Positions 1-64,000 of a stretch of DNA of 64,000 nt are shown here, piece by piece (the stretch's first letter is position 1; every line of letters starts with the position of its first letter). Origin of the DNA: Candidatus Multivoradales bacterium (GTDB lineage: Bacteria; Acidobacteriota; Thermoanaerobaculia; Multivoradales; J023); NCBI GenBank assembly GCA_965248925.1, contig CBDFLE010000006.1:4576001-4640000 (forward strand), given 5' to 3'. The translations under genes were made by a program, and so were the position numbers. The notes beneath the pieces are model-generated. The model ran no database searches, was not told where the DNA came from, and worked only from the letters and a program-made list of their open reading frames with translations.

Positions 1-763
1 ACCTGGCCGCTGCTCGGCGGAGATCCGCCGAGGTGTCGACACCGGGCTCGGCGGCGGCCACTAGCAACACTCGGATAGGGATGCCATTTTCCAGCGCCCG
101 CAGCTGTTCCAGCGATTCATGGCCCTCGAGCGGTGTTGGCTCGAGCTCCGCCAGCTCGAGCAGCGTCTCGCGCTGGTAGCCATAGATCCCCAGATGCTGA
201 AGCGCACCCGCCGCCTGGCCATCGCGGCGGTGAGGAATCGCCGCCCGGCTAAAGTAGAGGGCATAGCCGCGTCGATCGAGCACCACCTTGACCGTGTTGG
301 GATCCTCTCGGCTTCCGGGTTCGGCCGGGCTGGCCAGGGTGACCATCGGGTCCGCGGGCACCTGCCGCAGGTGGGCGGCCACTTGCTCAATGGCCTGTGG
401 GTCGATCAGCGGCTCGTCGCCCTGGATGTTGACCACTGCCGCGGCCTGCCAACGACGGGCCGCGTGGGCAATCCTATCGCTACCGCTACGGCATTCGGCG
501 GGCGTCATCTCACATTCGCCACCAAAGTTTTCGACCGCGCGACGAATCCGCTGGTCATCGGTCAGCACTACCACCCGGTCCAAGCTCTTGGCCTGTTTGG
601 CCCGGCGATAGACATGCTCGATCATCGGTTTGCCAGCCAGTTCAAGCAGCGGCTTGCCGGGCAGTCGGCTCGAAGCATAGCGTGCTGGGATCGCGCCGAT
701 GATCGGTTCGTTCGCAGGGGCGGGCTGACCAGCCGCTCGGTCGAATTGATGTTCGGGGTGCAC
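1..763 (-). CDS. kdsB: 3-deoxy-manno-octulosonate cytidylyltransferase (CMP-KDO synthetase), 3' end runs off the window
   Basis: Manual minus-strand translation from GTG 763: IGAIPARYASSRLPGKPL...VVNIQGDEPLI...YFSRAAIP...HLGIYGY...ESLEQLRALENG...GVDT. No stop in the window, so absent from the ORF track; + ORF 119..946 is its shadow. Confidence 0.93.
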   Translation of the reverse strand, partial: MHPEHQFDRAAGQPAPANEPIIGAIPARYASSRLPGKPLLELAGKPMIEHVYRRAKQAKSLDRVVVLTDDQRIRRAVENFGGECEMTPAECRSGSDRIAHAARRWQAAAVVNIQGDEPLIDPQAIEQVAAHLRQVPADPMVTLASPAEPGSREDPNTVKVVLDRRGYALYFSRAAIPHRRDGQAAGALQHLGIYGYQRETLLELAELEPTPLEGHESLEQLRALENGIPIRVLLVAAAEPGVDTSADLRRAAAR

Positions 764-873
764 GGCCTAATCTACTGTGGTGCTCCAAGAGTCGTCAATG
801 TCCTCGGCGTTGAAGCTGACGCTTGCTGCTTCGTCGGCCTGCTGGCGATTCTCTGCCATGCTAGATTGCCGCG

Positions 874-1959
874 GTGCCGAGATCCCAGCAGCAGCACGAG
901 AAGCGTCGACTCCGCCACCTTTGGTTGTGGGCGGTCGCCGCTCTAGCGCTGTTGGCGGCTCTGCGGGGCGCTGGCGAGCTGCTCGATGGCGAGCGCGGGG
1001 CGGCCCAGTGGATTTGGGGGCAAGAGATCAACGACAGTGCTGGGCCGGTGGCTTTCTGGGCGGTCCGCGATGTCGATCTCGAAGCCAGGCCGCAAAACGC
1101 CGAGGTGCGGATCGTCGCTGACGAGGCATACCTGCTTTGGGTCAATGGTTGGTGGGTCGGTTCCGGGACCTATCGTCAGCATGCTCCGCCGGATGTATGG
1201 CAAGTGGGGCCGCTACTGGAGCCGGGGGCTAATCGTCTGCGGGTCGAACTGCGCAGCGAGCGCGGTGTCGGTGGTTTGTGGGTTGAGCTCGAGGCAGATG
1301 GCCAGCGGCTGGCAGTCAGCGATCGAGAGTGGCGCATTTTTGATCACCGCGAAGTTGCTGTCGAACGGGGCTGGGGCGATCTCAGCGGCGGCCATCCAAC
1401 TGTGGTCTGGGGCGTCCCACCGCGGGGTCGGTGGCGCTTCGAGGCCGCTGGAGAAGGACTGCCGGTTCCGCGTTTTGGCAGCGAGCATCGCGCCGTGCGC
1501 TCGCGCCGCAGCCGGGCACCCTATGAGTCCAATCCATGGCACCGGCCGCCGTCGCCAGGACATCGCCTGCCCAAGGCGGGGCGGATCTTACTCTATGATT
1601 TTGGCGCTCCGGTCCATGGCCATGCGGAGTTGCGCTTGCCTCGCGCAGGTGGTGAGACGGCCCTGCTGTACTACGGTCTCGACCAACCCCCGGACCTGGA
1701 TCGAGATCGACCGCAGGAACTGGTGATTCCCCTGGCCGGGGCGCGGAGTTGGCGTTCGGCGACGGCCAGACGCTTTCGCTGGCTGTTGGTGGTTGGCATG
1801 GAGTTGCGCCAACCCGCCTGGGTGGAGCCCCTCGATCCTCTACGTGGGGGTCGTCCAGGGATCCAACAGAGCATGCCTGAAGGGGTTTTCGGCCTGGCAC
1901 CGACCCGCCGCCGATCACGGCTCGAAGATGCGCTGTGGAAGAGGCTGACAGCCGGCTAG
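874..1959 (+). CDS. Membrane-anchored protein with alpha-L-rhamnosidase-type N-terminal beta-sandwich domains, no catalytic barrel
   Basis: N-terminal hydrophobic segment; VRIVADEAYLLWVNG, LEPGANRLRV, LLYDFG...G and RRFRW motifs typical of GH78 accessory domains; only 361 aa. Confidence 0.6.
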   Translation: MPRSQQQHEKRRLRHLWLWAVAALALLAALRGAGELLDGERGAAQWIWGQEINDSAGPVAFWAVRDVDLEARPQNAEVRIVADEAYLLWVNGWWVGSGTYRQHAPPDVWQVGPLLEPGANRLRVELRSERGVGGLWVELEADGQRLAVSDREWRIFDHREVAVERGWGDLSGGHPTVVWGVPPRGRWRFEAAGEGLPVPRFGSEHRAVRSRRSRAPYESNPWHRPPSPGHRLPKAGRILLYDFGAPVHGHAELRLPRAGGETALLYYGLDQPPDLDRDRPQELVIPLAGARSWRSATARRFRWLLVVGMELRQPAWVEPLDPLRGGRPGIQQSMPEGVFGLAPTRRRSRLEDALWKRLTAG

Positions 1960-1963
1960 CAGC

Positions 1964-2611
1964 TCACTGGCTGTTGATCGGCTCGAAGTGGATCACTTGG
2001 TCGAATTCGCCGCCTTTGAAACGGTAGACCTTGCCGGCGGCAAAGTACCACCAGGCAGATTCGCCAGTGGCCGCCTCTGCCGCCGCGTCGATCCGATCGG
2101 GGCGCCCCATCTCTTGGTAGACCCTCTGCTCTGCGGCGCTGGTCATGCCGGCGAGGAATCGCTGCAACCAGCGCATCGCCTCGGCATCCTCGACCGTCAG
2201 ATCACGCCGCACGGAACTGCCGCCGCGCATCTCTGCCGAGATCTCCAGCCGGCTGAAGACATCGAGTTCGTCGCGGCCTTGGCGGCGCACCGGCAAGGCG
2301 GTGGCGAGATAGAAGATCTGGTAGTGATCGTTGCGCGCCCATTCGAGCTGGAAGCGGCCGTCCTTGCCAGTGGTGGCCACCACCCGCAGCAAGTCGACAT
2401 CGCGACGCTTCATGCGCCGCAGATCGAGCTTACGATGGTAGGCTTCGAGCACTACCTCGACGCTGCCGAGTGGCTGGCCAGCGGCATCCGTGATTCGACC
2501 ACTGACCTCCACCGTCTTGCTCAGTTGGCGCTTCTTCTTTCTCGCCTCAGTCGGCCCAGCGCTGTGCAGCAGGCCGGCGATCAAAGCGACGAGGATCAAC
2601 CGACGGCTCAT
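1964..2611 (-). CDS. Exported protein with carboxypeptidase-regulatory-like (transthyretin fold) domain and BamE/SmpA-like C-terminus
   Basis: Signal peptide; VSGRITDAAGQPLGSVEV motif; C-terminal MGRPD...WWY. ATG 2611 overlaps the lolA stop (ATGA). Confidence 0.65.
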   Translation of the reverse strand: MSRRLILVALIAGLLHSAGPTEARKKKRQLSKTVEVSGRITDAAGQPLGSVEVVLEAYHRKLDLRRMKRRDVDLLRVVATTGKDGRFQLEWARNDHYQIFYLATALPVRRQGRDELDVFSRLEISAEMRGGSSVRRDLTVEDAEAMRWLQRFLAGMTSAAEQRVYQEMGRPDRIDAAAEAATGESAWWYFAAGKVYRFKGGEFDQVIHFEPINSQ

Positions 2612-3276
2612 TCGGCCGCGCTCCATTCGATATTCGCCGGTGGCCTGAAGAGGCCGTCGTGGTCGATCTCAGTGTAATTGCTGAGTTCGAAGCGGGTCAG
2701 GTTGGCCTCGCTGTCGGTGTACTCCATGCCAAGCACCCGGTGATTGGTCGGATCAAGGCGGATCTTGGCCCGCAGCCGGCCGCCGCTGGCGCGCTGGCTG
2801 AGGATGACCTCGTAGGTGCCGTCCGCGAGCTGGCGACTCTCGGCGGAGTAGCGCTCGCGCAGAGTGTCGATGTCTTCCAGCAGCAGGTCGAGGCCGGGCT
2901 CGCGCTCTGCTTGGATCGAATACCGCTGGCCGCTGTCCTCGCCCTCGTTCCAGGCATAGACCTCGCCATCGCAGAGCAGGAAGTGCTTTTCGTAGGGCTC
3001 GGTGTAGTTCCAATGCAGGCAGCGCGGCAGCCATAGCGAGATTCCGCCCTTCTCCTGATCGCCTGAAGAAAAGCCGGCGGGAACGTACGTCTGGACGAAC
3101 TTGGCCGCCAAGCGCTGACCCTCGAGATCTTGCCGCATCTCGCCGAGCAGCTGCCAAGGACTGGTGGCCAAGGCCGGGGTGGCGGCGAGCAAGAGCAGCA
3201 AAGTGCCAAGGGCCGCGAAATGGACGGCTCGGTGGGCTGTGGATCGGTACTTGGGCTGGTTCATCGATTCTCCCAT
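2608..3276 (-). CDS. lolA: Outer-membrane lipoprotein carrier protein LolA family
   Basis: AKFVQT...HWNYTEPYEKHFLLCDGEVYAW...NLTRFELSN...LFRPP. Start taken at ATG 3276 (3264 is an alternative); the track's 3363 start is probably too long. Confidence 0.8.
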   Translation of the reverse strand: MGESMNQPKYRSTAHRAVHFAALGTLLLLLAATPALATSPWQLLGEMRQDLEGQRLAAKFVQTYVPAGFSSGDQEKGGISLWLPRCLHWNYTEPYEKHFLLCDGEVYAWNEGEDSGQRYSIQAEREPGLDLLLEDIDTLRERYSAESRQLADGTYEVILSQRASGGRLRAKIRLDPTNHRVLGMEYTDSEANLTRFELSNYTEIDHDGLFRPPANIEWSAAE

Positions 3277-3522
3277 TGCGGGACGATGGTAGCAGCAGCG
3301 GGCAGTCATGGAGTAGAGAGTCGTTGGGGGATCACGAGCAAGCCTCAAGGAACCAAGCTGCACAGGGTGGACTAGTGACCTGGATGATGCGACACGTCGC
3401 TATCTTCCGCAGATGGATGAGAGTGCCAGGGAGCGGGGTCATCGAAAAGCCTAGCCTCTATTGCGAATGGGGCTGAGCCTCCTGTCGGCAGCCCTTCCGC
3501 TAGTATGAGCAACTCTTGGGTC

Positions 3523-3551
3523 TTGACAGGTGGGAAGAGCATTGTCACAAT
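3523..3551 (+). promoter_or_regulatory. sigma70-type promoter of the DUF5131/tcmP cassette
   Basis: TTGACA (3523-3528), 17 nt, CACAAT (3546-3551) with TGn extension, 21 nt before ATG 3573. Confidence 0.65.
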
Positions 3552-3572
3552 AGCGTAAGCGAGGCGTAAGTT

Positions 3573-4376
3573 ATGAGTGCGAACAGCTCAATCGAATGGA
3601 CCAATTCAACATGGAATCCGGTTCGCGGTTGTACCAAGGTCAGTGCCGGCTGCGCCCATTGCTACGCAGAGACGTTCGCGGAGCGATGGCGCGGCATCAA
3701 AGGACACCCTTACGAGCAGGGATTCGATCTGCGCCTCGCGTCTAACAAATTACTCGATCCGCTGACTTGGCATCGGCCTCGTTTGATCTTTGTGAACTCG
3801 ATGAGTGATCTCTTTCATGAGGGTGTCGAGTCTGACTATGTCGATCTCGTCTTCGAAGTGATGCGTCTTGCGGATTGGCACACATACCAGGTTCTCTCGA
3901 AGAGGGCTGGAAGAATGCGGGAGATTGTGTCGTCGCATCACCGAGATCTAGCGAACTTGGAGCATATTTGGCTAGGTGTTAGCGTCGAGAATAGAAAGCA
4001 GGGGATACCTCGAATCGAGGATCTACGCCAGACACCAGCAGGTGTGCGGTTTCTTTCGATAGAGCCTCTTCTTGAGCATATCGGGGAGTTGAACCTCGAA
4101 GCTATCGATTGGGTGATTGTCGGTGGCGAAAGTGGACCTGGAGCACGCCCGATGCGCCGCTCTTGGGTAGTGGATGTTCATCGGCAGTGCCAAGCAGCTG
4201 GTGTGCCGTTTTTCTTCAAACAGTGGGGCGGGGTTCGGAAGAGTAAGAACGGTCGTGAATTAGATCGGAAAACCTACGACGAATTCCCGGATTTCCCTGC
4301 AAGGCGGCGGCCGACTCATGCCGAGCGTCGTAGGCGTCTAAGCGAAGCAATGGCGTTGCTCAAGGAGGTGGCTTGA
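3573..4376 (+). CDS. DUF5131 / phage Gp37-Gp68 family protein (CX6CX2C radical-SAM-like)
   Basis: SSIEWTNSTWNPVRGCTKVSAGCAHCYA, IFVNSMSDLFH, RFLSIEPLL, WVIVGGESG, PFFFKQWGG family signatures. Confidence 0.92.
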   Translation: MSANSSIEWTNSTWNPVRGCTKVSAGCAHCYAETFAERWRGIKGHPYEQGFDLRLASNKLLDPLTWHRPRLIFVNSMSDLFHEGVESDYVDLVFEVMRLADWHTYQVLSKRAGRMREIVSSHHRDLANLEHIWLGVSVENRKQGIPRIEDLRQTPAGVRFLSIEPLLEHIGELNLEAIDWVIVGGESGPGARPMRRSWVVDVHRQCQAAGVPFFFKQWGGVRKSKNGRELDRKTYDEFPDFPARRRPTHAERRRRLSEAMALLKEVA

Positions 4377-4379
4377 GAT

Positions 4380-5543
4380 TTGCTAAGTCTAGATTTTTAC
4401 CAAGGCCGTGAACAGACGTACATCAAACACTATGTGTTAGAGAGGTATCTTCAGAAACTTGCTTACAAGTTAGGATGGAGTGGCAACGATGCGATCGTGA
4501 GCTACGTGGACTGTTTTGCTGGTCCTTGGAATAGTATGTCAGATGATCTTGCTGACACTTCGCCGGCTATCGCGATTCGGGAACTGCAAGCTGTTCAAAA
4601 GACGCTACGGGAGCGTGGGCGCATGCCTCCTTTTCTCAAGTGTCTATTCATCGAGAAAGATAAATCGTCATGGAAAGTTCTCAGCAGAATGTTGGAGTCT
4701 GTTGAGAACATTGAGGTCAAGGCGATTCTGGGAGAGTTTGAAGCTGAAGTTGATGCCGTCCTCGACTTCGTAGGTGAGGGGTTCGCCTTTTTCTTCATCG
4801 ACCCTACTGGTTGGACTGGGTACTCTCTGGATGTTATTCGGCCCATGTTGAGACACCCTCGCTGTGAAATTTTGATCAACTTCATGACTAAGTTTTTGGT
4901 CCGGTTTATCGATGCGGATCTAGACGACAAGGCTCGCGCGGGGTTCGAGCATCTCTTTGGATCATCGGACTGTCGGAAGCGATGGCGAGATCTGACTGGT
5001 CTCGATCGAGAGGACGCGATCGTGGCCGCATATTGCGACAGGGTGCGTGAAGCAGGAAATTTCAACTACGTTGCCCACACAGTGGTGCTTGATCCCCTGG
5101 CAGATCGCTCGCACTTTCACCTGATCTATGCAACGGATCATCCCGAGGGGCTTCGAACTTTCCGAAACGAAGCGGAGAGGCCAGCGAGAGAGGTTCAACG
5201 GAAGGCGCGTCACGCTGCGCAGCAGCATCACGAGCTGGAGATTTCGGGTCAGATGGGACTTTTTGGATCTCCAGCTCGCAGCTACTCTGATGAGTTGGAG
5301 GAGCGTTATCATCGATTGGCCCAGCAGAAGGTACTGGGAACCCTACGGAGTGTGCGGAGAGTCTCGTTTGATCACCTGGAAATGGAAGCCTTGCACTTTC
5401 CCATGACCGGCACGCAAGATCTTAAGGGCTGGCTAGAGCGCTGGCGCCAGCAAGGGGCGATTGAGTTCGAAGGTCTGAGGCAAAGAGCGCGAGTGCCGCA
5501 GCCCGGGAAGAACCACTACGTTGTCTATTTGCGCGAGGACTGA
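4380..5543 (+). CDS. tcmP: Three-Cys-motif partner protein TcmP (SAM-dependent methyltransferase-like fold, C-terminal wHTH-like region)
   Basis: T-x-x-KH...L..YL, YVDCFAGP, FIEKD, FFFIDPTG, EILINF, HLIYAT-x-H; 3 nt after the DUF5131 stop with an AAGGAGG SD. Confidence 0.85.
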   Translation: MLSLDFYQGREQTYIKHYVLERYLQKLAYKLGWSGNDAIVSYVDCFAGPWNSMSDDLADTSPAIAIRELQAVQKTLRERGRMPPFLKCLFIEKDKSSWKVLSRMLESVENIEVKAILGEFEAEVDAVLDFVGEGFAFFFIDPTGWTGYSLDVIRPMLRHPRCEILINFMTKFLVRFIDADLDDKARAGFEHLFGSSDCRKRWRDLTGLDREDAIVAAYCDRVREAGNFNYVAHTVVLDPLADRSHFHLIYATDHPEGLRTFRNEAERPAREVQRKARHAAQQHHELEISGQMGLFGSPARSYSDELEERYHRLAQQKVLGTLRSVRRVSFDHLEMEALHFPMTGTQDLKGWLERWRQQGAIEFEGLRQRARVPQPGKNHYVVYLRED

Positions 5544-5586
5544 TCTGATTTTGGAGAGTTGCTAAACGGGAGAAAGACCCGCCGTT

Positions 5587-5796
5587 TCACACTTCAACCT
5601 CGATCGGCCTGCTGTGGGCTGTCGCCGGGATGGTCGCCGGGGTAATATCCGCCAGCACGAGGTCGTAAGCGTCACGGAGGTTAACTTCAAGCTCGTCGAG
5701 GGTTTCGCCCTGGCTGAAGACCCCCGGCACTTCCTTCAGGCGTCCGACTTATCCATCGCCGTCCTGCCAGTACTCCATGGTGAAAGCGTGTCGCAT
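5587..5796 (-). pseudogene. hicB: HicB-family antitoxin pseudogene, followed by an overlapping HicA-like start fragment
   Basis: GGAGGT SD, then MRHAFTMEYWQDGDG*VGRLKEVPGVFSQGETLDELEVNLRDAY...; in-frame TAA at 5749-5751. GTGA overlap starts MKRRVFL, which then loses similarity. Confidence 0.75.
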
Positions 5797-5836
5797 CAAG
5801 TGGACCTCCGGCGTCTATTGTAGCCGGAAGTAGCCG

Positions 5837-7384
5837 CTAATGTCTGAAGTGGCGGCGGCCGGTGAGCAGCATGGCGATGCCGTGTTGATCGGCGGCGTCG
5901 ATGACTTCTTGGTCGCGCTTGCTGCCACCGGGCTGCACCACCGCGGTGACGCCGGCTTGGGCCAAGGTGTCGAGGCCGTCGCGGAAGGGGAAGAAGGCGT
6001 CGGAGGCGGCAGCGCTGCCGGCGATCGGCAGGTTGGCTTTTTCGACCGCCAGCTTGCAAGAGTCCACCCGGCTCATCTGGCCGGCGCCGATGCCGACCGT
6101 CTGCTGGGCGTTGGCGAGCACGACGGCGTTGGATTTCACTCCCCGTGACACCCGCCAGGCAAGTTCCAAGGCCTGGCGCTCGGCGACCCTGGGCTGGCGT
6201 TTTGTTGGGCAGATCCAGGTTGCGGGATCGTCTGCCTCGGCGTCGGGTGCTTGGGCCAGGAAACCGCCGTCCAAGCCGCGCAAGCTGATCGCCCCTGCAC
6301 TCGGGAGATAGGGCGGAGCTTCGATCAAGCGCAGGTTCTTTTTGGCCGCGAAGCGGCTTTGGGCGTCGTCGTCGAAGCCGGGTGCGATCACCACCTCGAC
6401 GAATAGGCCGGCCATGGCTTCGGCTAGGGCGCCATCGGCGTTGCGATTAACAGCGATGATCGAGCCAAAGGCGGACAGTGGATCGCAGGCCAGCGCAAGT
6501 TCGTAGGCTGCGGCCAGAGTCGGTGCCAGGGCCACGCCGCAGGGGTTGTTGTGTTTGACGATCACCACCGCTGGTTCGTCGAAGAGGGCGACGATCTGGC
6601 GCGCCGCGTCGGCGTCGAGCAGGTTGTTCCAAGACAGCTCTCTGCCTTGCAGCTGGCGCATGCCGCCGAACACTCCGGGGCCGTCTTCCAGCCGGTAGAC
6701 CGCCGACGGCTGATGCGGGTTCTCACCGTAGCGGGGAGTCATCTCGCGGCTCATGTCGAGCATAAGGTGGCGCGGGAAGCGGTTTTCTGCCTCCCCGCTC
6801 TGCTGTGCCAGCCAGCCGGAGATAGCGGCGTCGTAGGCCTGAGTGTGGCGAAAGGCCTTAATCGCCAGGCCGCGCCGCACCGGCTCCGGGACGATCCGCT
6901 CACCGTCTTCGAGGGCGGCTTGAATCTGTGGGTAGTCGTCGGGATTGACCACCACCGTGACGCCGCGAAAATTTTTCGCTGCGCCGCGGATCATCGAGGG
7001 TCCGCCGATGTCGATCATCTCCACTATTTCTTCGAAAGCGGCGCCGGCGGCGACAGTCTGGCGAAAGGGGTAGAGGTTGACCACCACCAGATCGATCGGC
7101 TCGAGGTTGTGATCCTGTAACTCACTGAGGTGGGCGGCGCGACCGCGGTCGGCCAGAATACCGCCGTGAATGGCCGGATGCAGGGTCTTGACCCGGCCGC
7201 CGAGGATCTCGGGGAAGTGAGTGATATCGGCTACCGGGGTCACCGGCACACCCGCTTGCTCGAGGTGGCGGAAAGTTCCACCGGTTGAGATAATCTCGAT
7301 TCCCAAAGTGGCCAGGGCCTGGGCGAATTCGACTAGGCCTCGTTTATCGTAGACAGAGATCAGGGCGCGCTGTGCGGGAAGCAT
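5837..7384 (-). CDS. purH: Bifunctional AICAR transformylase / IMP cyclohydrolase
   Basis: ALISVYDK, STGGT, GRVKTLHP, IDIGGP, RYGENPHQ, KHNNPCG, GAGQMSR, SDAFFPF, terminal RHFRH. Confidence 0.98.
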   Translation of the reverse strand: MLPAQRALISVYDKRGLVEFAQALATLGIEIISTGGTFRHLEQAGVPVTPVADITHFPEILGGRVKTLHPAIHGGILADRGRAAHLSELQDHNLEPIDLVVVNLYPFRQTVAAGAAFEEIVEMIDIGGPSMIRGAAKNFRGVTVVVNPDDYPQIQAALEDGERIVPEPVRRGLAIKAFRHTQAYDAAISGWLAQQSGEAENRFPRHLMLDMSREMTPRYGENPHQPSAVYRLEDGPGVFGGMRQLQGRELSWNNLLDADAARQIVALFDEPAVVIVKHNNPCGVALAPTLAAAYELALACDPLSAFGSIIAVNRNADGALAEAMAGLFVEVVIAPGFDDDAQSRFAAKKNLRLIEAPPYLPSAGAISLRGLDGGFLAQAPDAEADDPATWICPTKRQPRVAERQALELAWRVSRGVKSNAVVLANAQQTVGIGAGQMSRVDSCKLAVEKANLPIAGSAAASDAFFPFRDGLDTLAQAGVTAVVQPGGSKRDQEVIDAADQHGIAMLLTGRRHFRH

Positions 7385-7472
7385 GGAGTGGGTTGCGGTC
7401 CGATCCGGCCAACCTGGGGTAAGCCGTTGAGTGGTGAGTATTCAGGCTGCTCTGGCTGGCTGGGTCAGCGCC

Positions 7473-8270
7473 TCACTGGCTCAGAGCACGCTCGACGCGC
7501 ACCGTTTGACGGCCCCTAAGAGGTAGTTTCGAGCGGCGATCGGCGCCTCCGGCTTGCAACCAAACATAGCGTAGCACTTCAGCGATGTCACTGACCGCAT
7601 GGCTGAAGGCCAGCGCCGAAGTGCCAAAGGCGGTGCAGCGGTCGTCGAATTTCAGCCGACCGCTCTGGAAGTCGATGCGGCGGTACTCGCGACCCAGCAG
7701 TGGATAGGCGCGGCGCGAGCGCCGTAGGGTCTCGTGGATCACCGCTGCGAGTTGAGCGCGATCGCCGACCTGTGGGCGGAAGCCATAGAAGACCAGGCCG
7801 AAGCGGCTCTCCACCGAGTCCATGTAGCTCAAGTAATCGGCGTAGTAATCAGCTTCCCGTGGATCGCTGCGAGCGGTGTTGAGGGGGTTGTTGGCGGTGG
7901 CGACAAAGTGGGCCACCAGCCCTAAGTGGTACGCAACTTGGGCGAAAGGCTGATGCTTTTCAATGGCTGCCAGCGCGTTGTCGACGGCAGACAAGATCAC
8001 TTGGTCGAGCTGGCCGGAGCCGTCGGCGTTCTTGCTGTGGTGGTCCGGCTCGGGGTCGAGGGCACCCTCGGCGGCGCCCCGCAGATAAGCTTCGCGGTGG
8101 CGGGCCAGTTGGCGATAGAGGTCTGGCGGCGCCAGTCTTGCCGCCTCTCCAGCTATGGCTTGAGAAGTTGGGGCAGACCAGCCGGCGCTGGGTCCGGCCG
8201 ATGCCAAGAGCAGTAGCAGGGCTGCCGCCGCAGTTCGCCAGGCGCCAGCCACCCGTCTTTGACTGTTCAT
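7473..8270 (-). CDS. Exported phospholipase C / P1-nuclease-like all-helical protein with degenerate Zn ligands
   Basis: Signal peptide ending SAG-W; YLRGA..PD-like region; LGLVAHFVATANNPLNT matches the LG..H...D...PLH pattern. Confidence 0.55.
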   Translation of the reverse strand: MNSQRRVAGAWRTAAAALLLLLASAGPSAGWSAPTSQAIAGEAARLAPPDLYRQLARHREAYLRGAAEGALDPEPDHHSKNADGSGQLDQVILSAVDNALAAIEKHQPFAQVAYHLGLVAHFVATANNPLNTARSDPREADYYADYLSYMDSVESRFGLVFYGFRPQVGDRAQLAAVIHETLRRSRRAYPLLGREYRRIDFQSGRLKFDDRCTAFGTSALAFSHAVSDIAEVLRYVWLQAGGADRRSKLPLRGRQTVRVERALSQ

Positions 8271-8367
8271 GACGCCATTGTAGCTCGCGTGGCTTCGCAG
8301 GTTGCCGCCTTATCAGACTTGACTTATTTGCCTCTGGCTTGGTAAAAACCCCCTCCTGCCTCTGTGA

Positions 8368-8443
8368 GCCCAGGTAGCTCAGTTGGTAGAGCACTCGACT
8401 GAAAATCGAGGTGTCGGTGGTTCAAATCCGCCCCTGGGCACCA
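8368..8443 (+). tRNA. tRNA-Phe(GAA)
   Basis: GCCCAGG...CCTGGGC-A-CCA acceptor, AGCTCAGTTGGTAGAGC D arm, CTGAAAA anticodon loop, GGTTCAAATCC T arm. Confidence 0.97.
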
Positions 8444-8521
8444 TTCACTGCGCTCTTGCGGTCATTCCGGCGCGGTCATCTTGCCCCGCGCCGAGCCTTG
8501 GTTCTTACCGTGGCCGTTTGT

Positions 8522-11500
8522 TCAAGGGCTCACCAGATCCACCCAATCGCGCATCGCACCCAGGCTACAGCCGAACTTGCGATGACCGTTGCCGAGCCCG
8601 AGCTGCTCGATGATCTGCTCACAGGAGCAGCCGGCAGTGTCTTTGGTAGTGAAGAAGACCTGCCCGCTGCCACCATCTGAGTCGCTATCGGAGTCACCGT
8701 CTGAGTCACTATCCGAGCCACTGTCGGAGTCACCATCTGAATCATCGTCCGAGCCACTATCGGAGTCGCCGTTTGAATCATCGCTTCCGCGGCTGAGGAA
8801 TAGGCCGCGTTGCAGGGTGTCAAAGATGTTGTCGCCATCGATCAGGGCGTAGCGATTGGGTCGTAGGGCAACCGTCGGCACACTTTCCGGGATCACCGTG
8901 TTCGGGCAAACGTCCTCGGCATCGAGCACTCCGTCGCCATCGTTGTCGACATCAGCAGGCTCGGTGATGGTCAGGGTCGCGGTCGCCGGCTCGCTCGCTG
9001 GTAGGCCGGCTTGCAGCAGGTTGCTGGTGATGTTCAGGTAGTCACCGGCCGCCGCTGAGGCAGGCACCTGCAAGTCGACACTGAAGCTGCACGAGCCGCC
9101 CGGTAGCAGGCTACCGCCGCTGAAGGTCAGGAACGAGCTGCCGTCGAGCAGTGAGCTTTCGCCGCAGGTGTCCGTGGCCGGCAGGCCGATCGCCTCGAGG
9201 CCGAGCAGAGCTGCTCCCAGATCGTCCGAGAAAGATAGGGCGAAGACGCTGCTGGTCAGGCTCAGATTCTCGATGTTGAAGGTCAAAGCGACAGTGTCGC
9301 CGGCCTCCGCGGTGCTCGGAGAGAACGACTTGCCGAGAGCCAGGAAGTCGATTCGCAGAGTATCGGTCGCCGCGTTTCCGCGCACCGCCAGACCGCCGAG
9401 ATCGCCGATGGTTTCGCTGGTGGTGCTGACCGCCTCGGTGCCGAGCAGCACTGCGGCAGGCACCGCCAAGGTGACATCGAAGCTACAAGATGCCGCCGCC
9501 GCCAGGCTGCCGCCGGTGAAGCTCAACAGGCTGGTGCCGCTGATCTGCGAGCCGCTACCGCAGATATCCGCCAAGCTGCCGCTGGCACTGACCAGCCCAC
9601 TGAGGGCGGTTTCGAGGTCATCGCTGAAGGAGATCAACGTCACCGAGTCGACCTTGCTCAGGTTGGTGATCGTAAAGCGCAGCGTGACGTTGTCGCCCGG
9701 ACCTACCGGATCGTCGATGAATTCCTTGGCCAAGACCAGGAAGTTGGCGTCGAGGACCAGCTCGTCGGAGGCGTTGGCGAACAGAACTGTGCTGCCCTCG
9801 ATGGTCGCCGAGAAGCCCGCCGTGGTGCTGATGTAGGTATCGGGCTGTGCCTTCGTCGGCACCAGCAGGCCGAGATCAAAAGTGCACGACTCGCCGGTCG
9901 CCAGACTGCCGCCCTGGAAGACCAGCAGCTGTCCACCACTCAAGCCATCTAAGGAAGAGCCCAAGCCGCAGATATCGGCCAGGGGTAGGCCGGATCCGGA
10001 CAGCCCGTCCAATGCGCTGTCGAGATCGTCGCTGAAGAAGATCTTGGTCGCGGCGGAGACCGGGCTGTCATTCTGGATCGTGTAGCGCAAGGTCACCGCG
10101 CCGCCTGGTAGCACCGGATCGTTGAGGAACTCCTTGGACATGCTGAGGCCGGTGATGCTCAGCTCAGCGGTCGCGGGCGGAGTCATGGTGGTCAGGCCGA
10201 GCACCGTCGCCACCACCACGCTGGTGGTATTGGTGTGGGCGCCAGCCGGTGCTGTCGATGGCACCTGCAGAGTGACGTCGAAGCTGCAAATCTCGCCCGC
10301 CGCCAGGGTGCCGCCGGTGAAGCTCAAGGTCATCGTGCCGCTGAGCTGCGAGCCAGCACCACAAACATCAGTGGCCGGCAGGCCGCTAGCCACCAGACCG
10401 CTGAGGGCGGCCTCGAGGTCGTCGGTGAAGTTGACGCTGGAAGCATCCCCTGGGGCGCTCTCGCTGTGCTCGAGGGTGAAGCGCAAGGTCACCGTGCCGC
10501 CCGGGGTTGCCGGGTCGTCGATGAACTCCTTGACCATCTGCGGTGCTCCGACCACCACCAGATCATCGCTGGCGGTGCCGCCGGTGAGCTTGCTGCCGCC
10601 GACCATGGCGGTCACCGTGCTGGTGGTGTTGGTGTAGGTGCCAGCGGCGGCGCCCACCGCGACATCGAGGGTGATCGCAAAGGTGCAGGACTCGCCGGCT
10701 CCGAGACTGGCGTCGGCGATCACCAGCCTGGCAGGAATGGCGTCCGAGCCGGTGGGGTTGATCCGCGGCGTGTAGGTCGCGGTCGAGCCGCTGCCGCAGA
10801 AGCCGGCGGCTGGCACTGCCGAGGCGGTCGGCAGCTCGATCGCGAACTCGTCGACGAAAGAGATCTCGGTGGCAGCGTCGCTGGCGCTGGGGTTGGAGAG
10901 GGTGAACTCCAGGGTCACCGAGCTGCCGGCACCCACTGGATCGTCGACGAAGCTCTTGCTCAGCTGCGGCGCGGCGTCGACGAACAGCAAGTCGGTCGCC
11001 GGGCTGCCGGTGACCGAGCTACCGCCGATGTTGGCGTTGATCGCGCTGGTGGTGTTGGAGAACGTTCCCGAGGGAGCGCTGGCCGGCAGTTGCAGAGCGA
11101 CGCTGAAGGTACAGGTTCCCTCGATCCCGAGGCTGCCGCCGCTCAAGGTGAGCAGACTGCTGCCGGACAGCTGGGAACCACTTCCGCAAGGCTCGGCGAG
11201 CGGCAAGCCAACCGCTACCAGACCGCTGATGACGGCGTCGAGATCGTCGGTGAAAGCGATGTTCGTGGCGTCGCCTCGACGGTCGAGGTTGCGCACCGTG
11301 AATTCGAGGATGACACTGCTTCCCGGGGTGGTCGGGTCGTCGACGAAAGATTTGCCCAGGACGATCTGCTCGATGGCCACGGTCAGCGTCGCGCTGGCCA
11401 TGCCACTAGACCGCGCCGGGCCACCGAACTGGGTAGTCGAGGTCAGCTCGCCGGTGGTGTTGCCGAGCATCCCGACAGCGTTGCCGAGCACGTCGACGCT

Positions 11501-12247
11501 GAGCGTGCAGCTGCTGTTGCCGGCGATCGTGGCACCGTTGAAGAAGGCTGGCGAGTAGGAGATCGTGCTGCCACCCGGTGGGGCAGAGATGGTGCCGCCG
11601 GCGCAGTCGGTCGAAGCGTTGGCCGGGCCGGTAATCACCATGCCGTCCGGCAGGTTGTCGCTGAACGTCAGATTGGCCGCCGGGTCTGGATTGGCGCTGT
11701 TGTCGATGGTCAGAGTCAGGGTGCTACGGCCGCCAAAGAAGACCGTGCTCGGGGCGAAGCTCTTGCTAAAACCGGGGCGGTCGGCAGCGACGGTGAGGTC
11801 GGCGCTCGCGCTGCCGCTGTTGCCGGCATCGGAAGTTAGATCGCCGGTGATATTGGTGTGGGTGCCCACCGTGCTGCTGGTCACGTCGACGCTGATCATG
11901 CAGTTACTCGCTGCACCGACACCGCCGCCGCTGAGGCTGATCGAGGTACCGCCGGCGGTCGCGCTCAGCGTGCCCAGGCAGCTCGAGCTGGCGTTTGCCG
12001 GGTTGGCGATGGTCATCCCGGCGGGTAGGTTGTCGACCACTGCCAGGTTACGCAGGGCCAGGGCACCCGAGTTGCTGATCTCGAGCTGCAATGTGCTGAC
12101 CGCCCCCGGGCCGACAGTGCTCGGGGAGAACGACTTGGAGAGATCTGGCAGCTGGGCTTGTACTCCGGCCGCCAAGACGATGAAGGGTAGGACGAGCAAT
12201 ATCGCGATGTTGAGTCGACGGGACAGCGGCAGCAGGAGAGACTTCAT
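8522..12247 (-). CDS. Large secreted adhesin-like protein with 8 DUF11-like beta-sandwich repeats, a TSP3-like Ca-binding motif and a Ser-Asp tract
   Basis: GAGGT SD before ATG 12247; signal peptide; 8 repeats of about 135 aa starting xxxKSF/KEF; DNDGDGVLDAEDVCP; SD repeat; Cys-containing C-terminal domain. Confidence 0.85.
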   Translation of the reverse strand: MKSLLLPLSRRLNIAILLVLPFIVLAAGVQAQLPDLSKSFSPSTVGPGAVSTLQLEISNSGALALRNLAVVDNLPAGMTIANPANASSSCLGTLSATAGGTSISLSGGGVGAASNCMISVDVTSSTVGTHTNITGDLTSDAGNSGSASADLTVAADRPGFSKSFAPSTVFFGGRSTLTLTIDNSANPDPAANLTFSDNLPDGMVITGPANASTDCAGGTISAPPGGSTISYSPAFFNGATIAGNSSCTLSVDVLGNAVGMLGNTTGELTSTTQFGGPARSSGMASATLTVAIEQIVLGKSFVDDPTTPGSSVILEFTVRNLDRRGDATNIAFTDDLDAVISGLVAVGLPLAEPCGSGSQLSGSSLLTLSGGSLGIEGTCTFSVALQLPASAPSGTFSNTTSAINANIGGSSVTGSPATDLLFVDAAPQLSKSFVDDPVGAGSSVTLEFTLSNPSASDAATEISFVDEFAIELPTASAVPAAGFCGSGSTATYTPRINPTGSDAIPARLVIADASLGAGESCTFAITLDVAVGAAAGTYTNTTSTVTAMVGGSKLTGGTASDDLVVVGAPQMVKEFIDDPATPGGTVTLRFTLEHSESAPGDASSVNFTDDLEAALSGLVASGLPATDVCGAGSQLSGTMTLSFTGGTLAAGEICSFDVTLQVPSTAPAGAHTNTTSVVVATVLGLTTMTPPATAELSITGLSMSKEFLNDPVLPGGAVTLRYTIQNDSPVSAATKIFFSDDLDSALDGLSGSGLPLADICGLGSSLDGLSGGQLLVFQGGSLATGESCTFDLGLLVPTKAQPDTYISTTAGFSATIEGSTVLFANASDELVLDANFLVLAKEFIDDPVGPGDNVTLRFTITNLSKVDSVTLISFSDDLETALSGLVSASGSLADICGSGSQISGTSLLSFTGGSLAAAASCSFDVTLAVPAAVLLGTEAVSTTSETIGDLGGLAVRGNAATDTLRIDFLALGKSFSPSTAEAGDTVALTFNIENLSLTSSVFALSFSDDLGAALLGLEAIGLPATDTCGESSLLDGSSFLTFSGGSLLPGGSCSFSVDLQVPASAAAGDYLNITSNLLQAGLPASEPATATLTITEPADVDNDGDGVLDAEDVCPNTVIPESVPTVALRPNRYALIDGDNIFDTLQRGLFLSRGSDDSNGDSDSGSDDDSDGDSDSGSDSDSDGDSDSDSDGGSGQVFFTTKDTAGCSCEQIIEQLGLGNGHRKFGCSLGAMRDWVDLVSP
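8671..8789 (-). repeat. Low-complexity coding tandem repeat (Ser-Asp-Gly tract)
   Basis: Recurring GAGTCACC(A/G)TCTGA and CCGAGCCACT units encoding SDDSNGDSDSGSDDDSDGDSDSGSDSDSDGDSDSDSDG. Confidence 0.85.
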
Positions 12248-12417
12248 CGATTCAGACCTCGAATACAAACGGATTAAACGAGCACAGGAGGTGTACCTCC
12301 CAAGGCTCAGAGGGATCAGATCTAAGGTAGAACGGAACAAGGCTGGGGGAAAAGATGAAATTGAATGATGTCAAACTAGTCTTGCCAGAGGCTCAGGTCA
12401 ATTGGCAATATTTCTGA

Positions 12418-15483
<3,066 letters not shown>

Positions 15484-15491
<8 letters not shown>

Positions 15492-16266
15492 TCGGTCGCA
15501 ATGGCGCTCGCCTGGGAAGCCGCTGCGCGGCCTGTGGAAGCTGACCTGGCTCGAGATCAAGATCTTTCTGCGCGAGCCGATGGGAGCGTTCGGCACTCTC
15601 GGTATTCCGCTGCTGACTTTCGTCGTGCTCGGCCGAGTGCTAGGCCGCAGCGGCCGGCGGCAGCCGCGTATCGAGAGTCTGCTGCAAGACGATTTGCCGA
15701 TCTTGGTGGTGATTCTGCTGGCGTTGAGTAGTGTTTTGTCGCTGGTCGCAATCATCTCGATCTATCGCGAGAACGGTATTCTCAAGCGCCTGCGGGCGAC
15801 GCCGTTGTCACCGCTCACCATTCTCACCAGTCATGTGATCGTCAAATTGTTGTTGACCGCCCTGACTCTGGGGCTTTTGGCTCTGGTGGGCCGGCGGTTC
15901 TATCCGGGGGAATTGCAAGTCGCCTGGCCGAGTTTCGTGCTGGCCCTGCTGTTGGTTACCGTGAGCATCTTGTCGATCGGATTCGTGATCGCCAGCATCG
16001 TCCCCACAGCACGATTCGCCCGACCGTTGGGGGGTATGCTGCTTTATCCCCAGATCGCGATTTCCGGCCTCTTCCTGCCGCTCGACGCGCTGCCCGCCGG
16101 CTGGCGACTCGTCGCCGAGTTCTCACCACTCGCCCACTCGGTAACCTTGCTTCGAGGCATCTGGACCGGTGGTCGCTGGCTCGACCACATCCCCGAGGTC
16201 GCGGCCTTGGTGATCGGGTTCATGCTATGCACGGCTGTGGCCTCGCGGATCTTCCGTTGGCAGTGA
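15484..16266 (+). CDS. ABC-2 type exporter permease
   Basis: About 6 TM segments, RENGILKRLRATP motif, terminal FRW; overlaps the ATPase gene. Confidence 0.9.
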
Positions 16267-16322
16267 GAGCGGCCGCGATTCGACTCCCACCAGCCTCTTG
16301 CTTGTGCCAAAATGACGCCGCA

Positions 16323-17711
16323 ATGGCGGATATCCCAGATGTCATCGTGATTGACGACGAAACCGGCTCGCGGGAGTCGATGGCGATCGCTATCGAGAAG
16401 GCTGGTTTTGCGGTACGTACTTTTGACGATGCGAGACGGGCTCTCGAATTCCTCGACCAGGCTCCAGGAGTTCGCTTGGCGGTGACCGACTTGCGCATGC
16501 CTGGCATGGACGGTCTTGGTTTTCTCGCCGCGGTGCGGGAGCGCAAGACCGAGCTGGCGGTGATGCTGGTCACGGGTTTTGGTTCGGTCGAATCGGCGGT
16601 GCAGGCAATGCAGGTGGGGGCGGACGACTACCTCACCAAACCGGTCGATCTCTACGAGCTACGCAAGAGAGTTCGCAACCTGCTCGAGAACCGGCAGCTC
16701 AAGGAAGAGGTCTCCAGCTTGCGGGAGCAGCTCGACAAGCGTTTTGGCTTCGAGAGCATTCTCGGCAACTCAGCGGCCATGGAGCATCTCTTCGACAAGA
16801 TGCGGATGGTGGCGCCGACCCGCTCGAGCGTGTTGATCGTCGGCGCTAGTGGTACAGGTAAGGAGTTGGTGGCTAATGCTCTGCACCAAAATAGCCCACG
16901 GGTGGACGAGCGCTTTCTGGCGATCAACTGTGGTGCCATTCCCTCGGACATCCTCGAATCCGAACTCTTCGGCCACGAACGCGGCGCCTTCACCGGTGCG
17001 GTGGCGCGCAAGATCGGTAAGTTCGAGCTGGCCCACAAAGGGACACTTTTTCTCGACGAGATCAGCGAACTTTATCCAGAGTTGCAAGTCAAACTGCTGC
17101 GGGTCTTGGAAGAGCGTCAGGTCATGCGGGTCGGTGGCAGTGAGCTGATCGATGTCGATTTCCGACTGGTGGCGGCGACCAACCGGGATCTAGAACACGA
17201 GGTTGAACAAGGCAGATTTCGCGAGGACTTGTACTACCGCTTGAAGGTCGTCACTCTCGAGATTCCCCCGCTCAGTCAGCGGCGCGAGGACATTCCGCTG
17301 CTAGCGGACCACTTTCTCGGGATCTTCTGTGCCGAGCATGGCAAAGCATTGATCAAGATGTCGCCGGAGGCTTTGGCGGTGCTAGCCCAATTCGCTTGGC
17401 CGGGCAATGTGCGGCAGCTCAAGAACGTTCTCGAGTCGCTGGTGATCTTCCACCCCGGCGGCGATATTCAACCGGACGCGTTGCCGCCGGAAATTCGCGA
17501 GTCGGGCATGGTCTCTGAAGGCCAGGCACCGGTACAGCCTCTGGTGGGTACCCCTAGGAGCATGGACGAGATCGAGCGTCAGGCCATTCTCGAGACCCTG
17601 GAACGGACCAAAGGACACCGCGCCGATGCCGCCAAGATGCTGCAGATCGGCTTGCGCACTCTGCAAAGGAAGCTCAAGGACTATCGTCAGCAGGGCTTCT
17701 ACGAGGACTAG
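16323..17711 (+). CDS. NtrC/AtoC-family sigma54-dependent response regulator
   Basis: Receiver (VIDDE, TDLRMPG, KP), AAA+ (GASGTGKE, GAFTGA, LFLDEI, WPGNVR), Fis HTH. Start moved to ATG 16323. Confidence 0.95.
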   Translation: MADIPDVIVIDDETGSRESMAIAIEKAGFAVRTFDDARRALEFLDQAPGVRLAVTDLRMPGMDGLGFLAAVRERKTELAVMLVTGFGSVESAVQAMQVGADDYLTKPVDLYELRKRVRNLLENRQLKEEVSSLREQLDKRFGFESILGNSAAMEHLFDKMRMVAPTRSSVLIVGASGTGKELVANALHQNSPRVDERFLAINCGAIPSDILESELFGHERGAFTGAVARKIGKFELAHKGTLFLDEISELYPELQVKLLRVLEERQVMRVGGSELIDVDFRLVAATNRDLEHEVEQGRFREDLYYRLKVVTLEIPPLSQRREDIPLLADHFLGIFCAEHGKALIKMSPEALAVLAQFAWPGNVRQLKNVLESLVIFHPGGDIQPDALPPEIRESGMVSEGQAPVQPLVGTPRSMDEIERQAILETLERTKGHRADAAKMLQIGLRTLQRKLKDYRQQGFYED

Positions 17712-17720
17712 GAGAGAGCC

Positions 17721-17936
17721 ATGGACCTACCGGCAGAGATCCTGATTCACAGTGCTCCCCTAGGTTTGAAGGGGGGCAAGGGCCAGTTGGTGCGGGTCAG
17801 CGAGCAAGGATATTACGAGGTCAAGATCGCTTTCGGCCAAAAGACCCACCGAGTGCTGTTGCCGGTCGCGGAGACGGTGATCATCTTTCGCGAGCCGGAA
17901 GCCGAGTGGGAGGCTGGGGTCGAAGTCGAGCGCTGA
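17721..17936 (+). CDS. Small hypothetical protein (SH3/Sm-like beta-rich, 71 aa)
   Basis: AGGAGAG SD, co-directional with the regulator, fills the gap before the convergent pdxJ. Confidence 0.7.
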   Translation: MDLPAEILIHSAPLGLKGGKGQLVRVSEQGYYEVKIAFGQKTHRVLLPVAETVIIFREPEAEWEAGVEVER

Positions 17937-17971
17937 GCAGGGATGCGGCAGCTAGGACTCACCGATTCCGA

Positions 17972-18727
17972 CTAGCTCCGCCGGCTGCCCGCCGTCATCG
18001 CCGCCAGCATTTCTGCGACCGCCTTCGCTAGTCCCACCAGCGCCGCCCGGCTGATCAGCCAGTGGCCGATATTCAGTTCCTCGATCTGTGGAATGGCGGC
18101 GATGTCGCCCACGTTCTTGGTGGTCAGGCCGTGGCCAGCAAAGACCCGAAAGCCGAGTTCGGTGCCAGCTATCGAGATCTGGCGGATCTTGGCGAGCTGC
18201 TGTTCTTGGCTCTGGCCAGTGGCCCGGGTGTAAGCGTCGGTGTTGATCTCGAAACCAGGCACTAGGCCCTGGCCCAGGCTGCTGAGGGCGTCGAGCTGCG
18301 CCGGGTCGGGGTCGAGAAAGACCGAGGTCTCGACGCCGGCGGCGGCTAGTCGGTCGGCGGCGTCGCGCAAATGTGCTTGCTGGGCCACTAGATCGAGACC
18401 ACCTTCGGTAGTGACCTCAGCGGGGTTTTCGGGCACCAAGGTCACCTGCTGGGGGCGTAGCTCGCAAGCCAGACGGAGCATCTCGGCGGTAGCAGCGATT
18501 TCCAGATTGAGCTTGCCACCCACCCTCGGCCGTAAGCGGCGGACATCGTCGTCTTGAATGTGCCGTCGGTCGCCTCTTAAATGAACAGTGATTCCCGAAG
18601 CTCCGGCCTGCTCGGCGATCATCGCGGCCTCGACCGGATCCGGATACGAGGCTTTGCGGGCCTGGCGCAAGGTGGCGACATGGTCGATGTTGACCGACAG
18701 CCGAAGATGGCTGGAGGTGGCTGTCAT
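17972..18727 (-). CDS. pdxJ: Pyridoxine 5'-phosphate synthase
   Basis: LSVNIDHVATLRQAR, GITVHLR, TTEGG, AGHGL, ELNIGH. Confidence 0.97.
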   Translation of the reverse strand: MTATSSHLRLSVNIDHVATLRQARKASYPDPVEAAMIAEQAGASGITVHLRGDRRHIQDDDVRRLRPRVGGKLNLEIAATAEMLRLACELRPQQVTLVPENPAEVTTEGGLDLVAQQAHLRDAADRLAAAGVETSVFLDPDPAQLDALSSLGQGLVPGFEINTDAYTRATGQSQEQQLAKIRQISIAGTELGFRVFAGHGLTTKNVGDIAAIPQIEELNIGHWLISRAALVGLAKAVAEMLAAMTAGSRRS

Positions 18728-18807
18728 TGTGAACCTCTCGGTTTCTGGGGTCAGTGCTAGCTGGACATCTCGAAGTCTTCACAAGCAATTGAAAACAAGA
18801 GAATCTT

Positions 18808-18874
18808 GTAGGGGCGCAAGGCGTGCGCCCAGTGGCACGGTCATCGAAAACGGGCCCGTGCCATGCGCCCCTAC
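18808..18874. repeat. GTAG-family REP doublet (REPIN-like)
   Basis: GTAGGGGCGCA-AGGCG-TGCGCCC ... GGGCCCG-TGCCA-TGCGCCCCTAC: two inverted GTAG-tailed hairpin units between glmM and pdxJ. Confidence 0.75.
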
Positions 18875-18927
18875 GCAATCTTCCGAGGCTATCTTTTTGC
18901 GAGCGAAGCGAGCCATGTTCGGCCGAG

Positions 18928-20295
18928 CTAGCCGAGCTGAACTTCGATGATGGCGGCCAGCTCGGCTGCCATCGACTCGATCTCGCCGCCGTCCGTGCCT
19001 TCGATCATGATTCTTGCCTTCGGTTCGGTGCCGCTGTAACGCAGCAGTAGGCGGCCGCTACCCTGCAAGCTACGCTCGACAGATTGGGTTGCCGCGCTCA
19101 AGCCGGGCACTTGGTCGAAGGGGGGCTTGCGGCTGACCCGCACATTGACCAGCACCTGGGGACAGCGTTCAAAACTCGCCAGTAGATCGCTGGCTTGGCG
19201 GCCGCTTGTAGCCACTATTCGGGCGATTTGCACGGCGCTCAGCAGGCCGTCGCCGGTGGTGGCCAGGTTCAAATCGATCAGGTGCCCCGACTGCTCGCCA
19301 CCGAGCACTAAGTCGCCGCGGCGTAGTGCTTCGACCACATGGCGGTCACCCACATCGCAGCGCTCTAAAGTGATGCCTTGGCGACCGAGCGACAGCTCCA
19401 ATCCCAGATTACTCATCGCGGTTCCGACTACCCGGCGGTGGCGTAGCTCGCCAGCGGCGTCGAGATGCCGCGCCCATAGGTAGAGCATGGCATCGCCGTC
19501 GCGGACTTCGCCGCGATCGTCGACCAGAATGGCGCGGTCGGCGTCGCCGTCAAAGGCAAACCCCAGCTGGCAGCCCTGCTGCTGCACCAGGTCGGCCAGA
19601 GGCTGCGGATGGGTCGAACCGCAGCCGAAGTTGATGTTGCGACCGTCCGGCTGGTCGCCGATCACTCGGGTGTTGGCGCCGAGGCGAGTGAACAGTTCGG
19701 CGGCAAAAGGCGCAGCGGCGCCATGAGCAGCGTCGAGAGCGATGGTCAGACCAGCGAAGGGATTTTCCCCCGGTACGCTGGTGATCAGGTGATCAAGATA
19801 GGCGGCGACGGCCGATTGGTCGACCTCTGGGGTTGGGGGTTCGCCCGCAGCCGGAGTCCTGGCTGAGAGCAGCCGTGTCTCCAGGCTGGCTTCGTCGGCC
19901 TTGGACCATTTGAACCCATCGCCGCTGATCAGCTTGATGCCGTTGTCGGGATGGGGGTTGTGACTGGCCGAGACGGCGATGCCGCAAGCCGCCTTCGTTC
20001 GGCGAGTGGTGTAGGCGACGCAGGGGGTCGGCACGGTGCGCAGGTAGACGAAGCTGGCGCCTCCCTCGCCCAGTCCGGCGGCCAACCAGCGGCAGATAGT
20101 GGGGGTCGAGTCGCGGGTGTCGCCGCCCAAGACCACCCGAGGCGATGGACGCTGGTCGCCCAAGTAGAGCGCCAACTCGCGGCCGAAGGTACGGATCGTC
20201 GGCTCGTCGAGAGGGTGGCGGCCGAAAATGCCTCGCATGCCGTCGGTGCCGAACAAGCGTTGAGTGGCCACGGTCAGAGTCTCGGAGTGCATCAC
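18928..20295 (-). CDS. glmM: Phosphoglucosamine mutase
   Basis: LFGTDG, SASHNP, FDGDADR, GGEQSGH, RYSGTEP. Confidence 0.96.
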   Translation of the reverse strand: MMHSETLTVATQRLFGTDGMRGIFGRHPLDEPTIRTFGRELALYLGDQRPSPRVVLGGDTRDSTPTICRWLAAGLGEGGASFVYLRTVPTPCVAYTTRRTKAACGIAVSASHNPHPDNGIKLISGDGFKWSKADEASLETRLLSARTPAAGEPPTPEVDQSAVAAYLDHLITSVPGENPFAGLTIALDAAHGAAAPFAAELFTRLGANTRVIGDQPDGRNINFGCGSTHPQPLADLVQQQGCQLGFAFDGDADRAILVDDRGEVRDGDAMLYLWARHLDAAGELRHRRVVGTAMSNLGLELSLGRQGITLERCDVGDRHVVEALRRGDLVLGGEQSGHLIDLNLATTGDGLLSAVQIARIVATSGRQASDLLASFERCPQVLVNVRVSRKPPFDQVPGLSAATQSVERSLQGSGRLLLRYSGTEPKARIMIEGTDGGEIESMAAELAAIIEVQLG

Positions 20296-20996
20296 CTTCC
20301 TCCACCGATGTCGGTGCTCGGAGAGTCGATGGCCAGGCTGTCGACGGTAGAACTCAGCTCGGGTTCTTGCAGATCGATGGTGACGGTGACCTGGCTCGGC
20401 TCAAGGATCTGCAATAGCGGATCTGGCGAGACCACGATGGCCTCTTCAGAAAAAGTTAGGGCGTGGCCGTCGAGACTGATCGCTGCGGTCTTCAAGTGGC
20501 CGAGAGATTGGACCAAGGAGGCTGGACCGCGCACGGTGGCGTGGGACGGAGTGACAATCTGTTGGTTGACCAAGGATCCCGCGGCCGGCTCGCCGATCAC
20601 TTCGGCGACGATCAGTAAGCGCGCGTTAACCGTCGCCTCGACCGACAGCGCTAGCCGCTTGGGGATGATCGAGATGATCTCGTAGTCTCCGGGCATGGAG
20701 ATGTTGGCGTTCTCCAGCTGGAGGATAAACGCGCCGAGAGCTTTGTCGTCGAGGTCCACCACGACTTGTACCGAGAATGGACTCTCTTCTCCAATCTCGT
20801 TGGACGGGCCGCGCAACTGGACCTTCACCGTCTCCACCCACTTGACTAGGGTGACATCTTCGGGCAGGTTGTATTGCACGATGACATCGAATTGCCGCAC
20901 CCGCAGTTGCTCGACCTCATGCACCGCCACCTTGATCGCCAAGGCGATCGTGATCGCTACCAGCAGGCTGGGAAGATGTAGACGATGTGTGTTCAC
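20292..20996 (-). CDS. cdaR: YbbR-domain regulator of diadenylate cyclase
   Basis: N-terminal TM plus two YbbR-like repeats (VQLRGP, PSHATVRGP); between cdaA and glmM. Confidence 0.85.
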   Translation of the reverse strand: MNTHRLHLPSLLVAITIALAIKVAVHEVEQLRVRQFDVIVQYNLPEDVTLVKWVETVKVQLRGPSNEIGEESPFSVQVVVDLDDKALGAFILQLENANISMPGDYEIISIIPKRLALSVEATVNARLLIVAEVIGEPAAGSLVNQQIVTPSHATVRGPASLVQSLGHLKTAAISLDGHALTFSEEAIVVSPDPLLQILEPSQVTVTIDLQEPELSSTVDSLAIDSPSTDIGGGR

Positions 20997-21817
20997 CGGG
21001 CTTGGGCTACAGGTTCGCCGCCAGCCGACGGCCGGTGATCGGTGAGTAGATACCGGAACAGCAGATTGCGTAGGTCGCGGGAGGCCAGCGGGCGGTGAAG
21101 CTCGCCATCGACAGTCAGCGAAATGGAACCGGATTCTTCGGAAACTACCACCGCCAGGGCATCAGTTTCCTCGCTGATTCCCAGCGCCGCTCGGTGTCGC
21201 GTCCCGAGTTCGGTCGACAGCGCTGAGTTTCGCGTCAGGGGTAGGAAACAACTGGCCGCGGCGATGCGATCGCCTTGGATGATCACCGCGCCGTCATGGG
21301 TCGGAGTGTCGGGAGTGAAGAGGTTGATCAACAGATCCAGCGACACTTTGGAATCTAGCGCGATACCGTTCTCGATGAAGTTGCGTAAGCCCTCGATGCG
21401 TTCGATAACGATCAACGCTCCGATCTTGCGATCGGCCAGGGTAGTGGCCGCCAAGACGATGTCGTCAAAGGTACTGGCGACTTCATGCCGCTGCTGATGA
21501 AAGCCCAGCAGCGGAGTACGGCCGAACCTGGCCAGCGCCCTGCGGATCTCATGCTGAAAGAGCACGATGATGGCGAACGGCAGGAAGCTGAAGAACTTCT
21601 CCAGCGTAGCTTCCAGAGCGAGCAGACCGAGATAGCCGGCAAGGTAGTAGATCGCCACCAAGCTGACCAACCCGAGCAGTACCTGCACCGCCCGAGTGCC
21701 GCGAATCAGCAGCAGCAGGTTGTAGACCACGAGAGCGACCAGCAGCACGTCGGCGATATCGCGCCAAGACGGGAAGTGCACCAACAGTTGGTCGAAGGTG
21801 GCGGTCGCGTTTTCCAT
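20993..21817 (-). CDS. cdaA: Membrane diadenylate cyclase CdaA/DacA
   Basis: 3 TM, FQHEIRRAL, HDGA and GTRHRAA DAC motifs, VSEE. Confidence 0.96.
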   Translation of the reverse strand: MENATATFDQLLVHFPSWRDIADVLLVALVVYNLLLLIRGTRAVQVLLGLVSLVAIYYLAGYLGLLALEATLEKFFSFLPFAIIVLFQHEIRRALARFGRTPLLGFHQQRHEVASTFDDIVLAATTLADRKIGALIVIERIEGLRNFIENGIALDSKVSLDLLINLFTPDTPTHDGAVIIQGDRIAAASCFLPLTRNSALSTELGTRHRAALGISEETDALAVVVSEESGSISLTVDGELHRPLASRDLRNLLFRYLLTDHRPSAGGEPVAQAR

Positions 21818-21867
21818 GGCGTGGGCAAGGGCGGGCTTGACTCGACAAAGTCCGCTGTTCGACCAAT

Positions 21868-22791
21868 CTATCGCATTTCACCGTTTACCGGGTCATCGAT
21901 CGGTGCGTCGCTTTGTTCGATGGCCGCCCAAGTCGCCAACAGTTGAACGGTCTCGCCGACATCATGAACGCGGACGATAGACGCCCCCGCCTGTGCGGCC
22001 CAGGCCACCGCCGCCAGGCTGCCACCCAATCTCTGATCGACGGCTGCTGGCGAGACCTCGGCGAGGAAGCTCTTACGGCTGGCGCCGATCAAGATTGGCC
22101 GCCCGAGTTGCTGGCGAAGCTCCGCGATAGATCGCAGCAGACTCAGATTGTCGGGCAGAAGTTTGCCGAAGCCGATGCCGGGATCGTAGATCAGTTGCTC
22201 TTGGCGGACGCCGCACCGGCGACCGAGCCGGCCCATTGCTGCAAGTTCGGCGATCACTTCAGGGACGGTGTCGACAAACTCGACTCGCGCTTGCATGGAG
22301 CCTACTTCGCCGCGGCTGTGCATCACCACCACCGGGCAGCCGGCGCTGGCGACGGCGCTGGCCAGCGCCGGGTCGGCCAGACCGCCGATATCATTGATCA
22401 GGTCAGCACCGGCGGCCAGTACTTGGCGGGCGACACTGCCTTTGCGGGTGTCGACAGCTAGCAAGGCATCGGTTTCGTGGCGCAGCCCTTCGAGTACCGG
22501 CAGCAGGCGGTCCGCCTCTTCGCTGGCGATCACTCGATCGGCGCCGCGGCCATAGACGCCACCGCCTGGGCGGGTCGATTCCGCACCTAGGTCGAGGATC
22601 TCAGCACCAGCCGCGAGCATCTCCAAGCCGTGGGCGATGGCCTTTTCGGGCTCCAGCCAACGGCCGCCATCGCTGAACGAATCGGGGGTGATGTTGAGCA
22701 CACCCATGACTTGGGGATGCATTCCGAGCTGCCAGCGGCGCTTGCCGGGTAGCTCGAGAGTCCAGGAGGAGGGAATTTGCGCTGTACCCAT
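21868..22791 (-). CDS. folP: Dihydropteroate synthase
   Basis: MGVLNITPDSFSDGG, GAESTRPG, DPGIGFGK, GASRKSF, RVHDV. Confidence 0.97.
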   Translation of the reverse strand: MGTAQIPSSWTLELPGKRRWQLGMHPQVMGVLNITPDSFSDGGRWLEPEKAIAHGLEMLAAGAEILDLGAESTRPGGGVYGRGADRVIASEEADRLLPVLEGLRHETDALLAVDTRKGSVARQVLAAGADLINDIGGLADPALASAVASAGCPVVVMHSRGEVGSMQARVEFVDTVPEVIAELAAMGRLGRRCGVRQEQLIYDPGIGFGKLLPDNLSLLRSIAELRQQLGRPILIGASRKSFLAEVSPAAVDQRLGGSLAAVAWAAQAGASIVRVHDVGETVQLLATWAAIEQSDAPIDDPVNGEMR

Positions 22792-22971
22792 CGGCGGGCA
22801 TCTTACGCCCGCCGTAGAACTCCGGCAACCGAGCCAGCCGCGTGTGTCGGTGATGGCGGCACACGCCGCTGGCGGGCTCTTGAAGCTCGTTCGTTGCTGC
22901 CCCGGCTCGACTCGAAAGGTCTGCCGTGAAGGCAGTGGGTCGCTCTCGGGCTGGCACCACGATGCCGTTTC

Positions 22972-24600
22972 TTAGGGGCAGGTGGCGAATGCCTGGGTGT
23001 CGGTGACCGCCGGTGCGCTGCGGCCCAATTGATTGAAGTAAGTTCTGCTGGCGTTGGTCTCGGTGTCGACCACCGTCAAGGTGTATTCCATATTGGTGGT
23101 AGCGGCGGAGAAAACCCAGAAGTGGTCGGTACTGTGGCAGCTGTCGAGAACCTTGAGCAAGACTTCCCAATTATCAGAACCGAAGAACCAGAACAGACCA
23201 GACTTGTCAGTTTGAGCATCGACGGTTTTCCCAGTGCCGCTACGGTTGCGGAAATTGGTCCAATCCGCGGTGACTCGGAAACGGTTGCCGTCTCGGCCGC
23301 CCAGACATAGGGTTTCGGCGTCGGGCACGCAGATGTCGCGTGGCCGGATACGCCCGTCGATCTCCGGGATCTGGAAGTTCGGATCGATGCGACAGGGGCC
23401 AGCGGCCAGACCGCCATTGGCAATGGCCTCGCAAGTGGTCTGCAAATCAGCGGCATCGGGCTGCGGCAGACCAGCCACCCAGCCGCGGAGTGACTCCCAG
23501 CCGGCCACCAGTTCGGCCTCGCTAAAGTCACAGTGGGTCGGAGTGTCCTCGACGATGATGCCGATGCTGAGGTTCTCTGGCGGCACTTTGGCGGCGTAGT
23601 CGCTCTCGTGCTCGACGATCACCAGGCCGTCTTTGTCGGTGTGCAACGAGACTATCTTGACCTCGCCAACTCTGCCGTTCGGGGTGTAGTTACGCCGCAG
23701 GAGGGCGCGAGCATTGGCGTCGGCCAAGACCCGCTGGACGCCATTGTTGGCGTTGGTGTCGCCATAGTCGGCATGGGCATTGTCGAGCCCCTGGCCGCCG
23801 CCCAGCTTGCGCGGATCGAAGACCAAATCAGCCAGGCCGAAGGTGACGAAGCCCATGTCAGTGAGGATGAACTCCTCCGGCAGTCCGGTGAGCTGCTGCA
23901 GTTGATTCAGGTTGGCAATTTGCTCGGCGCTGCGCTGGCTTGGCGGCAGCAGCACGCCGGTGCAGTTGTTGACCGCGGCGGCCAAGGCGTTAGGGTCGAA
24001 GTTGGGGTCGGGCGGGAAAGCGAGGCCGGTGGTGCCGCCGGCAATGGCAGCGCCCGCCACATTCTCGCAAACGTAGTCGTAGAGGAGGCGCAAGTCGAGG
24101 CCGCCATCCCACGCTTTGCTGCCGGCCAGGGCGCCACACACCGGCAGGGCTCCAACCACGTTGCCCATGCCGCCCTGCTCGACCGCCTGAGCGGTGACCA
24201 GTCCGCCCAACGAAGCGCCGTAGATCATCACCTGATCAGGAATGCCGATGGTGTTCTCGAAGACTTCGACCAGCTGCTGGTTGTCGTCCAGGGTGTTGAA
24301 CAGCGCCCAGCCGATTTGGCTGTAGCTGGAGGCGGCGACAGCGTAGTCCTCTGAGAGCTGCAATGCTGCCAGTGGACCCATGTCTTGCACTGGGCCGATT
24401 GGTGAGAGGCTGAAGCCGTGGTTCCAGATCGCCAGGCCATCTGCCGGGGTCCAGCCGTCGGGAACCTGGATCTTGTAGTAAGCGCCGCTCCGGGTTTGAC
24501 CGTTGAACTCGGTCTGGGCAGTTGCCGGGGATGCGGTGACGCAAGCGAGTAGTAGTACACCCGCCGCGGCGGCGCGGGTCAACATGGGTCTCGAAGGCAT
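22972..24600 (-). CDS. Secreted alpha/beta-hydrolase with a lineage-typical C-terminal beta domain
   Basis: Signal peptide; HG oxyanion motif, GASLG nucleophile elbow, candidate Asp (KDGLV) and His (HCDF); C-terminal LCL..NRFRV..W...FWFF...EVLLKVLD.C...FWVF...TD..AF..C domain. Confidence 0.8.
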   Translation of the reverse strand: MPSRPMLTRAAAAGVLLLACVTASPATAQTEFNGQTRSGAYYKIQVPDGWTPADGLAIWNHGFSLSPIGPVQDMGPLAALQLSEDYAVAASSYSQIGWALFNTLDDNQQLVEVFENTIGIPDQVMIYGASLGGLVTAQAVEQGGMGNVVGALPVCGALAGSKAWDGGLDLRLLYDYVCENVAGAAIAGGTTGLAFPPDPNFDPNALAAAVNNCTGVLLPPSQRSAEQIANLNQLQQLTGLPEEFILTDMGFVTFGLADLVFDPRKLGGGQGLDNAHADYGDTNANNGVQRVLADANARALLRRNYTPNGRVGEVKIVSLHTDKDGLVIVEHESDYAAKVPPENLSIGIIVEDTPTHCDFSEAELVAGWESLRGWVAGLPQPDAADLQTTCEAIANGGLAAGPCRIDPNFQIPEIDGRIRPRDICVPDAETLCLGGRDGNRFRVTADWTNFRNRSGTGKTVDAQTDKSGLFWFFGSDNWEVLLKVLDSCHSTDHFWVFSAATTNMEYTLTVVDTETNASRTYFNQLGRSAPAVTDTQAFATCP

Positions 24601-24717
24601 TCGAACCTCCTCCTTGCAGATAGGGCAGAGCGCGGCTGAAATGTGCTCCCGCCGCAGTCTGAGATGGATGAGTTCCCCCTAGGCTATCACCGCCGCGACG
24701 GCGGCCAGGGCAAGGCA

Positions 24718-24745
24718 AAACCGGCAGGTGATCACCTGCCGGTTT
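24718..24745 (-). terminator. Intrinsic terminator after ftsH
   Basis: Perfect 28-bp palindrome AAACCGGCAGGTGATCACCTGCCGGTTT about 27 nt after the ftsH stop. Confidence 0.75.
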
Positions 24746-24771
24746 ATCGGACTCAGAGATCGAAACTCAGG

Positions 24772-26730
24772 TCAGGAGGTTGCTGGCGAAGGCAGCGAGT
24801 CGCCGGGCAGCGGACTGTCTACCGTATCGGTTTCCTCGGCTGAGGAGGCGGTATCGCCCGGGGGCGAATCGACTTCGTGGTCGTTGCTCCGCGGTGGGTC
24901 GTGGGTGGTCGGACCCAGGCGTTGGCCGGTCATTTCCTCGATCAAGCGATAGATCTCGTAGCCTTCGAGCGACTCCCGGTCCAGCAGGTCGAGTGAGAGG
25001 CGCTCCAGAACCGCGCTCTGGTCGGTGAGGACCTGGGTCGCCTTGGTGTAGCCCTCGGTGACGATTCGCTCCACCTCCTGGTCGATCTTGATCGCCGTCT
25101 CTTGGCTGTAGTCGGCGCGCTGGGCGAACTCGCGGCCGAGGAAAACAGGCTCGTCCTTCTGGCCGTAGGACAAAGGGCCAAGAGTTGACATGCCCCACTC
25201 ACAAACCATCTGGCGGGCCGTGTCGGTGGCTCGTTCAATGTCGTTGCCGGCACCGCTGGTGATATCACCCTGACTGATCTCTTCGGCTACCCGGCCACCC
25301 ATCAGGATGGCGATCTGATTCTCGAGAAAGCGCTGCTTGTAGGTATGCCGGTCTTCGGTCGGTAGCTGCATGGTCAAGCCAAGCGCGCGGCCGCGGGGAA
25401 TGATGGTTACCTTATGCAGCGGATCGGTGCCGGGCAAGAAGGCGGCTACCAAGGCATGGCCGGCCTCGTGATAGGCGGTCACCTCTTTTTCCTCGTCGGT
25501 GAGCATCATCGATTTGCGCTCGACGCCCATCATCACCTTGTCTTTGGCGTAGTCGAAATCCTCCATCTCGACAGAACTCTTGTTGCGCCGAGCGGCGATC
25601 AGGGCGGCCTCGTTGACCAAGTTGGCCAAGTCGGCACCGGCGAAACCTGGGGTGCCGCGGGCCAGAATCTGGAGATCGACATCCTCGCCGAGAGGGAAGG
25701 TCTTGGTGTGCACCCGCAAGATGCCCAGTCGGCCGAGGATGTCCGGACGATCGACCACGACCCGGCGATCGAAGCGGCCGGGGCGTAGCAACGCCGGATC
25801 TAGCACGTCGGGGCGATTGGTGGCGGCGATCAGAATGACCCCTTCGTTGGTCTCGAAGCCGTCCATTTCGACCAATAGCTGGTTGAGGGTTTGCTCGCGT
25901 TCATCGTGGCCACCGCCTAGTCCGGCGCCGCGATGCCGGCCGACTGCATCGATCTCGTCGATGAAGATGATGCAAGGAGCGTTCTTCTGCCCTTGTTCGA
26001 AGAGGTCGCGAACTCGGCTGGCACCGACGCCGACGAACATCTCGACGAAATCTGAGCCCGAGATGGAGAAAAATGGCACGCTGGCCTCGCCAGCAATGGC
26101 TCGGGCCAGCAAGGTCTTGCCGGTGCCCGGCGGGCCCATCAACAGGATACCCTTGGGAATCTTGCCGCCGAGTTTCTGGAATCTCTGGGGCTCTTTGAGG
26201 AATTCGACCACTTCGCCGAGCTCCGCCTTGGCTTCCTCGACCCCGGCAACATCATCGAAAGTGACCTTCTTGCCCGCGTTGTTGAGCAGCTTGGCCTTCG
26301 ACTTGCCGAATGACAGGGCCTTCTTGCCACCGTTTTGGAATTGGCGCATGAAGAAGATCCATAGGCCGACGATCAGCAGCACCGGCCCCCAGCCAAGGAA
26401 GATCGCGAGTAGAGGGTTGTCCTTGCGCGGCTCGATGACAATGACCACCCCGGCGTCGTGCAGTTTGTCGACCAGATCTGGGTATTCATTGGGCTTGAAG
26501 GTGTGAAATTTGTTGGCTTCTAGCTGGCCGCCCTTGAAAGAGCCACTAATCTCACCGTCGCTGTTGCGGATTGTCACCTTCTCGATTCGGCCGGCCTCGA
26601 CTTCGGACAGGAAGTCACTGAAGTTGAGTTCTTGCTGGGCAGCCGTGGTGCCTTGGATCCTGTTCCATAAGAACAGGGCGACGGCGAAGATCACAAACCA
26701 GAGAATGAGAGTTCTGACGGTCGAGTTCAC
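24772..26730 (-). CDS. ftsH: ATP-dependent zinc metalloprotease FtsH
   Basis: 2 [15 protein letters not shown], second region of homology, HEAGH. Confidence 0.98.
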
Positions 26731-26945
26731 AGCTAAGAACCTTTCGGCAAGCTACCCAGCATGGGTAGATGACGCCAATGGACGGCTTGGGTCCGCCGCG
26801 ATCAGACCGCGGCGCTCAGGCCTGCGCAAGCTAGCACGAACCTGTAGCAGTAAGAACGGTGGCAAGCGGTAAAAGATTCCACCTCGCTTGCCGACAGAGG
26901 CTGATCTTGACCCGAGACCAACGAAGTCCCCGCGACGCCAGGGCG

Positions 26946-28319
26946 TCAGAGAGCTTCGGTTCTAGCCACCCACACCTGCCCCGGACTGCTCGCTCGACTG
27001 TCGGCTGGCGGTAGCCTACAAGACTCTGCGAGCGCTACGCCAGGAACCCAGGCCAGTTCCCCTCTGATGATCAACAACGGTAGAAAATCTCGCGCGAAGC
27101 GGGGCATCCGACGATCGATCAGCACTTTCTTGAGCCGGCGCCGGCCGCTGCAACCGAGAGGGTGAATCCGGTCTCCCGGCCGCCGGCTACGAATCTCGAC
27201 GCCGGCCAGCGGTGGCGATCGTATCCACAATCCAACCCGCCGCGGCTGGTAGCGGTACATCCAAGGGGCAATCGCCGCCGGCTGCAGGTGGAAGCGGAGG
27301 CCCACTTCGGCGAGGTCGACGCTTCCCGGTGGCGTGAGTGTATAGGTGAAAGCGGCGAGCGCGGGGCGTTGGCGGTGCAGCCAGAGATGCTTGGAATCCC
27401 CATCCCAGCGCCAGCCATCGCCACAGTCGCAGCCCACGGCAGTGCCGCGGCTTAGTTGCCGATCTAGCTCGCGGCGCGCTGTTAACGGCGGTGGATAAGC
27501 GGCTCCCGCTCGATGGTGCAGCATAGCCAGCGCTGCTGGACGTAGTTCGCTGGGTAGCGCGACCAGTCGCTGGCGGTCGAGCTCGATAGCATGGGCCGTG
27601 GGTTGCGGCTGCAGCAGCTCTTGCAGCCGCTGCTCGAGGTGGTGGCGAGCACGAGCCGCCGCCGCCGCCAAGCGGCACAAGCGCGGGGTGATATCGGGGA
27701 GCCGCTCGCGCAGTCGTGGCAACAGACAGTGTCTGACCCGGTTACGCGGCACTCGTAAATCGGCGTTCGTAGGGTCGCTCAGAGGCTTTACCCGGCTGCT
27801 GGCCAGTGCCGCTTGCAGGGCCTGGCGAGATAGGCCGAGCAAGGGTCTCGAAAGGTAGCCACGGTGGGCTTGCATGGCGGCCAGGCCGGCGAGACCGCTG
27901 CCGAAGAGCATCCGCAGCAAGACGGTCTCAGCTTGGTCGTCAGCGTGATGGGCGGTGGCGAGGTAGCGTGCTCCGAGGCGTCGAGCGAGGCCATTGAGAA
28001 AAGCGTAACGCAGCTGGCGCGCATGTGCCTCCGGGCTCTCCTCAGAGCCGCGTAGCAGCTCGGAGCCGGTCGCTCGAGCAGAGGAAAATGCGACTCCCAG
28101 AGAGCGCGATAGCTCGCCAGCGGCTAGTGCCCGGTGAGCTGAGTCTGCATCCAAACCATGGTCGAAATGGCCGGCGTGGAGGCGAAAGTCCAGCTGCGAC
28201 GCCAAGCGGCTGAGACCCCACAGCAGCGCACAGGAATCGGGACCGCCGGAAAATGCCACGACGATGAGATCAGCCGGTGCAATCCGCTGCTGGAAATGCT
28301 CCCGCAGCGTCGCCAGCAA
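26946..28319 (-). CDS. tilS: tRNA(Ile)-lysidine synthase
   Basis: AFSGGPDS PP-loop, ATAHHADDQAET, RPLL, RNRVRH, C-terminal RSRRPGDRI...LKKVL. Confidence 0.95.
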   Translation of the reverse strand: MLATLREHFQQRIAPADLIVVAFSGGPDSCALLWGLSRLASQLDFRLHAGHFDHGLDADSAHRALAAGELSRSLGVAFSSARATGSELLRGSEESPEAHARQLRYAFLNGLARRLGARYLATAHHADDQAETVLLRMLFGSGLAGLAAMQAHRGYLSRPLLGLSRQALQAALASSRVKPLSDPTNADLRVPRNRVRHCLLPRLRERLPDITPRLCRLAAAAARARHHLEQRLQELLQPQPTAHAIELDRQRLVALPSELRPAALAMLHHRAGAAYPPPLTARRELDRQLSRGTAVGCDCGDGWRWDGDSKHLWLHRQRPALAAFTYTLTPPGSVDLAEVGLRFHLQPAAIAPWMYRYQPRRVGLWIRSPPLAGVEIRSRRPGDRIHPLGCSGRRRLKKVLIDRRMPRFARDFLPLLIIRGELAWVPGVALAESCRLPPADSRASSPGQVWVARTEAL

Positions 28320-28398
28320 CTCGGCGGCGCCTCTTTGGGCGGATTGGTTGGGGCGGCTTTTGAGCAGCGCGGAGAGACAATGCGGGACAGAGTTTTAG

Positions 28399-28475
28399 TG
28401 GTGGCGGTGAAGGGACTTGAACCCCTGACACAGCGGATATGAGCCGCTTGCTCTAACCAACTGAGCTACACCGCC
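28399..28475 (-). tRNA. tRNA-CAT, most likely elongator tRNA-Met
   Basis: GGCGGTG...CACCGCC-A-CCA, CTCATAT loop. G1-C72 is paired, so not initiator; G4/G5 rather than the C4/C5 TilS determinants known from E. coli. Confidence 0.9.
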
Positions 28476-28662
28476 GAAGCCGGGCGACCTGAAGGAGCTG
28501 GCGGAGAAAGTCGAGTCGCAGAGCGTCGAGGTGGGTTCGCGCCTGCGCCTGACCTTCACTACGGGCTCTTAGGCCGCGGCGCGCGACGTTAGCTCAGGCA
28601 GCGACCGTCTGTCAAAGGTCAGCGGCGAAGAAATGCGGTGAGTCTTGCTGACTACGGCCCTA

Positions 28663-28703
28663 TTTGCCTAGTTGCCACAATCTTTTGCCCAGTTGTCACA
28701 ATC
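28663..28703 (+). promoter_or_regulatory. 20-bp direct repeat (period 21) upstream of the small Cys-rich gene
   Basis: TTTGCCTAGTTGCCACAATC / TTTGCCCAGTTGTCACAATC (18/20), followed by TATACT at 28714-28719. Confidence 0.6.
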
Positions 28704-28725
28704 TGCATGCGACTATACTGAGCGA

Positions 28726-28923
28726 GTGTGGGAGCGCGAAACCAAGAAATGCCTGCACTGCGAGGCGTCGAACCACCAGCGGCTGCTCGAGCAGTGTGTC
28801 ACTTGTCGGCAGCATTTTTGCCGGCTGTGTGCAGTCCACCGCATGGGGCGCCGCTTCTGCGGCATCCACTGCTGCGATCTGTTCTTCTTCGGCGGCGAAG
28901 AAGACGAGCTAGACGGGGCATAG
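28726..28923 (+). CDS. Small Cys-rich putative Zn-finger protein (65 aa) with acidic tail
   Basis: From GTG 28726: CLHC...CVTC...FCRLC...FCGIHC (four Cys pairs), tail GGEEDELDGA; TATACT 6 nt upstream. Confidence 0.65.
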   Translation: MWERETKKCLHCEASNHQRLLEQCVTCRQHFCRLCAVHRMGRRFCGIHCCDLFFFGGEEDELDGA

Positions 28924-29021
28924 TCCTGCCGTCCAGCAGCCTGTAGATCGGCGCAGCCAGCAGCCAGGCAGCAGATTGCCTCAGCGGCTGCCCGGCCGAC
29001 TCCGACGCTTGGCCGCGACAC

Positions 29022-29333
29022 TCAGCGAAGAACTTCTTGACAGCTGCGGAACTGGCCAAAGAACTGCCGCATCGAACTCGCCAGCGCAGAATCGTTGAGC
29101 GAGTAGATGACATTCTGGCCACGCCGCTGGTCGATCACCAAATCGGCCTCTTTCAGCACCGACAGGTGGCGTGAAATCGTCGGTTGCGAGAGATCGAACT
29201 TGGCGACGATTTCGCCGACCGAATACTGCTGCTCTTCGAGCAACCGTAGGATCTCTTGTCGGGTGCCGTCTGCCAAGGCCTTGAAGATCTTGGTCATTCG
29301 GCGGCTGTGGGCGCGTTCCATTGAATTGTCCAT
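29022..29333 (-). CDS. ArsR/SmtB family transcriptional regulator
   Basis: FKALADGTRQEIL...LSQPTISRHLSVLKEADLV...RRGQNVIYSL; AGAGGTGA SD before ATG 29333. Confidence 0.92.
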   Translation of the reverse strand: MDNSMERAHSRRMTKIFKALADGTRQEILRLLEEQQYSVGEIVAKFDLSQPTISRHLSVLKEADLVIDQRRGQNVIYSLNDSALASSMRQFFGQFRSCQEVLR

Positions 29334-29565
29334 CGTGTCACCTCTTCGAATTGGGCGTCTCTCTGAGTATTCCTCCTCACTCAACTCGTGCAGTGTATGT
29401 TCGGGTTGTTGAGCAATACTTGAGAAGTTCGGTTTGCTTGGCTACGAGCATGCGCACTTTCTGAGCACTAATGTGCAAGCTTCGCTATATACGCAATTAA
29501 GAGAATGTCAAACAGTTAGGACCAGGAGGCAATGACCGGAGAAACTGGCGGGATAGGCCCAACGC

Positions 29566-29597
29566 ACCGAGCCCCGGCGATCAAACCGGGGCTCGGT
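29566..29597 (-). terminator. Hairpin terminator downstream of sodA
   Basis: 12-bp perfect stem ACCGAGCCCCGG-N8-CCGGGGCTCGGT; weak U-tract. Confidence 0.65.
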
Positions 29598-29621
29598 ACT
29601 TGCGTTCAGGGAGTTGGTGAG

Positions 29622-30221
29622 CTAAGTGGCGAGACGAGCTGCCACCGTTTGCCAATCGACGACATTCCACCAAGCCTGCAGGTAGTCCGGCCGCCGGTTC
29701 TGGTAGTTCAGATAGTAGGCGTGCTCCCAAACGTCAATGCCTAGCAGAGGAGTCTTGCCGCTGGAGATTGGACTGTCTTGGTTGGCGGTGGCCATCACCG
29801 CGAGCTGGTCGCCGTCCTTGACCAACCAGGTCCAGCCGGAGCCGAATTGGCCGCCGCCAGCGGCATTGATCTTGGCCTTGAGTGGGTCCAAGCCGCCGAA
29901 ATCCCGGTCAATAGCTGCTCCCAGGTCGCCGCTAGGGCTGCCGCCACCGCTGGGGCTCATGATGTCCCAGAAGAGGCTGTGGTTGGCGTGGCCGCCACCG
30001 TTGTTTCGTACCGCGGTGCGCACCGCTTGTGGCAGCGTCTCTAGGTCGGTGAGCAGTTCTTCGACCGACTTGGTAGCCAATTCCTGGTTGCCTTCTATGG
30101 CCTTGTTGAGATTGCCGACGTAGGCGGCGTGATGACGATCATGGTGAATCTCCATGGTGCGGGCGTCAATATGCGGTTCGAGCGCGTCGAAAGCGTATTT
30201 CAGAGGCGGTACTTCATACAT
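29622..30221 (-). CDS. sodA: Superoxide dismutase (Mn-type signature)
   Basis: [31 protein letters not shown]. Confidence 0.96.
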
Positions 30222-30363
30222 GGATTGAGCTCCTTCTTGGGCTAGGATGGTACTGATGACAGTGCTGTGACTGGGCCGTGAGTATAGTGCCGAGTTGCGG
30301 TGCTGCGGTGTTCTGGGTTGAGTGCTGCCACGGTTCTTGGCAAATCTAGTGGTCCGGCAGGCG

Positions 30364-30392
30364 TTGACTTCTTTCGGGTGGTTCCCTAAAAT
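30364..30392 (+). promoter_or_regulatory. sigma70 promoter of tRNA-Val/tRNA-Asp
   Basis: TTGACT, 17 nt, TAAAAT, then GC-rich discriminator GCCGCC. Confidence 0.75.
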
Positions 30393-30407
30393 GCCGCCTC
30401 CGACGTC

Positions 30408-30484
30408 GGGGGGTTAGCTCAGCTGGTTAGAGCACCTGCCTTACACGCAGGGGGTCGCGGGTTCAAGTCCCTCACCTCCCACCA
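30408..30484 (+). tRNA. tRNA-Val(TAC)
   Basis: GGGGGGT...ACCTCCC-A-CCA; CTTACAC loop; GGTTCAAGTCC. Confidence 0.96.
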
Positions 30485-30580
30485 GCGCAAGTGAGGAGGC
30501 GGGGAGTCGCCGGAGCAGCTTTTGGCACCGGGTCGATTAGCGATCGTGGTCAACTGACCGCAATCGAGGGTTGGCCGCGG

Positions 30581-30640
30581 TTCAGTTTTGACAGTTTCAG
30601 TTGACAGTTTCGTTGACAGTTTCAGTTTTGACAGTTCAGC
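30581..30640 (+). repeat. Four tandem TTGACAGT-containing units abutting tRNA-Asp
   Basis: TTGACAGT at 30588, 30601, 30613 and 30628, joined by TTC(A)G(TT) linkers. Confidence 0.85.
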
Positions 30641-30717
30641 GGGGTCGTAGTTCAGCTGGTTAGAATGCCGGCCTGTCACGCCGGAGGTCGCGGGTTCGAG
30701 TCCCGTCGACCCCGCCA
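30641..30717 (+). tRNA. tRNA-Asp(GTC)
   Basis: GGGGTCG...CGACCCC-G-CCA; CTGTCAC loop; GGTTCGAGTCC. Confidence 0.97.
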
Positions 30718-30828
30718 GTTTCCTCACCTTGTCTCACGAAGCGCCCTTGCAACGGCTGCTTCGGCAGCTGTCGACATTGGGTTAGACAGCCTCTCTCGGC
30801 ACTGGATGCCGAGGCTCGGAGATCGGAT

Positions 30829-30984
30829 ATGCGCGAGAAGATCAAGCTCGTTTCTTCGGCCGGCACCGGCTACTTCTACACCACCACCAAGAACAAGCGC
30901 ACCTCAACTGAGAAGCTGCGGTTGAAGAAGTACGACCCCAAGGTTCGCCGTCACGTCGAATTCGTCGAAGAAAAGCTGCGCTGA
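30829..30984 (+). CDS. rpmG: 50S ribosomal protein L33 (Cys-free form)
   Basis: Manual translation [51 protein letters not shown]; 51 aa, below the ORF-track cutoff. Confidence 0.96.
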
Positions 30985-31036
30985 GTTCTAGCTTCCCGGC
31001 GCGCTGCCGGCCTCGTCCATCAGAGCGCTTGCCGCG

Positions 31037-32404
31037 ATGAGCGAAACCCAATCCACCGAACCTGCCACCGTGCTGCTCTATGGCGGCATTGTGCTGGCCA
31101 TGGACGGTCGGCGAACCGTCTTGCGCGGTGCCGAGGTCTTGCTCAGTCATGGTCGAATCCAGGCTGTTGGCAAAGCCCTGACCGCCCCGGCCGATACACG
31201 CTTGGTCGACATTTCCGGCTGCTTCCTGCTACCCGGATTGATCCAAGGGCACATCCACCTGGGCCAAACTTTCTTTCGCGGCCTCGGCGAGGGGCGTCGC
31301 TTGCTCGACTGGCTACGCCAACGGATCTGGCCGTTCGAGGCTACCCATGACGACGAGAGCGCTTATTGGTGCACGCTGCAGGGCGCGGTGGAGTGTTTGT
31401 TGGGGGGCACCACCTGCGTCCAGGATATTGGTCTTGGTCCAGCCGCCCAAGGCTATTTGCGGGCATTGGTCGACTCGCGGCTGCGGGCGATCGCTGGCAA
31501 ATGCCTGATGGATACGGGCGACGGGCTGCCGCCGTCAATGCTTGAAGAGACCGATCTTGCCCTGGCCTCGACCGAGGCTCTGGGAGATCTCTTTGACGGT
31601 GCAGGTGGCGGTCGCCTGCGCTACGCACTCAACCCACGTTTCATCTTGTCTTGCTCAGACGACTTGTGGCGCGGGGTTGCGGAACTCGCAGCTCGTCGAG
31701 GTTGGCCGATCCACACCCATGCCTTGGAGCAGCAAGACGAAACCGAGTTGGTGCGGGCGCTCAAGGGTGGGCGCGACGAGATCGAGTATTTTGACGAGGC
31801 GGGAGTCTTGGCTGCTGATCTGCGCATCGCCCACGGCGTCTGGCTCGATTCACGCCACTATCCGCGCCTCGCTGATCGGCCTTTCGCGGTGGTGCATTGC
31901 CCGGCGGCGAATCTCAAGCTGGGTTCGGGGGTTGCCGATGTCGTCGGCCTGCGGCGAGCTGGGATCCGGGTGGGCTGTGGCTGTGACGGTGCGGCCTGTA
32001 ACAACGGCCTCGACGCTTTCTCCGAACTGCGTCTGGCGGCGCAGCTGCAGCAACTGAAGCACGGTCCAGATGCATTCTCCGGCCACGATGCGCTGGATCT
32101 GATGACCCGAAGTGGCGCGGTGGCATTGGGGATGGGCGATGAGATCGGTTCGGTCGTGGCCGGTAAGAAAGCGGATTTGGTGGTGCTCGAGGGCAGCCGG
32201 CCAGAGTTCTGGGCGGCCGATCAGGCCGATCCCCACGACATTGTCGCTTTCGGCGCGCATCGCGGCTCGGTGCGGCACGTCTTCGTCGGCGGCGAGCAGC
32301 TGGTCGAGGACGGTGCTTTGGCCCATCTCGATCTGCAACAGGTCCGGCAGGGGGCCGCGGCCGCTCGCTCGGCGTGGGTCGAGCGAGCAGGGGTCAAACC
32401 CTAA
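31037..32404 (+). CDS. Amidohydrolase, MTA/SAH/5'-deoxyadenosine deaminase (AtzA/TrzA-like) family
   Basis: PGLIQGHIH, HTHALE, AHGVW, HCP.ANLKLGSG, GCDGAACNN, GKKADLVV. Confidence 0.88.
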   Translation: MSETQSTEPATVLLYGGIVLAMDGRRTVLRGAEVLLSHGRIQAVGKALTAPADTRLVDISGCFLLPGLIQGHIHLGQTFFRGLGEGRRLLDWLRQRIWPFEATHDDESAYWCTLQGAVECLLGGTTCVQDIGLGPAAQGYLRALVDSRLRAIAGKCLMDTGDGLPPSMLEETDLALASTEALGDLFDGAGGGRLRYALNPRFILSCSDDLWRGVAELAARRGWPIHTHALEQQDETELVRALKGGRDEIEYFDEAGVLAADLRIAHGVWLDSRHYPRLADRPFAVVHCPAANLKLGSGVADVVGLRRAGIRVGCGCDGAACNNGLDAFSELRLAAQLQQLKHGPDAFSGHDALDLMTRSGAVALGMGDEIGSVVAGKKADLVVLEGSRPEFWAADQADPHDIVAFGAHRGSVRHVFVGGEQLVEDGALAHLDLQQVRQGAAAARSAWVERAGVKP

Positions 32405-32918
32405 GCCAACCATCTTTCGCCCACACAGTAGAATTTCTCTGGGCTTCGAAGTGGCTCATTTGGGTTCTCTGCCTCCGCTGAAGAGGCTTAGGGCATGGAA
32501 AAACCAAGCTGGATTGGATAAGATCTGCTAGAGACCTGGGAAACTTCTTGCCTTCGAGCGAGTACTGTCTATCGATTCATCTGCTTGGCCACTTTGCTCG
32601 GAGGTTCGCGGTACCGGAAAGCAGCCCTGGTCCTGGTTCGGTCGCAACCGCCATTGCGGGATTGTGCTGGGCACGGATCTTTCGCCCGTGGCTGAGTTAG
32701 CTGGTCCAGCGCGACGCCGCAGTTGGGTAGACGGTTTCTGCAAGATGGCTGGTCTTCTGGAGAGTGCCGTGGCGCGTCGCGCCAACTCTCCGGTCTGTAT
32801 TTCGAGGATCCGTCGACCCGACGCGGCGTGGAGAGGCCGCTAGAGGTTGGATTTTTCACAAACGAGGCTTCCAAGGAAGAAGAAGCTGAGGAAGCCGCTT
32901 CGCGAGGAGTCAGTTCTC

Positions 32919-35891
32919 ATGATTAGAAGCCGAAGGGGGTCTATAACCCTCATCTTTATCTGTGCTGTGGCACTCTTGGTGCCGCAGCTGATGGCGCAGA
33001 CCACCGGCCGTGTCGAAGGTCGAACCCTAGGCCAGGACGGCAGTGGACTGCCTGGCGTAACTTTGACCGTTACCAGCCCGAACCTGCAGGGCGCGGTGAC
33101 CGCCATTTCAGGCTCGGCCGGCACCTTCCGTTTTCTCAGCCTGCCGCCAGGTTCCTACGTCCTACGGGCTAGCCTGGATGGCTTCAACACCCTAGAGCAG
33201 CAGAACGTGGTGGTCGGCATCGAGCGTACCGTGAGCCTGACCCTTGAGATGTCGGCGGCGATCGAGGCGGAAGTCATCGTCACCGCCCAAGCGCCGGTGG
33301 TCGACGTGACCAGCTCGAGTTCCGGCATCAATCTCGGTGGCGAAGTGTTTAAAGAGCTGCCGTTGGCTCGCGATCTCTACGCCGTGGCGCAGATGGCCGC
33401 CGGCTCAGGTAGTGATCGTCACGGCACCACCATCTACGGCGCCACCAGCGTCGAGAACCAGTACATCATCGATGGCCTCAACACTACTGGCGTAGAAACC
33501 GGACAGGAGAACAAACGCCTGAACGTCGAGTTCATCGAAGAGGTGCAGGTCATCACCGGCGGCTTGAACGCAGAGTACGGCCGTATCACTGGTGGTGTGA
33601 TCAACGCGGTCACCAAGTCGGGCGGCAACAACTTCAAGGGTGATGTGTTCGGCTACTTCGCCGACGACAGCTTGCAGGCCGACAACACTACCGCCAAGGA
33701 CTTGCGCAGCGATGCTTTCATCACCGTCGAGACCGGTGACGAGCAGGACTATGGTTTCGATGTGGGTGGCTACATCATCAAGGACAAGCTGTGGTTCTTT
33801 TCCGCCTTCGACCAGGTGGCCGAAGACGAAGTGAAGACGATCATCAATCCGATCAACAATACTGAAGCCGGCACGCCGCAGGTTGGCGACGTGATCACCA
33901 GCGACATCGAGCGCGATCTGTGGGCCGGCAAGCTGACCTTCAGCATTAACGAGAGCCACCGTCTCACCGGTTCAGTGTTCGCCGATCCGCAGACCAAAAC
34001 CGGCTCAATTCTTGGCCGCTTCGCGCAGATTGGCGGGCCGCCGAGTACCTTCGCCGGCACCCGTGAGAGTGGCGGCACCGACTATTCGCTGCGTTACGAC
34101 GGCCTGTTCGGGGACTCCTGGTTGGTCGAAGCCAACTATGGCTCGCACAACGAGGAAGACAAGGTCTCGGGCCCCGGCAAGACCATCGTCCACCGCATCG
34201 ACCAGTCGGTTCCGGGCAGCCCGACCAGTGGTGGCTTCCCCTTCCATCAGGACCAGGAATTCGAGCGCGAGGTCTTCCGCGGCATCGTGTCGAAGTTCTT
34301 TGGCGACCACGAGTTCAAGTTTGGCGCTGACCAGGAGGATCTGTTCGCTGAGAACAACAACTTCAATGGTGGCGCTGGACAGCGGATCTACAAGCGTAGG
34401 AAGCGTGATGGCTTTGCACAGCACTTCCGCCACCGCTTCTACGTCGACTCGCTGGCGGCTGGCTTCGATGCCGACGATCCGAGCACCTGGACCTTGGCGG
34501 TGCCGCTGACCTCGACGCCGGAGACCTCCAACACGTCCCTCTTTGTTCAGGACACTTGGCGGCTGACTTCGAACTTCACCCTCAATCTCGGTGGCCGTTT
34601 TGAGCGCCAAGAGATTGGTGACCGCTTCGGCGCTTCGCAGATTGATCTCGACGATAACTACGCCGCCCGTATCGGCATGACCTGGGATGTTCGTGGCGAC
34701 GGCCGTTCGAAGGCTTACGCCAACTACGGTCGCTACTTCTTGTCGATCCCGATGGACATCAACATCCGTGCCTTTGGCGGCGAAGTGCAGTGCTTCTGCT
34801 ACAACTTCAGCGACGATCCCAACGACTTCGCTCCCGACGCTAGTGCACCCGAGGTTTCCCGTCTGCTGGGGGCCGGTGGTACACCGGTGGACCCGGAACT
34901 CAAGGGTCAGTACATTGACGAGTTCTTGCTCGGCTATGAGTTCGAGGTGCGGCCGAACTTCGCCCTGGGCGTGCAGGCTACCTATCGCGACTTGGGCCGG
35001 GTGGTCGAGGACTTCCTGATCGTCGCCGAGGCGAACTACTTCATCGCCAACCCGGGCGAAGGGCTGGGCACTGACGTGTCGTTCTACGATTACTACTTCA
35101 GCACCCATCCGAACGGCGATGCGGTGGGTAACTTCACCGCCCCGGTCACCGGTGCTGATCGTGAGTACATTGCGGTTCAGTTCACCGCCCGCAAGCGCTA
35201 CAGCGACAACTGGCAGCTGTTGGCCAACTACGTTTGGTCGCGCCTCGAAGGCACCTACGATGGTGCTTTCCAGGTTTCCACCGGCCAGCTCGATCCGACC
35301 ATCAACTCGGCCTTCGACTACGCTGACTTCTTGGTCAACGCCGATGGCAAACTGTCGCTCGATCGCGAGCACCAGTTTCGGGTCGATGGTAGCTACCTGT
35401 TCAGCGACGGTTGGGCCGATGGCATATCGGTGGGTGCTACGGCCTTCTACAAGTCGGGCTTCCCGCTCAACGCTTACGGCTACAGTGCCGCCTACAACAA
35501 CAACGAGCTGTTCATCGTGCCGCGTGGCTCCCTCGGTCGGGGCCCCGACACCTATGAGATCGACGTCCATGTGGGCTATCCGATCGACTTGGGCGGCAAC
35601 AAGGAAATCAACCTGCTGCTCGATGTCTTCAACCTGCTCGATCGCCAGTCGATCACTCGCCTAGACGAGCGCTTCAGCCGTCCGAGCGATGATTTCTGCG
35701 ATGGTATCGACATCAACATATGCAGCAACATGGGCGGTGTCCGCAATCAGGAAGGCACTCTGAACCCGATCGGTTCGGTGGGCGATGTCCGTTCGGCTTC
35801 ACCGAATCCGGACTTCCTGCGCAGGGGAGCGAGCACTCGTACCTTCACCGAGCCGCGGACCATCCGCGTCGGTGTGCGCTTCTCGTTCTAG
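32919..35891 (+). CDS. TonB-dependent receptor, Oar-like, with N-terminal carboxypeptidase-regulatory domain
   Basis: GAGGAG SD, signal peptide, LPGVTLTV, plug (NQYIIDG...AEYGR..GGVINAVTKSG), QDTW...LNLG.R, C-terminal PRTIRVGVRFSF. Confidence 0.93.
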   Translation: MIRSRRGSITLIFICAVALLVPQLMAQTTGRVEGRTLGQDGSGLPGVTLTVTSPNLQGAVTAISGSAGTFRFLSLPPGSYVLRASLDGFNTLEQQNVVVGIERTVSLTLEMSAAIEAEVIVTAQAPVVDVTSSSSGINLGGEVFKELPLARDLYAVAQMAAGSGSDRHGTTIYGATSVENQYIIDGLNTTGVETGQENKRLNVEFIEEVQVITGGLNAEYGRITGGVINAVTKSGGNNFKGDVFGYFADDSLQADNTTAKDLRSDAFITVETGDEQDYGFDVGGYIIKDKLWFFSAFDQVAEDEVKTIINPINNTEAGTPQVGDVITSDIERDLWAGKLTFSINESHRLTGSVFADPQTKTGSILGRFAQIGGPPSTFAGTRESGGTDYSLRYDGLFGDSWLVEANYGSHNEEDKVSGPGKTIVHRIDQSVPGSPTSGGFPFHQDQEFEREVFRGIVSKFFGDHEFKFGADQEDLFAENNNFNGGAGQRIYKRRKRDGFAQHFRHRFYVDSLAAGFDADDPSTWTLAVPLTSTPETSNTSLFVQDTWRLTSNFTLNLGGRFERQEIGDRFGASQIDLDDNYAARIGMTWDVRGDGRSKAYANYGRYFLSIPMDINIRAFGGEVQCFCYNFSDDPNDFAPDASAPEVSRLLGAGGTPVDPELKGQYIDEFLLGYEFEVRPNFALGVQATYRDLGRVVEDFLIVAEANYFIANPGEGLGTDVSFYDYYFSTHPNGDAVGNFTAPVTGADREYIAVQFTARKRYSDNWQLLANYVWSRLEGTYDGAFQVSTGQLDPTINSAFDYADFLVNADGKLSLDREHQFRVDGSYLFSDGWADGISVGATAFYKSGFPLNAYGYSAAYNNNELFIVPRGSLGRGPDTYEIDVHVGYPIDLGGNKEINLLLDVFNLLDRQSITRLDERFSRPSDDFCDGIDINICSNMGGVRNQEGTLNPIGSVGDVRSASPNPDFLRRGASTRTFTEPRTIRVGVRFSF

Positions 35892-35956
35892 CTTGCCAAG
35901 CCCTAGGGAGCACGCCACAGGTGCTGCGCTCTAGGGGCGTGTAACACGCGTGATAT

Positions 35957-35989
35957 AAAAGGGTCTCCTTCACCGGAGGCCCTTTTCTT
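35957..35989 (+). terminator. Intrinsic terminator-like hairpin containing the SD of the next gene
   Basis: AAAAGGGTCTCC-TTCACC-GGAGGCCCTTTT-CTT immediately before ATG 35990. Confidence 0.7.
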
Positions 35990-38377
35990 ATGGCGCGAAA
36001 AGCTCTCTTTCTGGCCACGATTGTCCTGGTATTGGCTGGCCTGGGTGCCTGGCACTTACGGTTTCAGCCGGCTGGCCAGGCACGGGTGCAGCGTCAGGGA
36101 GAGAAGCTCGATTGGACGACGGCTCGCTTGGGCTGGGCACCGCGCTACCGCGGCAGCAGCTGTTTGGTGCCGCGCCAGGGAGAATTGCTGATTTATGCCG
36201 GTGAGGTGCGGCCGGTGGGGCGCACCGGTGAGTCTTACCCCCTGCAACTGGAGTTTTCCTACCTTCCTCCGCCTCAGCTAGCGACTGATTGGCCGGCTGG
36301 CGACTGGTGCTATTCACTACCCGCTCGGCTTGGCCAGATGGCTACCGATTGGTTGCGCGAAGTGGGTCCGGACGGGGTGCGTAGGGGTGACCGCGACCGC
36401 GCGGTGGGGCAAGCCCTAGAAGGGGCCCTGAGGGTTGCTGGTTTTGCGCGCCTCGAGCTGGCAGCGACCTTTGAGATGCCGGCCGGGATGGTGGAGCCGG
36501 CGGCGATCGAGCAGGTCGCCAAGCAGCGGCGGCCGCAGCCACCGGTTTTTCTGATCGGTCTCGATGGCGGTGACTGGCAGCTGCTCGATCGCTATATCAC
36601 TGAGGGCTTGATGCCAAACTTGGCCGGGCTGGTCGCGGGTGGGCGTCGCGGTGTTCTGCTCAGTGAACACCCTCCTTTGTCGCCGCTGCTGTGGACGACT
36701 TTGGTCACTGGCGTTTCCCCCCTCGAACACAGGATTCTCGACTTCACCCGTTTTCGCCCCGGCGATGGCTTGAAGGAACCGATTACCAGCGACGAGCGGC
36801 AGATGCCGGCGCTGTGGAACATGGCGACCCAAGCGGGTCTCGAAAGTGCCGTCTTCGGGCTCTGGGCGACCTATCCGGCCGAACCGATCAAGGGTCTGCT
36901 GGTCTCCGATCGGCTGATCACCTTTCTCTACCAAGAGCAAGATCCGCCGCCGGGGGTGGTTTTCCCCAGTCGGCGGGAGGAGTGGGCGCGCGCTGTGCTG
37001 CGGCAGGTCGAACGGACGGTTGACTTCGACCAAGTGCAGACCTTTCTGCCTTGGCTAGATCGGGCCGAGTACGATCGCCAGGCGAAACCCGAGGGCGACC
37101 CCTACGCTCATCCGGTGGGGGCCTTGCGCCGCATCCTGGTGGAGACCCAGGTCTACCATCGCTTGGCGGTGGAGCAGCTGGCCGCCGGCGAGACTGATCT
37201 GGCAATTGTCTATCTGCAGGGGTCTGACACCATCGGTCATGTCTTTGCCCCTTTTGCCCCACCTCGGCAGGTGACGATTTCGGCTCAAGACTTTCGTCGC
37301 TACAGCGAGGTGCCGAGGCGATTTTTCGCTTACCTTGATGGCCTTCTCGGAGAATATCGCGACTTGGCTGCCCAGCAAGGCGCGGTGTTGATGCTGGCCT
37401 CAGATCATGGCTTCCGCTGGAGCGAGGGGCGACCTACCGAGTTGTCGAGTTCGGCTGTAGCCACCGCCGCGCGCTGGCATCGCCAGCAGGGTATCTACCT
37501 CTTGTGGGGTCCTGGAATCGAGTCCGGTGAGGGGCCCCAGGGTGGCTTGCGGCAAGTTTGCGCAACGGTAGTAGAATTGCTCGGTTTGGCGCCGGGTGAA
37601 GGACTTGCGGGACCCCTGCTGGCTGGCCTGCAACCCACTGGAGCCGCGCTCGACTATGGCGTCGGGTTCACCCCTCGAAAAGCAGCCTCGCTGCCGGCGG
37701 CAAATCTTGCGGCGGCGGCCGAAGAACTGGCCAAGCTTCGCTCCCTGGGCTACCTCGGAGGCTCAGAGCCCACCCAGGCTCCAGCGGCTGCCGCGGCTAG
37801 TGGTCGCACTGCCGGCTCGTGGAACAACCAAGGATTGATCCTCAAGGCCGAGGGGCAGCAGGTGGCGGCGGTGGCCGCGTTCGAGAGCGCGCTGACGGTC
37901 AATCCGCGGCTGGCTTCGGCATTGTGGAATCTGAGCGATCTGCTCTTCGCCCGCGATGAGGATCTCGAACGCTCTGATCGGCTGTTGGCGCGGGCCTACG
38001 GCCAGGGCCTGCCCCAGGGTTTGAAGTACCTGATCGGGCGGGCGATCGGCTATCAGCGGCAAGGTCGGGTGCAGCGCAGCCTGGCATTGCTCGAAGACGC
38101 CCTCAGCATGCGCGCGGATGAGCCTGACCTGTGGCTGTTTCGCGGTCGCTACCGGATCGAAGGTGGCGATTGCGATGGGGCGAGCCAAGATTTCGAACGT
38201 GCGTTGCAGCTCGATCCGGATCGACCGCAGTCGCTGGCTTCGGCCGCCATGGCAAGCCTCTGCCTAGGCGATGCCCAGGCTGCCCAGGGGATGTTGCAAC
38301 GATCGCTGGAACTCGATCCAGAGCAGCCAGCAGTGCGTCAGATGTTACGCCAGATGGCGGAAGGAGCAGCTCGATGA
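35990..38377 (+). CDS. Alkaline-phosphatase-superfamily (NPP/phosphodiesterase-like) protein with C-terminal TPRs
   Basis: IGLDGGDW, PLSPLLWTTLVTG, DTIGH, SDHG, LRSLGYL, followed by TPR repeats. Confidence 0.88.
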   Translation: MARKALFLATIVLVLAGLGAWHLRFQPAGQARVQRQGEKLDWTTARLGWAPRYRGSSCLVPRQGELLIYAGEVRPVGRTGESYPLQLEFSYLPPPQLATDWPAGDWCYSLPARLGQMATDWLREVGPDGVRRGDRDRAVGQALEGALRVAGFARLELAATFEMPAGMVEPAAIEQVAKQRRPQPPVFLIGLDGGDWQLLDRYITEGLMPNLAGLVAGGRRGVLLSEHPPLSPLLWTTLVTGVSPLEHRILDFTRFRPGDGLKEPITSDERQMPALWNMATQAGLESAVFGLWATYPAEPIKGLLVSDRLITFLYQEQDPPPGVVFPSRREEWARAVLRQVERTVDFDQVQTFLPWLDRAEYDRQAKPEGDPYAHPVGALRRILVETQVYHRLAVEQLAAGETDLAIVYLQGSDTIGHVFAPFAPPRQVTISAQDFRRYSEVPRRFFAYLDGLLGEYRDLAAQQGAVLMLASDHGFRWSEGRPTELSSSAVATAARWHRQQGIYLLWGPGIESGEGPQGGLRQVCATVVELLGLAPGEGLAGPLLAGLQPTGAALDYGVGFTPRKAASLPAANLAAAAEELAKLRSLGYLGGSEPTQAPAAAAASGRTAGSWNNQGLILKAEGQQVAAVAAFESALTVNPRLASALWNLSDLLFARDEDLERSDRLLARAYGQGLPQGLKYLIGRAIGYQRQGRVQRSLALLEDALSMRADEPDLWLFRGRYRIEGGDCDGASQDFERALQLDPDRPQSLASAAMASLCLGDAQAAQGMLQRSLELDPEQPAVRQMLRQMAEGAAR

Positions 38378-40062
38378 AGAGTCGTTGTTGGGTGATGGCG
38401 TGGGGTCTCTTGAGTGTGATCAGCAGTGCTGGGCAAGCGGCCGAGGTTGCCGGTTCGGTGGACGATCGGATCGATGTCACGGCGGTGACAGTGACGGTCG
38501 AGGTGGACGAGTTCGGCTGGGATCTATCGACCGCGGATTTCGAGGTTCTCGAAGACGGTCGGCCCCAGACCCTACTCAGTGTCGAGCGGGCTGCTGCCGA
38601 CGGCGACCGAGCGGCGGGCCCGTGGCAGATCGTGCTGTACCTCGATCGCCGCCTGTCCGACCGCCGCAGCCTTCGCCGGGCGGCGGCTGCATTGGCCGCT
38701 CAAGCGTCACAGCTGGTCGCCCTCGGCGAGGTGCAGATCCTGGCCGCTGAGACCGAACTCGAGCAGTTGCTCAAACCGACCCGCAATGTTGCGACTCTGC
38801 GCGACGCGCTCAAGCGGCTGGCGAAGAAGGGCACCGGGCGGGGCGAGTTGCTGCGCCTGCGCCGCCAGTTCCTGCGCGATGCCACAGAGACGGACTCCTC
38901 AGATCAGTTGAGCCGGATACGCTCGGTCCAGTCTTCCAGGGGTTCGACGGCGCCCACTGGAACTCCGGGCGGCAGTTCCCAGGATCAGCTCCGCGGTGGT
39001 CGCGAGGTCGGGGCTCGTGGTCGCATGCTGGCCCGTGGCGCGGCGGTCGAGGAAGCTCGGCTGGTGGATCACCAGTTGGACCTGCTCAGCCGTTGGGTGA
39101 GTCGGCAACGCTTCCCTGGCCCGCGGGCGCTGATCTTGGTCAACGACGGTTTCGACCTCGATCCGCGCGACTTCTATCTGCGGCTGGTGCCGGAGCGCGA
39201 CGAGTCGGAGATCAGTGGCCTTTTGCAGGAGCTATCGATGGGTGCCCGCCAGGAACGCCTGAGCCGGCTACTGGCGGCCCAAGGGTGGACCGTGCTGGCG
39301 GTGGCTACCGGTGAGGGTCAAGGTGGCCTACCGGGCGATTCTGGCAGTCAGCATGGCGCCAACGCAGCCGCCAACAGTGGGATCGAAAGCACTAAGCAGC
39401 TGCCCAAATTTCTCCTGGCTCACGGCCTGCAGCCGCTGACCAGCTTCGCCGAGGCCAGCGGCGGTGTGCTGTTGACCTCCGAGGATTTGCTGGCGGAGGC
39501 GGTCGCCAGCCTAGGCCGGCGTTGGCGCTTGACTTACCAGGTGGAACGGCAGCCCGATGGCCGGATTCACGAAGTGGAAGTGCGCTTGCGGGAACTCGGC
39601 GGCGAGGTGCGAGCGCCGCTGTGGATCGCTTCGGAGACGCTTGAGGAGATAGCTTTTGAGCGGGCGCGGAATATGGTCGAGGGAAACCTCGAAGGTGGTG
39701 AGTTGTCGTTGCAGGCGGCGATTTTCTTTCCCTCTGCACGGGAAGAGAACTACTCGGGTGGACCGCGGCGTGGCACCCTGGCGGTACGCGCTGACCTAGC
39801 GCCGTTGGCAGCCCTGCGGCACACCTTGCAGACGGCGGACGTGCGGGTCTCCTTGGCGGTTTTCTACCCCGAGCGGGATCCCTTCACCCACCATCAGGTG
39901 GTTCGCAGTCAAGACCTGTCGCTGGAGGGCACCTGGGACTTCTCGACCCAACTCAACCTGCCAGCCGATGCTGCTCGGGTAGTGGTGGTGGTGGAAGAGT
40001 TGGCGAGTGGGGTCTGGGGAGCCGCCGCCGCGCCGCTGATGACCCGCCGGCAAGGTTCATGA
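38374..40062 (+). CDS. Acidobacterial VWFA-related domain protein
   Basis: LSTADFEVLEDGRPQ, IVLYLD, RALILVNDGF, AEASGG, DGRIHEVEV; ATGA-coupled to the previous gene. Confidence 0.8.
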   Translation: MKSRCWVMAWGLLSVISSAGQAAEVAGSVDDRIDVTAVTVTVEVDEFGWDLSTADFEVLEDGRPQTLLSVERAAADGDRAAGPWQIVLYLDRRLSDRRSLRRAAAALAAQASQLVALGEVQILAAETELEQLLKPTRNVATLRDALKRLAKKGTGRGELLRLRRQFLRDATETDSSDQLSRIRSVQSSRGSTAPTGTPGGSSQDQLRGGREVGARGRMLARGAAVEEARLVDHQLDLLSRWVSRQRFPGPRALILVNDGFDLDPRDFYLRLVPERDESEISGLLQELSMGARQERLSRLLAAQGWTVLAVATGEGQGGLPGDSGSQHGANAAANSGIESTKQLPKFLLAHGLQPLTSFAEASGGVLLTSEDLLAEAVASLGRRWRLTYQVERQPDGRIHEVEVRLRELGGEVRAPLWIASETLEEIAFERARNMVEGNLEGGELSLQAAIFFPSAREENYSGGPRRGTLAVRADLAPLAALRHTLQTADVRVSLAVFYPERDPFTHHQVVRSQDLSLEGTWDFSTQLNLPADAARVVVVVEELASGVWGAAAAPLMTRRQGS

Positions 40063-40199
40063 GGCGGTCGCCCGCGCCTCGCTGCGGCGTGCTATAGTCC
40101 GCCCGTCCAGATTTCCAGCTTGTTGGCTCTTGCCGCCGGCAGTTCCTTGCCGCGTGTTTTCGCCGTGCCTCCTTTCCTCTGCCAGGAGAGGACAGGAGC

Positions 40200-40868
40200 A
40201 TGGAGCCCCAACCAGCCTTTTCACCCGCCGCGCGTACCGCGCCAACCGCATGTGAGTTGTTCCGCCGTTGCATTCACTTGCAGCGGGCCCAGGATTGGCA
40301 GATCTTTGTCGAGCGCTACTGCCACAAGGTTGCCAAGACGGTTTCCTGGGCCTTCAGCCGTCTAGCGGCTTGGCCGAGCACCGACGAGCCCGAGGACATT
40401 ACTCAGGAACTCTATTGCCGGTTGCTCGCGGGTGCCGCCAGAGAGTTTCGCGGCGAGACCGAGGGCGAGCTGTGGACCTATCTGGGGCAGGTGGTCTTTC
40501 ACCTGCTGCTCGATCGCCAGCGGCAGCGGACAGCTGCCAAGCGCACCCTGCCACGGGCCTACACGCCAGTCCGTCCAGAGTACGCGCCGAGTACCTTGAG
40601 TTCGCCTGAGGAGGTCACGCTGACTTCTGAACGCCGCCGGGTGTTTCTGCTCAGCTGCGCGAGCGCCCTGCGAGGACCGCGCTCTGGACCACGACTGCGG
40701 GCTCTGTGGTTGGCGATCATCGGCGGCTGGAGCAGCCAAGAAGCGGCCCAGGCGGTGGGCGGGGCGCTCAGCGGACCGCAGATCGACAGCATGATTCACC
40801 GTCTCAGGAGACGCCTGGAGGCGCAGGGAATGCACTTGCCGCGGCGCTCGGTAGCACGTGCAGTTTGA
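40200..40868 (+). CDS. ECF-type sigma70 factor
   Basis: AGGAG SD; region 2 (WQIFVERY...EDITQELY...WTYL), region 4-like (GWSSQEAA...IHRLRRRL). Confidence 0.75.
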   Translation: MEPQPAFSPAARTAPTACELFRRCIHLQRAQDWQIFVERYCHKVAKTVSWAFSRLAAWPSTDEPEDITQELYCRLLAGAAREFRGETEGELWTYLGQVVFHLLLDRQRQRTAAKRTLPRAYTPVRPEYAPSTLSSPEEVTLTSERRRVFLLSCASALRGPRSGPRLRALWLAIIGGWSSQEAAQAVGGALSGPQIDSMIHRLRRRLEAQGMHLPRRSVARAV

Positions 40869-40932
40869 GTGAAAATTAGCCGCCGCAGGGGCTTTCTGCG
40901 GTAAATTGGCAGGCCAATCTAGAAAATCGGGT

Positions 40933-40962
40933 TTGACGCCGCTTCCCCGACATGGATAGAAT
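40933..40962 (+). promoter_or_regulatory. sigma70 promoter for the 41089 gene
   Basis: TTGACG, 18 nt, TAGAAT. Confidence 0.55.
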
Positions 40963-41088
40963 TTATCGAATAGCTTAGGTAGTCCTTGAACTCTTGGAGC
41001 TAAGTCAGCATCTCGACAGGATCTTCTCTGAGGTGAGAAGCCGTGATCGAGGTTCTAGAGGCTCCGGGTTCGGCTGGAGGAGAGAGTC

Positions 41089-42336
41089 ATGAAGCGACGC
41101 TGGATAACGACCCTTTGCACCCTGGTGCTGTTGGCTGTAGCTCCATTGGCAGCGGAGTCGATCATCGGCACCTTTGATGCCGCGGGCAATGTTGGCCATG
41201 GAGTGATGGAGTTGAACGGCTGGGCATTGGCCAGCACGGGTGTCGAGCGGGTGGTGATCCAGATCGACGGCGAGGACTATGCCTCGGTGCAATACGGCGA
41301 TCTTAGTCCCAGCGTCGAGCGCGATTTTCCCGGCTTCCCGGACGCCTCGCACGCCAACTTCACCTACCAGTTCAACACCACCCAGTTCGACAACGGTCTA
41401 CACTGGCTGAAACTCAAGGTGCAGACGTTGGGTGGTAGCAGCCATGTGGTGGCGTCGCGCGACTTCTTTTTCAGCAACAGCATCTCGACCTTGCCGCCCT
41501 TTGGCCGCATCAACCTGCCAGAGCGCAATGCACAGCTGTTCGGCAACTGCGGCCCGGAGATTCCTGGCCAGGGTCGTCGCTTCAGCCTGGTGACCGGATT
41601 CGCGGTCGATGTCGGGGTGGAGATCGGTGATGCCGGGGTGGGCTACGTCGAGTTGCTGGTCGATGGGGCGATCATTTCCAACACTCGCCTGGCGGCATTC
41701 CCAGCGCCAGCGCCCTTTTTCGAGAACGGCTGCTTCTTCGATCCCGACACCACTCAGCTCTACAACTGCTACGGCTTTCCGCGGCTCGATGTCGAGCGGG
41801 AGTTCCCGTTTGCCATCGATGCTCTCAACGCCGGCTTCCGCTTCGGCCTTGATGTCGGTCGGATGTTGCAGAGTGGCTTTGCCCGTGGGCATCACACTCT
41901 GACCATCCGCTCGGGCGACATTTCCGGCCAAGTGGCCAACATCGACGAGATTCCGGTGACTTTCTTCTGTACCGGCGACCTCGGCAACGAGCCGACTTAT
42001 GGCCAGATCGAGTCGCCCCACCCGCGGCGATCCTACGCCGGCTTGATCCGTTTCGAGGGTTGGGCGGTCGATTGGGAAGGTATCCGCGAGGTGCAGATAT
42101 TCGTCGACGGGGTCTACATCCGCAACGCGCGCCTCAATCAGGGACTCCGCACGCTGGTGGAGATCGACTTTCCGGGATTCCCCGGTACCGATTTGCCGGT
42201 GTGGCGGGCCTTTGTCGACAGCACTCGCTTCTTCAGTGAAGGCGAGCACCAGGCACAGATCATCGCTTTCGACTTCGAGGGCGATGCCACCGTTCTCGGT
42301 GAGACCACCTTCTTCGTCGACAACGAAGATCCCTAG
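41089..42336 (+). CDS. Secreted protein with three Ig-like repeats
   Basis: GGAGG SD; signal peptide; three G(W/F)A...V...(I/V)DG...R.DV...FP...G.H.L repeats. Confidence 0.8.
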   Translation: MKRRWITTLCTLVLLAVAPLAAESIIGTFDAAGNVGHGVMELNGWALASTGVERVVIQIDGEDYASVQYGDLSPSVERDFPGFPDASHANFTYQFNTTQFDNGLHWLKLKVQTLGGSSHVVASRDFFFSNSISTLPPFGRINLPERNAQLFGNCGPEIPGQGRRFSLVTGFAVDVGVEIGDAGVGYVELLVDGAIISNTRLAAFPAPAPFFENGCFFDPDTTQLYNCYGFPRLDVEREFPFAIDALNAGFRFGLDVGRMLQSGFARGHHTLTIRSGDISGQVANIDEIPVTFFCTGDLGNEPTYGQIESPHPRRSYAGLIRFEGWAVDWEGIREVQIFVDGVYIRNARLNQGLRTLVEIDFPGFPGTDLPVWRAFVDSTRFFSEGEHQAQIIAFDFEGDATVLGETTFFVDNEDP

Positions 42337-42437
42337 ATCGATCGCAGTCTCGTCACCGAAGAGCCGGGTTCGCGTCAGCATCCCGGCTCTTTGGCGATCA
42401 GGGCTCCCTGCCGGGCGGTCTCGGCAACGATCCAGCA

Positions 42438-43050
42438 ATGTACCGAACGATGCTCATCGGCCTTGGTTTGTTCGCCTTCATCCCGACCGTGTTGGTGTTG
42501 TTCCTGCGCTTGCCATTCGGTGCCGGGCCTTCCTTGGCCTTGGGGGTAGGGGTGATTCTCGGCCATCGCCGGATTGCCGCTCATTAGGTGGCTAGGCACG
42601 GGGAGTATCGGTGCCTATGGTGCGGTCGTGGTGGCGAACAGCCGGTGAAGGTGCAAGTGCTGTCGCGCGACCGAACTTGGAGTATGGCGGCCTGCCGCGC
42701 CGAGCATGGCAAGTCGGCCGGTCGCCTGCTAGGTCATCTCCAGCACTACCGTCGGTGGATAGCCTTCGGCATCTTCGCGCCCCTGCTGCTCCTACTCGGT
42801 GGCACCCTGATGATCGCCCTGGGCCAGCCGATCGTCGAGCAAGGTTGGTTGCGTTTGATCTTCCGCACTGTGGTGGCAGCTACCGTGGTGACCGTTTCGC
42901 TGAGCTACTTCCGTGCCCTGCCCGACGAACCGCTGCGGTCTCCCCCTTCCACTCCACAACCTCTGCCTGTTGGGAATGGGTAACACCCTGTGAGTCTTTC
43001 GGCTGGTGGGGATCTGGTGGTTGGCCGGGGCATTGCGCCAGGCGTTGTAG
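42438..43050 (+). pseudogene. Pseudogene of a membrane protein with a CxxC motif
   Basis: ATG 42438 hydrophobic ORF, in-frame TAG 42585-42587, continuing as ORF 42588; frameshift near the C run at about 42942 gives LHNLCLLGMGNTL*VFRLVGIWW, with TGA 42991-42993. Confidence 0.65.
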
Positions 43051-43077
43051 GGTGTGATATCATGCTATCATTTCCAG

Positions 43078-43326
43078 ATGGCGCAACTCCTCGTTCGCAG
43101 ACTAGACGATGATTTGAAGGACCGGCTGCAGCAACGCGCGCGCCGGCATGGGCGCAGCACTGAAGAAGAGGTGCGGGAGATCCTCCGCACTGTGGTGCTG
43201 AGGGAAGAAGATCCCGACGTACCGCTGGGCTCTCGCTTGGCGCTCCGATTTGCTCCGTTCCCTCTCGACCAAGAACTTCCCGAGCTGCGCGGTCAAGCGC
43301 CGAGACCGGCCGAGTTCGAATCGTGA
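43078..43326 (+). CDS. vapB: FitA-like ribbon-helix-helix antitoxin
   Basis: MAQLLVRRLDDDLKDRLQQRARRHGRSTEEEVREIL; upstream TGATATCA/TGCTATCA boxes resemble the FitAB operator half-site. Confidence 0.88.
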   Translation: MAQLLVRRLDDDLKDRLQQRARRHGRSTEEEVREILRTVVLREEDPDVPLGSRLALRFAPFPLDQELPELRGQAPRPAEFES

Positions 43327-43742
43327 TTTTGCTGGATACCAACGTGTTGTCGGCGTTGATGCAGCAGAAGCCGGAAAAGGCCGTCATCGCCTGGCTCGAC
43401 CGTCAGCCGAGGGAATCGATTTGGACGACATCGATCACCGTCTTCGAAATTCGCTTCGGCCTAGAACTGCTCGCCGAAGGCAAGCGCCGGAGGTTTCTGG
43501 AGCAGGCCTTCTCTCGAGCGCTGGAAGAAGACTTCGAGCAGCGCATCGTCGTCTTCGACGCGCCAGCAGCAGCGGCTGCTGCCTCCGTTGCGGCCGCCGG
43601 TCGCCGAGAGGGGCGGCCGGTAGAGATCCGCGATGTGCAGATCGCTGGAATAGCCTTGGCCCGGAAGGCGACCTTGGCTACCCGCAATACTCGTCATTTC
43701 GCAGGGACAGGAGTCGATCTCGTCGATCCCTGGGCGGCATAG
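43323..43742 (+). CDS. vapC: PIN-domain toxin (FitB/VapC)
   Basis: ILLDTNVLS, FEI..G, DVQIAGIA, LATRNTRHF, DPW; GTGA overlap with the antitoxin. Confidence 0.93.
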   Translation: MILLDTNVLSALMQQKPEKAVIAWLDRQPRESIWTTSITVFEIRFGLELLAEGKRRRFLEQAFSRALEEDFEQRIVVFDAPAAAAAASVAAAGRREGRPVEIRDVQIAGIALARKATLATRNTRHFAGTGVDLVDPWAA

Positions 43743-43794
43743 TCAAAACTAGCAACGCCGTGGTTTCAAGTGCTGGTAGGTGACGAAACGCCGT

Positions 43795-45435
43795 TTACTG
43801 CGGCAGGGTGCGGTCTTCGACTTGGTCGCCAGTGGCTACCGCCAGCCGTGGCCGGTCTAGGGGATCCATATTTAGCCGCTGGTCGAGCAGCTTGGCGGCT
43901 TCCTCGAAGTGTTCGAAAGCCGCCTGTATCTGCACATCGCCCCGCGCGGTGACTAGGTGGGATGCCTCGAGGCCGAAGGCGGAGTTGAAGATGTCGCCGT
44001 GGATCTGGCGCTTGGCGAACTGGCGCAGCTCAGCATCGGCGAAGAACTCGTCGAGTTTTTCCGGCTTGGCGATTTCATGGTCGAGCAGCCATTGGCGGAA
44101 TTCGTCGGTCAGTTCGGCAGGCGGCTGCCAGGAGGTCTCATTGACTTCGGCCTTGCTCTGATAGTCGACCGCGAAGTCGAAGAAGGCGTTGCGGGCGTAG
44201 AGCAGCTGCAAGGTGGGGTCGGCGACTTTGGGCTTGACAACGATGTCGGGGGTGATACCGCCACCACCGTAGACCTTGCGGCCGATGTCGGTGCGATACT
44301 CGGGGCCGTTGTCCATCAATCCGGCGGCTTCTTCGTCATCGGCTTGGAAGTGGGTGTAGTAGTCATAGAAGGACGAGTAGTCGCGTTGGATCAGCCTGCC
44401 AGAAGGGGTGTAGTACTTGGCGGTGGTCAGGGCCACGCCGGAGCCGTAGGACAGATTGTAGACCGTCTGCACCAGTCCCTTGCCCCAGGTCGGTACGCCG
44501 ATCACCAATCCTATATCGTGATCTTGAATGGCGCCGGCCAAGATCTCGGCGGCCGAGGCGGTGCCGTGGTTGACCAACACTACGATTGGGATGGCGAGCG
44601 GAGTACTGTCAGCGTCGCCGAGGTAGTCCTGGTGCGAATCGGCGATCCGGCCGCGGGTCTCGACGATCCTCGAGGCGGTCGGCACGAACAGGTTGGATAC
44701 CGAAACGGTCTGATCGAGTAAGCCGCCGCCGTTGCTGCGCAAGTCGAGGATCAGCCGCTCCATGCCCTCGCTTTGCAGCTTGGTGACGGCGTCCTCGACC
44801 TCGCGGGAAGTCGAGCGCGAAAAATCGGTCAGCCGGAGGTAACCGGTGCGCGGATCCATCATGTAGGAGAAGCGCACCGTATTCTGCGGGATTTCAGCTC
44901 GGGTAATAGCCACCGCGAGAGGCTCATCAAGACTGCGCCGGGTAATGGTCAGGTTGACCTGAGTATCCTTGGGTCCCTTGAGCTTGCCAACCGCCTCGTC
45001 GAGTTCCATGGTGTCGGTGGGCTCACCCTCGATGGTACTGATGATGTCGCCGGCTCGCAGTCCGAGGCGCCAGGCCGGAGTGCCTTCGATCGGGCTGATC
45101 ACGGTCAGTTGGCCATTGCGCATGCTGACCAGGATGCCGAGCCCAAAGAAGCTGCCCTGCTGCCGCTCGCGCATCTCGAGATAGTCCTCGGGGCTGAGGA
45201 AATTGGTGTGCGGGTCGAGGGTGCGCAGCATGCCGCGGATCGATCCGTAGACCAATTCGCGATATTCGACCTCTTCGCCGTGCGCTTCGTGGGCGGTTTG
45301 TAGAATCTCAGTGAAGACCTTGATGCGGGCGCGGGTCTCGCCATCGACCGCCAACAAGTTGTCGCCCCAGAAAGCTCCGAAGAGGAGGGCGGAGAAGAAA
45401 AGAGCTGATGCGGTGTTGCGCCAAGGTTTCGACAT
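43795..45435 (-). CDS. ctpA: Carboxy-terminal processing protease (S41, PDZ)
   Basis: LDPH, GLGI PDZ, LDLRSNGGG, TASAAEI, GKGLVQ, YYTPSGR, GITPD. Confidence 0.93.
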   Translation of the reverse strand: MSKPWRNTASALFFSALLFGAFWGDNLLAVDGETRARIKVFTEILQTAHEAHGEEVEYRELVYGSIRGMLRTLDPHTNFLSPEDYLEMRERQQGSFFGLGILVSMRNGQLTVISPIEGTPAWRLGLRAGDIISTIEGEPTDTMELDEAVGKLKGPKDTQVNLTITRRSLDEPLAVAITRAEIPQNTVRFSYMMDPRTGYLRLTDFSRSTSREVEDAVTKLQSEGMERLILDLRSNGGGLLDQTVSVSNLFVPTASRIVETRGRIADSHQDYLGDADSTPLAIPIVVLVNHGTASAAEILAGAIQDHDIGLVIGVPTWGKGLVQTVYNLSYGSGVALTTAKYYTPSGRLIQRDYSSFYDYYTHFQADDEEAAGLMDNGPEYRTDIGRKVYGGGGITPDIVVKPKVADPTLQLLYARNAFFDFAVDYQSKAEVNETSWQPPAELTDEFRQWLLDHEIAKPEKLDEFFADAELRQFAKRQIHGDIFNSAFGLEASHLVTARGDVQIQAAFEHFEEAAKLLDQRLNMDPLDRPRLAVATGDQVEDRTLPQ

Positions 45436-45572
45436 CTCTCCATCTTATCAAATCACGCGGGCCGGGCGAGGAAGCTGGTCTCACCAAGCGGTCGACCCAT
45501 ACCGGCAAGCCCGGACTTCGCCTTGACTTAGAGCGCTCCGCGCTGGGATGATCCGGCAGAGGTTACCCAAGT

Positions 45573-45974
45573 ATGTTTGGCTCTCTTGGTGGTCCCGAAC
45601 TCATCTTCATTCTGATCGTTGCGCTGCTGATCTTCGGCCCGCGCAAGCTGCCCGAGATTGGCCGCACCCTGGGCAAGGGGCTTGGCGAGTTCCGCCGGGC
45701 CACCAATGAGCTCAAGCGCACTCTCAATGCCGAGATGATCGAGGACGAGCTACGGCAGAGCGATCCGCGGCGGATCTTGAAGGACGAAATCGACAAGTCG
45801 GTGAGGGTGAGCGGTGAACCGGTCGCTGGTGACGGCGCCGCCGAGGCGGCCGAGCAGGGCGAAGCCCCGGCGGCCGATGGGCCGGTAGCGCGCGGCCAAC
45901 TCGATGCAGCAGCCACCGCTGGGGCCGAAGGGGCTGGAATTGAGGCCGAAACAGCGGATGGCGAGACCTCGTGA
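45573..45974 (+). CDS. tatA: Twin-arginine translocase TatA/TatB subunit
   Basis: GGPELIFILIVALLIFGPRKLPEIGRTLGKGLGEFRRA; upstream of tatC. Confidence 0.9.
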   Translation: MFGSLGGPELIFILIVALLIFGPRKLPEIGRTLGKGLGEFRRATNELKRTLNAEMIEDELRQSDPRRILKDEIDKSVRVSGEPVAGDGAAEAAEQGEAPAADGPVARGQLDAAATAGAEGAGIEAETADGETS

Positions 45975-46777
45975 ACGAGCAGATACCGCCAGCTGGCGGG
46001 CTGAGCGGCCGGGTAGAGGAACTTTCCCGGATGGGTCTCCTCGACCACCTCGATGAGTTGCGCAAGCGGCTGCTCTACGCGGTCTTGGCCTTCGTGGTGG
46101 CCTTCTTGGGCTGTTGGAGTTTCAGCGGCCAGATCTACGACTTCTTGGCCCAGCCGATCTACTCCATTCTTCCAGAGGGCAAGAAGCTAGTTTATTTGGA
46201 TGTGATTGCCCCGTTCATGGTCTATATCAAGACCGCGGCTTTGGCCGGTATTTTCCTGGCGTCGCCGGTGATGCTCTACCAGCTTTGGGCCTTTGTGGCG
46301 CCGGGTCTCTATCGCAACGAGCGTCGCATGGCGGTGCCTTTCATCTTCTTTGGCTCGCTGTTGTTCTTGGCCGGCGGGGCGTTTGCGTACTACATCGCCT
46401 TTCCACTAGCGGTGGAATTCCTGATCGGCATGGGGGCAGAATTCGAAGCGTCGATCACCGTCTCGAGCTATCTGAGTTTCTTGATGACGGTGATCCTGGG
46501 GCTCGGGGTGATGTTCGAGCTGCCGACCTTGATCTTCCTGCTGGCCAAGATCGGAGTGGTGACGCCGCGATTCCTGCTCCGTCACTTCCGCTGGGCGGTG
46601 TTGATCATCTTCGTGGTCGCGGCGGTGATCACCCCAACTCCGGATGTGATCAACCTGTGCGTCTTTGCCCTGCCGACCATCGCCCTGTACCTGGTGGGGG
46701 TGGGGGTTGCCTGGGTGGTGGTCCCCGACGAGAGCAAATCTCAAGCCGAGCAGCCCCCGGCGGCTGACGCCGACTAA
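45971..46777 (+). CDS. tatC: Twin-arginine translocase TatC
   Basis: HLDELRKRL, YQLWAFVAPGLY, FELP, ITPTPD. Confidence 0.96.
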   Translation: MNEQIPPAGGLSGRVEELSRMGLLDHLDELRKRLLYAVLAFVVAFLGCWSFSGQIYDFLAQPIYSILPEGKKLVYLDVIAPFMVYIKTAALAGIFLASPVMLYQLWAFVAPGLYRNERRMAVPFIFFGSLLFLAGGAFAYYIAFPLAVEFLIGMGAEFEASITVSSYLSFLMTVILGLGVMFELPTLIFLLAKIGVVTPRFLLRHFRWAVLIIFVVAAVITPTPDVINLCVFALPTIALYLVGVGVAWVVVPDESKSQAEQPPAADAD

Positions 46778-46815
46778 GCATCAGCCAACTCGGTGTCTGC
46801 CAGCCAAGAACTCAC

Positions 46816-48648
46816 TCAGCGGCTACCTAGGGCAGCCTCGGCGCTCGCGGTGGGCGCTGGCGCCGGATCAGAGCCGACATCGATTTCCAGATTGATGGTG
46901 GCGTCGGTGCGTGCCAGGTGGTCGCGCAAACCGATCGAGATCCGCTTCGGACCAGCGCCCAATTCCAATTTCAGAGGGTAGGCGGCTGACTGCGACAAGG
47001 CCGCCAGAATCTGCTCGTTGGGTATCTGGATCGGTAGCTCAATGCGCCGCATCGGTGACATGCCGCCATTCGGATCGCGCACCACCACGTACATCGAGAC
47101 GCGGCCACTGTGGTGCTCTTCTTCCGGCAGTAGCAGCAGGCGGCTGAAGGGAATCTTGACCAGCACCGAAACTAGGAACTGCCCTTTTTTCTCACCCGGA
47201 TGATGCTGGCCAGGGTCGAGTTCGATTCCGAGAGGGTTGTCGACGGTGCCGTAGTGGCAGGCCGCCAAGGTGAGTTGGGATAGGTGCTCCAGTGGATCTT
47301 TCTGCTTGTAGCCCTTCATATGCCGCACCGACAGCCTGCGGCCGCGGACCTTGATCTTGAGCTTGCGAAAAGACTCGTTCTCACCGTCCGCCAGCTTCTG
47401 GGGGCTATAACCCAGCGAGTAAAAGGTGCGGAAGTCGTGTTTCACCGCTTCGAGTAGTTTGCCGATGTTGGTGGTGTTGGTGAATGCCAAGCCGCCAGTG
47501 TCGGCCGCCATCTGCAGCAAGCTGGCTTGGCGCAGCGTCTGATCCAGGCTGGCGACATCGGAGGTGCGGACTCCCCGTGATGAACTGCCGCTACCACCCG
47601 AGAACTCCGCCGACACATGGCTACCGACGATGCCGCTGTCTTTGGCCGAGATTGGGTAAAACGCCACCCGGTTGCTGCTGGCGCGCTCGGTGAGGTCTGT
47701 GAAAGACTTACTGAGGTCGAGATCGAGACTGATCAGGTTGCTCACCTCGCCCACCATGGTGGTTCGGCCGTTGTCCAAGGCCCAATCTTCGAATTTGTTC
47801 AGCCAGGACTGCGCCAGCGGGCCGGATGGGCGCATCGAGATGCCGTCGCTGACATAGAGAATCGCCTTGCGGCCGGGCAGCCCGGCCAGGCTGTCGGAAA
47901 ATTCGCCGAGAATCTCGGTCGTTCCTTTGCCCCGCCGGTAGAGTTGATCGGAGATTTGCCGCACATCGCGGGCGGTTTTCAAGGCGCGGGATTCGGTGTA
48001 CTCGGGGGAAGTGCTGTCGAGACTAAGGCCGCCGCCGCCGCTGCTGTACAGCGGGATATTCTCCATCTCGCGTAGCAGAATGCGGACCTGGGAGTCGATC
48101 CGGTTGCCCTTGCCGACCGCTTTCTCAAGCCTGCCGAGGGAGCTGGCCAACACCGCCGCGTCGGCGGTGAACTCGTGGACTACTTCCAACCGATCGTCGA
48201 GACTGACCAGCATGACCTGATCGTCGGCGGCCAGGCCGCCTTCCAGATAGGTGCGCAGGTTGGCGAAAATCTGGTTACGAGTCTGGGGCTTGATGTTGGC
48301 ATTGTCGACGAAAATCACCAGACTGAGTTGGCGGGTTTCGGGTTCCGGCGCCAGCCCTTGCTCGCCAACGGCCGCTGGGTCGTCGACGATGGCGCGCTGA
48401 TCTTCGATGGCGAAGAAGTTGGTGATCTCGACTGGCTGGCCATTTTCGAACAGCTCGAAATCGTCGCGTCTGAGCCCCTTCACCGGCTGGCCATCTTTGT
48501 CGGTCACCAACACTTCGACGTTGACCACGTTGATATCGACGGTGTCGAAGAACAACCCACTAGCGGGGTCTTGAGCGCTGCTGACTGGGCTCACTACCAG
48601 TAATGCCGTAGTCGAGATCAGAATTTGTCGAAGGCTTTTCCGGTCCAT
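46816..48648 (-). CDS. Acidobacterial VWFA-related domain protein (paralog A)
   Basis: VVNVEVLVTDKDGQPVKGLRRDDFELFENG, GRKAILYVSDG, AADTGG, YSLGY. Confidence 0.88.
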   Translation of the reverse strand: MDRKSLRQILISTTALLVVSPVSSAQDPASGLFFDTVDINVVNVEVLVTDKDGQPVKGLRRDDFELFENGQPVEITNFFAIEDQRAIVDDPAAVGEQGLAPEPETRQLSLVIFVDNANIKPQTRNQIFANLRTYLEGGLAADDQVMLVSLDDRLEVVHEFTADAAVLASSLGRLEKAVGKGNRIDSQVRILLREMENIPLYSSGGGGLSLDSTSPEYTESRALKTARDVRQISDQLYRRGKGTTEILGEFSDSLAGLPGRKAILYVSDGISMRPSGPLAQSWLNKFEDWALDNGRTTMVGEVSNLISLDLDLSKSFTDLTERASSNRVAFYPISAKDSGIVGSHVSAEFSGGSGSSSRGVRTSDVASLDQTLRQASLLQMAADTGGLAFTNTTNIGKLLEAVKHDFRTFYSLGYSPQKLADGENESFRKLKIKVRGRRLSVRHMKGYKQKDPLEHLSQLTLAACHYGTVDNPLGIELDPGQHHPGEKKGQFLVSVLVKIPFSRLLLLPEEEHHSGRVSMYVVVRDPNGGMSPMRRIELPIQIPNEQILAALSQSAAYPLKLELGAGPKRISIGLRDHLARTDATINLEIDVGSDPAPAPTASAEAALGSR

Positions 48649-48924
48649 GAGTCTCCTCCTGCGAGCAATGCTCAGTACGCTCCATTGAGCGATGTTCGGC
48701 GCGAGCGCACAACCCTACCAGCAGGTCAGCCGTCGCTTTGCGTTGCAGGGGTTGGCGCCGAGCTTACGAGCCGATCAGGTGCCGCCAGGCATCTGGGCAC
48801 GGTGCCCAGCTTATTCCTAGGTGCTGACTAAATAGTAGGCTAGGTCTTGGCGCCGAATCGGCAAGCTCGTCCCCGTAGAGTGACGATTCGACACCGGCGG
48901 CCGCAAGGTCGCGCACCTGCTCGC

Positions 48925-50757
48925 TCAGCCGCCGCCGAGAGGGTCGGCATTCGGCGCGGCGCTTGCACCGACATCGATTTCCAGATTGATCGTCGAGTCG
49001 ACTTGCGCCAGCTGATCGCGCAGACCGATAGAGATCCGCTTGGGCCCGGCGCCCAACTCAAGCTCGAAAGGGTAAGCGGCGAGGCGATCACTGGTGTCCT
49101 GAAGGCTCTTGTTGGGCACCTGGATGGGCAACTCGATGTGGCGCATCGGTGAGCTGCCGCCGGCCGGATCGCGGGCGATGACGAACATCGAGATCCGGCC
49201 TTGGTAGTACCTATCGTCGGGTAGCAGCAGGAGATGGCTGAAGGGTATCTTGACCATCACGGAAATCCGGAACTGGCCGCTCTTTTCTCCCGGGCGGTGC
49301 TTGCCAGGATCGAGTTGGGCCGCCAGGGGGTTATCGACCACACCGTATTGGCTGGCCGCCAGGGTAAGTTGCCGCAGGTGGTCGAGAGAGTCTTTCTGGC
49401 GTAACCCCTTGGCGTGGCGAACCTTCCATCCTTTGCCACTGACCTTGACCTCGAGCCGGCGAAAACGGTCCTTCTGCCCCTCGACGATGGCCTCCGCGGT
49501 GTAGCCTAAAGAGTAGAAGTTGCTGAAATCATGCTTCACCGTGTCGATCAGCTTGCCGATGTTGGTGGAGCTGGTCAGGGCCACGCCGCCGGTGTCGTGG
49601 GCAAGTTGCAGCAGGCTGCTCTGGCGCAGGTTCTCGTCCAAGCTGGAGACATCGGCGCTGCGCACCCCGACCACCGAGGTGGCGAGTAGGCCGTCCCCTG
49701 AGAACTCGGCCGAGACATGGCCGCCCACGAAGCCGCTTTCCTTGGCCGAGATTGGATAGAAAGACACTTGATGGCTGTTGGCTTCTCGGGCGAGTTTGTC
49801 GAAGGCGCTACTCAGGTCGAGGTCCATCCGCACCAAGCTGCCCACCTCGCTGGTGAGAGTGCGCCGATCGTGGTTCAGCGCCCAACTCTCGAATTTATTC
49901 AGCCACGATTGCACCAGGGCGTCGGAAGGGCGCAAGGAGATGCCGTCGCTGACGTAGAGGATTGCTTTGCGACCGCGCAAGCCGGCCAGACTGGCGGCGA
50001 ACTGGCCCAAGACCTCAGTGGTGGCCTTGCCCCGGGCATAGAGTTGTTCGGCCAGGAAGCGCATATCGCGAGCGGTCTTGAGAGCTCTGGCTTCGGTGTA
50101 GTCCTCTTTGGTCACGTCGAGGTCGGTGTTGGTTAGCAGCGGTGTGGTTTCCATCTCGCGCAGAAGGATCCGCAACGGCATCTCCACCCGCACATTGCCG
50201 CCGACCCTGAGTTCCAACTGGTCCAACGAAGCCGCCAGCCGGTCGGCGTCGGAAGTGAATTCGTGGATGATCTCGAGTCGGTCGTCGAGCTTCACCAGCA
50301 TCACACGATCGTCGTCCGCCAAGTCGGCGGCGAGATATCGCCGCAGATTGGCGAAGATCACGTTGCGAGTCTTGGGCTTGATATTGGAATCGTCGATGAA
50401 GATGACCAGATTCAGCTGATGAGTTTCCGGCCCCTGCGCGGCGGGCTGACTGTCGTTGGCTAACTCAATGTCGTCCAACTCCGGGCCAAGTATCTTGAGG
50501 TCGCGGGTCGCCTGCTGGTTTTCGACCGCGAAGAAGTTGCTGATCTCGACTGGCTCGCCGTTCTCGAACAGAGTGAAGTCTGCTGGGGTCAGTCCGGTGA
50601 CCGGCTGGCCCTGCGCATCGGTGACCATCACATCGACATTGATGATGTTGATGTCGACGCTGTCGAAAAAGAGACTGGTGGATGTCTGCTGCGGTTCAGC
50701 GTTGGCGACCGATGCCAGCAGCCAGGCGATGGCCAGAGCAGAACGGAGCTTGAGCAT
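48925..50757 (-). CDS. Acidobacterial VWFA-related domain protein (paralog B)
   Basis: Same architecture and length (610 aa) as paralog A, with long identical blocks such as LELGAGPKRISIGLRD. Confidence 0.88.
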   Translation of the reverse strand: MLKLRSALAIAWLLASVANAEPQQTSTSLFFDSVDINIINVDVMVTDAQGQPVTGLTPADFTLFENGEPVEISNFFAVENQQATRDLKILGPELDDIELANDSQPAAQGPETHQLNLVIFIDDSNIKPKTRNVIFANLRRYLAADLADDDRVMLVKLDDRLEIIHEFTSDADRLAASLDQLELRVGGNVRVEMPLRILLREMETTPLLTNTDLDVTKEDYTEARALKTARDMRFLAEQLYARGKATTEVLGQFAASLAGLRGRKAILYVSDGISLRPSDALVQSWLNKFESWALNHDRRTLTSEVGSLVRMDLDLSSAFDKLAREANSHQVSFYPISAKESGFVGGHVSAEFSGDGLLATSVVGVRSADVSSLDENLRQSSLLQLAHDTGGVALTSSTNIGKLIDTVKHDFSNFYSLGYTAEAIVEGQKDRFRRLEVKVSGKGWKVRHAKGLRQKDSLDHLRQLTLAASQYGVVDNPLAAQLDPGKHRPGEKSGQFRISVMVKIPFSHLLLLPDDRYYQGRISMFVIARDPAGGSSPMRHIELPIQVPNKSLQDTSDRLAAYPFELELGAGPKRISIGLRDQLAQVDSTINLEIDVGASAAPNADPLGGG

Positions 50758-50943
50758 TGCTTGTCTCCTGCTGTCGTCGTCGGCGAAGCAGCTGGAGTGT
50801 CGCCGCGACGCGATGTAGGTCCAATTCAGAAGTTGTGTTGTTGATACTAGGCCAAGGGGGTCTGCCGTGGTGGCAATCTCATCCCCGCAGAGCGACGACT
50901 TAGCACCGCTTGCGGGGCTACAGCTCTCGTCCGGACCCGGTGC

Positions 50944-52815
50944 TCAGGGGACGAAAACACCATCGAGGCAGAGATCGTCGCCGGCAACGGCGCTCGCCGC
51001 GACACTGTAGCGACCTTCGGCGTTGAAGACCGGAATGGCGACGGCTTGGCGCCGCAGAGTGACGGCTGCCGCCCCTGCCGGTGCCGTCTGCAGGATCTCG
51101 AACGCCAGACTGCCGGCGGCGCCACCGACCGGCAGTGCGCTGCTGCCCACTTCGATGCGGCGCACGAACCGGCCCGCGGCCAGCTCGCCTTGAGAGACCA
51201 CTAGGCCGGATTCAGCGTACTCGGTCCAGCGCCAGGTCCAATCCTCGCTACCGGGGCAGGCGGCGGCACAAGCAAAGGGGGCGCTGGACCGTCCCTCGGT
51301 CCACAGCAGCAGGTCGGTGCCGCCGTCGAAAGCGCCGCCGCTGAGGAAGCGAGCGGTCGGCCGTGAGCCCAGCGGCAAGCGTCGATCTCCTCGGTCGCCG
51401 CCGTAGAAGCTGGGGAAGCCCCAAGTGGTGAAACGGTCGCGGGCAGCCGGCAAGGCGATGGCGTCGATTCCTTGAGCTGAGTCGTCAGCCGATTCGGCAT
51501 AGAAAACTTCGGCGGCGAGCACATTGCGAAAGTCGGCCAAGCCGTCGCTGCCGTTGCCGCCAGCGCTAGCGAAGTATCCACTCTGGGTCGGATCGAGGGT
51601 GGTGGAGGCACAGCGGCGGACGCTGTCGACGGTCAGATAGCCGGTCGCCAAGTTCGTTTGGCCGCGGTCGCTGCCACGGCATAGGCCGTCAGCGGGGTCA
51701 GGCCGGCCGGTGAGCTGGGCCTGCAGGGTGGCCAAGGCGGCAGCGTCGAGCAGCGGTAGCTCTAGCGGGATCGAGCAATCCGCAAATGGAGTTTGGGTCG
51801 ACGGCGCGCTGAGCGGCAAATGACCATTGACGACCACATCTCGCAAGTTCAGTGGCCGAGTTTCTCGACCTGCCAGGTAAAGATCGAAAGCGAGCACCGG
51901 CAAGCCACAGTCACTCCACAAGGTCAGACGCGCCAAGGCGGGCGTGGGCTCGGTGTTGTCGATCGAAACCAGCGTTGTTCTGCCATCCAGGCGTGCCATA
52001 TCGACCTCTATCCAGGGCACTAGCAGCGAGGCGGCGGGGGCCTTGTCGCGGCGGCAGCCAAGGGGCTCGGCGGCTGGCTCGTAGGCTTCTCCAAGTAGGA
52101 ACTCGAATCCCTGCACCATGCTCTCAAGGGGCCAATTGCTGTGGCCGAAACCGGCTCTGATGTCTTCTTCGAAGGGTAGGCCGAGAGCCAGCCATTGATC
52201 TCGCAGACGACTGTAGGAAGTGCCGGTGTAGTTCGGGTCGGTGGTGCCGTAGTACATCCGCAGCGGCGCGGTGTGCTCAGGATCGGCAAAACCGCCGATG
52301 GTGGTGAAGGGCGACGACATCGAGAACACAGCGCTCCAATTGCCGCTGGCCAGATAAGCTCGTTGCAAGGCGTAGGCCCCTCCCGCCGAATGTCCGGCAA
52401 GGGCGGTGTGTCGAGGATCGATGCGGATCTGGCGACCGAGCAGCTGCACCGCCTGGCGCAGGGTTTCGTCGTCATTGCCGAAGCCCCAACCCAGCGAGCT
52501 CAGCGATTTAGGCAGCAATAGGGCACAGCCGGCCAGATCGGCGGCCGGCTCGACGAAAGGCTCGTAGACCTCGGGGGTGCCGCCACTGCCGTGCAAGAAC
52601 ACCACCAGCGGTACCGGCCGAGCGAGATCCAAAGCAGGTGGTACGTACCACTCGGCGTAGCTGCCGGTGGCCGGCAATTCCAGCCTTTGCCAGCCGTCCG
52701 GCCGTTGCCCGGCCACGGGTAGCGAGGTGGCCAAGAAGAGCAGGGCCGCCAGTAGCAGCCGACCGAGGAGCCAAGGGCGCAGGACTCCGGGTTGATGCTC
52801 TGGTGGCTGGTTCAT
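50944..52815 (-). CDS. Secreted esterase (PHB-depolymerase/phospholipase-like) fused to an uncharacterised C-terminal domain
   Basis: LVVFLHGSG, GHSAG, GTTDP, GFGH; then PAASLLVPWIEVD...TTLVSIDN...TLWSD domain. ATG 52815 is ATGA-coupled to the upstream gene. Confidence 0.8.
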   Translation of the reverse strand: MNQPPEHQPGVLRPWLLGRLLLAALLFLATSLPVAGQRPDGWQRLELPATGSYAEWYVPPALDLARPVPLVVFLHGSGGTPEVYEPFVEPAADLAGCALLLPKSLSSLGWGFGNDDETLRQAVQLLGRQIRIDPRHTALAGHSAGGAYALQRAYLASGNWSAVFSMSSPFTTIGGFADPEHTAPLRMYYGTTDPNYTGTSYSRLRDQWLALGLPFEEDIRAGFGHSNWPLESMVQGFEFLLGEAYEPAAEPLGCRRDKAPAASLLVPWIEVDMARLDGRTTLVSIDNTEPTPALARLTLWSDCGLPVLAFDLYLAGRETRPLNLRDVVVNGHLPLSAPSTQTPFADCSIPLELPLLDAAALATLQAQLTGRPDPADGLCRGSDRGQTNLATGYLTVDSVRRCASTTLDPTQSGYFASAGGNGSDGLADFRNVLAAEVFYAESADDSAQGIDAIALPAARDRFTTWGFPSFYGGDRGDRRLPLGSRPTARFLSGGAFDGGTDLLLWTEGRSSAPFACAAACPGSEDWTWRWTEYAESGLVVSQGELAAGRFVRRIEVGSSALPVGGAAGSLAFEILQTAPAGAAAVTLRRQAVAIPVFNAEGRYSVAASAVAGDDLCLDGVFVP

Positions 52816-55800
52816 TGGGGTGTAGCCGGCAGTTCGCGGGTCAGCCAATGACGGCGGTAGAGCCGGTGGCGGGCGCTGTCGGGGAAAGGTGGATTGCCGG
52901 CGTAGCTGCCCATGCCGCGGAAAGGCAGCGGCTCTAGTTGCTGCGCCTGATAGGTGTTGCGGTCGGCGTCCTTATCCCAGCCGTGGCTTTCCAAAAATAC
53001 GCTGCGTTGCCAACCCGCGGCCGGCGGAGGGAGCTCCGAGGCATCGAATTCGAGCACCATCTCGTCGCCCGCCGCCATCACCACCGACAGATCGTCGGCC
53101 GCCATCAACAATTCGCGGACATCGCCGTAGCGGGTGTAGCGACCGGCAAAGGGTAGCCACGGCGACTGCTGAGTGACCGTCTGATAGTCGTAAACGTGAG
53201 GGCCGTTGGGAGCTGTTCGACGGGGTGAAGAGAAGCCGCGAAAGCGCAGTTCGGCAGCGGTTGGCAGTAGCTTGGCCCGCACTTGCGGCACCTGGTCGGC
53301 GGCTGCGGTTGTCCAGGCGATGCGGTCCCAGTGCAGCCATAGGGAGGTCACGATACGCAGTCGGTGGGCGCCAGCGGGCAGAGCTGGGGTGTCCACCACC
53401 ATGGTCTTTGTCTTGCCGGCGGGGAAGCCCATCTCGGCCACCAGGGTTTGCCAACCGCTGGCGGTTTCAACTTCCAGGCGCGGCGCCATCAAGGGCAGAT
53501 CGTCGCGCTGCGCTAGCGCCAGGTTGAGGGAGGCGTCGGCGGGGAAGATCCAGCCGTCGAGATGCAGCCGCAGCGGTAGGGCCGGGGCGGCGCCGAGATC
53601 GAAGGTGAAGTTCCAAGGCTTCGCCGCCACCCCTTGATAGGGGCTTCTCTGGTAGCCGTCGGCATAGACTTCGTCGCGACGTGCCACCCGGCTCGTGACC
53701 TCGTGGCCGCGGCCGTCCCAGGCGCTATGCACGGGCTGCAAGTGCCGACTGGCGAGCACTTTCTCGGGCAGCGCCTGGCCGGGGAGGATGCGCAGGTTGG
53801 AGGCCACTTCGACATCCCGCGGGTGGTCAACCACCCATAGCCGCAGATGGTCGAAGAAAGCGGCCTCCCACAGTTCCTCGGTGATGCGCAGGCGATAGCG
53901 GCTGGCAGCGTCCGCCCGCAGGCCATCGGCGCGCACCAACTCCGAGGGGTCGCTTCCTACCCAGACCCCCGGCGCCGCTGGCAGGCCGATCGGCGCGCCC
54001 CACAGCAGATCGGTGACGAAGGCGAAGCGCTCACCGTCCCAGGCGTAAAGGAAGGGACAGCTGCCCTTCAAGATCTGCTCTTCCACCAGCCGCTGTTTGC
54101 CGGCTAGCCGCAGACGATTCTGGGGCACGCCATTAGTCCACACCACTCGCAGCACTTCGGCCTTTTCGACATCGCCAAGGCCGAGGTGGGTGACCTCGGT
54201 CGTCGCTTCACGGAATTGGAAGGCCTCGCCGTGGCGCAATTCCACCACCGAGCCGGTACCGAAGACATTGTTCTTGCCGTTGCCTTCGGCCAGCCCGCGG
54301 AGGCGTAGGCTGAGCCAGCCATTGCGATTGCCGCCGCGATTCTCCAACCAGCTGAGGCCAGCGGCGCCCGAGATGGCTAGATCGAGGTCGCCATCCTGGT
54401 CGAGGTCGCTGGCTACCAGAGCACGGGCTCCGGCCGGTGCGCCACGCAGGGGGATGCTGGTGAACGATGGCGTCGGGGTGTCGCGTTGGCCCAGCACCAA
54501 CAGCTGATCGGCGCCAGCGGCTGCGAGGTCGAAGCGGCCGTCGTTGTCGGCGTCGAGGGCGATCAGGGTGCTGAACTCACCGCTCCGCGGCAGCCCCTCG
54601 AGTGGCCACGGAACGAAACTGCCGCCCTGGTTGTGCCAGGCCCGCAAGCCGTGGCCGGCGGCCACTAGATCGGGCAGGCCATCGTTGTCGAGATCGGCGC
54701 TGACCACCGCTTGGGCAGCCTGGCCGGGGGCCAAGTTGGCTCGCGCCGAGCGGTCACTAAACCGCCCTTGGCGCAGGTTGTCGAGCCAACTCAATCCCTG
54801 GCTGTGCGCTACCACCAGATCCAAGTCGCCATCGCGGTCGAGATCGCTGGCTAGTAGGTGGTTGGCGGCGGTGAGTCGCAGATCGGGGAGTGCGCGATCG
54901 CCCACCCGCTGTAGCGGACCGGCCAAGTTGTTGCGATAGAGGTCGATCGTCGAGCCATTGGCCACAGCCAGGTCGAGGTCGCCCTCGATATCGAAATCGA
55001 TCACCGCCGCACCACGAGCACCAGCGGCGGCCAGGCCGAGGCTGTCCTCGGCGGCGCCGAAGGTGCCATCGGCGCTGCCCAACCAGACGGCCGCCCGGTG
55101 GCGGCCAAAGCCACTCAGATCGAGATAGCCGTCATTGTCGAGATCGGCCATCAACAGGGTGTCGAGAGAGGCTGCCGGCAGCTGCTGGGCAATCTTCCAG
55201 CCGGCTCGGGCGAAGCGTACTTCGAGTTTGCCGGCGGCTAGGTGGGCGAGGTCGGGGCGCAGGTCGCCGTCGAAATCACCCGCCACCAAGCCGCGTCCAT
55301 CGGCCGCTTGCAGATCTAGCCGACTATTGGCGAATTCAATCTCAAGCGGTTGGCCGAAGCTCCGACGAGGCGGTTCGCCGATCAAACGCTCCAGCGGTAC
55401 GCCTTGGATCCCGGTGCGCAATTCGCGCAAGCTCTGGCGGTACATCGGGGTGACTTTGAGCACGTTTTCGAGCCGTTGCGCGGGGGTTGCCGCGGCGCTC
55501 AGATCTTCGCCTTCGAGGGCCTCGGTGACCAGGCCCAAGGCGCGCTCGGCGATCGGTTCAGCTTGCCACAGCAACTCGCCGAGACGGCCAAAAGCGTGGG
55601 TGGCCCGGCGCCGGTTGCCGTTGGCGATGGCCAGATGACCGACTTTCAGCATCACCACCACGTTCTCAGGTCGCAGCCGGGCGAGCCGATCGAGTGCTGC
55701 CGCGATGGCGCTGGCCGCGCGCTCGCCGTCCGTGGTGTTGGCGACGTCGTAGAGGGAGTACTGGATCTCAAGGTCCTGCGGGGCGCCGTCGGCCGCTCTC

Positions 55801-56156
55801 TGGAGCAGCAGCAAGGCACCGTCGAGGTCTCCCTTCCACTGCAAGATCTCGGCTTGGATGGCGAGCAGCCGGGGGCGCTCGGGAGCCTTGGCTAGAGCTT
55901 TGGCGATCGATGCCAGAGCCTTGTCGTATTTTTGTTGGCGCAACTCGGCGATCGCTAAGTTGGCCCAGCCCAGGGGCTCGTCCGGCAGCAGCTGGGTGAG
56001 CTGTCGGTAGAGCGGTTCGGCTTTTTCGGGATGCTCGTTTTCGAGTTCTGCGAAGGCCTGGTGTCGCAGTTCGAGCGCCGCGCGAGGGGGTGTCTCGGCG
56101 GCACTGCTGCCGGCCGGTGGCAGGATCAGGAGCATAATTGCTAGGAGGTTGCGCAT
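52812..56156 (-). CDS. TPR + FG-GAP/VCBS + ASPIC/UnbV (CRTAC1-like) protein with a long C-terminal extension
   Basis: N-terminal TPRs, 7 D(L/F)D.DG..DL repeats, WLSLRLRG...HLGLG...VVW, GSCPFLYAWDG. Confidence 0.88.
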   Translation of the reverse strand: MRNLLAIMLLILPPAGSSAAETPPRAALELRHQAFAELENEHPEKAEPLYRQLTQLLPDEPLGWANLAIAELRQQKYDKALASIAKALAKAPERPRLLAIQAEILQWKGDLDGALLLLQRAADGAPQDLEIQYSLYDVANTTDGERAASAIAAALDRLARLRPENVVVMLKVGHLAIANGNRRRATHAFGRLGELLWQAEPIAERALGLVTEALEGEDLSAAATPAQRLENVLKVTPMYRQSLRELRTGIQGVPLERLIGEPPRRSFGQPLEIEFANSRLDLQAADGRGLVAGDFDGDLRPDLAHLAAGKLEVRFARAGWKIAQQLPAASLDTLLMADLDNDGYLDLSGFGRHRAAVWLGSADGTFGAAEDSLGLAAAGARGAAVIDFDIEGDLDLAVANGSTIDLYRNNLAGPLQRVGDRALPDLRLTAANHLLASDLDRDGDLDLVVAHSQGLSWLDNLRQGRFSDRSARANLAPGQAAQAVVSADLDNDGLPDLVAAGHGLRAWHNQGGSFVPWPLEGLPRSGEFSTLIALDADNDGRFDLAAAGADQLLVLGQRDTPTPSFTSIPLRGAPAGARALVASDLDQDGDLDLAISGAAGLSWLENRGGNRNGWLSLRLRGLAEGNGKNNVFGTGSVVELRHGEAFQFREATTEVTHLGLGDVEKAEVLRVVWTNGVPQNRLRLAGKQRLVEEQILKGSCPFLYAWDGERFAFVTDLLWGAPIGLPAAPGVWVGSDPSELVRADGLRADAASRYRLRITEELWEAAFFDHLRLWVVDHPRDVEVASNLRILPGQALPEKVLASRHLQPVHSAWDGRGHEVTSRVARRDEVYADGYQRSPYQGVAAKPWNFTFDLGAAPALPLRLHLDGWIFPADASLNLALAQRDDLPLMAPRLEVETASGWQTLVAEMGFPAGKTKTMVVDTPALPAGAHRLRIVTSLWLHWDRIAWTTAAADQVPQVRAKLLPTAAELRFRGFSSPRRTAPNGPHVYDYQTVTQQSPWLPFAGRYTRYGDVRELLMAADDLSVVMAAGDEMVLEFDASELPPPAAGWQRSVFLESHGWDKDADRNTYQAQQLEPLPFRGMGSYAGNPPFPDSARHRLYRRHWLTRELPATPQ

Positions 56157-56205
56157 CAGTCTTTCCCGGTGGCTGGAGGAGTCATCCTGGTTTTAGTCCC
56201 CGGTC

Positions 56206-56469
56206 TCAGGTCAGCTTGGCGGTGCGGGTCAACAACAATGCCAGGATGGCGCAGAGAGTGGCGGCGATCAGCGCTCGATAGTCGAAACCGGCAAGGCCGC
56301 CGAAGCCCAGCAAGGTGGCCAGCAGGCCGCCGCCGAAGGCGCCCAAAAAGCCACTGCCGAGGGCCGCTAGCCAGCCCAGGGGAGGTTTGCCGGGCAGTAG
56401 CCAGCGGCCGCCGCCGCCGGTCCACAGGCCGATTAAGATCCATGACAACAGTCCCAGGGGTAGAGGCAT
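56206..56469 (-). CDS. GlsB/YeaQ/YmgE (transglycosylase-associated) small membrane protein
   Basis: LSWILIGL..G...RWLLPG...G..GAFGGG pattern. Confidence 0.75.
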   Translation of the reverse strand: MPLPLGLLSWILIGLWTGGGGRWLLPGKPPLGWLAALGSGFLGAFGGGLLATLLGFGGLAGFDYRALIAATLCAILALLLTRTAKLT

Positions 56470-56582
56470 TTCGGTCTCCAGGAGTCTCGGTTGAGCGGCT
56501 TTCCGCGGGTCATTCTAACCGCCCGGCGGGTAGATCATAAGCGATGCCCCGAGGTTGCTCGCGGCTAGGTACAATCTGCTGT

Positions 56583-59210
56583 ATGAGCAAAGCGCCCTCC
56601 CGCCTATATCTGATCGATGGCTACTCGAACATCTTCCGCGCCTTCTACGCCATTCGCAATTTGTCAAACGCGGCCGGCGAGCCGACCAACGCCGTCTTTG
56701 GCTTCTTGCAAATTCTGCGCAAGCTGCTGCGCGATGAATCGCCGGCCTATCTCGGGATTGCTCTCGATGTCGGTCGGGCGACCATTCGCACCGAGAAATA
56801 TGCCGATTACAAAGCCAATCGAGCGCCGATGCCCGAGGATCTGCGAGTACAGATCCCGTGGATTCGCAAGCTCATCGAGGCCTACCGGATTCCGATCATC
56901 GAGCTACCGCGCTACGAGGCGGACGACGTGCTCGGCACGCTGGCCAAGAAGGCCAGCGCGGAGGGTTTCGAGGTGGTTCTGCTGTCAGCCGACAAGGATC
57001 TCATGCAGTTGGTGGGCGACGGTGTCTTCATGTACCACACCGGTCGCGACAAGCTCTACGATGCGGCGTTGGTGGAAGAGGATTTCGGCGTACCGCCCAA
57101 GCAGGTGATCGAGGTGCTGGCGTTGATGGGCGATAGCTCCGACAACGTACCGGGGGTGCCGGGTATCGGCAAGAAGGGCGCCGAGCAGCTGGTGCGGCAG
57201 TTCGGCACCGTCGAAGCGGTGCTCGATGGTGCCAGCGAGATCAAGCGCAAGAGTTACCGCGAGGGGCTGGAGCAGCATCGCGATTTGGCCTTGCTGTCGA
57301 AAGAACTGGTGACCATTCACACCGATTTGGAAGTTGAATTCGATCCCGTCGCACTGCGTTGCGAAGAGCCCGACGCCGAAGCCTTGCTGGAGATTTTCCG
57401 TGCTCTCGATTTTACCTTCTTGCGCGCCGAGTTAGAACGCGAGATCGGTGGTGGAGCGGCAGCCATCAAGGCGGCGACCGAAGCCGAATCTAGCGCAGCA
57501 TTCCTGGCCGCCACCGCCGAACTCGACGGGCGAATCTTCCTCGGGCTGGTGGGCGAAGACTCGCCGTTGGGCTTGGCGGTGCGCTGCGGAGAGCGGCTGC
57601 TGTGGGCCGACTTCCGCCACGACGACTTGCGCCAGGCGGTGCTCGAGCGCCTACGCCAGTGGACCGGCGACAGCGACCTCACATTGGTGGGTCATGATCT
57701 CAAGGAGGTCTTGCGACTCGGCGCGTTAGAGCCTGTTTGCCGGCTCTTTGACACCATGCTCGGGGCTTATTTGCTGCACCCCGCGGCCCGCAGTCAGTCC
57801 TTGGCGGCGGTCGCTCTAGAGCGCCTGGCCTACAGCGCGCTCAGTGCCCAAGAGGCCGGTTGGAGCAAAGAGGGACCCCCGCTGCCCGGGCATAAGCCTT
57901 TGTTGCGTTTTGCCGCCGAGCGCGTGGTGTTGGCCGAGCGCTTGGAGGAAGGCATGCGCGAAGGTCTTGCCGAAGAGGGTTTGGAGTCGGTCTACGAGAC
58001 CTTCGAGGAGCCTTTGCTGCCGGTCCTGCTGCGCATGGAGGAAGTCGGTGTGTTGCTCGATAAGGACTTCTTGGGGGCGATGTCTGAGGAACTCGGTGGC
58101 GAGATCGGCGGGCTCGAGGGGCAGATCTACGACCTTGCTGGCGAGCGCTTCAATATTGGCTCGCCGAAGCAGCTCGGCGAGGTGATGTTCGAGAAGCTGG
58201 GTTATCCGGTGATCGGCCGCACCCGCAAGACCAAGAGCTACTCCACCGGCGCGGACACCCTCGAAGAACTCTCCAAGCGCGGTTTCCCCCTACCCGAGCG
58301 CTTGCTGCGCTACCGCGAGCTGACCAAGCTGAAATCGACCTATGTCGACGCCCTGCCGGTCTTGGTAGCCGAGGATGGTCGCGTCCACACCCGCTTCAAC
58401 CAAGCGGTGGCGGCCACCGGCCGGCTGTCCTCGGCACACCCCAATCTGCAGAACATCCCGGTACGCACCGAATTAGGACAGCGCATTCGTAAGGCCTTCA
58501 GGGCGCAGTCGGGCTGGCGTCTGGTGGTGGCGGACTACAGCCAGATCGAGTTGCGGGTGTTGGCCCACATCGCTGGCGAGAAAGCCATGCAGCAGGCATT
58601 CAAAGAAGGGCGGGACATCCATTCCTCCACCGCTGCGGCGGTTTTCGGAGTGGCGGTCGATCTGGTCAACTCCGAGCAACGACGGGCGGCCAAGGTGATC
58701 AACTTCGGCATCATCTACGGCATGAGTGCCTTCGGTCTGGCGCGCAACCTGGGCATTTCGCGGCCCGATGCCCAGACCTTCATCGATGCCTACATGAAGC
58801 AGTACGCCGGGGTCGCCGCCTACACCGAAGAGACCTTGACCATGGCCCTCGACAGCGGCAAGGTCGAGACCCTCTACGGTCGCATCCGCCGGTTGCCCGA
58901 CATCCAGTCAAAGAATCGCGGCTTGCGCGAAAACGCTCAGCGGATGGCGATCAATGCCCGCATCCAGGGTACCGCCGCCGATCTGCTCAAGCTGGCGATG
59001 ATCCACGTCGATCGCCGTCTGGCGCGTGAAAGTCTCGAGTCGCGCCTGCTGCTCACCGTCCACGACGAGTTGGTGCTCGAAGTCCCCGAAGCAGAAGTCG
59101 ACACGGTCACCAATCTGGTGCGCGAAGAGATGGAAGGGGTTGCCGAACTCAGCGTGCCGCTGGTGGTAGAGACCGGAGTGGGGCAAACCTGGTACGACGC
59201 CAAAGGGTGA
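56583..59210 (+). CDS. polA: DNA polymerase I
   Basis: LIDG, YKANR, EADD, GDSSDN, TGRLSS..PNLQNIP, DYSQIELR, KVINFGIIYG, VHDE. The 3'-5' exo motif I appears degenerate. Start ATG 56583. Confidence 0.98.
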   Translation: MSKAPSRLYLIDGYSNIFRAFYAIRNLSNAAGEPTNAVFGFLQILRKLLRDESPAYLGIALDVGRATIRTEKYADYKANRAPMPEDLRVQIPWIRKLIEAYRIPIIELPRYEADDVLGTLAKKASAEGFEVVLLSADKDLMQLVGDGVFMYHTGRDKLYDAALVEEDFGVPPKQVIEVLALMGDSSDNVPGVPGIGKKGAEQLVRQFGTVEAVLDGASEIKRKSYREGLEQHRDLALLSKELVTIHTDLEVEFDPVALRCEEPDAEALLEIFRALDFTFLRAELEREIGGGAAAIKAATEAESSAAFLAATAELDGRIFLGLVGEDSPLGLAVRCGERLLWADFRHDDLRQAVLERLRQWTGDSDLTLVGHDLKEVLRLGALEPVCRLFDTMLGAYLLHPAARSQSLAAVALERLAYSALSAQEAGWSKEGPPLPGHKPLLRFAAERVVLAERLEEGMREGLAEEGLESVYETFEEPLLPVLLRMEEVGVLLDKDFLGAMSEELGGEIGGLEGQIYDLAGERFNIGSPKQLGEVMFEKLGYPVIGRTRKTKSYSTGADTLEELSKRGFPLPERLLRYRELTKLKSTYVDALPVLVAEDGRVHTRFNQAVAATGRLSSAHPNLQNIPVRTELGQRIRKAFRAQSGWRLVVADYSQIELRVLAHIAGEKAMQQAFKEGRDIHSSTAAAVFGVAVDLVNSEQRRAAKVINFGIIYGMSAFGLARNLGISRPDAQTFIDAYMKQYAGVAAYTEETLTMALDSGKVETLYGRIRRLPDIQSKNRGLRENAQRMAINARIQGTAADLLKLAMIHVDRRLARESLESRLLLTVHDELVLEVPEAEVDTVTNLVREEMEGVAELSVPLVVETGVGQTWYDAKG

Positions 59211-59248
59211 GGAGATCTTGGCACTTGCTTTGGTGTACCGTAGATTTC

Positions 59249-59533
59249 ATGAGAATCGTAAGCATCAAACAGCTCGAAGCCCGTCTATCTGAGTACGTCA
59301 GAGTGGCTCGGGCTGGCGAAACCGTGTTGGTGAGTGATCGCGATGACTTTGTGGCAGAACTCGGCCCGATGCGGAGGCAGACACAGGTGCCAGGAAAGGT
59401 AGAGGCGGTTCTCGAACAGCTGGCCGTTCGCGGGATAGTGTCTCGCGCCTGCGAGATGAAAAAGAACTGGAGCTGGAAGCCCATCCCGCTGGGCCTCTCG
59501 GAGCAAGCGTTGAGCAAGATTCTAGGGCACTGA
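59249..59533 (+). CDS. Phd/YefM-family antitoxin, C-terminus probably altered by deletion
   Basis: MRIVSIKQLEARLSEYVRVARAGETVLVSDRDDFVAEL.P. Confidence 0.8.
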   Translation: MRIVSIKQLEARLSEYVRVARAGETVLVSDRDDFVAELGPMRRQTQVPGKVEAVLEQLAVRGIVSRACEMKKNWSWKPIPLGLSEQALSKILGH

Positions 59534-59613
59534 CCGGCGCCTAGCCGAAGCCGCAGAACTCTCCAACATCTAAGCATTGAGGCGACTCCAGAACTCCTGA
59601 CATACCCTTTTTC

Positions 59614-62007
59614 TCAAATGTCCGGTTGAGCCTCTCCGGAGGTGTTCCGAGGCCCTGGGAAGGCCAGGCTCCGGGGTGGCGCCTTCTTGATCGCGAACCG
59701 CATCCGTAGCTCGGTGCCGGGGAAGTGGGTGGCGGTAGCGTTGAGTTCTTCGCAGACGGCGGCGATCGCCGCCGTCTTGTGGGGAGAGCTGAGCGGGTCG
59801 ATGGAAAGGAGCAGCACGGTGTCGGTAACCTCCATATCGCCGCCGGCCGCGAAAGCGCTTTGGATCAGGGTGCGTCCCTCCTGCTCGGTGCGGCGGTAGT
59901 GGGGTGATAGGAGCCGGAGAAGATCACCTTCGGCCTGGTAGGCGACCATCTTGAGAATATCGGTGAGGTGCTTGCGCTCGACGGACAGCTTGATGACATC
60001 CGCTTCGACGACCTCTTGGACGGGGACGCGGACGGGGAGGGTCGCGCGCTGGTTCTCGAGTTCGGTGATCTGCTCTATCGCTGCCCGGACCCTGGCGGAG
60101 ATGGCGGCGTTGGCGATCTTGAATCCGCGCATCGTGCGCCGCCGATCCTCGCGGTTTTCAAGAGCAGCGATCCCGATGTGGGCCCGGAGCTGCTCGAGAT
60201 GTGCGTGAGCTTTGCGCAGCTCTGCATTGATCTTGCCGCGCTCGGGATTCGGCACATCGCGGGCGGCGTCCGCTGGCTCGGTGCCATAGTCCACCAGGGC
60301 ATCGAGTGCGAATTCTTCGCGCAGGTATTTGAAGAAGTTCTCTTGCCTCCAACGATCGAACATGCGGTAGGCGACCTCGAGTGTGGAGAGGTCGCGGCGG
60401 GAGGTGATGATGGACGTCTGGTGGCCGTTGTCGCAGAGGCGGGTGACCTGGCGCAGGTACAGCCGCTTGCGCTTCTTCCTCGGGCCATACTCGAGGTAGA
60501 TACGCTGATCGGCGAGGAGGTACTCGAGCTTCCGCCCGTGGATCGTGTCCTTGATCTGCCCGAACTTGCTCAACGGCACCGGACGAAAGGGGGCCTTTCG
60601 GTATGTGAGGATGTCGAACTTCTTGGCGATGAGCTTCGCAAACAGCTTCGGGCTCCAACCCCCACGGTCGAAGACGACGGTGACTCGCCGGTCTCCGAGT
60701 AGCTTTCGTACCTCTTCGAGAATGAGGGGAAGCATCGTCGCAAGCCCCTTGTTGGCCTCGGTGGGGACCACGAAGAGAGGCTCGCTCTCAGCATCGTTGA
60801 CCCAGTAGTCGGTGGTGGCCGGCATCGCGATCCGCATCCGCGCTACGTGTGTCTTGGGAATCTCTCGGCCACCGTGGTAGGCGCGCACATGCCCGTCCAC
60901 GTAGAGGAAGCCCATGGCATGGCCCCTGGTGGCGACCCGGCGCTGAGCGAGGGCGCGACCGAGATCCGCGGCCAGGCCATGCGCGGCCAGCCGAGCGAGC
61001 TTGTTGCGCAAGGTTTTCACTTCCGGCGCTCGGTCGAGCCCGAGAAGCTGACCCAAATGCCGGGGTGAGCGCTCCTTGAGCCCTTCGGGTCGCTTGACCC
61101 GCAACAGTGCCATCAGCAGCAGGGTTACCAGAGTGGTGCGCAGCCCATAGAAGGCCGGCCCGATGCTGCCGTACAGCTCCTGCGCGATGGAGAGCACGCC
61201 GCTGTCCACCAGGGCGGGAATCGCCAGCAGAGCACCGGCGCCCGGTAGCTGGGTCGCCGCTCCGAAGATCGGCGCCGCATCATCGAGGAATCCCAGCCTC
61301 GCCAGCAGCCGATCGCTGGCGCGATCCGCTGGATCGAGGTCCAGCGAGAGGGGAACCTGATCTTGCTCGGACGCAGAAGCGGACAGTTTTGGGTCCGCAG
61401 CCGCTGGGTCACCGCCACCCTCAGCGTCGAGCGCAAGATCCGCAGTTTTCAGGGGGCCGTCGACCTGCTGCTCATCAGAGGCGGACAGTTTTGGGTCCGC
61501 ACTCTCGAAGGGCATCGTCATCTGCACTACCGACCGCTCTTTCCAGCCCAGGCGCTTGGCGAGCTTGCGAACGGCCTTCTCATCGATGCCCAGCCGCCGG
61601 CCAATCTCGCGATTCGACACACCCTCGGCCTTCCAGCCGTTGACCGCGTCCAGGCGGCCCTGCGCTACCCGAGACTGACCCCGGGGAAAACCGCGCGGCC
61701 GGCCCAGAGCAGCCAGCCCACCTTCTTCGAAGCGGCGCTGATTCCGGCGCACAGTCCGCACATCACAAGCGAACGCAAGGGCCACCTCGCGTTGCTGTGC
61801 CCAGCCCAATTCAACGAGACTCACCATCGCGTGGGCCTCGCCTGTCCTGTCGCCGGCAGCGAAGTGAGCGAGCGGCATGCCGCTGACCACCACCACCCGA
61901 TAGCCGCCCCTCTGCTGGAGGCGGCAGCGGTCGTTGATCACCACAACCCCATCGGGGACCCCGGCGTGGTCTGGGAACAGGACGGTGTGCTCGCTCGTCA
62001 GTGCCAT
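59614..62007 (-). CDS. Large DDE transposase with two N-terminal HTH motifs
   Basis: QREVALAF...RTVRR and SNREIGRRLGIDEKAVRK HTHs; YVDGH, VFDRGG and RWRQENFFK (YREK-like) catalytic motifs. Confidence 0.88.
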   Translation of the reverse strand: MALTSEHTVLFPDHAGVPDGVVVINDRCRLQQRGGYRVVVVSGMPLAHFAAGDRTGEAHAMVSLVELGWAQQREVALAFACDVRTVRRNQRRFEEGGLAALGRPRGFPRGQSRVAQGRLDAVNGWKAEGVSNREIGRRLGIDEKAVRKLAKRLGWKERSVVQMTMPFESADPKLSASDEQQVDGPLKTADLALDAEGGGDPAAADPKLSASASEQDQVPLSLDLDPADRASDRLLARLGFLDDAAPIFGAATQLPGAGALLAIPALVDSGVLSIAQELYGSIGPAFYGLRTTLVTLLLMALLRVKRPEGLKERSPRHLGQLLGLDRAPEVKTLRNKLARLAAHGLAADLGRALAQRRVATRGHAMGFLYVDGHVRAYHGGREIPKTHVARMRIAMPATTDYWVNDAESEPLFVVPTEANKGLATMLPLILEEVRKLLGDRRVTVVFDRGGWSPKLFAKLIAKKFDILTYRKAPFRPVPLSKFGQIKDTIHGRKLEYLLADQRIYLEYGPRKKRKRLYLRQVTRLCDNGHQTSIITSRRDLSTLEVAYRMFDRWRQENFFKYLREEFALDALVDYGTEPADAARDVPNPERGKINAELRKAHAHLEQLRAHIGIAALENREDRRRTMRGFKIANAAISARVRAAIEQITELENQRATLPVRVPVQEVVEADVIKLSVERKHLTDILKMVAYQAEGDLLRLLSPHYRRTEQEGRTLIQSAFAAGGDMEVTDTVLLLSIDPLSSPHKTAAIAAVCEELNATATHFPGTELRMRFAIKKAPPRSLAFPGPRNTSGEAQPDI

Positions 62008-62056
62008 GCTCGATCATGCCTCGGCACCGAAAAAAGCGGACAGTTTTGGGTCCGCA
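61379..62056. repeat. Three identical 21-bp hairpin repeats GCGGACAGTTTTGGGTCCGCA
   Basis: Exact copies at 61379-61399, 61481-61501 and 62036-62056. Confidence 0.95.
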
Positions 62057-62413
62057 CCACCTCTGAGGGGCGGTCCTGTGTTTTCAGAGGGTTAGGAGGG
62101 GTAGGTCAGGAGGTCTGGACTCTGACCTGCTCCAGACTACGGAGCCGAGAGGATTCCTGTACTAGTTCAGCGGAAATGCGACTCTTGGGTTCATCGAGTT
62201 ACGCACTCATTCGAGGCAAAGCAAGGGCAGAATGGGACAAGGCATCAGGTAGGCGAAGAGTTTGTCGCCGCAGTTGGCACAAGTCTCTACCCGCCAGTTG
62301 CATAGAAAACTCGCTCAATCTGGTGTAAACGACTGAAGGCCAGCTGCTTACCGCAGAAACCGCCCTGTCGGTCAACTTCACCGCCAGTGAGGTTATCCAA
62401 CACCTTGTTGGAA

Positions 62414-62745
62414 CCTCTAGTAAACGTAAAACGGCAGCCTTCATAGGGTATAATTTGTGAAACAACAAAAACACACAAATTACCCACAGCGGGCCGCCGA
62501 CATGAAGCTTACCAGAAAACAGGTCCAGTGCCGAATCAGAACTCTTCCCCAGCTTCAGTTCGCTGATCAGAAGCTCACCTTGTTCTCGGGACTCATGCTA
62601 TTTCAGAGCTTGTTTCAAGAGCTTGACCTCCGGGATCGACTCCGCACTTGTTTTCGCCATGTCGCAGCGAAACCCACCTACGATCGAGCCCTTTTGGTTC
62701 TCAGCCTGATCGTTCATATCTTGATGGGATACAGGAAGTTGCAGA
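62414..62745 (+). pseudogene. Truncated IS1380-family element (left end plus transposase N-terminus)
   Basis: CC-initiated end CCTCTAGTAAACGTAAAAC, TATAAT, then ATG 62502 MKLTRKQVQCRIRTLPQLQFADQKLTLFSGLMLFQSLF...HILMGYRKL; similarity stops at about 62745. Confidence 0.7.
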
Positions 62746-63707
62746 AAAACCAACCCTTCTTCCTCTGTTCCGAGAGCGACACAGGAGATCTCTTCAGTTT
62801 CAAGATCAACCCGGTACTCCATGAGCTGCTGCCGAGTAGCTATCCTGATAACTGCATGCAAGACTCCGTCTTCTACAAAGACTGCAATAACTCTGGGAAA
62901 CTCGTCCCACTCCTCAATGTCACAACCATCAGAAGCAGGCCAGTAGGTAACGTCGGCGTCTCGTGTCACCCTCCCTAGGAAAATTCTTGGTGCGTTGTCT
63001 CGGTAGCTTGCAAAGAAAACTGACTGATGGTCTGGTGCCGCCACGAGAGAAAGTAACTGTTCGTCAGGATGCTCGACCAGTAGACGGTTCTCTGTCGCTC
63101 CATCTCCAGAGAACAGGATCAAGCTAGCGCGTGGCTCTTGCGGCATTTGGAAGATGGTGACGAAAGAGTCGCCGAGAGCAGCATAGAGGAGCGACGCCGA
63201 GCCCTTCCGCCATCGATTTTCCCTAGATGGTTTGCTCCAGGTAGCCCTTCGCTTTCCATCCTGTACTCGACAAACTTTCAGCACCTTCGCCAGCCTGGAG
63301 ACTGTGAAGAAAGTCTCGCCTTCTCCTGTAACAAAAAAGCCCGAGACAATTCCGCCCTTCGGCACTCTGCTGCTCCATCCAGTCAAATCTCCGGACCTTG
63401 GATCGAAGCGGAATATCTTCTCGCCGCGCCCGACAAACCACAGCTCGGTTCCGGCCCACCCTAGTGATCTACCCTCCCCCGAGAACAGCGAGTTGCCTGA
63501 ATTACACTCCCGGATTTCAATATTCCTATACGGACTGTGCCGGTCTACCACTCCCCCCATCTCCTCGACAGGGGAAAACGCGCCCCACTTGAGGTCCGTT
63601 GAGAGTTTCAACCGTTCAACACCCACCAGATCTGAGCCACAGATCGACCCATCGACAAGATGAGCTGTTAGAGGCAAAAACGCGGTCAATATGACAAAGA
63701 GAATCAT
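62598..63707 (-). CDS. Hypothetical exported beta-rich protein, 3' end fused to the IS remnant
   Basis: GAGG SD, signal-like N-terminus, lower GC; the last ~50 codons are antisense to the IS1380 fragment. Confidence 0.5.
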   Translation of the reverse strand: MILFVILTAFLPLTAHLVDGSICGSDLVGVERLKLSTDLKWGAFSPVEEMGGVVDRHSPYRNIEIRECNSGNSLFSGEGRSLGWAGTELWFVGRGEKIFRFDPRSGDLTGWSSRVPKGGIVSGFFVTGEGETFFTVSRLAKVLKVCRVQDGKRRATWSKPSRENRWRKGSASLLYAALGDSFVTIFQMPQEPRASLILFSGDGATENRLLVEHPDEQLLSLVAAPDHQSVFFASYRDNAPRIFLGRVTRDADVTYWPASDGCDIEEWDEFPRVIAVFVEDGVLHAVIRIATRQQLMEYRVDLETEEISCVALGTEEEGLVFLQLPVSHQDMNDQAENQKGSIVGGFRCDMAKTSAESIPEVKLLKQALK

Positions 63708-63718
63708 TCCTCATCCTC

Positions 63719-64000
63719 CTAGGGTCGATGGGCCTTGAGCTTGTTAGCGATCATCTTGATCTGGAAGTGCTGTGGGATGATCCTCTGGGATTTCTTCGGC
63801 AGGTTGCTGTAGCCAGGTACCAGAGACAGGTGTTTTGCGAGATTCTGAGATTTGGCATAGGCACTGATATCGCCGGTGGCCCCTCTTAGTCCCCCTGATC
63901 GTTGCATTGGTGATGAAACCGTGATGGCAGCCCTGAAGGCCCGGACCTCGTCATGAATATCTAGCACGAACGGAGCCCACCGAGACCCAGTGTCTAAGAA
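63719..64000 (-). CDS. C-terminal part of a hypothetical protein entering from beyond the right edge
   Basis: Frame is open to the window edge and stops 11 nt before the next ATG. Confidence 0.4.
   Translation of the reverse strand, partial: FLDTGSRWAPFVLDIHDEVRAFRAAITVSSPMQRSGGLRGATGDISAYAKSQNLAKHLSLVPGYSNLPKKSQRIIPQHFQIKMIANKLKAHRP

What the first reader, a model, noticed from the sequence alone, without database searches (positions are those of the whole stretch)
3523..5543. Stand-alone radical-SAM-like (DUF5131) + methyltransferase-like (TcmP) cassette: candidate DNA-modification / anti-phage system
Seen: two tightly coupled ORFs, visibly lower in GC than their flanks, with their own near-consensus promoter, lying opposite to the surrounding lolA and purH genes. 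ORF1 has CX6CX2C (CTKVSAGCAHC). ORF2 has a SAM-binding DxFAG motif, a DPxG motif like that of amino-methyltransferases and a wHTH-like tail. Known: the two families co-occur, often in mobile or phage contexts; I know of no demonstrated biochemistry for them. Inference: an Fe-S radical enzyme plus a DNA-binding MTase-fold partner could install or act on an unusual base modification. No nuclease is present, so it is not a classical R-M system.
Basis: partly seen in the sequence, partly recalled or inferred. Interest (0 to 1): 0.75.

Follow-up and report, generated by a model that had tools for sequence, protein, structure and literature searches.

The report
Mobile radical-SAM plus methyltransferase-like gene pair
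Two tightly coupled, horizontally acquired genes encode an iron-sulfur radical enzyme resembling a DNA-repair lyase and a fast-evolving methyltransferase-shaped partner; the pair is already catalogued as an untested anti-phage candidate and its chemistry is still unknown.

Summary
ORF1 (3573-4376, +) is a DUF5131/Gp37-Gp68 protein with CX6CX2C. ORF2 (4380-5543, +) is TcmP (TIGR04474). The pair has 53% GC against 64.5% in its flanks. It interrupts a purH-lolA junction that is uninterrupted in 10 of 10 relatives, so it is an insertion, not core genome.

Predicted folds are confident. DUF5131 is a radical-SAM barrel closest to spore photoproduct lyase (Z 13.2). TcmP is a class I methyltransferase closest to the rRNA m6A methyltransferase RlmJ (Z 16.6). 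It keeps the SAM-loop and a D-P-x-G-W catalytic motif and has a winged-helix-like tail.

The genes are obligately linked: DUF5131 lies directly upstream in 78 of 80 loci, and many natural single-chain fusions exist. TcmP evolves much faster than DUF5131.

The family matches PADLOC's unvalidated candidates PDC-M30/M41, and this scan reported the pair at least 77 times on other DNA. Most homologous loci sit alone among housekeeping genes; a minority adjoin R-M or Abi genes, and some lie in plasmid, ICE or prophage regions.

Best reading (inferred): a mobile two-enzyme DNA base-modification module in host-parasite conflict. Whether it serves defence or counter-defence is open. This is a new member of a known, uncharacterised kind.

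The parts
3523..3551 (+). sigma-70-like promoter candidate: TTGACA, 17 nt, CACAAT with an upstream TG
   Evidence: 10 of 12 positions match, but the region holds 2 such sites against 1.2 +/- 1.1 in shuffles. A comparable site (3 or fewer mismatches) lies upstream of the pair in 17 of 73 loci including the window, and no sequence motif is shared.
3573..4376 (+). DUF5131 / phage Gp37-Gp68 family protein (267 aa), radical-SAM superfamily, CX6CX2C at C20/C27/C30
   Evidence: PF07505 E 8.8e-97, 323.8 bits. PDC-M30B and PDC-M41B E 2.4e-102. phrog_2045. AF2 pLDDT 94.4. Best fold match is spore photoproduct lyase, Z 13.2.
4362..4369 (+). Shine-Dalgarno AAGGAGGT for ORF2, inside the end of ORF1 (translational coupling)
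   Evidence: Read directly from the sequence.
4380..5543 (+). TcmP (387 aa): RlmJ-like class I methyltransferase-fold domain (about residues 1-270), a long helix, then a winged-helix-like C-terminal domain (about 300-387)
   Evidence: TIGR04474 137.5 bits against a cut-off of 53. AF2 pLDDT 92.8. RlmJ Z 16.6, rmsd 3.4, 209 aligned residues. Foldseek E 3e-6. Conserved motifs.
3364..5836 (.). approximate extent of the inserted DNA between lolA (start 3363) and purH (stop 5837)
   Evidence: In 10 of 10 relatives purH and lolA are direct neighbours with no cassette. GC falls from about 0.64 to 0.48-0.56 across this span.
5587..5814 (-). HicB/UPF0150-like antitoxin remnant with an in-frame TAA; lies inside the inserted span but is probably not part of the system
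   Evidence: One search gives the frames. Pfam hits are weak: UPF0150 E 0.0055 and HicB_lk_antitox E 0.0078, both below cut-off. It was not found in the loci held then (L001-L125), the 80 cassette loci among them.

Best explanation
This is a horizontally acquired copy of the TcmP/DUF5131 two-gene module, closest to PADLOC candidate PDC-M30. That identification is close to certain.

Mechanism, all inferred. The two proteins work as one enzyme on nucleic acid, most likely DNA.
- DUF5131 is the autonomous, highly conserved catalytic core. It would hold a [4Fe-4S] cluster on CX6CX2C and cleave SAM to a 5'-deoxyadenosyl radical. Like its closest structural relative, spore photoproduct lyase, it would abstract a hydrogen from a flipped-out base.
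- TcmP is the dependent, fast-evolving partner. It would dock through its winged-helix tail and flip a purine into an RlmJ-type pocket (FAGPW SAM loop, D-P-T-G-W catalytic loop). It would use a second SAM to alkylate an exocyclic amine, or the position activated by DUF5131.
- The product would be an unusual base modification.

Biological role. The module is used in host-parasite conflict. It marks the carrier's DNA or disables incoming DNA. Whether it serves defence or counter-defence is not decided by the evidence.
For: Shown by tool results:
- Family hits.
- Insertion into conserved synteny: 10 of 10 relatives lack the cassette between purH and lolA.
- Patchy distribution: TcmP is found in 14 of 61 related genomes, counting G000.
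- The pair is more than 3 GC points below its flanks in 56 of 66 loci and never more than 3 points above.
- Radical-SAM fold: VIA ranks 1-19 are all radical-SAM enzymes, with SPL first at Z 13.2, rmsd 3.0, 197 residues aligned.
- RadicalSAM.org lists DUF5131 as Megacluster-5-2, next to SPL at 5-3 (PMC9477430, one passage read).
- TcmP fold: RlmJ Z 16.6 and DUF519 Z 16.5, against 12-13 for generic methyltransferases.
- The same motif order is seen in E. coli RlmJ.
- A fused homologue aligns to RlmJ with BLASTP E 9e-6 and carries a precomputed PF04378 hit.
- Obligate linkage: DUF5131 lies directly upstream on the same strand in 78 of 80 loci. It is adjacent in 9 of 9 fetched relatives' loci, in either gene order.
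- Single-chain DUF5131-TcmP fusions: 110 of the 120 listed clusters cover at least 97% of the 558-aa fused query.
- ParB-N-terminal-domain-DUF5131 fusions point to DNA.
- Asymmetry: the second DUF5131 in this genome and the phage copies tested have no TcmP, whereas TcmP was not seen without DUF5131.
- DUF5131 is more conserved than TcmP in 76 of 76 loci (62.6% against 39.7% mean identity).
- Conflict contexts: next to type ISP R-M, Eco57I-type methylase with GIY-YIG nuclease, Abi genes, and a prophage immunity repressor.
Against: - No experiment on any member was found. The literature searches returned only annotations and surveys.
- The closest structural relatives of TcmP (RlmJ, Trm1) act on RNA, not DNA.
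- The cysteine motif is CX6CX2C, not the canonical CX3CX2C.
- Foldseek gave no hit at E <= 0.001 for DUF5131.
- The Pfam RlmJ model does not hit the window's TcmP, and hhalign against a single RlmJ sequence was not significant.
- Most of the 32 homologous loci examined are flanked by housekeeping genes, so guilt by association is weak.
- One plasmid context looks like a conjugative leading region, which points to counter-defence rather than defence.
- The order of the two reactions and the identity of the base are guesses.
Confidence: 0.45

Rival explanations
1. Radical-based restriction. TcmP recognises and, by methylation, protects the host's own sites. DUF5131 is the effector that damages unmarked incoming DNA by radical hydrogen abstraction. 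The pair would then be a nuclease-free analogue of an R-M system.
For: No nuclease is present. The pair is listed as a PADLOC defence candidate. Some copies adjoin R-M or Abi genes, or the prophage immunity repressor. TcmP evolves fast, as a specificity or sensor subunit would.
Against: The dependence runs the wrong way for a toxin-and-protector logic. DUF5131 occurs without TcmP in this genome and in phages, while TcmP was not seen alone. The fused forms lack the winged-helix tail. No phage assay is reported in the text I could read (supplements closed).
Confidence: 0.15
2. Counter-defence or self-protection cargo of mobile elements. The pair modifies the element's (or the host's) DNA so that restriction systems no longer cut it, like orphan methyltransferases in plasmid leading regions and phages.
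For: In a Sulfitobacter plasmid the pair sits among SSB, ParB, RadC, DUF932 and a methyltransferase-helicase. It occurs in an ICE-type P. aeruginosa plasmid beside a helicase and transfer genes. In pCAR1 it forms an integrase-DUF5131-TcmP unit between IS elements. DUF5131 is present in 180 phage and 434 plasmid records. That the Sulfitobacter gene set is typical of leading regions is recalled, not tested here.
Against: In the window and in most of the 32 loci examined the pair is a lone chromosomal insert with no element around it. Other copies lie beside Abi and R-M genes, as defence genes do.
Confidence: 0.2
3. DNA-damage repair module. DUF5131 reverses a base lesion or cross-link as spore photoproduct lyase does, and TcmP finds and flips the lesion.
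For: SPL is the closest solved structure. It is also the neighbouring megacluster in RadicalSAM.org. RadC genes lie nearby in one plasmid.
Against: TcmP keeps an apparently intact SAM-binding and catalytic motif set, which a pure lesion reader would not need. Patchy, low-GC, fast-evolving, mobile behaviour is unusual for repair genes. I saw no LexA-type palindrome in the window's promoter region when reading, and I ran no formal search.
Confidence: 0.1
4. RNA modification. TcmP methylates a purine in rRNA or tRNA as RlmJ and Trm1 do, and DUF5131 elaborates it. This would change translation, for example to resist or to cause translational shut-off during infection.
For: The best structural matches of TcmP are rRNA and tRNA amino-methyltransferases: RlmJ Z 16.6 and Trm1 Z 14.4. 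Many radical-SAM enzymes act on RNA.
Against: ParB-DUF5131 fusions, the SPL likeness, the winged-helix-like tail and the R-M neighbourhoods all point to DNA.
Confidence: 0.1

Closest known systems
PADLOC phage-defence candidates PDC-M30 (A+B) and PDC-M41 (A+B); Payne et al., bioRxiv 10.1101/2024.01.29.577857
   Same: The two-gene architecture is the same (TcmP = A, DUF5131 = B). ORF1 matches both B models at E 2.4e-102. ORF2 matches the long PDC-M30A models best.
   Different: ORF2 matches the A models only weakly (E 2.3e-10 for M30A, 0.002 for M41A), so it belongs to a TcmP subfamily those models barely cover. The candidates were nominated by embedding in known defence systems. In the passages I read they are not reported as tested, and the supplementary tables were not available.
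[quoted passage not shown]
   Same: Both models are passed well above their cut-offs, and the defining adjacency is present.
   Different: Nothing differs. This is the family, and the family has no known function.
Spore photoproduct lyase (radical-SAM DNA repair enzyme, PDB 4fhc)
   Same: It is the best structural match of DUF5131 (Z 13.2, rmsd 3.0, 197 residues). It also sits in the neighbouring RadicalSAM.org megacluster.
   Different: Sequence identity is 11%. The motif is CX6CX2C rather than CX3CX2C. There is no sequence-level hit to any PDB chain. DUF5131 is 267 aa against 340, and it has a dedicated methyltransferase-fold partner that SPL lacks.
RlmJ / DUF519 (23S rRNA m6A2030 methyltransferase, PDB 6qe5, 2oo3)
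   Same: It is the best structural match of TcmP (Z 16.6 and 16.5; Foldseek E 3e-6). The blocks occur in the same order: K-H near the N-terminus, D-x-(F/H)-A-G, (T/G)-S-P, and (I/L)-D-P. A fused homologue aligns to it at E 9e-6.
   Different: Pfam PF04378 does not hit the window's protein, and hhalign was not significant. The catalytic loop is D-P-T-G-W, not D-P-P-Y. TcmP has an extra winged-helix-like tail and a radical-SAM partner. RlmJ is a housekeeping, stand-alone rRNA enzyme.
NCBIfam TIGR04471 'radical SAM mobile pair protein A'
   Same: It is a distant sequence relative of ORF1 (E 9.8e-22) and is likewise described as half of a mobile pair.
   Different: The score of 77.5 bits is far below the cut-off of 355, so ORF1 is not a member.

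Membership tests
Pfam PF07505 DUF5131 (phage Gp37/Gp68) | HMM score above the gathering cut-off over the whole domain | tested here: met
   323.8 bits against a cut-off of 28.9; profile positions 1-243 of 243 are matched.
Pfam PF07505 DUF5131 (phage Gp37/Gp68) | N-terminal three-cysteine motif | tested here: met
   C20-x6-C27-x2-C30. C27 and C30 are invariant and C20 is at least 90% conserved in 42 sequences.
NCBIfam TIGR04474 TcmP | HMM score above the curated cut-off | tested here: met
   137.5 bits against a cut-off of 53.
NCBIfam TIGR04474 TcmP | encoded next to a PF07505 three-Cys protein | tested here: met
   The gap is 3 nt in the window. DUF5131 is adjacent in 78 of 80 homologous loci.
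PADLOC PDC-M30 / PDC-M41 | both components A and B detected as neighbours | tested here: inconclusive
   B matches at E 2.4e-102. A matches only at E 2.3e-10 (M30A) or 0.002 (M41A). PADLOC's own system rules and thresholds were not run.
PADLOC PDC-M30 / PDC-M41 | anti-phage activity | not testable with these tools
   The passages read do not report these candidates as validated. The supplements were not seen.
Radical SAM superfamily | partial TIM-barrel radical-SAM core fold | tested here: met
   The AF2 model has pLDDT 94.4. VIA ranks 1-19 are radical-SAM enzymes with Z 8.8-13.2.
Radical SAM superfamily | canonical CX3CX2C cluster motif | tested here: not met
   The spacing is CX6CX2C. Variant spacings are known in the superfamily (recalled). 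RadicalSAM.org lists DUF5131 as a subgroup.
Radical SAM superfamily | [4Fe-4S] binding and reductive SAM cleavage | not testable with these tools
   This needs purified protein.
RlmJ / DUF519 amino-methyltransferases (PF04378) | family HMM hit | tested here: not met
   PF04378 has no match anywhere in the window's genome and no Pfam family matches ORF2. Only one fused homologue, P0375, carries a precomputed PF04378 hit.
RlmJ / DUF519 amino-methyltransferases (PF04378) | fold and motif order (SAM loop after strand 1, acidic residue after strand 2, D-P-x-aromatic loop after strand 4) | tested here: met
   Z 16.6. F46/G48/P49/W50, E92 and D141/P142/G144/W145 are conserved and follow predicted strands 39-44, 85-92 and 135-140.
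Classical restriction-modification system | a nuclease partner | tested here: not met
   There are only two ORFs in the insert, and neither has a nuclease domain.
NCBIfam TIGR04471 radical SAM mobile pair protein A | HMM score above the curated cut-off | tested here: not met
   77.5 bits against a cut-off of 355.

The most novel reading that the evidence does not exclude
DUF5131 and TcmP form one composite two-SAM enzyme: a radical-SAM core welded to an RlmJ-type base-flipping methyltransferase, as the natural fusions show. It would install a chemically new purine hypermodification in DNA. This would be a previously unknown class of DNA-modifying enzyme that mobile elements and hosts trade as a nuclease-free immunity or counter-immunity mark.
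Probability: 0.25. Interest if true: 0.8.

Novelty: new member of a known kind. Interest (0 to 1): 0.35.

Why it matters
DUF5131 is a very large family: 38,785 cluster representatives match at E <= 0.001. It is a radical-SAM subgroup with no known reaction. TcmP is its dedicated partner with no known reaction either.

This copy is compact and self-contained. It has its own promoter-like site and a strong internal ribosome-binding site, and it is clearly delimited as an insert, so it would be a convenient construct for a first biochemical test.

The analysis narrows what to look for:
- a DNA purine modification made by an SPL-like radical enzyme together with an RlmJ-like amino-methyltransferase;
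- the natural fusion proteins as the best targets for purification.

The locus itself is a typical member of a pair that databases and this scan have already flagged many times.

Tried and rejected
- Complex prediction of DUF5131 with TcmP gave no verdict (score 0.00, controls not run). It says nothing either way.
- Sequence search of PDB found nothing significant with the TcmP profile (best E 0.24, a ribosomal protein) or with DUF5131 (E 0.45).
- hhalign of the TcmP alignment against a single E. coli RlmJ sequence was not significant.
- I tried to build an RlmJ profile from the same phylum. Only 5 of 151 genomes had weak PF04378 hits, so I dropped this.
- Pfam on the TcmP C-terminal 92 residues gave no hit. 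PF22560 (GMT-wHTH), suggested by the language-model search, was matched by 0 of 42 alignment members and was not found in the paper library.
- A search for longer fused TcmP forms (679-2000 aa) found none, which is weak evidence.
- Flanking repeats: only a 12-nt perfect inverted repeat (3385-3396 / 5787-5798) brackets the insert. About 0.2 such pairs are expected by chance in 2.8 kb (my estimate). Aligning the two flanks showed nothing more. No target-site duplication was seen.
- No sequence motif is shared upstream of the pair in 73 loci.
- RNA evidence: no RNA holder was listed among the sequencing runs.
- Phage DUF5131 neighbours (phiE125 gp38, TChen gp65) and the gene after the second copy in this genome are not detectable TcmP relatives.
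- The tblastn counts of TcmP in plasmids and phages (30 and 5 records) are underestimates. The pCAR1 TcmP was missed by tblastn and found only by the HMM.
- The neighbour tallies rest on crude longest-ORF gene calls in 32 of 80 loci, namely the first 32 of the 38 loci with at least 6.5 kb on both sides.
Full report
**What is there**

The window holds two same-strand ORFs. ORF1 is 3573-4376 (267 aa). ORF2 is 4380-5543 (387 aa, TTG start). They are 3 nt apart, and an AAGGAGGT ribosome-binding site lies inside the end of ORF1. Both sit between a LolA-family gene (2608-3363, minus strand; PF03548) and purH (5837-7384, minus strand).

The pair has 53.1% GC against 64.5% in the flanks. A TTGACA-17-CACAAT site with an upstream TG lies at 3523-3551. 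Such sites are about as frequent in shuffled sequence, so it is only a candidate promoter.

**Family identity**

- ORF1 matches Pfam PF07505 (DUF5131, 'phage Gp37/Gp68') at E 8.8e-97 over the whole model.
- ORF1 also matches phrog_2045 and the B components of PADLOC candidates PDC-M30 and PDC-M41 at E 2.4e-102.
- ORF1 is only a distant relative of TIGR04471 (77.5 bits against a cut-off of 355).
- ORF2 matches the long PDC-M30A models weakly (E 2.3e-10) and has no Pfam family.

PDC systems are computational candidates, nominated because examples are embedded in BREX, DISARM, type I R-M or Hma loci. In the passages I read, most are unvalidated (bioRxiv 10.1101/2024.01.29.577857; PMC12988326). 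The supplementary tables could not be seen.

Literature searches for DUF5131, TcmP, PF07505, Gp37Gp68, PDC-M30, PDC-M41 and 'Gp68 family' gave little:
- a listing in RadicalSAM.org (DUF5131 = Megacluster-5-2, spore photoproduct lyase = 5-3; PMC9477430, one passage);
- annotation tables (PMC12445080, where a S. meliloti TcmP gene lies next to hna; PMC12429752);
- two P. aeruginosa defence surveys, seen in the listing only.

I found no biochemistry.

**It is an insertion**

In 10 of 10 related genomes fetched, the block orf265-purH-lolA-orf220 is conserved. There purH and lolA are direct neighbours with no cassette between them.

TcmP is patchy. It occurs in 14 of 61 related genomes (13 above cut-off), counting this one.

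In 66 homologous loci with enough flank, the pair is more than 3 GC points below its flanks in 56 and never more than 3 points above (mean difference -7.0 points).

The insert also contains a HicB/UPF0150-like remnant with an in-frame stop (5587-5814, minus strand). It does not accompany the cassette in any other locus held (L001-L125).

**The two genes are one functional unit**

- Among the 80 best genomic loci encoding the full-length TcmP form, spread over many phyla, DUF5131 lies directly upstream on the same strand in 78. One locus has no upstream DNA, and one has DUF5131 on the opposite strand.
- In 9 of 9 fetched TcmP loci of relatives DUF5131 is adjacent, in either gene order. Only the 10 best places of 15, counting the window's own, were fetched.
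- Natural single-chain fusions exist. P0127 (558 aa) is DUF5131 (residues 1-240) plus TcmP (268-552).
- Of the 120 best clusters found with P0127, 110 cover at least 97% of it.
- These fusions lack the C-terminal tail.
- Two other representatives fuse a ParB N-terminal domain to DUF5131, which points to DNA.

The dependence is one-sided. This genome has a second DUF5131 next to a lysozyme-like gene and a serine recombinase, with no TcmP. Phage copies tested also have no detectable TcmP neighbour. I did not see TcmP without DUF5131.

DUF5131 is always the more conserved of the two: 62.6% against 39.7% mean identity to the window's proteins, in 76 of 76 loci. Earlier notes of this scan reported the same pattern on other DNA.

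**Folds**

*DUF5131.* The AlphaFold2 model has pLDDT 94.4. Its best match among about 48,000 PDB representatives is spore photoproduct lyase (Z 13.2, rmsd 3.0, 197 residues). Ranks 1-19 are all radical-SAM enzymes. Foldseek alone found nothing at E <= 0.001, with SPL best at 5e-3. The cluster motif is CX6CX2C. W14, D79, H103, K110, G184, E186, G188 and R192 are also invariant.

*TcmP.* The model has pLDDT 92.8.
- Residues 1-270 form a class I methyltransferase fold. It is closest to E. coli RlmJ (23S m6A2030 methyltransferase; Z 16.6, rmsd 3.4, 209 residues) and to a Legionella DUF519 protein (Z 16.5).
- Trm1 follows at Z 14.4. Generic methyltransferases score 12-13 (Foldseek E 3e-6).
- The conserved blocks sit where a working amino-methyltransferase needs them. 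G-R-E-Q-T-x-x-K-H lies at the N-terminus. D-x-F-A-G-P-W follows strand 1. E92 follows strand 2. D-P-T-G-W follows strand 4.
- E. coli RlmJ, read from the K-12 record, shows the same order: G-N-x-x-D-x-x-K-H, D-T-H-A-G-A-G and I-D-P-P-Y.
- A fused homologue (P0375) carries a precomputed RlmJ-family Pfam hit and aligns to RlmJ at BLASTP E 9e-6. I picked P0375 for that hit.
- The Pfam RlmJ model does not hit the window's protein, and hhalign against one RlmJ sequence was not significant. TcmP is therefore 'RlmJ-like', not a member.
- Residues 302-383 have the helix-strand-helix-helix-strand-strand order of a winged helix. A language-model search placed this part nearest to clusters in which 35-44% of members carry PF22560 'GMT-wHTH'. 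No Pfam hit confirms this.

**Genomic company**

In 32 loci with long flanks I took the two nearest ORFs on each side. Most matched unrelated housekeeping families once each. N6_Mtase, HsdM_N and Methylase_S were each hit by 3 ORFs, and Eco57I by 2.

A control set of 125 ORFs from the outer ends of the same loci showed scattered single defence hits (DrmA, type I REase). No type I methylase or specificity genes appeared among the families listed. Association with R-M genes is therefore real but limited to a minority of loci.

Annotated examples point in different directions:
- after a type ISP R-M gene in Leptospira biflexa p74;
- beside an N6/Eco57I methylase and a GIY-YIG nuclease in Rhizobium phaseoli;
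- beside two Abi genes in Leisingera;
- directly after the immunity repressor of Gordonia prophages;
- in an integrase-DUF5131-TcmP unit between IS elements on pCAR1;
- on an ICE-like P. aeruginosa plasmid;
- among SSB, ParB, RadC, DUF932 and a methyltransferase-helicase on a Sulfitobacter plasmid. I recall this gene set as typical of conjugative leading regions, where anti-defence genes gather.

**How it most likely works (inferred)**

DUF5131 is the autonomous radical-SAM core. TcmP is a dependent partner that brings base flipping, a second SAM site and, in this subfamily, a DNA-binding tail.

The simplest chemistry that uses both is a two-step modification of a purine in DNA. One step is radical activation by DUF5131. 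The other is alkyl transfer by TcmP to an exocyclic amine or to the activated position.

The one-sided dependence argues against a scheme of toxic effector plus protective methylase. Fast evolution of TcmP fits a specificity or target-contact role.

I put the DNA-modification reading at about 0.45. The rivals are:
- counter-defence cargo, 0.2 (this overlaps the main reading in chemistry and differs in who benefits);
- radical-based restriction, 0.15;
- repair, 0.1;
- RNA modification, 0.1.

Complex prediction gave no verdict, and no RNA-seq run was listed.

**Verdict**

The element is a clean horizontal insertion. The idea that it is a candidate modification or defence module is reasonable, but it is already on record in TIGRFAMs/NCBIfam naming, in PADLOC PDC-M30/M41, and in at least 77 earlier notes of this scan in at least 76 genomes.

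- the abundant natural fusions;
- the ParB fusions;
- the one-sided dependence;
- the motif-level link to RlmJ;
- the mixed defence and counter-defence contexts.

It is a new member of a known but uncharacterised kind, of moderate interest.

Noticed in passing
window 5587-5814 (minus strand): A HicB/UPF0150-like antitoxin remnant with an in-frame TAA lies between TcmP and purH. There is no HicA partner. It was found neither in the relatives' purH-lolA loci nor in the 80 cassette loci.
   Followed up: partly
window 3385-3396 and 5787-5798: A perfect 12-nt inverted repeat (TGATGCGACACG / CGTGTCGCATCA) brackets the low-GC insert. The right arm overlaps the start of the HicB-like remnant. About 0.2 such pairs are expected by chance, and the flanks show no further similarity.
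   Followed up: partly
own genome G000:C6:2927771-2928766 (locus L014 1498-2538): A second, longer DUF5131 (346 aa) has no TcmP. It is followed by a pesticin/phage-lysozyme-like gene and a serine recombinase, so the context is probably a prophage or another mobile element.
   Followed up: partly
window 8368-8443 (+): tRNA-Phe (GAA) lies 2.8 kb right of the cassette. The syntenic purH and orf265 genes separate it from the cassette, so it is not the integration site.
   Followed up: yes
window 8522-12340 (minus strand): A 1272-aa ORF is built of many similar repeat modules of about 110-130 residues ('...FSDDL...GLP...CG.GS...') and ends in a Ser/Asp-rich tail. It looks like a large repetitive surface protein.
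   Followed up: no
locus L037 (P. aeruginosa plasmid NZ_CP124633.1) 11403-12127: The DUF5131 between two TcmP paralogues aligns in two pieces that change frame at about residue 166. It is not in the gene table, so it may be a pseudogene.
   Followed up: no
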